Positions 1 through 30,086 of a stretch of 30,086 nt of DNA are shown here, in pieces (within the stretch, counting starts at the first letter, position 1; every line of letters begins with the position of its first letter). Position numbers and translations under genes: made by a program. The notes beneath the pieces were generated by a model. The model saw only the letters and a program-made list of their open reading frames with translations. It was not told where the DNA came from and did no database searches. Source of the stretch: a virus (Duplodnaviria > Caudoviricetes); IMG/VR virus record IMGVR_UViG_3300045902_000811, positions 1-30,086 of that record; one strand, given 5' to 3'.

Positions 1-855
1 ATGATCGAAGCCAACCAACTCACCTTCGGAGTCGAAATCGAGACCATCGCCCCGGCCAGCGCCGTCGCCGAAAGCGGTCTGCGCATCGGCAGCTACCGCC
101 GAGGCATCCAGGTCCCCTACCTGCCGCCAGGCTGGACCGCCGAGTGCGACGGCTCGATCCGCGCCACCGATGGCGGCCACGCCTGCGAAATCGTCAGCCC
201 GGTCCTCCAGGGGGCCGAGGGGCTGGCCCAGGTCGCCGAGGTCCTGCGGACGCTGCAGGCCAAGGGGCATCGGGTCAACGTAAGCTGCGGGGTCCACATC
301 CACGTCGGCTGGAAACGGACCTGGTCGAGCGACGCCCTGGCCCGGCTGGTGACCATCGTCGCCTACGTCGAGAAGGGCCTGTACGCGATCACCGGCACCA
401 AGCAGCGCGAACGCGGCGCCTACTGCGGCGGCGTGCGGCGCTACGGCAACAAGGACCACGCCAAGGACCGCGTCGAACGCGGCCGCTACCACGCCCTCAA
501 CCTCACCAACCTCGCGCACGGCACCAAGGACACGGTCGAGTTCCGGGTCTTCTCCGGGTCGCTTCAGGTGGTGAAGGTCCTGGGCTGGATTCAGGTCTGC
601 CTGGGCCTGGTCGAGCGCGCCCTGGCCGCCAAGCGGATGCCGAGCTTCAGCCCGCGGCCGCCGCGCGGCGGCTGGAAGAAACCCGGCGAAGGCCAGAGCG
701 AGGTCGAACGCCTGATCGGCTACCTCGCCTGGGCCCCCGGCTACGCCCGCATCCACGGCGGCCGCTGCTTCGGCTGGATCGGCGGCGACATCGACCAGGA
801 CACGATCAAGGCCGAGTTCCGCCGCCTGGCCAGGAAATACGACGCGCAACGCTAA
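1..855 (+). CDS. Putative amidoligase (COOH-NH2 ligase, Amidoligase_2-like)
   Basis: Motifs TFGVEIE, DGSI, EIVSPVL, CGVHIHVG, RYHALN, TVEFR. Confidence 0.88.
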   Translation: MIEANQLTFGVEIETIAPASAVAESGLRIGSYRRGIQVPYLPPGWTAECDGSIRATDGGHACEIVSPVLQGAEGLAQVAEVLRTLQAKGHRVNVSCGVHIHVGWKRTWSSDALARLVTIVAYVEKGLYAITGTKQRERGAYCGGVRRYGNKDHAKDRVERGRYHALNLTNLAHGTKDTVEFRVFSGSLQVVKVLGWIQVCLGLVERALAAKRMPSFSPRPPRGGWKKPGEGQSEVERLIGYLAWAPGYARIHGGRCFGWIGGDIDQDTIKAEFRRLARKYDAQR

Positions 856-873
856 CTTCACGAGGTGACTCCC

Positions 874-1788
874 ATGTGCGGACTCTTCGGCTACCTGAGC
901 AAGACGGGACGCGGTCCCGACCTGGACCGCCTCCGACGCATCGCCCTCGAAACGCAGCTCCGCGGCGCTCACGCCTTTGGCCTGGTGTGGGTCGCGCCCG
1001 ACGGCAAGCTGCACGTCTTCAAGCGCCCCGGCTCGGCGGCGGCGAACCTGAACGCGCTCGACCGCTGCCGCGACGCACTCATCGTCGCGGGGCATTGCCG
1101 GTATGCGACACACGGCGACCCGGCCGACAACCGCAACAACCATCCGCATCGCGCCGGCCGAGGCTGGTTGGTTCACAACGGCATCGTTCGCAACCACGCC
1201 AGCATCGCCCGGCGCTACGGGCTGGTGCCAGAAACCGAGTGCGACAGCGAGGTGCTGGGCCTCTTGATGGCCAAGGTCCCCGGCTCGCTGCAACGCCGGG
1301 CGGCGATTGGCGTCGCTGCCGCCGAAGGGCCACTCGCGCTTCTGGGCGTTTGGACCCGGCCAGCCCGGTTGCTCCTGGTGCGGCGCGGCAACCCGCTCTG
1401 GGTCGGCGAGACGCGGACCGGGGCCTACCTCGGCAGCCTGCCGGGCGAGTTGCCAGAGGGCGCTCGGCCGGTCCCGGAGGGCTACGCGATGGTGCATACG
1501 CTCGACGACCGCCTGCAGGTCTCCCAGGTCGGAAGCCGAAACGCGGGCTTGCTCCGCGTCGCGGCGGGTGGTTCCCGCCGCCTGATGATGGCAGCCAGAC
1601 CATTGGGAACGCACAGGGAGAACAACACGATGACCGAGAAGGACTGGGACATCTTCTGCGAACTGCTCGAAAAGCTGGTGTCGCAGCCGGGCTCCTGGAA
1701 AGAGAAGAAGGAGGCCGTCGAAGCCGAGGCTTCGCGCCGCGGCGCCGACACCGCACTGGAAGAGTTCGCCGGCTGGTTTTCGGAGTGA
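874..1788 (+). CDS. Class II (Ntn) glutamine amidotransferase; the domain ends near 1530 but the frame reads through a ribozyme into the next small ORF
   Basis: N-terminal MCGLFG (catalytic Cys2), GHCRYATHG, NNHPH, HNGIV, TECDSE; GAGGTG RBS before ATG 874. Confidence 0.85.
   Translation: MCGLFGYLSKTGRGPDLDRLRRIALETQLRGAHAFGLVWVAPDGKLHVFKRPGSAAANLNALDRCRDALIVAGHCRYATHGDPADNRNNHPHRAGRGWLVHNGIVRNHASIARRYGLVPETECDSEVLGLLMAKVPGSLQRRAAIGVAAAEGPLALLGVWTRPARLLLVRRGNPLWVGETRTGAYLGSLPGELPEGARPVPEGYAMVHTLDDRLQVSQVGSRNAGLLRVAAGGSRRLMMAARPLGTHRENNTMTEKDWDIFCELLEKLVSQPGSWKEKKEAVEAEASRRGADTALEEFAGWFSE
1535..1597 (+). ncRNA. Hammerhead ribozyme, type II topology, copy 1; predicted cut after C1560
   Basis: GCC-GAAA, stem III (ACGCGGG/TCCGCGT), GTC, stem I (GCGGCGGG tggtt CCCGCCGC), CTGATGA-T-GGC; loop TGGTT can pair with the 3' AGCCA (pseudoknot). 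Confidence 0.9.
1630..1788 (+). CDS. Small hypothetical protein (52 aa, MTEKDWDIF...) lying between the two ribozymes
   Basis: Own RBS (AGGGAG) and ATG at 1630, typical codon usage, in frame with the upstream GATase. Confidence 0.7.
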   Translation: MTEKDWDIFCELLEKLVSQPGSWKEKKEAVEAEASRRGADTALEEFAGWFSE

Positions 1789-1789
1789 A

Positions 1790-1858
1790 GCCGAAACGCT
1801 GCGGGCCAGGTCCGCAGCGTCGCGGCGGGTGGTTCCCGCCGCCTGAGGATGGCAGCCA
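1790..1858 (+). ncRNA. Hammerhead ribozyme, type II topology, copy 2; predicted cut after C1821
   Basis: GCC-GAAA, stem III (ACGCTGCGG/CCGCAGCGT), GTC, identical stem I, CTGAGGA-T-GGC-AGCCA; stem III differs from copy 1 but pairing is kept. Confidence 0.9.
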
Positions 1859-1890
1859 ATCCATCGCAACCTCCAGTGAGGAGATTCACC

Positions 1891-2406
1891 ATGAAGAAGG
1901 ACGAGATCAAGATCGGCGGAACGTACCTGGCCAAGGTCAGCGACGAGGTCGTTCCAGTGCGCATCGACGCCGAGAACACGCACGGCGGCTGGGACGCGAC
2001 CAACCTGCTGACCGACAAAAAGGTCCGCATCAAGAGCGCCCAGCGCCTGCGCTGCCCGGCCAACCGCAACGGCTCGGCCCAGGTCCAGCCTGAGGTCCAA
2101 GCCCCGACCGACGGCAACAAAAAGAAGACGCCGAAGGGCAAGCCCAAGCCCGAGGCCAACGGTGAGGCCAAGGCGAAGAAGCTCGGCTGCCTGGACGCCG
2201 CCGCCAGGGTGCTGGGCGAGAACGGCCAGGCGATGACCTGCCAGGAGATGATCGAGGCGATGGCCGCCAAGGGCTACTGGACCAGCCCTGGCGGTGCCAC
2301 GCCTGACCGCACGCTGTACTCCGCCATCGCGCGCGAGATCACGACCAAGGCCAAAGAGTCGAGGTTCGTCAAGAGCGAGCGCGGCAAGTTCGCGCTGGCC
2401 AAGTAG
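1891..2406 (+). CDS. Protein with small N-terminal beta domain, Lys/Pro-rich linker and C-terminal HARE-HTH-like winged helix
   Basis: GAGGAG RBS; C-terminal LDAAARVL...MTCQEMI...GATPDRTLYSAIAREI...RFVK..RGKFAL pattern. Confidence 0.78.
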   Translation: MKKDEIKIGGTYLAKVSDEVVPVRIDAENTHGGWDATNLLTDKKVRIKSAQRLRCPANRNGSAQVQPEVQAPTDGNKKKTPKGKPKPEANGEAKAKKLGCLDAAARVLGENGQAMTCQEMIEAMAAKGYWTSPGGATPDRTLYSAIAREITTKAKESRFVKSERGKFALAK

Positions 2407-2420
2407 AAACGGAGGCCACG

Positions 2421-2771
2421 ATGGACCGCGAAGTTCTGAAGCTGATGGCCCACATCGACCAGACGCGAGCCGAACTGCGGACGGCGCTCGACCGCATGGA
2501 ACCGGATGATCAGATCGAGTTGTTCCGCGATTGCGCGACGGGCCGCTTGGCCGACATGGACGAGCGTGAACACCTGATGGTCGGCATGCTGGCGGCGATG
2601 GCGATTCACGACATCTGGCAAAGTCGGGACGACTGGACGCCGCCCGGCCCGGCGTGCCCGCACTGCGGCGAGGACGACATCGACCATCTGGTCTGGCAAG
2701 ACGACGAGAAGGTGCGCTGCACGAGCTGTGGCACCATCTACGATCCGAACCAGCCGGACGCGGAAGCGTAG
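2421..2771 (+). CDS. Hypothetical protein with C-terminal Zn ribbon
   Basis: GGAGG RBS; CPHC-x(n)-CTSC. Confidence 0.72.
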   Translation: MDREVLKLMAHIDQTRAELRTALDRMEPDDQIELFRDCATGRLADMDEREHLMVGMLAAMAIHDIWQSRDDWTPPGPACPHCGEDDIDHLVWQDDEKVRCTSCGTIYDPNQPDAEA

Positions 2772-2797
2772 CCGGCTCCAACAACCCCATCGCCCGT

Positions 2798-2826
2798 GAG
2801 ACCCCCCAGCGGGGTCTCTTCTTATT
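2798..2826 (+). terminator. Intrinsic terminator between the convergent operons
   Basis: Perfect 8-bp stem GAGACCCC-ccagc-GGGGTCTC followed by TTCTTATT. Confidence 0.75.
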
Positions 2827-2837
2827 GGTCGCGTGAT

Positions 2838-3281
2838 TCATCCCGGCACCTCCGGCGCAACGTGGGCCAACGCGGGCGAGCGGTAGGCCCCGGTTGGCGT
2901 CCGGTCCGCCTCACGGCAACCGGACGCGACGTGGGCGAACGGGGGCGAAACGGGGGCCAAGTCCGGGGCCAGATACCGCACCGGCTTGCCCAACTCCCGC
3001 GCGATGCGGATTTCCGCCTGCACGCCGACGCTCTCCTCCCAGCCGTCGAGCATCAGCACAAAGAGCGCGTCACAGCGCGCCAACAGCGCGCGATCGAAAC
3101 GTTGCCAGAAGGTCCAATCGCCGGGCAAGCCATGCTCCACCAGCACATGGCTGTGGGCGATGGGTGAGATCAAGAAATGGCCGGCGCGGAACAGCGCTGC
3201 CGCCGCACGACAGGCCGCGCGGAATCGTTCCTCGCGGACTGACGGGTCGGGATGAGAATACGGAGAGGCAAGGTAGATCAT
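2838..3281 (-). CDS. DUF1937 family (nucleoside 2-deoxyribosyltransferase-like fold)
   Basis: MIYLASPYSH, SPIAHSH, CDALFVLMLDGWEESVGVQAEI. Confidence 0.82.
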   Translation of the reverse strand: MIYLASPYSHPDPSVREERFRAACRAAAALFRAGHFLISPIAHSHVLVEHGLPGDWTFWQRFDRALLARCDALFVLMLDGWEESVGVQAEIRIARELGKPVRYLAPDLAPVSPPFAHVASGCREADRTPTGAYRSPALAHVAPEVPG

Positions 3282-3667
3282 GCTTCCGTCTCCTTCGTCC
3301 CGTTTGGCCGTCGAGGACCGATGTCGATCAGTGTTCCTGGCAGCCGGCCAGCGTCCGCTCGCGCGTCCGTCTCCAGCGCCGCCAGCAAGTTCCAGGCAGC
3401 CGCCACGAGATGGTCCTCGTCGTCACGGCCCGCCAGGTAAGCGAACAGATGGCGCAGGGCCGAGTCCACAAAGCGGCTCAGCGGGATACCCTGCTCCCAG
3501 TTGCGGTCGCCGTACTTGGCCGCGCCTTTCTCGAAGTGCCGCGCCACGCGGATCACGGCCAGCGCGGGAAGCAAGTCGAACCGACCCTTGCCGGCTTGCC
3601 GGTCCCGCACTGCCCCGGTCGCAAACTGCTGGCGCTCGCCGGAATCATGCAGCGTGTAGTCGCGCAT
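3278..3667 (-). CDS. dATP/dGTP diphosphohydrolase domain protein (DUF5664-like)
   Basis: GKGRFDLLP, GAAKYGDRNWEQG, SALRHL, EDHLVAAAWN. Confidence 0.82.
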   Translation of the reverse strand: MRDYTLHDSGERQQFATGAVRDRQAGKGRFDLLPALAVIRVARHFEKGAAKYGDRNWEQGIPLSRFVDSALRHLFAYLAGRDDEDHLVAAAWNLLAALETDARADAGRLPGTLIDIGPRRPNGTKETEA

Positions 3668-3672
3668 GCGGT

Positions 3673-4977
3673 TTACCTCCTCTCTGCCTTCTTGCCCGTG
3701 AACTGCTCGAAGCGCTGGACGATGACGTCGCAGTAGAGCGGGTCCAGCTCCATCAGGAACGCCTTGCGGCCGGTCTGCTCGGCGGCGATCAGCGTCGAAC
3801 CGCTGCCGCCGAACAGATCGATCACGTTCTCGCCGGCCCGCGATGAATACTGCATCGCGCGCACGGCCAGCTCGACGGGCTTCTCAGTCAAATGGATCAT
3901 GTTTTGGGGATTGACCTTTTTGACATGCCACAGGTCAGTCGCGTTGTTCGGCCCGAAGAACTGATGGGCAGCGCCTTCTTTCCAGCCGTAGAACGCGAGC
4001 TCAAAGCAACCCATGAAGTCTTTTCTCGTCAGCACCGGATGCTGCTTGTCCCAAACGATGCCTTGGGAAAAGTAAAGCCCGTGCGCCTTCAGCACCGGCG
4101 GGTAGTTGCCGAGGTTCGCGTAGCCGCCCCAGATGTAGAACCCCCGGCCCGGCAGCAGCACGCGGGCGAGGTTGCCGAACCAGGCGTGCAGCATCTGGTC
4201 GAACGCTTCCTCGGAGACGAAATCGTTGGCCAGGGGCCGGTCCTTGGGCCGCAGCTTCTTGTGCGTCGGTGCCTTTGGCCCCTGACGCGCGACATCGAAG
4301 GACTGATGATGGTTCTGCGGCTGGGTGTTGGACTCGCCGAACGATGACAGGCCGGCCGCGATGGCATTGTTGCTCCTTGGCTCGACCTTCACGTTGTAAG
4401 GAGGATCGGTGTTGACCAGGTGAATCGGCGCGCCGCCCAGCAGTCGGTCCACATCCTCGGCCTTGCCGCTGTCGCCGCAAAGCAGACGATGTTCGCCGAG
4501 GAGCCAGAGGTCACCCGGCTTGGTGACCGCTTCATCGGGCGGTTCGGGCACCTCGTCGGGGTCGCACAGGCCGTCCTTGACGCCGGGGTCGAGCAGCCTG
4601 GCCAGCTCGTCCTGGTCGAAGCCGAGCAGACCCAGGTCGTAGCCAAACGCCTGGACCGCTTCCAGTTCCAGCGGCAACAACTCGAAGTCCCACGTCGAAA
4701 GCTCGTGCAGCTTGTTGTCCGCCAGCCGGAAGGCGGCGACCTGCTCCGGCGTCAGGTCATCGGCCCGGATGACTGGTACCTCGGTCAGACCCAGCTGGCG
4801 AGCCGCCTTCAGCCGCGTGTGGCCGGCGATGAGCACGCCCTCTCGGTCCACCACCACCGGCACCTTGAAGCCGAATTCCTGGATGCTAGCCGCCACGGCA
4901 GCGACAGCCTGGTCATTGCAGCGGGGATTCCGCTCGTACTCGCGCACCCGCTCGATGGGCCAGAACTCGATCTGCAT
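3673..4977 (-). CDS. ParB-like N-terminal domain fused to an N6/N4 DNA methyltransferase
   Basis: NPR, IAGHTRLKAA, RLADNK (ParB/Srx); DPPY, HLTEKP, DLFGGSGST (beta-class MTase); start set at ATG 4977 after the GAGG RBS. Confidence 0.9.
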   Translation of the reverse strand: MQIEFWPIERVREYERNPRCNDQAVAAVAASIQEFGFKVPVVVDREGVLIAGHTRLKAARQLGLTEVPVIRADDLTPEQVAAFRLADNKLHELSTWDFELLPLELEAVQAFGYDLGLLGFDQDELARLLDPGVKDGLCDPDEVPEPPDEAVTKPGDLWLLGEHRLLCGDSGKAEDVDRLLGGAPIHLVNTDPPYNVKVEPRSNNAIAAGLSSFGESNTQPQNHHQSFDVARQGPKAPTHKKLRPKDRPLANDFVSEEAFDQMLHAWFGNLARVLLPGRGFYIWGGYANLGNYPPVLKAHGLYFSQGIVWDKQHPVLTRKDFMGCFELAFYGWKEGAAHQFFGPNNATDLWHVKKVNPQNMIHLTEKPVELAVRAMQYSSRAGENVIDLFGGSGSTLIAAEQTGRKAFLMELDPLYCDVIVQRFEQFTGKKAERR

Positions 4978-4999
4978 GGGACACCTCTTTCCGTTCGGG

Positions 5000-5043
5000 A
5001 AAAACCGGGCCGGGCGGTGCCATAACGGCCTCCGCCCCGGCCC
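5000..5043 (-). terminator. GC-rich hairpin plus short U tract directly 3' of pentamer array B
   Basis: Minus strand GGGCCG-G-GGCGG...CCGCC-CGGCCC followed by GGTTTTT. Confidence 0.5.
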
Positions 5044-5047
5044 CTTG

Positions 5048-5112
5048 GCCATGCCGCGCCTTGCCTTGCCGCGCCGCGCCATGCCCGGTCTAGCCGCGCC
5101 TGGACACGCCGA
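5048..5112 (-). repeat. Pentamer array B: 13 NN-GGY units, candidate guide RNA
   Basis: Minus strand tcGGC gtGTC caGGC gcGGC taGAC cgGGC atGGC gcGGC gcGGC aaGGC aaGGC gcGGC atGGC; 11 of 13 triplets are GGC; intergenic. Confidence 0.88.
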
Positions 5113-5234
5113 GTTAACCAAGTGGTCGTTGCCAAAAGTTCGGACCCGGAAATAAAACTGTCCTCAAGTTGGCGGCTGTTCCCGCGGCGGTCGATTTTTT
5201 TGTTCCGTTCCGGTAGTACCTACGCGACCAGGGT

Positions 5235-5449
5235 GCGAACTCGCGGCTGCGAACTGGTTCGCCCTGCCCGCGTGCGGCGGCCTTTGGGCCGCCCGCACGC
5301 AGGGGGGTATGGGGGGTTTTTCTCGCGCGCACGAGTTCGCAGTTCGTTTTTGTCATTAGTCTTCATCTTCGTTAGAGTTGCGAGGCGAACTCCCCTGCGA
5401 ACTCGGCGGTGAGCAGTTCGCAGCGAACTCGTTGAGTTCGCCGGTTCGC
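5235..5449. repeat. Cluster of GCGAAC/GTTCGC iteron-like motifs with a hairpin; putative replication origin
   Basis: Ten copies (5235, 5249, 5257, 5335, 5385, 5397, 5416, 5423, 5436, 5444) in both orientations at the primase 3' end; hairpin 5270-5300. Confidence 0.6.
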
Positions 5450-7455
5450 ACCGCCGGGTCGTCGGCTACGTTCTTCCTCAACCGTTGCACCCAACGCACC
5501 GATACGCTGCACTGTTCCGCGACCTGGCGGGTCGTCAATTCCGGGTTCGAGCGAAGTAGCTCAAGAACAGCACGCTTGCTTGTCTGGGCATCAACGTCTT
5601 GCACCGCTTGCTCGTGTGGCGGCGCTTGCGTGGCATAGCCGAGTCGGCCACGTCCCATGTCCCACCGATACACACGCCCAATCGCTTCAGCCTTCCGCAG
5701 AAGAACTTTGACCTTGAAATCGTTGATGCCGCTTTCATTTGCAGTCACCAGGATCGCGTCGAGCAGCTTCGGCTCGTAGCTGACGAACGCCGTCACGAAC
5801 CGCTCGACAGTCCACTCCGGTTCGGTCTTCTCTTTGCGCGCTCGCTTCGGCTGCTCGCTCCGCAGCAGCGTCGGATCGAGGTCGTCGGCCGGCGTCCACA
5901 CGGGGAAGGCCCAGCGCAAGCACCTGGGCGTCACTGGCGGCCAGGAACGCACGGCCGCTTCCAGCACGACCACGTCGTCCTCCTCGTGCGGACGCAGGAC
6001 GAGGTGCGTGTCGGTCGCCCGACTCTGGCTGCCGGCGCCGGCGCCCACATCGGTGATCGCCTTGCCCGACTGATTGCCCTTGCTGGTGTGGTGGATCAGC
6101 ACGAAGCAGCAGCCGAGCAAGTCGGCGTAGCGATCAATGGCGTTGTAAACGTTGGCCATCGTGCCGTTGTCGTTCTCGTCCATCTCGCGAGGCATGAAGC
6201 GGTACATCGCGTCGAGGATGATCACCTGGAACCGCCCCGGCTCCAGCGACCGGAAGTATGGCCCCAGCGAGAAGATGTCCTGCCAGTGGCCCCGCAGGTT
6301 CTGCACGAAGACGCGCTGTCCAACTTCACTGAGGCCGATCTGCCGCGCGGCCGCGACCCTGGGGATTCTGTTGGCTGAAGTCTCGCCATGCAGCTCGTTG
6401 TCGATGATGAGCACGTCGCCAGCTTCGCACGCGAACGTGTCGAGCCAGGGTCGTCCCGTGGCGACGGCCAGGGCCAGGTCAGTGACCATCCAAGACTTCC
6501 CAGTCTTTGGCGATGCGATGACGTTCATCGTCTCGCCCCGACGCAGCAGGCCGTGGATCACCGGCGGCCGCAGTTCGGGATAGCGTGCCATCAGGTCAGC
6601 CAGGCTGACTGGAACGAGCGGCGACGCCTCGACCATGAGCTGGTCCCAGTGCCCCTCGGCCATCGCGGTCGCGATCTGGTCGGGTTCGTACCGGGCGACG
6701 CTTGTGGCGATACGCTCCACCTCGGCCGGCTCAAGCCTCGGCCGGCAGCGGTCGTCGTTGACCTGGCACAGCGCCGCCAGGATTTCCGACCGCGTCATGC
6801 CGACGCGGCGCATCGTGCCGGCGAGGCGCGCCAGGGCCACGTTGCGGTGATGTTCCGGGATCGAGTTCGCTTCACCCCCGCTGGCCGCGATGGTGCCCGT
6901 TCCGTTGACCCACGGGTTGGGCGTCGTCGTCAGTGCGTCGAGTTCCGCGATCAACCACGCCGGCGGCTCGGGGAGGCGTTCGGGCGGCTCGTCGAGTTCC
7001 AGGCCCGGCGCCCAGCGGTAGTCGCCGTGTGCAGTTCGGCTGGGCGGCACGACGATGTAGCCGCCGTCGGTGCGAACATCGACGCTCGCTGCCAGTTTGC
7101 CGGTCGAACACTTCCACGCTTTGCCCCCTCGCCGGCGAAAGAGGTAATGCCGCCCGCCGCGCGGCGTCAGGCTCACGGCGCCGGTCTGGGCCAGGGAAGC
7201 GCTGCGTTCCGGGTCGCCGGGCCAGAGGTTGCCGTCGCCGTCGATGTCGATGACCAGCAAGCCTTCGGTCGGGATGCCGATATTGGCGCTCGGATGTTGT
7301 GTCCACCAGCGCTCGATCTGCTCGGCATTGCTCGTGGCGTCATGGAAGCCGTGTTCGGTCAGCGGCGCTTTACCGGAAGGCGCGCAGGGGAAGACCCGGT
7401 AGCGCAGCTCGGCATAGCGGAGAGCAGCCGTCAGCAGTTCGCCAGGGGTCACCAC
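5356..7455 (-). CDS. Bifunctional primase/polymerase (Prim-Pol) + PriCT-like + AAA_25 helicase + C-terminal HTH
   Basis: VFPC..GKAP, NIGI, VIDID, TPRGGRHY, DVRTDGGYIVVPPS; Walker A ASPKTGKS, ILDA, IHHTSK; C-terminal LTTRQVAEQCSVSVRWV. Confidence 0.9.
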   Translation of the reverse strand: MVTPGELLTAALRYAELRYRVFPCAPSGKAPLTEHGFHDATSNAEQIERWWTQHPSANIGIPTEGLLVIDIDGDGNLWPGDPERSASLAQTGAVSLTPRGGRHYLFRRRGGKAWKCSTGKLAASVDVRTDGGYIVVPPSRTAHGDYRWAPGLELDEPPERLPEPPAWLIAELDALTTTPNPWVNGTGTIAASGGEANSIPEHHRNVALARLAGTMRRVGMTRSEILAALCQVNDDRCRPRLEPAEVERIATSVARYEPDQIATAMAEGHWDQLMVEASPLVPVSLADLMARYPELRPPVIHGLLRRGETMNVIASPKTGKSWMVTDLALAVATGRPWLDTFACEAGDVLIIDNELHGETSANRIPRVAAARQIGLSEVGQRVFVQNLRGHWQDIFSLGPYFRSLEPGRFQVIILDAMYRFMPREMDENDNGTMANVYNAIDRYADLLGCCFVLIHHTSKGNQSGKAITDVGAGAGSQSRATDTHLVLRPHEEDDVVVLEAAVRSWPPVTPRCLRWAFPVWTPADDLDPTLLRSEQPKRARKEKTEPEWTVERFVTAFVSYEPKLLDAILVTANESGINDFKVKVLLRKAEAIGRVYRWDMGRGRLGYATQAPPHEQAVQDVDAQTSKRAVLELLRSNPELTTRQVAEQCSVSVRWVQRLRKNVADDPAVRTGELNEFAANCSPPSSQGSSPRNSNEDED

Positions 7456-9194
7456 GGGATTTCCTCCTCCGCGGCGACCGCGTTGTAGCCGAACGGGAAG
7501 TCAATGGCGTCCGCAGGCACCTCTTGGGTGTCGAGCGGCGGCGGGATGGCGCCCAGCTCGTAGCCGATGATCCGGTCGAAGTCCTCTCCGGCGATGCTGC
7601 GGACGGTGATCTCGCGCGTCGTGGTCAGGCGTCCTGCCTGAGCCAGAGCAACCGCTTCTTCAGCCGTCTCCGGCACCGGCTCGTGCGAGCGCTGCTTCCA
7701 CCAGGCCACGGCCTTGGCGCGGGCGTAGCCCGTGTGCTCGAAGCAGACCCACTCCGACTTGTATTCATGCCAGCCGACCTTGTAATCGACTCGCATGGTC
7801 CTCGGGGCGTCGTCCGGTGCGTCACGCTTCTTGTGGACGCCGTAGTACACGTCCCGCACGGCGTACTTGGTGATCGTCACCTGCCCGGAGAGGATGCCGG
7901 CTTCGCTGGCCTTGGCGTCATGCTTGCCGCGCTCCGCTGGTGGGAACTCATAGCCGCAGTCCGGGCAGCGCGCATAGCCGGCGGAGATGACCGAGTGGCA
8001 CTCTGGACATTCCTTCGCCGGCGCCTGGCCGTTGCCTCCGGCGTCGCGCTCCTTGACCTTGATTCCGTCTACCGGGCCGTGCCGCAGCACGTTGCCGCCG
8101 AAATCGAGCACCAGGCAGTTCTGCTTGCCGGGGTGCAACCGGAAGCCCCTGCCGACCATCTGGTAGTACAGGCCCGGCGACAGCGTCGGTCGCAACAAGA
8201 CCACGCAATCAACATTCGGCGCGTCGAAGCCGGTGGTCAGCACGTTGACGTTGCACAGATACTTCAGCGGCTCGGCGGCGTTTGCGCCAAAGTCGATCTG
8301 AAGCTGGCGTGCCCACTCCTGCTGGCGAAATCTGGCAATCAGTCGGTCCCGTTCGCCATCAGCCGTATCGCCGCTGACGAAGCCGCACTCAATGCCATGC
8401 TGCTTCTTCAGCGCCCGCACGACGTGCTCGCCGTGCTTGATCCCCGACGCGAAGATCAAGACCGCCCGGCGGTCGCGCGTGTGCTCGACGATCTCGGCGC
8501 AGGCGGCCCGCACCAGCGCATCCTCGTCCATCAGGTCCTCGACCTCACCGGCGACGTACTCACCGCCGCGCACGTGCAGGCCGCTGGTGTCCGCCCGCGC
8601 CTTGCCGGCCTTGGTGACCAGCGGGCAGAGGTAGCCCTGGACGATCAGCTCGCGCACACCGACCTCGTAGCAGATCGCGTTGAGGAAGTGTTCCGGGCTG
8701 CAGATCAGGCCTGACTTCAGCCGGTACGGCGTGGCCGTCAGACCAATCACGCGCAGGTGCGGGTTGAGTGCCTTGGCCTCGGCCAGGAATTGGCGATACA
8801 TACCCTCGCCGTCCGGGGGAATGAGATGGGCCTCGTCTACCAACACCAGGTCGAACGCCCCCAACTCGCCGGCGCGCTGGTAGACCGACTGGATGCCGGC
8901 CAGGATGACGGCCCGGCCGGTGTCACGGCGCTTCAGGCCCGCCGAGTAGACGCCGAAGCGGACCTCGGAGCAGACCTGGCGCAGCTTGTCTGCCGCCTGC
9001 TCCAGCAGCTCCTTGACGTGGGCCAGGATCAGCACCCGGCCGTCCCAGCGCGTCACCGCGTCCTTGCAGATCGTCGCCATGATCGGCGTCTTGCCGCCCG
9101 CGGTGGGGATGACGACGACCGGGTTGTCGTCGTGCGAGCGCAGGTAGGCGTAGACGGCTTCGACGGCTTCACGTTGGTAAGGCCTGATCTGCAC
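7449..9194 (-). CDS. SF2 DEAD/DEAH helicase with Zn finger (RadD/YejH-like)
   Basis: RPYQ, PTAGGKT, DEAH, TATP, LTTGFD, QMVGRGFR, CPEC...CPDC. Confidence 0.92.
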   Translation of the reverse strand: MQIRPYQREAVEAVYAYLRSHDDNPVVVIPTAGGKTPIMATICKDAVTRWDGRVLILAHVKELLEQAADKLRQVCSEVRFGVYSAGLKRRDTGRAVILAGIQSVYQRAGELGAFDLVLVDEAHLIPPDGEGMYRQFLAEAKALNPHLRVIGLTATPYRLKSGLICSPEHFLNAICYEVGVRELIVQGYLCPLVTKAGKARADTSGLHVRGGEYVAGEVEDLMDEDALVRAACAEIVEHTRDRRAVLIFASGIKHGEHVVRALKKQHGIECGFVSGDTADGERDRLIARFRQQEWARQLQIDFGANAAEPLKYLCNVNVLTTGFDAPNVDCVVLLRPTLSPGLYYQMVGRGFRLHPGKQNCLVLDFGGNVLRHGPVDGIKVKERDAGGNGQAPAKECPECHSVISAGYARCPDCGYEFPPAERGKHDAKASEAGILSGQVTITKYAVRDVYYGVHKKRDAPDDAPRTMRVDYKVGWHEYKSEWVCFEHTGYARAKAVAWWKQRSHEPVPETAEEAVALAQAGRLTTTREITVRSIAGEDFDRIIGYELGAIPPPLDTQEVPADAIDFPFGYNAVAAEEEIPW

Positions 9195-9618
9195 CAGTGT
9201 CCCCCTCGATCTGCTCGATCACGCGACTGAGATACCGGCGTGCGCTCCTGAGGTCTTCCAGCCGGCCATCGCTGGTTCGCTCCTGAATGCGGACAATGAC
9301 TTTGCCGCCCTTGACCGGGTCGTGCTTGGAGATCTCCAGGCGGACTACCTGGCTGTCGTCGTGGAACACGCCAGCGTGCTGCAGCGCATCCGACAAGCAC
9401 TTGTGAAAATTGTCCGCATCGCGCTTGCGGCGATCGGGCGGGAACAGCTCCACGACCAGGTCCAGCGGCCCGCTCAACGGCTTGATCCCTTGCGTTGCCA
9501 GGAGTGCCACAACTGAGTCGCGGTAGGCGCGGCCGCGGCGGCTGATGAGCGTCACGTGGCCGAGATGCCGGTAGTAGTGGTTCAGGCTCGGCGGAAACGG
9601 CAGTTCCAAAGTCAGCAT
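9169..9618 (-). CDS. rusA: RusA family Holliday junction resolvase
   Basis: LPFPPSLNHYYR, PPDRRKRDADNFHK...DAL, DDSQV. Confidence 0.88.
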   Translation of the reverse strand: MLTLELPFPPSLNHYYRHLGHVTLISRRGRAYRDSVVALLATQGIKPLSGPLDLVVELFPPDRRKRDADNFHKCLSDALQHAGVFHDDSQVVRLEISKHDPVKGGKVIVRIQERTSDGRLEDLRSARRYLSRVIEQIEGDTGADQALPT

Positions 9619-9632
9619 GCTTGGTCCTGACG

Positions 9633-9742
9633 AAAAAGAAGCCTGACCTGTGCTCTGGTCGCATAGGCGCTACCAGACCATCGGCGGACCAAATCAGGTG
9701 CCTGCCGGGGGAGGCCCGTTCACCAGAAGTCACAGGCCAGGC
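9633..9742 (-). terminator. Long stem-loop with U tract between the RAMP gene and rusA (terminator/attenuator candidate)
   Basis: Minus strand GCCTGGCCTGTG...CACAGGTCAGGC 12-bp stem (one G-U) followed by TTCTTTTT. Confidence 0.5.
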
Positions 9743-9777
9743 GTGGGGTCAGCATCCTCTTCTCCGTTTGGCGACGC

Positions 9778-10350
9778 TCACTCTTCCTCGTTCCAGACCG
9801 TGACGACGAACTTGCCGAAGGGCCCCTTGCAGTCAGGCCGGAAATCGCCAAGGCCGACGCGCTTGCCGGCTGCGTCCACTAGTTCACGTACCAGCCGTGG
9901 GGCAATCAGGTCGGTGTCGATACGGAGCGTGAACGAAATACGCCAATCGTGGAAGCAGGGACGGTGACAGAGGATTCGCCCGCCGGTGCTGGGAATGCGC
10001 ACCGCCCGCGTGTCCACGGTCCAAGGCTCGCGGTAGTCGATGGGCAACTCGACGCCTTCGATCTCCACACAGGCCGGCACCAGTGAGCACTTCTGGGTGG
10101 TGACCTTGCTCTTGCCGTGCTTGAAGAACTTGCCGGCGTCGATCAGGCAGCGAAACAGGTTCGGCTGGGGAATCATCGGCTGGCCGTCGAGCCCCAGGTA
10201 GAGCTTGCTTCGCGCCTGCTCCAGCGGACTACCCTTGTCGCCGACCACGGCAAGCTTGTTACCGCTGGTCGCGGCGAGTTGGGCGGCGTCCGTAAAACGG
10301 TTGCAAAGCAGCGGCGTCGTGCCTTCGATGGTGACGTGGATCGTTTTCAT
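9778..10350 (-). CDS. Solo Cas7/Csm3-like RAMP-fold protein (190 aa)
   Basis: N-terminal strand V.IEGTTPLL, IPQPNLFRCL helix, RP.F.DW...F.L, C-terminal Gly-rich loop AGKRVGLGDFRPDCKGPFGKF; no other cas genes present. Confidence 0.78.
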   Translation of the reverse strand: MKTIHVTIEGTTPLLCNRFTDAAQLAATSGNKLAVVGDKGSPLEQARSKLYLGLDGQPMIPQPNLFRCLIDAGKFFKHGKSKVTTQKCSLVPACVEIEGVELPIDYREPWTVDTRAVRIPSTGGRILCHRPCFHDWRISFTLRIDTDLIAPRLVRELVDAAGKRVGLGDFRPDCKGPFGKFVVTVWNEEE

Positions 10351-10370
10351 GATGTTCCCAGGAATGAGAA

Positions 10371-10450
10371 ACCATGCCTTGGTATGCCGCGACTTGCGTT
10401 GCCGCGCGAAGCCCCGCCCGGCTACACCTCGCCTTGCTTGGCCAAGCCCA
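10371..10450 (-). repeat. Pentamer array A: 16 NN-GGY units directly upstream of the RAMP gene, candidate guide RNA
   Basis: Minus strand tgGGC ttGGC caAGC aaGGC gaGGT gtAGC cgGGC ggGGC ttCGC gcGGC aaCGC aaGTC gcGGC atACC aaGGC atGGT; 10 of 16 triplets are GGY; small 5' hairpin GACC-N6-GGTC at 10453-10466. Confidence 0.85.
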
Positions 10451-10479
10451 TCGACCGCGAAAGGTCCGAGTACCGGTGT

Positions 10480-10932
10480 TTACCGTTTCCACGGGGGCAG
10501 GTTCGTCGTCGCCTGCTGTGGTGGGCCGCCCAGCGATTCACGCTTGGAAAATCCTCTGATCTCGTTCTGCAGCTCCCCGGTGTCCTCGCGCTTCTTCAGC
10601 TTGACCGTGATCACCAGCGGCAGGTTGTGCAGCTCGCAGCTGTCCCTGGGCGTCAACACGCCGACCGCCCGGCAGATGGCCGACAGCTCGGCGCGGGCGA
10701 TCTTCACGGCCGTCTCGTTGGCGTTGTGCAGGCTGAGCCGCGCCCAGACGAAGCGGTTCCTGTACGGCCCCTCCAAGATCTGGAAGGTGAGCTGCAGGTA
10801 GCGGCCGTCGCCGCTCTTGGTCGGCTTCATCTCGCTGTCGGTGATCATCGCCAGGTACTTGCCGGCGGGGATCGGCTCCAGGTCGGTCGTCGGGTCCACT
10901 TCGTTGGCGTTGAAACCGTGCAGGTCAGCCAT
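10480..10932 (-). CDS. DUF669 family protein (putative phage ssDNA-binding protein)
   Basis: PIPAGKYLAMI, TKSGDGRYLQLTFQILEGPYRNR..W..L, NEIRGF, C-terminal PPW; follows an AAA_24 ATPase. Confidence 0.82.
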   Translation of the reverse strand: MADLHGFNANEVDPTTDLEPIPAGKYLAMITDSEMKPTKSGDGRYLQLTFQILEGPYRNRFVWARLSLHNANETAVKIARAELSAICRAVGVLTPRDSCELHNLPLVITVKLKKREDTGELQNEIRGFSKRESLGGPPQQATTNLPPWKR

Positions 10933-11698
10933 TGGTTGGTCCTCCGTTCGGGGTCACATGGGGTTGATGGAAGAAGGAAGCGTAAGCGTGCCAATCGAGT
11001 GGCAGCTCGTCGGGCAGGTTTAGGCGGTTCTTGGCGACGTGGGAGGGGCGCTCGCTGGTGTACAGGACGCGCTCGCCGGTGCCGATGCCCTTGCTCTTCT
11101 TGCGGCTAAAGCCCTCGTCGGTCTGCTTGGTGTAGACCTTGTAGGTGGCGAACAGCACCTCGTCGCACCACTCCTGGATGATCTGCGAGGCCAGCTTGTG
11201 CAGCCTGGGCACGTAGCGGTCGTAGCTGTCGGTCTCGGGGTTCTCGAAGCGCTCGATGCGCGAGTGAGCGATCAGGATGATGGTCATGCCGCGGTCGTTG
11301 CGCAGGGCGTCCAGGCCGGCGAGGAACTCGCGCCAGCTCGTCAGGGCAAAGGCGTAGCCCTTGCCGTAGCCGATGTCCTCGATGTTCTCGACGGAGCGCT
11401 GCCGGCAGACCTCGGCCCAGATGAGTCGCTCCAGCCAGTCGAGCGAATCGACGACCAGAGTACGGTAAGGGTGCTGGTCGGTGTAGAGGGCCTCCAGCGC
11501 CTTCAAAGCGTCCTGATACGAGAGCGTCAGTGGGAACTTGTCACACTCGATCTCGCCCAGGCCGTCCTCGGTCTGGACGAACACGGGTCGGTCGCTTGAG
11601 GCGCCGAAGGTCGATTTGCCGATGCCGTGGGTGCCGTAGAGTAGCAGGCGGCGTGGGGCGAATCGCTTGCCGCTCTGGACTTGTGCCAGGAGACTCAT
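10925..11698 (-). CDS. AAA_24 / Sak4-like phage ATPase
   Basis: LYGTHGIGKST, TLVVDSLDWLE, GYGKGY, IAHS, AKNR. Confidence 0.87.
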   Translation of the reverse strand: MSLLAQVQSGKRFAPRRLLLYGTHGIGKSTFGASSDRPVFVQTEDGLGEIECDKFPLTLSYQDALKALEALYTDQHPYRTLVVDSLDWLERLIWAEVCRQRSVENIEDIGYGKGYAFALTSWREFLAGLDALRNDRGMTIILIAHSRIERFENPETDSYDRYVPRLHKLASQIIQEWCDEVLFATYKVYTKQTDEGFSRKKSKGIGTGERVLYTSERPSHVAKNRLNLPDELPLDWHAYASFFHQPHVTPNGGPTNG

Positions 11699-11713
11699 GG
11701 TCGGTTCCTCGGG

Positions 11714-12565
11714 TCAAATGTGGTCGAAAACGCGCAGTTCCTCGTAGCCGGTGGGCCAGTGGTCCTGCTGCCGGCAGCGCACCAGGCTCTCCAGGGCGGC
11801 CTCGTTGTCCTGCTCCGCGACGGCCAGGACGCTGGGATCGATCCGCCACACACCGCAGCGAAATGGTTCGCGCTTCTCGACGGCGATCAGGTGGACCGGA
11901 AGCACGTCGCCGGTCTGGAGCGCCAGGAGGGCGCGGTAGAAGGCGAGCTGGTGCAGGTAGCCGAACGAGCGAGCGTCGGCCTCGAGGTACTTGAGGTGGT
12001 CGCAGGTCTTGAGATCGACCAGGCCCTTGTCGGGATTGAGCCAGTCAAGCCGCGCTTGGCAGGGGACGCCGCGATAGTCGCGGCGAATGACACCTTCCGG
12101 CACGCCCTCGGCGAGCAACTCGCCGGCAACGGGATGGCGCTGGACGGCGGCGGCCAGCTCTTCGACCAGGCCGGCCTGGCGGTCGGTCAGCACCGGCTTG
12201 GCCTGGCGCTCGGCCCACTCCTGGTAAGCCTTGGAGCGGCTGTCGAAGAGCTTGCCGGTCGCCGGGTTGGTCGGACCGCCGAAGGCGTACTGCCGCCGAT
12301 AGGCGGCCCGGCCTTCGAGGATGAGCGTGTGGGCGGCCCGGCCGACCTGGAAGGCGGGGCGGTCTTCCTCCACGACCAGGCCGAGTTGCCGCTTGCGGTA
12401 CAGGAGCGGGTTCTCGCGGAAGTCGGCCAGGCCGTGGCTGGTCAGGTGCTCCTTGGATTTCGCGTGGTACACTTCGGCCGGCTCGCGCAGCAGAAAGTCG
12501 AGACGGCCGAGGGCGGGCGCGCCGGAACTGCCGTTCCGACGCGCCCAGGGAGATGCAAGTGTCAT
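11714..12565 (-). CDS. PD-(D/E)xK exonuclease-like protein (DUF3799/RecE-like); alternative start 12580
   Basis: YHA, GRAAHTLILE, QARLDWL, DLKT, YLHQLAFY, AVEK.EPF, WPTGY. Confidence 0.85.
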   Translation of the reverse strand: MTLASPWARRNGSSGAPALGRLDFLLREPAEVYHAKSKEHLTSHGLADFRENPLLYRKRQLGLVVEEDRPAFQVGRAAHTLILEGRAAYRRQYAFGGPTNPATGKLFDSRSKAYQEWAERQAKPVLTDRQAGLVEELAAAVQRHPVAGELLAEGVPEGVIRRDYRGVPCQARLDWLNPDKGLVDLKTCDHLKYLEADARSFGYLHQLAFYRALLALQTGDVLPVHLIAVEKREPFRCGVWRIDPSVLAVAEQDNEAALESLVRCRQQDHWPTGYEELRVFDHI

Positions 12566-12591
12566 GGCGTCCCTCGGCATAGGAAATGGTC

Positions 12592-12634
12592 CCTCTATTT
12601 CCTAAAAGCCGCTTTGGCGCGGCCACTTGACGGA
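12592..12634 (-). promoter_or_regulatory. 43-bp element, copy 1 (candidate phage-sigma promoter for the replication genes)
   Basis: Minus strand TCCGTCAAGTGGCCGCGCCAAAGCGGCTTTTAGGAAATAGAGG; 41/43 identical to 14000-14042. Confidence 0.68.
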
Positions 12635-13210
12635 TCACCGGCCCAAATAATCCCGCAGCCCTGCGTCCTCGAAATGCTGCCGCAACCGGCGAATGGCGTC
12701 ATGCAGGGTGGTGCGGGGAACGCCGAGTTGGCGGGCTACCTCGGTGATGGAGTGGTGCTTCAGCCGCTCGCACAGGTCGCGCAGGTCGGGAGGTAGCTTG
12801 GCCAGGACGGCGGCCACATCATCGACCAGTTCCACCTCATCCAGGCGACTGCGTGAGGCAGTGTGCAGCCGGGTCTGCACGTGGTCCTCCGGGACGACTC
12901 GGGCCCGCTCCACGTATTCACCGTCCTCATCGAGAACTTTGTCGTGAAGCGAGCTGAGACGGCGGTGATCCCGTTTTTCCGCCTCGCGGCGACGGATGAG
13001 CGTCACCGCATGTTCGGCGATGACTTTGCGGAAGAAGCCCTCCGGGGCCTCGATGGGTTGCTGTTGCCGACGGAGACATTCCAGGAGGTGCAGGGCCATG
13101 TCTTGCTCCAGGTCGTCCCGATCCGAGGCGGTGAAGCCGTGCCGGCCGATCAGTCGCTTGACCCGCTCTCGGATGAGTTTCAAGGCGCGGTCATCGAACA
13201 GTTCTTGCAT
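12635..13210 (-). CDS. Sigma-70/ECF-like RNA polymerase sigma factor
   Basis: Region 2-like DRDDLEQD; region 4 KLPPDLRDL...SITEVARQLGVPRTTL HTH; GGAGGAG RBS. Confidence 0.8.
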   Translation of the reverse strand: MQELFDDRALKLIRERVKRLIGRHGFTASDRDDLEQDMALHLLECLRRQQQPIEAPEGFFRKVIAEHAVTLIRRREAEKRDHRRLSSLHDKVLDEDGEYVERARVVPEDHVQTRLHTASRSRLDEVELVDDVAAVLAKLPPDLRDLCERLKHHSITEVARQLGVPRTTLHDAIRRLRQHFEDAGLRDYLGR

Positions 13211-13216
13211 GAGAAT

Positions 13217-13346
13217 CTCCTCCGCCGGCCGCGGAGGAGGTCGCGTGGGTGAGCCATCGTCGGCGCAGACACAGCCCTGTCCGGGAAGTCAGTCGTGTGT
13301 GATGCCGAAACGGCGTCACCCACAACGACCTCCACGGCGTGGCCGG
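13217..13346 (-). promoter_or_regulatory. Structured 5' leader of the sigma gene with two mutually exclusive folds
   Basis: Long imperfect hairpin 13225-13346 versus perfect 9-bp RBS-masking hairpin 13217-13239. Confidence 0.6.
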
Positions 13347-13406
13347 TCTGCTGTCAGGTGGTGGAATCAGAAACCAGAAACGGAACGACGGATGGCGGAG
13401 TCGCGG

Positions 13407-13736
13407 TCAGGCCGCGGACTGCTCGACGACGATGCGGAACGGCAACCCGTGCTGCACCTCCAGGCGTTCGATGACGCCGTCGCCGAGCACGTCGAGCCAG
13501 GCGAAGAACTCGACGAGCTGGGCCTTGAGCACGAAGTCGCGGAGGGCGGCCTCGGGACGCGGCCCGTTCTGCGTGCCGAACTTGATCTCGCGGACGATGC
13601 GGGGCGGTGGGTCGAAGACCGGCTGGCTGCCCTGGACCTCCAGCCGCTCGATGCGGCCGAAGTTGAGGTCTTGCATCAGCTCGACGAGGCGCCGCCGCGC
13701 CGGGGACAGGGAGGACTTGCTGGACTGAACCTGCAT
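13407..13736 (-). CDS. Phage hypothetical protein with internal duplication
   Basis: GGAGG RBS before ATG 13736; repeated motif GRIERLEVQGSQPVF / GVIERLEVQHGLPF. Confidence 0.75.
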   Translation of the reverse strand: MQVQSSKSSLSPARRRLVELMQDLNFGRIERLEVQGSQPVFDPPPRIVREIKFGTQNGPRPEAALRDFVLKAQLVEFFAWLDVLGDGVIERLEVQHGLPFRIVVEQSAA

Positions 13737-13821
13737 AGCGAACCTCCAGGTTGCTTGCCGGGGCCGGCGGCCGCAGTTCACGATGGCTGCTGGCCACTCG
13801 CCGGCCCGTCACCCCCGACTG

Positions 13822-13953
13822 GCGAAAATTCGCTGAGAGGGCGATTTTTCGCGGGGCCGGCCAAGGAGCCAACGCTATAAGCCATTGCCTTCCAAGAGGT
13901 TCTGGACTTCAGCTTTTTTCGGATTTTTTCCCAAAGGCCCAGCGAAAATTCGC
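13822..13953. promoter_or_regulatory. Three GCGA-N4-TCGC palindromes (operator candidates) in the divergent control region
   Basis: GCGAAAATTCGC at 13822 and 13942; GCGATTTTTCGC at 13841. Confidence 0.5.
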
Positions 13954-13999
13954 AGCGAGCCCGCCGGGAGGAACTTCTCGACGAGTTTTTTCCTTCCAG

Positions 14000-14042
14000 T
14001 CCGTCAAGTCGCCGCGCCAGAGCGGCTTTTAGGAAATAGAGG
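14000..14042 (+). promoter_or_regulatory. 43-bp element, copy 2 (candidate late promoter)
   Basis: TCCGTCAAGTCGCCGCGCCAGAGCGGCTTTTAGGAAATAGAGG, 23 bp before the first virion gene. Confidence 0.68.
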
Positions 14043-14065
14043 AACATCGTTTTGAGGAGCGCTTC

Positions 14066-14263
14066 ATGGCCGACGACCTCGAAGACGAAATCCGCAAGAA
14101 CGCCGAGGGGCCGGCGAAGGCTTCCGGCGACGCGGGCAGCGTCGAGCAGCACCCGCTGCCCGACCAGATCGAGGCCGATCGCTACCTGGCATCGAAAGAG
14201 GCGGTCAAGTCGAAAAAGCGCGGCCTGCGCTTCAACAAGCTCGTCCCACCCGGAACGGAGTAG
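14066..14263 (+). CDS. Small head-completion protein (gpW-like by position)
   Basis: 65 aa, GAGGAG RBS, immediately upstream of a lambda-type portal. Confidence 0.6.
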   Translation: MADDLEDEIRKNAEGPAKASGDAGSVEQHPLPDQIEADRYLASKEAVKSKKRGLRFNKLVPPGTE

Positions 14264-14265
14264 GC

Positions 14266-15723
14266 GTGCTGAACTGGTTGACCAATCTGTTTGCTCGGCG
14301 CAACCCTTGCGCGCCGCGCCGCGTCGTGCGGGCCATTCGTGCCCGTTACGACGCGGCGGCGACCAACCCGGACAATCGCCGGCACTGGACCAACGCGGAC
14401 GGTCTGTCGGCCAACGCCGCCAACAGCGCGGAGGTGCGGCGCATCCTGCGGAACCGCACCCGCTACGAGGTCGCCAACAACAGCTACGCCCGCGGCATCG
14501 TGCTGACCCTGGCCAACGACGTGGTTGGCACCGGGCCGCGCCTGCAGTTGCTCACGGCCGATGGCGAGGCGAACCGCCTCATCGAGCGCGAGTTCGTCGT
14601 CTGGGCCAAGGCCGTGAACCTGGCCGAGAAGCTCCGCACGATGCGCATGGCCCGGGCGCAGGACGGCGAGGCGTTCGCCGTCATGACGAGCAACCCCAAG
14701 CTGCCGACGTCGGTGCAGCTCGACCTGCGGCTCATCGAAGCCGATCAGGTGACGACGCCCGACACCACGGTGCCGACCGGCAACTTCGTGGACGGCATCG
14801 TGTACGACGACGCCGGCAACCCGGTCGAGTACCACGTGCTCAAGCAGCATCCCGGCGACACGATGGGGCGCTACGTGCTGGAGTTCGACCGCGTTCCGGC
14901 TCAGTCGATGATCCACTGGTTCCGGGCCGACCGGCCCGGCCAGGCGCGCGGCATCCCGGACATCATGCCGGCGCTGCCGCTGTTTGCCCAGCTGCGGCGC
15001 TTCACTTTGGCGGTGATCGCCGCCGCCGAGACCGCCGCCGACTTCGCCGGCATCCTGTACACCGACGCCCCGGCCGGCGGCGAGGCTGACTCTGCCGAAC
15101 CGTTCGAGCCGATCGAACTGGAACAGCGAGCGCTGGTGACGATGCCCGGCGGCTGGAAGATGTCGCAACTGCAAGCGGAGCAACCCGCGACGACCTACGC
15201 CGAGTTTAAGAAGGAGATCCTCAACGAGATCGCCCGCTGCCTCAACATGCCCTTCAACGTCGCGGCGGGCAACTCGTCGGGGTACAACTACGCCTCCGGC
15301 CGGCTCGACCACCAGACCTACTTCAAGGCAATCCGTGTTGACCAGGCGCATCTCGAATGCGTGGTGCTGGACCGCATTCTCGCGGCCTGGCTCGACGAGG
15401 CAGCGCTGATTCCGGGCTTCTTGCCCGCCGGCCTCGGCCCCATCGGCGACTGGCCGCACCAGTGGTTCTGGGACGGACAGGAGCACGTCGATCCTGCCAA
15501 GGAAGCCACTGCACAAGCAACGCGCCTGGCCAGCAACACGACCACTCTGGCCTACGAATATGCCCGGCAGGGCCGGGACTGGGAAGAGGCCCTGCGCCAG
15601 CGGGCCAAGGAAGTCGCGCTCATGCAGGAACTGGGGCTGACGCCGGTGCAGACGCAGCCAAGCGAACCCAAGGAGACCAACGATGAAATCGACGAGTCGG
15701 AAGCCCAGTGGGCAGCCGCATGA
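14266..15723 (+). CDS. Phage portal protein, lambda family
   Basis: LRNRTRYEVANNSYARG, DGEAF, RPGQARGIP, NYASGRL, HVDPAKEA. Confidence 0.92.
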   Translation: MLNWLTNLFARRNPCAPRRVVRAIRARYDAAATNPDNRRHWTNADGLSANAANSAEVRRILRNRTRYEVANNSYARGIVLTLANDVVGTGPRLQLLTADGEANRLIEREFVVWAKAVNLAEKLRTMRMARAQDGEAFAVMTSNPKLPTSVQLDLRLIEADQVTTPDTTVPTGNFVDGIVYDDAGNPVEYHVLKQHPGDTMGRYVLEFDRVPAQSMIHWFRADRPGQARGIPDIMPALPLFAQLRRFTLAVIAAAETAADFAGILYTDAPAGGEADSAEPFEPIELEQRALVTMPGGWKMSQLQAEQPATTYAEFKKEILNEIARCLNMPFNVAAGNSSGYNYASGRLDHQTYFKAIRVDQAHLECVVLDRILAAWLDEAALIPGFLPAGLGPIGDWPHQWFWDGQEHVDPAKEATAQATRLASNTTTLAYEYARQGRDWEEALRQRAKEVALMQELGLTPVQTQPSEPKETNDEIDESEAQWAAA

Positions 15724-17668
15724 TCTGGGCGTGCCCAGCCTGCTCAACCTGGCCGCGACCGCGACGATTGAGCTGGCGGCCAGCGGCGCCGATGCCGACA
15801 AGGCCCTGCCGCGCTTCCGCATGGTCGCCTACACCGGCGCGCCGATGCGGATCGCCGGCTGGCGCTACCCAGTGGTTCTCGACCTGGCCGGACTGGCGAT
15901 CCCCTCGCAATCGCGGCCGATCCGCTTCGGGCACGATCCGCTGTCCGGCGTGGGACACACCGACGCCATCCGCATCGAGGACGGCCAGCTCACGGCAACC
16001 GGGGTGGTGTCCCGCGACACGGCCGCGGCTCGCGAGATTGTCATCTCGGCCAAGAACGGCTTCCCCTGGCAGGCGTCGGTCGGCGCCGGCGTCGAGGAGT
16101 TCGAGTTCATCAAGGAGAACCAGAAGGTCGTGGTCAACGGCCGAGCGCTCACTGGCCCGCTCAACGTCGTGCGTAAGGCGACGCTCGGCGAGATCAGCTT
16201 CGTCGATCTCGGGGCCGACGGCCGCACCAGCGCGACCGTTGCCGCGACCAACCCGTCGGGAGATGCAGCCGTGAACAACCGAGACGCCAACACCGAGGCC
16301 ACCGGCACCGCCTCGCCCCCATTGCCGGCACCTCCGACCGATCCGCAGCCGACGGCCGAGGAGGTTCGCGCCCACGCCCTGGCGGAGACCAGCCGCATCG
16401 CCGCCATCCGTCGGGTCTGTGCGGGCCGGCACGCGGACATCGAGGCGCGGGCTATCCAGGAAGGCTGGGACGCGACCCGCACCGAGCTGGAAATCCTCCG
16501 CGCCGACCGCCCGCGCTCCCCAGCCGTCCACGTCCCCGATAACACCATCACCGCCACGGTGCTCGAAGCAGCCTGCTTGCTGACGGCCAAGCTGGGGCGG
16601 GTCGAGGAGCTGTACGAGCCGCAAACGCTCGACCTGGCCAGCCGGCGCTTCCGCGGCGGCATCGGCTTGCAAGAGTTGCTCCTGGAGGCGGCCTGGGCCA
16701 ACGGCTACACCGGCCGCAACTTCCGCGACCATCGGGCGGTTCTGCGCTTCGCCTTCGGACGCGGCATCGAGGCGTCGTTCTCGACCATCGACATCGGCGG
16801 CATCCTCTCCAACGTCGCCAACAAGTTCCTCCTGGAGGGCTTCTTCTCGGTCGAGCGCACCTGGCGCAACATCACCGCTGTCCGCAACGTCAGCGACTTC
16901 AAGACCGTGACCAGCTACCGCCTCATCGGCAAGGACCAGTACGAGTTGGTCGCGCCCGGCGGCGAGCTGAAGCACGGCACCCTCGGCGAAGAGAAGTACG
17001 AGAATCGGGCCGACACCTACGGCCTGCTTCTGTCCATCGACCGCCGCGACATCATCAACGACGATCTCGGTGCCATCACCACGGTGCCGCGCAAGCTCGG
17101 CCGAGGCTCGGGCCTGAAGATCAACGATGTCTTCTGGACCACGTTCCTGAACAACAGCACCTTCTTCACGGCCGCCCGCGGCAACTACCTCACGGGCGCG
17201 ACCACGGCGCTGGGGATCGACGGCCTGACGGCGGGCGAAGTCGCCTTCATGGACCAGGTGGACTCCGACGGCAAGCCGATCGGTATCATGCCGGCGATCC
17301 TGCTCGTGCCCACGGCGCTGTCGGCCATCGGCTCGCAGCTCTTCAAGTCGCTGGAGCTGCGCGACAACACCGCGAACGTGAAGTACCCGATCACCAACCC
17401 GCACCAGGGCAAGTTCCGCGTCGAGGTGAGCCGCTACCTGGGCAACAGCAAGTACGCGGGCTTTTCGACCAAGGCGTGGTATCTCCTGGCCGAGGCGAGC
17501 GACCTGCCGGTGATCGAGGTGGCGTTCCTCAACGGCCAGGAAGCGCCGACCATCGAGACGGCCGACGCCGACTTCCACGTCCTGGGCGTGCAGATGCGCG
17601 GATTCCATGATTTCGGAGTAAGTCTCCAGGACTATCGCGGCGGCGTGAAGGCGAAAGGCGAAGTGTAA
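15683..17668 (+). CDS. Prohead protease/scaffold/major capsid fusion protein
   Basis: N-terminal protease-like AYTG...H...WQASVGA...EISFV; Pro-rich linker; capsid part with VSDFK, TYG, IINDDLGA, EVAFLNG...P, DFGV...DYRG. Confidence 0.87.
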   Translation: MKSTSRKPSGQPHDLGVPSLLNLAATATIELAASGADADKALPRFRMVAYTGAPMRIAGWRYPVVLDLAGLAIPSQSRPIRFGHDPLSGVGHTDAIRIEDGQLTATGVVSRDTAAAREIVISAKNGFPWQASVGAGVEEFEFIKENQKVVVNGRALTGPLNVVRKATLGEISFVDLGADGRTSATVAATNPSGDAAVNNRDANTEATGTASPPLPAPPTDPQPTAEEVRAHALAETSRIAAIRRVCAGRHADIEARAIQEGWDATRTELEILRADRPRSPAVHVPDNTITATVLEAACLLTAKLGRVEELYEPQTLDLASRRFRGGIGLQELLLEAAWANGYTGRNFRDHRAVLRFAFGRGIEASFSTIDIGGILSNVANKFLLEGFFSVERTWRNITAVRNVSDFKTVTSYRLIGKDQYELVAPGGELKHGTLGEEKYENRADTYGLLLSIDRRDIINDDLGAITTVPRKLGRGSGLKINDVFWTTFLNNSTFFTAARGNYLTGATTALGIDGLTAGEVAFMDQVDSDGKPIGIMPAILLVPTALSAIGSQLFKSLELRDNTANVKYPITNPHQGKFRVEVSRYLGNSKYAGFSTKAWYLLAEASDLPVIEVAFLNGQEAPTIETADADFHVLGVQMRGFHDFGVSLQDYRGGVKAKGEV

Positions 17669-17686
17669 CCCCATGGAGACCAAGCA

Positions 17687-18022
17687 ATGGCACAGGCTGT
17701 TTTCATTCACGAAGGCGGGGCCGTCGATTACACGCCGACGGCGGACGTCGCGGTCGGCGAGGTGGTCGTGCAGGGCGACCTAGTGGGCGTCGCCAAGCAC
17801 CCCATCCCGGCCAACCAACCGGGTGCCCTGGCGGTCCAAGGCGTCTTCGACTTCGCCAAGGCGACCGGGGCGGGCACGGCGCTGGCGGTGGGCACCATCG
17901 TGTACTGGAACAACGTGACCAAGGTCGCCACGGCCACGGCCGCTGGCAACAAGCAGATCGGCAAGGTCGTCAAGGCCGCTGCCGACGCCGATGCCACGGT
18001 CCGCGTCCGCATGAGCCAGTGA
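17687..18022 (+). CDS. DUF2190 family capsid cement/decoration protein
   Basis: DYTP..DV..GEVVV.G.LVGVA, GVFDFAK, VYW, IGK; follows the capsid gene. Confidence 0.85.
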   Translation: MAQAVFIHEGGAVDYTPTADVAVGEVVVQGDLVGVAKHPIPANQPGALAVQGVFDFAKATGAGTALAVGTIVYWNNVTKVATATAAGNKQIGKVVKAAADADATVRVRMSQ

Positions 18023-18029
18023 GGCCGCC

Positions 18030-18410
18030 ATGTCCGATTTGCTCCAGGCCGGCTCGGACTGGCTGGCCGACCAGCTCAAGCAACACGCCTCGCGGCTGGT
18101 CGTCTACCGGCGCGGCGCGGAGGAGACGACGGCGGCGGCCACGGTCGGGCGGACGCTGCTCAAGCTGGACGACGGTTACGGCGGCGTGCGGATGGAATGG
18201 ACCGACCGCGACTTCTTGATTCACGCTGCGGACCTCGTGCTCGGCGGGTCGCCGACTTTGCCTGAGCGGGGTGATGTCATCCGCGAGACGCAGGGGGCCA
18301 AGACCTTCATTTACGAAGTCATGGCGCCGGGCAAGGAGCCGCCCTGGCGCTGGTCGGACGTGTTTCGCAAGGTGCTGCGGATTCACACCAAACAAGTGGG
18401 AGTGGAGTGA
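18030..18410 (+). CDS. Putative head-tail joining protein
   Basis: Position, size and the DFLI...PERGDVI motif. Confidence 0.65.
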   Translation: MSDLLQAGSDWLADQLKQHASRLVVYRRGAEETTAAATVGRTLLKLDDGYGGVRMEWTDRDFLIHAADLVLGGSPTLPERGDVIRETQGAKTFIYEVMAPGKEPPWRWSDVFRKVLRIHTKQVGVE

Positions 18411-18595
18411 TGCTCGAACTGTTGCGACAACTGCTTGGTTTGTTCGGCCGGGAGGAAGGGCGCTTCCGCGAGGTCCTCCCGATTCTCCGCGCCATCGTCC
18501 ACAGCGAGGCGCTGACCGAAGCCGTTCGGGCCACCAAGTCACCCGTGGATGACCTCATCCTGCGGATCGTGCGCGCACTCGTCCCCCAGGAGTGA
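18410..18595 (+). CDS. Small hypothetical amphipathic protein
   Basis: ATG overlaps the upstream stop codon; fills the gap in the operon. Confidence 0.6.
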   Translation: MLELLRQLLGLFGREEGRFREVLPILRAIVHSEALTEAVRATKSPVDDLILRIVRALVPQE

Positions 18596-18598
18596 CGG

Positions 18599-19027
18599 AT
18601 GCCCGCCACGATCCTCGCCATCGCCGACGCCGTGACTGTCCAGCTGAACGCGACGCCGTTCAGCCAGCCGCTGACTGCCGAACGGCACTACCAGCCGCGG
18701 TTCGAGCTGTCGGAAATGACCGAGCTGAAGGTCAGCGTCGTGCCCCGGTCGCTCGCATCGAAGGCGCTCGACCGCAGCCGCGACAGCTTCGATTACCTGA
18801 TCGACGTGGCGGTGCAGAAGAAGACCGACATGAGCCAGGCGTCCCTGGACGCCCTGATGGCGATGGTGGAGGAGATCGCCGACCACTTCCGCCGTCAACC
18901 GCTGGCCGGCTTCCCGCAGGCCCGCTGCACCGAAGTGGAGAACGCTCCGGTTTACGCTGCCGAGCACCTGGAGGAATTCCGCCAATTCACGAGCGTCATC
19001 ACGCTGACCTACCGCGTGTGGAGGTGA
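18599..19027 (+). CDS. Putative tail completion/terminator protein
   Basis: Position, 142 aa, alpha/beta pattern ending TSVITLTYR. Confidence 0.6.
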   Translation: MPATILAIADAVTVQLNATPFSQPLTAERHYQPRFELSEMTELKVSVVPRSLASKALDRSRDSFDYLIDVAVQKKTDMSQASLDALMAMVEEIADHFRRQPLAGFPQARCTEVENAPVYAAEHLEEFRQFTSVITLTYRVWR

Positions 19028-19030
19028 GCC

Positions 19031-19462
19031 ATGATCGGCATGACGTTCCAGGCCGCCAAGGGCGGCTTCTTCGACCGCGAGAAAGTGAAGCGGTCGGTGG
19101 ACGCTGGCACGCGGAAGGTGCTGTCGAAGTTCGGCGCGTTCGTGCGGCAGCGGGCCAAGACGTCGATCCGCAAGCGGAAGGGGACCAGCTCGCCCGGCGA
19201 GCCGCCGTACTCGCACGTTGGTCTGTTGCGGAAGTTCATCCTGTTCGCCTACGACGCGCAGCGCCAGAGCGTCGTCATCGGGCCGACACTGACGAAAGAA
19301 GGCTCCGCAGCGCCGCGCCTGCTGGAACACGGCGGCGACGCGGTCTTGAAGAAACGCGGCAAGGCCCGGCAGGCGCGCTACCGGCCCCGGCCGTTCATGC
19401 AGCCGGCCTTCGTGGCGGAACAACCCAAGCTGCCGGCCCTGTGGCGCGATTCGGTTCGTTGA
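19031..19462 (+). CDS. Putative neck/virion morphogenesis protein
   Basis: Basic protein with S.PGEPP...G.LR, LEHGG and PRPFMQPAF motifs. Confidence 0.68.
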   Translation: MIGMTFQAAKGGFFDREKVKRSVDAGTRKVLSKFGAFVRQRAKTSIRKRKGTSSPGEPPYSHVGLLRKFILFAYDAQRQSVVIGPTLTKEGSAAPRLLEHGGDAVLKKRGKARQARYRPRPFMQPAFVAEQPKLPALWRDSVR

Positions 19463-19493
19463 AGGAGGCCAACTTGTGACTCTGGATTCACCC

Positions 19494-20168
19494 ATGACCT
19501 CCATGAAAGTCTGCCGCATTTGCGGGCGTTCCAGGCCACTCGACCGATTTGCCCGGGATACGAAGTGCCGCGATGGCTTGTCAAAGAAATGCAAGGACTG
19601 CATGAAGGCCTATTCCTGCGAACGCTACCAGCGGTTACGGCTTCAGTCCGGGGCCACCTACCGGCGGGCGATTCGGACAGAGGAGTGGCTGGCGATGCAG
19701 GTCCGGGGAACGATGACGTGTCGCGTCTGCCATGCGGAGAAACCCCTGGAGGAGTTTCGCATCAGCTATCGCGCTCCGCGACGCCGGCGAATCTGCCGAG
19801 ATTGTGAACGGCGGCGGGCAGCCAATCTCCGCGTGGTGAAACAAGAAGAGCGGCGTGCCTATCACCACCGCTTCCGCTGTCGTCAGTACGGGATTACGCC
19901 CAACGACTACGCGCGCATGTTGGACGCCCAAGAAGGGAATTGTGCGATTTGCGGCCACCCCCTGGGTGAGCGCCACCAGACCATCGATCACTGCCACCGC
20001 ACGGGTAAAGTGCGTGGCATCGTTCACTCCATGTGTAACCTCGTGCTGGGCAATGCTCGCGAAAGGGTTGAGGTGCTGCAGGGAGCCATTGCTTACCTGG
20101 CAATGCACGAAGGTCCTCACAACGATACGGCCCCGGGAAACCGGACTGAGGAAGGAGAACGACCTTGA
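19494..20168 (+). CDS. Free-standing endonuclease VII-family (His-Me) homing-type endonuclease
   Basis: Two N-terminal CxxC...CxxC modules; YGIT..Y..ML..Q.G.CAIC, IDHCHRTGKVRG...CN; atypical codon usage; start could be 19476, 19494 or 19503. Confidence 0.85.
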   Translation: MTSMKVCRICGRSRPLDRFARDTKCRDGLSKKCKDCMKAYSCERYQRLRLQSGATYRRAIRTEEWLAMQVRGTMTCRVCHAEKPLEEFRISYRAPRRRRICRDCERRRAANLRVVKQEERRAYHHRFRCRQYGITPNDYARMLDAQEGNCAICGHPLGERHQTIDHCHRTGKVRGIVHSMCNLVLGNARERVEVLQGAIAYLAMHEGPHNDTAPGNRTEEGERP

Positions 20169-20605
20169 GCGTGAAATTAGGCCTCGACGCCAAGCTCTAT
20201 CGCAACACCGGCTCGTTCGCCGTCCCAGTCTGGAACGAGGTTCGCAACGTCAAGGACGTCACCCTGAACCTGGAGGCCGGCGAGGCCGACGTGACCACGC
20301 GCGGCAACGCCGGCTGGCGCGCGACCGTGGCCACGCTCAAGGACGGCTCAATCGAGTTCGAGATGGTCTGGGACACGGCCGACGACGACTTCGGCGCGAT
20401 CCGCGACACGTTCCTCAACCGCGGCGCGATGGAGTTCGCGGTCATGGACGGCGACGTCGCCACGTCCGGCTCGCAGGGATTGCGGGCGACCTGCATGGTC
20501 ACCAACTTCAGCCGCAACGAGGCACTGGAGGAGGCGATCACGGTCAGCGTCACCGTCAAGCCGACGTACTCGATCACCCCGCCGGCATGGTTCATCGTTC
20601 CCTGA
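20165..20605 (+). CDS. Major tail tube protein
   Basis: 146 aa with EADVTTR...GWR...TLK.GSIEFEM pattern; TTG start overlapping the upstream stop. Confidence 0.75.
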   Translation: MSVKLGLDAKLYRNTGSFAVPVWNEVRNVKDVTLNLEAGEADVTTRGNAGWRATVATLKDGSIEFEMVWDTADDDFGAIRDTFLNRGAMEFAVMDGDVATSGSQGLRATCMVTNFSRNEALEEAITVSVTVKPTYSITPPAWFIVP

Positions 20606-20624
20606 TTCCACTTGAGGAGGCAGC

Positions 20625-21653
20625 ATGCGTTCATCGATTGTCGTTTTGTTGATGCTGGCACTCGCCCCTGGCGCCGCGATGGCGGATGCGGTGCGCATCG
20701 CGGGCGAGACCAAGTACAAGCCCCACTCCCTGGTCCGACTCCGCGCGGAGGGCGTGGACGCCAAGGCCGCCATCCTGTGGCGCGTGCATCCGTCCAAAGA
20801 CGTGCAGCGGGCGACTTCGCCGCGAGGCGTCCTGGAGTTCGCCGCCCATCCCGGCACCTACGAAGTCGAGGTGCTGGTCATCTCCAACGCCGACGGCAAC
20901 CTCATGGTCGAGGAAGCTCGCGTCAGCGTGACCATCGAGTCCTGCACGCCGGTGCCGCCGACGCCGCCCAGGCCCGATCCCAAACCGCCCGGCGACGGCA
21001 AGCTCGATCCGGTAGGTGCCCTTGGGCGCATTCGCTTCGGCAGCGCCGGCTGCACGGCCACGGTGATTGGCCCGCGCCGGCCCGACGGCCGCTGGGATGT
21101 GCTGACCGCCGCCCACTGCGTGTCGGGCGTTGGCCAGAAAGGCACGCTAACGCTGAAGGATGGTCGGTCGTTGACCTTGCGCGTCGTCGCGCACCACAAG
21201 GGCCCCGACGCGGCCTGGTGCGTGACGGACGAGGAAGTTGCTGACTTACCCTATGCCTTGATCGCGGCCAAGAACCCCGAGCCGGGTACGACCATCTGGC
21301 ACATGGGTTACGGCGTGGACAAGCCGGGCAACCGCGAGGACGGCACCATCGTCGAGCGCGAAAACGGCCAGGGCCAATTGCGCATGAATCTGAGCGTGTC
21401 GTCGGGGGATTCCGGCGGCGGCATCTTCCGCGCCGATACCAACGAACTCATCTCCGTGGTTTGTTGCACGAGCGGCATGGGCCGGAAGGTGTCGATGTGG
21501 GGCTGTTCGGCGGAAGTCGCGCAGCGGACCCGCCCTAAGGCATCCGACGCCGACGAATCCTGGATGCCGTTGCCGATTCCGCTCCGCTCCTGGCCTGCGG
21601 AATTTGACGAAGAGTGGCAGCCCATCCCAATTCCGATTCGTGTGGCCAAGTGA
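20625..21653 (+). CDS. Secreted trypsin-like (S1) serine protease
   Basis: Signal peptide MRSSIVVLLMLALAPGAAMA; Pro linker; catalytic triad motifs LTAAHC, PDAA, GDSGGG. Confidence 0.85.
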   Translation: MRSSIVVLLMLALAPGAAMADAVRIAGETKYKPHSLVRLRAEGVDAKAAILWRVHPSKDVQRATSPRGVLEFAAHPGTYEVEVLVISNADGNLMVEEARVSVTIESCTPVPPTPPRPDPKPPGDGKLDPVGALGRIRFGSAGCTATVIGPRRPDGRWDVLTAAHCVSGVGQKGTLTLKDGRSLTLRVVAHHKGPDAAWCVTDEEVADLPYALIAAKNPEPGTTIWHMGYGVDKPGNREDGTIVERENGQGQLRMNLSVSSGDSGGGIFRADTNELISVVCCTSGMGRKVSMWGCSAEVAQRTRPKASDADESWMPLPIPLRSWPAEFDEEWQPIPIPIRVAK

Positions 21654-21670
21654 TTCACCTGGAGTCATCG

Positions 21671-22171
21671 ATGCGGACCTTCACCGACAACGCGGGCCGG
21701 ACCTGGACCATCGCCATCAACGTGGCGGCGATCAAGCGGGTGCGTGGTCTGCTCAATGTCGATCTGTACAAGCTGGTGGACGACGGCTTCAAGCCGCTTG
21801 GCGCACTGGTCGGCGATCCGGTGATGCTCGCTGACGTCCTGTACTGCCTCTGCAAGGACGAAGCGGAAGCCAAGAAAGTCAGCGACGAGGACTTCGGTCG
21901 GGCGCTGGCGGGCGACGCCATCACCCTGGCGACCGACGCCTTCCTGGAGGAGCTGATCGATTTTTTCCCCGAAGCGAGGGCGCGGAGCAGCCTGCGGAAG
22001 ATCGTGGCCGAGAGCCGGAAGGTCCGGGACCGGCTCCTGGGCCGGGCCGAGAAGGTCCTGGAGGGCTTCGACGCCGACCGCGAAGCGAACAGGTTGTTAC
22101 GCTCATTTGGCATTGCGCCGGAGTCCTCGGCATCGACCCCGGCCCCTTCACCCTCCGGGAACTCTGCCTGA
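21671..22171 (+). CDS. Tail assembly chaperone (gpG-like)
   Basis: GGAG RBS with ATG 21671; lies between tail tube and tape measure; DFF encoded by the slippery GAT TTT TTC. Confidence 0.7.
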   Translation: MRTFTDNAGRTWTIAINVAAIKRVRGLLNVDLYKLVDDGFKPLGALVGDPVMLADVLYCLCKDEAEAKKVSDEDFGRALAGDAITLATDAFLEELIDFFPEARARSSLRKIVAESRKVRDRLLGRAEKVLEGFDADREANRLLRSFGIAPESSASTPAPSPSGNSA

Positions 22172-22383
22172 TGGCCGAGGCCCGCAGCCGCGAGCGCTGG
22201 GCGCACACCTCGGCCCTGCTGGCGCTGACGGCCAACGTCCACCGTGACCACCGGAAAAAGCCCGCGCCGTACAAGCCGGCGGACTTCAACCCCTACCAGC
22301 GCCGGCGGGAGCTGCCGGTGCGCAAGGCGTCGATTGAGGTGCTCAAGCAGGTGTTTGTGGAGCGCCGTCAGCCAGGGAAGTGA
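22171..22383 (+). CDS. Tail assembly chaperone extension (gpT-like), probably reached by -1 frameshift
   Basis: The -1 frame is open from at least 21961 and reads ...LIWHCAGVLGIDPGPFTLRELCL-MAEAR... Confidence 0.62.
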   Translation: MAEARSRERWAHTSALLALTANVHRDHRKKPAPYKPADFNPYQRRRELPVRKASIEVLKQVFVERRQPGK

Positions 22384-22386
22384 GCA

Positions 22387-22935
22387 ATGCCATCGACCGT
22401 TGATCCAGGAATGTGCAAGCGGTGTGGGCAGCGGTCCCGATCTGGCGGCAGAACCAAATGTGCGTCTTGCTTGGCCCGCGCCATTCGTGATCAGCAGGTT
22501 GTTCGGGAACGGGCCAAGAAGAATCGCCTTTGTATCCGCTGCTATCGGCGGCTTCCCGAGGCCTCGGCGCTGGTGACCTGTCCCGCCTGCGTCGCCAAGC
22601 ACCGTCGCTCCCATCAAGCGTGGGCGCGGCGGCTCAAGCGGGAGGTGCTGTCCCATTACGGCGGCGCGCGGTGCGTCTGCTGTGGGGAAACGGGGCTCGC
22701 TTTTCTCACGGTAGACCATGTCCTCGGCAACGGGGCGGAGCACCGGCGAGAGCTGGGGGTCACGGGCTTCAAGTTTTACCGCTGGCTCAAGAAGCAAGGC
22801 TTTCCCCCGGGCTACCAGGTCCTCTGCATGGGATGCAACTGGGCGAAGAGACGCCAGCACTGCTGTCCGCACCAGTTGCTCCGTGGGCAGACGCCGGGAC
22901 AGGCAGAGCCGGTCGCGCCGGATTGGACGATTTAG
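22387..22935 (+). CDS. Free-standing HNH-like endonuclease with N-terminal Zn fingers
   Basis: CKRC..CASC, CIRC..CPAC, then YGGARCVCCGE...LTVDHV.GNG...QVLCMGCN. Confidence 0.8.
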   Translation: MPSTVDPGMCKRCGQRSRSGGRTKCASCLARAIRDQQVVRERAKKNRLCIRCYRRLPEASALVTCPACVAKHRRSHQAWARRLKREVLSHYGGARCVCCGETGLAFLTVDHVLGNGAEHRRELGVTGFKFYRWLKKQGFPPGYQVLCMGCNWAKRRQHCCPHQLLRGQTPGQAEPVAPDWTI

Positions 22936-22961
22936 AGCGCTGCACGAGGAAATGGCCGATC

Positions 22962-24944
22962 ATGGCGAGCGCACAAGCAGTTCGGGCAGGTGCGGCGTAT
23001 GTGGAGTTGTTCACCCGCGACACCCGGCTCGTCAAGGGGCTCAACGCCGCGTCCGCCAGGCTGAAAGCGTTCGGGGCGAGCATCACTGCGCTGGGGGCAA
23101 AGCTCGCCGGCCTGGGCGTCACGCTGGCCCTTCCCTTCCTCGGCGCGGCCAAGCTGTTTGCGGACATGGGCAGTGACATGCTCGACATGTCGCAGCGAAC
23201 CGGCGTGGCGGTCGAGGCCCTGTCCGAGCTGCGCTACGCGGCCGAGCAGTCGGGGTCCGGCGCGGAGGACCTGGAGAAGGGCCTTCGCACCATGAGCCGC
23301 AACATCATCGCGGCGGCCCGCGGCTCGGCGTCGGCCCGGCAGGACCTGGCCCGCCTGGGGCTGACCATCGCCGACCTGACTGGGCTGTCGCCCGATCAGC
23401 AGTTCGAGCTGATCGCCGACCGCCTGTCACGGATTCAGAACCCGGCCAACCGCGCCACGATTGCGATGGAGATCTTCGGCCGCACCGGGGCCAGCCTGCT
23501 GCCGCTCCTGTCCACGGGAGCCCAGGGCATCCAAGAGCTGCGCCGGGAGGCGAACGGCCTGGGCCTGACCATGAGCACCGAGGACACGCAGGCGGCCGAG
23601 GCGTTCGGCGACGCGCTCTCAACGCTGTGGCGGTCGCTCAAGCAGGTGGTCTTCATGGTCGGCGCGGCGCTGGCCCCGACGCTCCAGGCCGTTGCCCAGT
23701 GGATCACCCGCGTCGCCGCCAACAGCGCGGCGTGGATCGACGAGAACCGCGAGGTCATCACGATCATCGCGGCGGTGGTCGCGGGGATCGTCGGCGTGGG
23801 CGCGGCCCTGATGATCCTCGGGCCGATGATCTCGGCGGTCGGCACGGCCATCGGGCTGGTGACCTTCGCCATCTCCGCGGCCACGACGGCGGTGAGCCTG
23901 CTCGGGGCGGCCATCGGTTTTCTGCTGTCTCCCATCGGCTTGGTGGTCGCGGCTGTCGGAGGCATCGCCGCCGCGGTCCTGTTCGCCACCGACGAAGGGA
24001 ACATGGCCCTGGAGTCGCTCGGCCAGGGGTTCGATCAACTCCTGGGTGCGGCGGGTACGGCCTGGCAGGGCATCCAGGACGCCATCGCGGCGGGCGACCT
24101 GGGCGGGGCGATGGAGGTCGCCTGGCTCGGCATCCAGGTCGTCTGGGAAGCAGGGATTACAGCCATCAGCGCGGCGTGGCGGCGCTTCAAATCGTTCTTC
24201 GTGGAGCTGTTCTGGACGGCGGTCTATGCCGTCGCCCGCGCCTTCAACACCGCCTGGACGGGGATCGAGGTCGCCTTCTGGACCGTGGTCAATGCCTTGG
24301 CCGATGGCTGGGACACCTTCTGCACCGGCCTGCAGATCGCCTTCAACGAGTTCGTCGGCTTCTTCCGCCGGGCCTGGGCGCGGGTGCGGAACCTGTTCAG
24401 CCCGTCCACGGCCCGGCGCGAGGTCGAGGCCATCAACCGCGAGGTCGAGCAGCAGAACCGCGAGGCCCGTCAGCGCCTCGACCGCCGGGTCCAGGAGCGC
24501 GCCCGGCGCGTCGATCAGGCGCGAGAGGGCGGCCGCCAGCGCGAGGAAGCGCTGAACCAGATGCAGGAGGAGGAGCGCCGGGAGCGGCAGCGAGAACTCG
24601 AAGCCGCCAACGCCGCCGACCAGGAGCGGGTGGCCGAGGCCCAGCGGGCGCTGGAACAGCGGGCCGCCGAGCTGGCCGCCCAGCGCGAACAAGCAGAGCT
24701 GGAACGCGAACTGGCGGCGGCAGATCGCGAGGCGCAGCGCGCCCGCCGCCCGGAGTTGGACCTGGAAGGACTGGACGAGGCCGAGGCCAAGACGGACGTG
24801 AAGGGGACCTTCAGCGCCTTCGCCGTCGCCGGCCTGGGCTCCGACAGCCTGGCCGAGCGCACCGCCCGCGCCAGCGAGCAGGTGGCGCGCAACACCGGCC
24901 AGCTGGTCCGGGAGGCGCAGAACGGCGGTCTGGTCTTCGCGTGA
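22962..24944 (+). CDS. Tail tape measure protein (660 aa)
   Basis: Ala-rich helical sequence, hydrophobic segment, periodic W/F, C-terminal coiled coil; start set at ATG 22962 (MASAQAVRAG). Confidence 0.88.
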   Translation: MASAQAVRAGAAYVELFTRDTRLVKGLNAASARLKAFGASITALGAKLAGLGVTLALPFLGAAKLFADMGSDMLDMSQRTGVAVEALSELRYAAEQSGSGAEDLEKGLRTMSRNIIAAARGSASARQDLARLGLTIADLTGLSPDQQFELIADRLSRIQNPANRATIAMEIFGRTGASLLPLLSTGAQGIQELRREANGLGLTMSTEDTQAAEAFGDALSTLWRSLKQVVFMVGAALAPTLQAVAQWITRVAANSAAWIDENREVITIIAAVVAGIVGVGAALMILGPMISAVGTAIGLVTFAISAATTAVSLLGAAIGFLLSPIGLVVAAVGGIAAAVLFATDEGNMALESLGQGFDQLLGAAGTAWQGIQDAIAAGDLGGAMEVAWLGIQVVWEAGITAISAAWRRFKSFFVELFWTAVYAVARAFNTAWTGIEVAFWTVVNALADGWDTFCTGLQIAFNEFVGFFRRAWARVRNLFSPSTARREVEAINREVEQQNREARQRLDRRVQERARRVDQAREGGRQREEALNQMQEEERRERQRELEAANAADQERVAEAQRALEQRAAELAAQREQAELERELAAADREAQRARRPELDLEGLDEAEAKTDVKGTFSAFAVAGLGSDSLAERTARASEQVARNTGQLVREAQNGGLVFA

Positions 24945-24954
24945 GGGACAGACA

Positions 24955-25746
24955 ATGGCGGTGATCATCGAGAAGTACGACAGCCGCGAGAGCACCGTCG
25001 GGGTCGAGAACCCCTCGGTCGATCTGCTGTACGTCGTGGACGGCACCGAGGACGACGCCGCCGTGCGCGCCATCGTCGAGGCCACGATCCCGGCCATCTA
25101 CGCCGGCCTGGTGTTCCAGAGCTACCGCATCGCCCACCAGGGCAGCGGCCTGTGGGAGGTCTCCGTCCGCTACGGCAAGCTGGAGCCGAAGGAGCCGGGC
25201 GAGTCCAGCTTCAGTTTCGACACCGGCGGTGGCACGACCCACATCACGCAGAGCATCGCCACGGTCAACAGCTACGCCCCGCCCGGCGAGGACCCGCCTG
25301 ATTTCAAGGGCGCGATTGGCGTCAACAACGATTCGGTCGAGGGGACCGACATCACCATCCCGGTCTACAACTTCAAGGAGACGCACTACATCCCCGTCGC
25401 GCTGGTCACGCCCGCCTACAAGGCGATCCTCTTCTACCTCACCGGCAAGGTCAACGCCGCGCCGTTCAAGGGCTTCGCGCCCGGCGAGGTGCTTTTCCAA
25501 GGCGCGTCCGGCTCGCAGCGCGGCCAGGAGGACTGGGAGATCACCTTCAGCTTCGCCGCCAGCCCCAATGCCGTTGGGCTGACGATGGGCGACATAGGCG
25601 GCATCGACAAGAAGGGTTGGGAGTACCTCTGGGTGCGCTACCAGGACGCCGAGGACGAGGACGTGCTGGTCAAGCAGCCGGCGGCGGTCTACGTGGAGCA
25701 GGTCTACCCGTATGGGGATTTCTCACTCTTGGGGATCGGCACCTGA
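24955..25746 (+). CDS. Putative tail tip/distal tail protein
   Basis: Directly follows the tape measure gene; beta-rich; strong codon bias. Confidence 0.6.
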   Translation: MAVIIEKYDSRESTVGVENPSVDLLYVVDGTEDDAAVRAIVEATIPAIYAGLVFQSYRIAHQGSGLWEVSVRYGKLEPKEPGESSFSFDTGGGTTHITQSIATVNSYAPPGEDPPDFKGAIGVNNDSVEGTDITIPVYNFKETHYIPVALVTPAYKAILFYLTGKVNAAPFKGFAPGEVLFQGASGSQRGQEDWEITFSFAASPNAVGLTMGDIGGIDKKGWEYLWVRYQDAEDEDVLVKQPAAVYVEQVYPYGDFSLLGIGT

Positions 25747-26426
25747 TGGCCGGCGACGCCTTCAAGAAGGTCCAGCCGGGCCAGCGGCTGGAGATCACCG
25801 CCGAGGCGTTCAACGCCTTCCTCGACGCCGCCCGCGCCGTGCGCGAGCACAAGGTATTCGGCACCGAGGCGGCGCAGTTCTTCCGGCAGAGCGGCATCGT
25901 CAAGGTCAAGAACGTGTCGGGCGCGGACCGGGGGCGGTTCGCCGTGCTGGGCCTGACCGAGCCGATCATCCTCCCGGCCGACAATGAGAGCGAGTTCAAG
26001 CGGCAGGTGACGTTCGAGGGGGTCGTTCCCGCCAAGAACGACCACAAGGGCAAGTTCGCCGTCCTCCTGGAGCCGGTCGCGGACGGCAAGATCGGCCTGG
26101 GGGTGGTCGCCGGCGTCGTGCCGGTGCGCCTGCAGGTCGATCCGGCAAAGCTCTACGACTGCGCCGAGATCATCGACGACAACACGCAGGCCTTGCGGAA
26201 CGTGCCGCACGGCTCGGCGCGGGTGCTGTGGGTCGAGGCAACCGGCTCGACCGAGCGCTGGGCCGTCGTGCGGCTGGATGACGGCGACCACCAGGCCCAC
26301 GTGCTCATCACCGGCAACGTGCCCGACGCCGACGGCTATTACCCCGGCGAGGTGCAGCGCTACGACGTGGACACGAAGACCTGGCAGACGCTGTTCGCGT
26401 GCAAGGTGCTGGACATCAACCAATGA
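25746..26426 (+). CDS. Putative tail protein
   Basis: ATG overlaps the upstream stop (MAGDAFKK...); strong codon bias. Confidence 0.6.
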   Translation: MAGDAFKKVQPGQRLEITAEAFNAFLDAARAVREHKVFGTEAAQFFRQSGIVKVKNVSGADRGRFAVLGLTEPIILPADNESEFKRQVTFEGVVPAKNDHKGKFAVLLEPVADGKIGLGVVAGVVPVRLQVDPAKLYDCAEIIDDNTQALRNVPHGSARVLWVEATGSTERWAVVRLDDGDHQAHVLITGNVPDADGYYPGEVQRYDVDTKTWQTLFACKVLDINQ

Positions 26427-27913
26427 TCCTGGAGCAGCGATACCTGGCGCGGTTCGTGGGGCCGAAAGGCGGCGTGCCGGTGTACGCGCTCGGCTGTCCG
26501 GGATCGGGTTCGGGGCCGGCGGCGTTCCACACGTCCGTGCCCCGCGTGCTGGCCCGGTTCCTGGGGCTCAAAGGCGGCATGCCGCTCTACGGCTACTCCA
26601 CCTGCGAGTTCCCGCACATTGGCCGCTACCTGATGCGCTTCGTCGGCATGACGGCGGACAACGTGCCGGTGTACGCGCTCGGCTGCTGCCTGAAATCGTC
26701 GAGCGGGTCGTCCGGCGTCAGCGGGTCATCGGGCGAAAGCTCGGGCTACAGGGGCTCCTCCGGGGAAAGCGGCTCGTCGGGCGAAAGCTCGGGGTTCAGT
26801 GGGTCTTCCGGCGCGAGTTCCGGCGTCAGTGGATCGTCGGGCGCGAGTTCCGGTCTGAGCGGTTCGTCGGGTAACGGCTCCGGGGGCAGCGGCTCCTCCG
26901 GCAGCGGCCCCGGATCGAGCGGTCTGTCAGGAGCAAGCTCCGGGGCGAGCGGTTCGGCGAGCGGCTCCGGCTCGGTCAGTGGCTCCGCAGGCTCGGGAAC
27001 CTCGGGCACGAGCGGAACGAGCGGCTTGGGCTCGGGCACCAGCGGCGCTACCAGTGGCCCGAGCGGCTCGGCGAGCGGCAGCGGGTCGGGATCGGCCGCC
27101 GGCAGCGCCTCGGGAAGCGGCTCGGTGCCGGGGTCCGGTTCCGCATCCAGCGGCGCCCCCGGCTCGGCGTCGGCATCCGGCAGCGGCATCGGGTCCGCGG
27201 CCAGCTCTGGCGTCGGGTCGTCGGGGCTTGGCTCCTCGGGCGCGGGGAGCGGTTCCGGCCCCACCAGCTCGGGCGCGACCAGTGGGCCTGCGTCCGGCGG
27301 TTCCGTGGGGTCGAGCGGCGGCTCTCTCCCCGGTTCGGTTCCGGGTAGCGCTTCCGCGCCAGGCGGTTCGGGACCGGGAGGGAGTACTGGCTCGGGATCG
27401 TCCGGCTCGGGCTCGGGGACCGGCTCCGACTCCGGCGGTTCCTCCGGCCTCGGGTCGGCGACCGGGCCGTCCGGCAGCGGCTCATGCCCCGAGTACGACT
27501 GGGAGATGGCAGCCCTCGGCGGGGCCTCGTGGTCTGGCGGCGGCCGGTCCGTCCGCATCAGCTTCCAGGACTCCGAGAATTGCGGCGGCACGAACGCCAA
27601 CACGCAGTCCGGCACCGCCTCGCGCCGTGTGTGCCTCAGCACGCCGCAGCGCCTGACCATCAACATGACCGGCCTCGTCGAGACGCAGAACGGCGGCTTC
27701 GAGCAGGCCGAGGCGCGCGTCAACGGCCAGGTGGTCGCCTCCGGCGGCTCCTACGAGGAAGGCGGCGGTTGCGCCATGCGCGAGGCCACGACCGGCGGCT
27801 CCATCGACCTGCCCGCCGGCGAGCACCTGATCGAGCTGTCCGCCAGCACGAACGACCCGCTGTACCACGTCGGCGCGTACTGGCAATTCGACTTCACCTG
27901 GGAGCCCTTATGA
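26423..27913 (+). CDS. Ser/Gly-rich putative tail fibre/appendage protein
   Basis: Three N-terminal L.RF.G....P.Y...C repeats, about 260 aa of S/G low complexity, C-terminal beta-rich Cys-containing domain; ATGA overlaps at both ends. Confidence 0.75.
   Translation: MILEQRYLARFVGPKGGVPVYALGCPGSGSGPAAFHTSVPRVLARFLGLKGGMPLYGYSTCEFPHIGRYLMRFVGMTADNVPVYALGCCLKSSSGSSGVSGSSGESSGYRGSSGESGSSGESSGFSGSSGASSGVSGSSGASSGLSGSSGNGSGGSGSSGSGPGSSGLSGASSGASGSASGSGSVSGSAGSGTSGTSGTSGLGSGTSGATSGPSGSASGSGSGSAAGSASGSGSVPGSGSASSGAPGSASASGSGIGSAASSGVGSSGLGSSGAGSGSGPTSSGATSGPASGGSVGSSGGSLPGSVPGSASAPGGSGPGGSTGSGSSGSGSGTGSDSGGSSGLGSATGPSGSGSCPEYDWEMAALGGASWSGGGRSVRISFQDSENCGGTNANTQSGTASRRVCLSTPQRLTINMTGLVETQNGGFEQAEARVNGQVVASGGSYEEGGGCAMREATTGGSIDLPAGEHLIELSASTNDPLYHVGAYWQFDFTWEPL
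26695..27485 (+). repeat. Ser/Gly low-complexity coding tract including 10-aa SSG(E/A)SSGxSG units
   Basis: Approximately 30-bp degenerate tandem units near 26726-26870, then less regular S/G/A/P/T repeats. Confidence 0.85.
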
Positions 27914-29247
27914 GCACGACTGTCCTTCACGAGAAGGCCATCGACTGGACCAGCTGCGCCTCGGCCACGCCCGACCTCTCGGTCGAGGACATGATCCAGC
28001 TGATCGAACACGCCCCGCCCGGCCCCTGGCCTTCCGGCTGGGCGTCCTGGCCCAACGTCAATAAGGCCCACCGCGTCATGGCCCGGCGCTTCGCCGAGGA
28101 CCTGACCCCTGGCCGGCACGCCTACGCCGAGGAGCGCGGCATCGTCATCGCCGGCGGCGGGCTGAAGTACTTCCCGAGCGTCTGGGTCTGCATCAACCTG
28201 GTCCGGCACTTCGGCTGCAAGCTGCCGATCCAGCTCTGGTATCTGGGCGACGGTGAGTGCGACCCCTACATGCGGCGGCTGCTCAAGCCCCTCGGCGTCG
28301 AGTGCGTCGATGCCCGCAAGCTGGAGAAAGACCTCCCCTGCCGCATCCTGTGCGGCTGGGAGCTGAAGCCGTACTCGACGCTCCACGCGCCCTTCGCCCA
28401 GGTGCTCTTCCTCGACGCCGACAACGGGCCGGTGCGGGACGTGACCTACCTCTTCGACACGCCGCAGTTCCGGGAGCACGGCGCGGTCTTCTGGCCCGAC
28501 TACGCCTGCTGGACGCTGAAGCTGGAGGTGTGGACCATCTTCGGCATGGAGTGGATGGTGCCGCGGGCGCAGCAGGAGGTCGCCTTCGAGTCGGGCCAGT
28601 ACCTGATTGACAAGACCCGCTGCTGGCGCGAGCTGCGGATGGCCCTCTGGTACGCCGAGCACTCCGACTTCGTGTTCCGCGTCGTCTACGGCGACAAGGA
28701 GTGCTTCCACCTGGCCTGGCGGTTCCTGGGCACCGAGTACGCCATGCCTCCCAAGGCGCCCGGCTGGAACCAGCACACCATCGTGCAGTACGACTTTGAC
28801 GACCGGATCGTCTTCCAGCACCGCTGCCAGGACAAGTGGCGCCTGGCTGGCAACCGCCGCAACAACTCCCTGGCCAACGAGGAGCTGTGCTTCCACCTCG
28901 TGGCCGATCTGCGCAAGCGCTGGGACGGTGTCCTCTGGCACAACCCGGACCCCACGCCCGAGGAGCAGCGGATCATCGACGAACTGAGCGGCCGGCGCTT
29001 CCTCTACCGCCGGGTCGGCTACGACGAGCGGCCCATGCGCCTGGAACGAGGGGCGAAGGTCGGGGAGGGGGCGGCCGAGTGCGAGCGGCGCTGGGACGTG
29101 AACATCGACGACGGCCGGGCGGTCCTGACCCTGAGCCGGCTGGACCGGCCGACCTGTCATTTGCAGCGCAACGGCGACGCGGTCTGGAAGGGCCAGTGGC
29201 TGGAGCACGAGCGCATGCCCATCGAGTTCATCCCCCTGGAGAATTGA
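27910..29247 (+). CDS. Glycosyltransferase resembling the GT71/Mannosyl_trans3 (MNN2-like) family, with an extra C-terminal domain
   Basis: RGIVIAGG, K..S..HAPF.QVLFLDADN, LFD...F...GAVFWPD, ESGQ.LIDK, YGDKE.F.LAW. Confidence 0.8.
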   Translation: MSTTVLHEKAIDWTSCASATPDLSVEDMIQLIEHAPPGPWPSGWASWPNVNKAHRVMARRFAEDLTPGRHAYAEERGIVIAGGGLKYFPSVWVCINLVRHFGCKLPIQLWYLGDGECDPYMRRLLKPLGVECVDARKLEKDLPCRILCGWELKPYSTLHAPFAQVLFLDADNGPVRDVTYLFDTPQFREHGAVFWPDYACWTLKLEVWTIFGMEWMVPRAQQEVAFESGQYLIDKTRCWRELRMALWYAEHSDFVFRVVYGDKECFHLAWRFLGTEYAMPPKAPGWNQHTIVQYDFDDRIVFQHRCQDKWRLAGNRRNNSLANEELCFHLVADLRKRWDGVLWHNPDPTPEEQRIIDELSGRRFLYRRVGYDERPMRLERGAKVGEGAAECERRWDVNIDDGRAVLTLSRLDRPTCHLQRNGDAVWKGQWLEHERMPIEFIPLEN

Positions 29248-29249
29248 CC

Positions 29250-30086
29250 ATGCCCCTGTCAGGTGAGTTGCGGGCCAGCCGGTTGGAACTGGAGGAGCAC
29301 AGCCGCAAGCACGCGGCGGGCGTCTACTACGGCGACCACCGCCTGCTGTGCCGGCTGCTGGGCGACTTCCTGGCGTTCGTCGATGCCCGCGACCTGATGC
29401 TCGGCCCGCGTCTGGTGCTGGACGGCTTCTGGGAGGCCTGGGTCACGCTGGCCGTCGCCCGCCATTTGCAGCCCGGCTGCTGGTGCGTCGATGTCGGCGC
29501 GAACTACGGCTACTACACGCTGCTCATGGCCGCCGCCTGCGGCCTCGAGGGCCGCGTCGTGGCCTGCGAGCCGCACCCGCTCCTGGCCGGGACATACCTG
29601 CCGCAGAACCTGGCCCTGAACGGCTTCCACCACGGCGTGGAGATTTGCCCGAAGGCGGTCGGCAACCTCGACGACCAGGCGGTGGACTTCGTCCTGCACA
29701 ACGGTGACTTCGCCACTTCGTCGCTGGAGCGCTGGGCCTACGCACACCGCTGCGGCACGGTGCAGGCGCCAGCGATCACGCTCGACCGGCTCTGCGCCGA
29801 CTGGCCACGCCTCGACCTGGTGAAGATCGACGCCGAGGGCGCGGAGGCCCTGGTCTGGGAAGGGATGCAGAAGGCGCTGCGCCACTTCCCGCACGCGGCC
29901 GTCGTCCTGGAGTTGCACCTGCAGCGCGACCCGCCGCAAGCCGTCAGCCTGCTCCACCAGATCGAACGCGCTGGCTATCTGCTCCGCTCGATCAACTATG
30001 AGGGGGAGATCGTGCCGACCGACGCGGCGACTGTCTTGGCACAGCCGCAGGAGCACTGGACCCTGTGGCTGCAGAAAGGAACGTGA
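29250..30086 (+). CDS. FkbM family SAM-dependent methyltransferase
   Basis: VDVGANYGYYT, VVACEP, ITLD, DLVKIDAEGAE. Confidence 0.9.
   Translation: MPLSGELRASRLELEEHSRKHAAGVYYGDHRLLCRLLGDFLAFVDARDLMLGPRLVLDGFWEAWVTLAVARHLQPGCWCVDVGANYGYYTLLMAAACGLEGRVVACEPHPLLAGTYLPQNLALNGFHHGVEICPKAVGNLDDQAVDFVLHNGDFATSSLERWAYAHRCGTVQAPAITLDRLCADWPRLDLVKIDAEGAEALVWEGMQKALRHFPHAAVVLELHLQRDPPQAVSLLHQIERAGYLLRSINYEGEIVPTDAATVLAQPQEHWTLWLQKGT

Follow-up and report, generated by a model that had tools for sequence, protein, structure and literature searches.

Introduction

VIPR, reported in 2026 (10.64898/2026.04.26.720920), silences genes by means of RNA guides in a manner resembling CRISPR. Its protein, Vipr, is a RAMP protein with an RRM core, a thumb and a G-loop. 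VIPR is known from Escherichia phage SUSP1 and from a Pseudomonas fulva prophage (10.64898/2026.04.26.720920, 10.64898/2026.04.26.720927 and 10.64898/2026.10.15.759431). The guide, or vrRNA, typically lies next to vipr and is built of some 9-16 GGY/NN pentamers in alternation (10.64898/2026.04.26.720920); a conserved, structured 3' tail is a further hallmark. In SUSP1, residues R138 and D177 of Vipr touch the GG of the repeat, and R-loop formation proceeds from the 3' end of the guide (10.64898/2026.04.26.720927). Seven VIPR types are described, with six vap accessory genes given (10.64898/2026.04.26.720920); a vap gene is a usual component on which the typing is based, and vap1 is required by SUSP1 during natural infection (10.64898/2026.10.15.759431). 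Targets named in the main accounts are satellites, prophage regulators, REP decoys and the vipr genes or vrRNAs of rivals.

The locus discussed here shares with these systems a RAMP protein, a GGY/NN array and a 1-nt skip at the wobble base, as well as guides that read on either strand, predicted targets in rival viruses, and stand-alone guides. A poorer match to self than to non-self is likewise common to both, having been reported there for vrRNA-targeting guides (10.64898/2026.10.15.759431). In contrast to the targets published so far, the predicted target here is the sibling allele of an adjacent core gene; also unlike published VIPR, the putative immune allele is linked, the edge of the cassette lies within the target, and a vap gene is missing.

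Two further kinds of element are comparable in layout. The free-standing homing endonucleases segF, segG and mobE of T4, which are associated with intronless homing and marker exclusion (PMC2988022), are likewise intergenic elements aimed at the adjacent gene of relatives lacking the element. Interference competition by gp210 of phiPA3 (PMC11620839) is also directed at a conserved gene next door, in a related phage without the element, and in both cases the flanking allele is co-inherited. Specificity in both cases resides in a protein, whereas here it would reside in an RNA with a gapped code, in a cassette that has no nuclease.

Results

The window, by which we mean the whole stretch of DNA analysed, is a virus record of 30,086 bases. 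It carries portal and capsid genes together with a minus-strand replication/recombination module, which contains an exonuclease VIII-like DUF3799 gene, a Sak4-like AAA_24 annealase that partners DUF669 (10925..11698), the DUF669 ssDNA-binding protein (10480..10932), a 190-aa ORF, the RusA resolvase (9169..9618), a helicase, a primase-polymerase and a ParB-N6/N4 DNA methylase (3673..4977). A Phycisphaerae MAG contains a close relative, and the host is therefore likely a planctomycete. A scan of positions 9500-11000 for sigma-70 promoters and terminators returned none. Elsewhere in the window, a 46-nt inverted repeat (93%; 12589-12634 and 14000-14045) stands at the start of the replication block and of the structural block, which run divergently, and flanks an ECF-like sigma gene (12635-13210), and the repeats are likely phage sigma promoters. 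A 48-nt direct repeat (94%; 1556-1603 and 1817-1864) lies in an amidoligase/glutamine amidotransferase region, and a long Gly/Ser-repeat protein (26399-27913, plus strand) adjoins genes that, reading the sequence by eye, we call glycosyltransferase-like and FkbM-methylase-like.

The 190-aa ORF (9778..10350, minus strand) encodes a RAMP protein with the G-loop GLGDFRP, and a search of solved structures matched it to SUSP1 Vipr (PDB 36pp, E 7e-07). Residues R130 and D169 are invariant among 58 homologues and align to SUSP1 R138 and D177, while residue 17 is N17 in the resident Vipr versus H17 in that of SUSP1. The predicted structure (pLDDT 79) resembles Csm/Cas7-type RAMPs with a TM of 0.61. 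This fold is held in common with Class 1 CRISPR-Cas systems (Csm3/Cas7), although pairing here would be non-contiguous, and neither CRISPR repeats nor other cas genes were found in the window by repeat scans and Pfam searches of the 19 ORFs. Pfam likewise returned no nuclease domain for Vipr, its model having the RAMP fold instead. No vap gene is present at the cassette, which adds only the array and vipr relative to empty sites; since six vap genes are given for seven VIPR types, its absence does not disqualify the locus from membership.

A period-5 scan identified only two strong signals in the window, both of them GGY/NN arrays. Array A (10369..10453, minus strand) comprises 17 pentamers, 10 with an exact GGY, and stops 18 bases short of the vipr start; its targeting units 2-12 span 10448-10394. 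Judged by its Vipr-family protein, GGY/NN array and 1-nt skip in wobble register, the cassette at 9748..10560 is a member of VIPR. The non-targeting 3' tail of array A (10351..10393, minus strand) carries a CCAAGG-type motif that recurs in many related cassettes. It also contains a weak hairpin, which spans the ribosome-binding region of vipr and folds no better than shuffled sequences (z -0.64, not significant). As a side observation, the hairpin at 10351-10373 (minus strand) spans the bases right before the vipr start, and loading of Vipr on its own leader might limit translation.

The first-pass annotation of this DNA had noted that units 2-11 of array A, read with a one-base skip, agree with the DUF669 codons at 10572-10543 in 16/20 bases. 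We reproduced this match exactly, including the identity of all ten second positions and the placement of the skipped base at the codon wobble position. Unit 12 mismatches the resident gene at both bases, so that units 2-12 score 16/22 in gapped alignment against DUF669 codons 121-131 (LQNEIRGFSKR; 10540..10572, minus strand). This site, ~100 bp from the array, is the top 1-skip local match of array A in the 30 kb window. Its significance there is borderline, as 28/400 shuffled guides do equally well at some position of the 30 kb, and the hand estimate offered originally (about 4e-7 per site) overstates the in-window evidence. Neither the full 17-unit comparison (332/400 shuffles) nor skips of 0, 2 and 3 gave a significant result for array A in the window. 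The gapped NN-x code proposed in the annotation is correct: it equals the published 1-nt skip rule (10.64898/2026.04.26.720920) and, being already in print, is not new. Of the six differences between resident and guide, two could pair as U:G or G:T, whereas four are true mismatches that include the 3'-most targeting unit at each of its two bases; the differences are located in the 3' units of the guide, the end at which the R-loop nucleates in SUSP1.

Evidence that the array A match is not due to chance comes from relatives rather than from the window alone. A better target had been predicted in the DUF669 gene of cassette-less relatives, and database scans bore this prediction out at the level of sequence matching. 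We scanned IMG/VR and GTDB with a 19-base gapped pattern covering units 3-12 with one base left open. It matched 14 IMG/VR sites and 1 GTDB site, all 15 inside DUF669, versus 0 matches for a shuffled pattern. vipr was absent from the fetched loci of 15/15 matches, and rusA lay 120-144 bp downstream in 14. The DUF669 site was found in 90 of 102 fetched loci, duplicates included; the best 14 of these 90 all lack vipr, read LQNEVRGYAKK and score 20/22 over units 2-12, versus 16/22 for the resident. These siblings depart from guide A at two bases, one of which is U:G-compatible while the other is a true mismatch; at this second base the resident allele fits the guide better than they do. Exact 20-base versions of a perfect target returned 0 hits in viral contigs and 0 in metagenome contigs. 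vipr was also absent from 5/5 whole target-bearing records, the four virus records among them being 29-51% complete. Many distant vipr-less DUF669 alleles score at most 16/22 as well, and the resident may therefore be the allele of a divergent donor rather than a recoded one.

We consider it probable, if by no means certain, that this VIPR cassette silences cassette-less siblings through the neighboring DUF669 gene; its own tightly linked copy, different at bases that the guide reads, would be immune. As extrapolated from SUSP1, Vipr would polymerise on the vrRNA, start an R-loop at the 3' units and block transcription. A block at the 3' end of a sibling's DUF669, upstream of rusA, helicase and primase, would cripple the replication/recombination operon of a co-resident sibling, and would also shut off a gene pair of the kind that mends breaks by recombination (DUF669/AAA; PMC13687109). 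If these viruses recombine freely, a guide against a conserved gene of kin would survive only where the immune allele travels with it. This requirement would account for guides adjoining their targets and for crossovers of cassette-inheriting recombinants at or before the first immunising mismatch.

Empty-site alleles delimit the cassette to 9748..10560 (minus strand), comprising a divergent DUF669 3' end, array A, vipr and a short remnant resembling the start of rusA; the RusA gene itself lies outside, since empty sites carry it as well. Codons 1-124 of DUF669 are 93-96% identical to cassette-less siblings, identity breaks at 10560 inside the target, and it resumes beyond vipr. Compared with 9 empty siblings, differences at codon positions 1 and 2 number 3-9 of 248 in codons 1-124, 6-7 of 14 in codons 125-131 and 8-12 of 32-38 in codons 132-150. 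BLAST matches to loci L034 and L116 stop at 10558, and that to L116 restarts at 9747. Contig joints that skip the cassette were found in public runs (9742 to 10561 in X8, 9748 to 10501 in X9); contigs were matched at 85% likeness, so that the joints may stem from other organisms. A cassette contig is also present in X9. RNA runs contained small shares only, with one contig covering part of a related cassette, and such contigs cannot show expression.

The array of L117 is the same as array A letter for letter, and the 3' tracts agree at 97%, while the DUF669 5' parts of L117 and the window are 94.9% identical, each of which is closer to some empty siblings (96.5% and 97.6%) than to the other. 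Grouping of the two 5' parts was weakly rejected (p-AU 0.04) in a tree that is poorly resolved (0 starred branches). The guide of L002, which is related to guide A, scores 13/20 on its own allele versus 18/20 on its five nearest relatives. As side observations, the L002 array (5896-5975) has one pentamer more than array A (10453-10369), and the two guides differ where the resident alleles differ, each carrying the base pair of the other genome (TC vs GC).

These junctions bear on a reading that we regard as rather unlikely, namely that the cassette homes without a nuclease of its own. On an empty allele the R-loop would stall forks or be cleaved, either by RusA or by an enzyme of the host. The adjacent exonuclease VIII/Sak4/DUF669 module would then mend the break with the cassette-bearing genome as template, thereby copying the cassette and immune allele. 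An upstream junction that falls inside the target, a backbone belonging to the very lineage that the guide targets, and the sharing of an array with L117 by DUF669 5' parts that do not group are all consistent with homing. The layout is that of free-standing homing endonucleases that cut an adjacent gene (PMC2988022), and a DUF669/AAA pair is capable of recombinational break repair (PMC13687109). However, Vipr is devoid of a nuclease domain, and the characterised Vipr represses only (10.64898/2026.04.26.720920). The same junction is, moreover, expected from repeated passive recombination combined with selection against self-targeting, and no long co-conversion tract was observed: in 7 cassettes that have sequence separating the target from the cassette, its divergence does not consistently exceed the baseline. 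Under the silencing of kin that we favor, cassette and immune allele would still spread like a homing element.

Related cassettes were surveyed using 297 distinct arrays extracted from 350 sequences, in a local database fetched around DUF669, vipr and methylase in which DUF669 alleles are over-represented. With a skip of 1, 24 arrays score at least 20, a level that shuffles reach at 0.5% each; with skips of 0, 2 and 3 the respective counts were 0, 2 and 5, in agreement with the 1-nt rule. The own homologue of the target lay within 500 bp of the array in 17/19 cases, compared to 4.2 expected from allele-weighted coverage; the P of 4e-12 for this adjacency presumes an independence that related cassettes do not have. 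Five of the 24 strong guides (L005, L134, L139 and two in L158) were left out of this count, either because the contig ends before the neighbor or because no credible own homologue could be mapped. Among 29 distinct DUF669-vipr cassettes, 20 match DUF669, 2 AAA_24 and 2 other genes, while 5 were not significant. Independent guides cover many positions and both strands of DUF669 (residues 1-9, 44-54, 68-79, 84-98, 99-109 and 113-132), and arrays adjoining portal, protease, helicase, DUF3799 or methylase genes match those very genes.

The own allele had a lower guide score than its five nearest alleles on average in 12/12 cassettes, and a lower one than the median allele in 11/12. Divergence of the target exceeded that of matched empty-empty pairs in 10/10, each time modestly (0-15% of pairs were as high). 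As far as sequence can tell, this divergence fits either recoding by the resident or the settling of guides where the resident already differed.

The breadth of these matches also suits a reading that we find improbable, in which adjacency is a by-product of guide making: NN units would be copied from nearby DNA or inserted next to it, with escape of the resident allele following later. Guides against many positions and both strands of one neighboring gene, and arrays that match whichever gene they adjoin, are what local templating would produce. The cassette contains no writing enzyme, however, and a mechanism for writing a gapped code was not found in the literature covered; the better fit of guides to sibling alleles than to self in 12/12 also speaks against this reading. 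Local templating and the silencing of kin may nonetheless both hold. More doubtful still is autoregulation, whereby the partial self-match would let Vipr weakly tune its own replication operon. Within its own genome array A matches nowhere better than at the resident site, which is also close by, but self ranks beneath nearest relatives and, in all but one case, beneath the median allele, and the 3'-most targeting unit is mismatched twice in the resident. Chance resemblance, although compatible with the in-window shuffles, is refuted by database-wide matches that fall in DUF669 without exception, by the silence of the shuffled pattern and by recurrence across cassettes.

Several other arrays were observed in this survey. 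Seven long GGY/GTC-type arrays occupy the interval from DUF669 to rusA in L042/L043 (7200-8450). They lack a close vipr match, possibly represent a divergent VIPR type, and gave no significant target in the local database. The first half of a long array in L137 (at 2440) spells a sigma-factor-like peptide (24 points, 0/40 shuffles) and its second half is like the L007 array, suggesting a possible chimeric guide. L018 has, upstream of vipr (4322-5150), a tandem row of twelve short units that resemble vrRNA, each set off from the next by a conserved GGATTTTAG-type linker.

Array B (5046..5115, minus strand) is a stand-alone vrRNA 4.7 kb from vipr and just upstream of the ParB-methylase gene, and its units at 5110-5061 read V-Q-A-Y-R-I-A-x-N-K. 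The resident version of its target in the ParB-methylase, VAAFRLADNK (4711..4740, minus strand), scores 15/20 in gapped alignment. A 19-base pattern B gave 12 matches in IMG/VR, 12/12 at VQAYRIADNK of ParB-methylase homologues, with 19/20 versus the 15/20 of the resident. These matches occur in distant relatives (41-55% aa identity), whereas closer homologues score 16-18/20, 18/20 being the best among 115 rows. Relative to L270/L271, the first 400 bp of the ParB-methylase gene are 66-75% identical and the 3' part 91-96%. Stand-alone vrRNAs were also observed directly upstream of ParB-methylase in several relatives (e.g. L276:4872 and L312:4882), with no vipr in those fetched loci; that of L276 scores 22/22 on GVIICGHTRFK alleles versus 15/22 on its own.

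Discussion

Targeting of a neighboring allele by VIPR was not found in the literature covered, including the main texts of 10.64898/2026.04.26.720920 and 10.64898/2026.10.15.759431, although the data tables of these preprints may hold such targets. What seems new here, and well supported by the sequence comparisons, is a VIPR apparently aimed at core genes of close kin, in which self would be told from non-self through a linked allele and not through a PAM.

Certain observations weigh against the silencing of kin. The best target of guide A reaches only 20/22 and the resident still matches at 16/22; related cassettes are not independent of one another, 5/29 have no significant match, and guide B fits best in distant relatives. 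The cassette also has no vap gene, although vap1 is required by SUSP1 during natural infection. We raise, as a tentative proposal, that one VIPR clade consists of nuclease-free, RNA-guided homing elements, in effect natural phage gene drives, whose guide, blind to the wobble base, would mark the empty allele of the adjoining gene, and for which the Sak4/DUF669/RusA module of the phage would copy the cassette together with its immune allele into siblings.

Twenty cassettes directed at one gene provide natural sets of guides, sensitive alleles and immune alleles with which the mismatch tolerance of VIPR may be measured. They likewise make two questions testable, namely how gapped guides are acquired and whether a CRISPR relative spreads in a homing-like manner. 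If homing were true, then selfish spread among kin, beside defence, would be one of the functions driving a system proposed to precede CRISPR.
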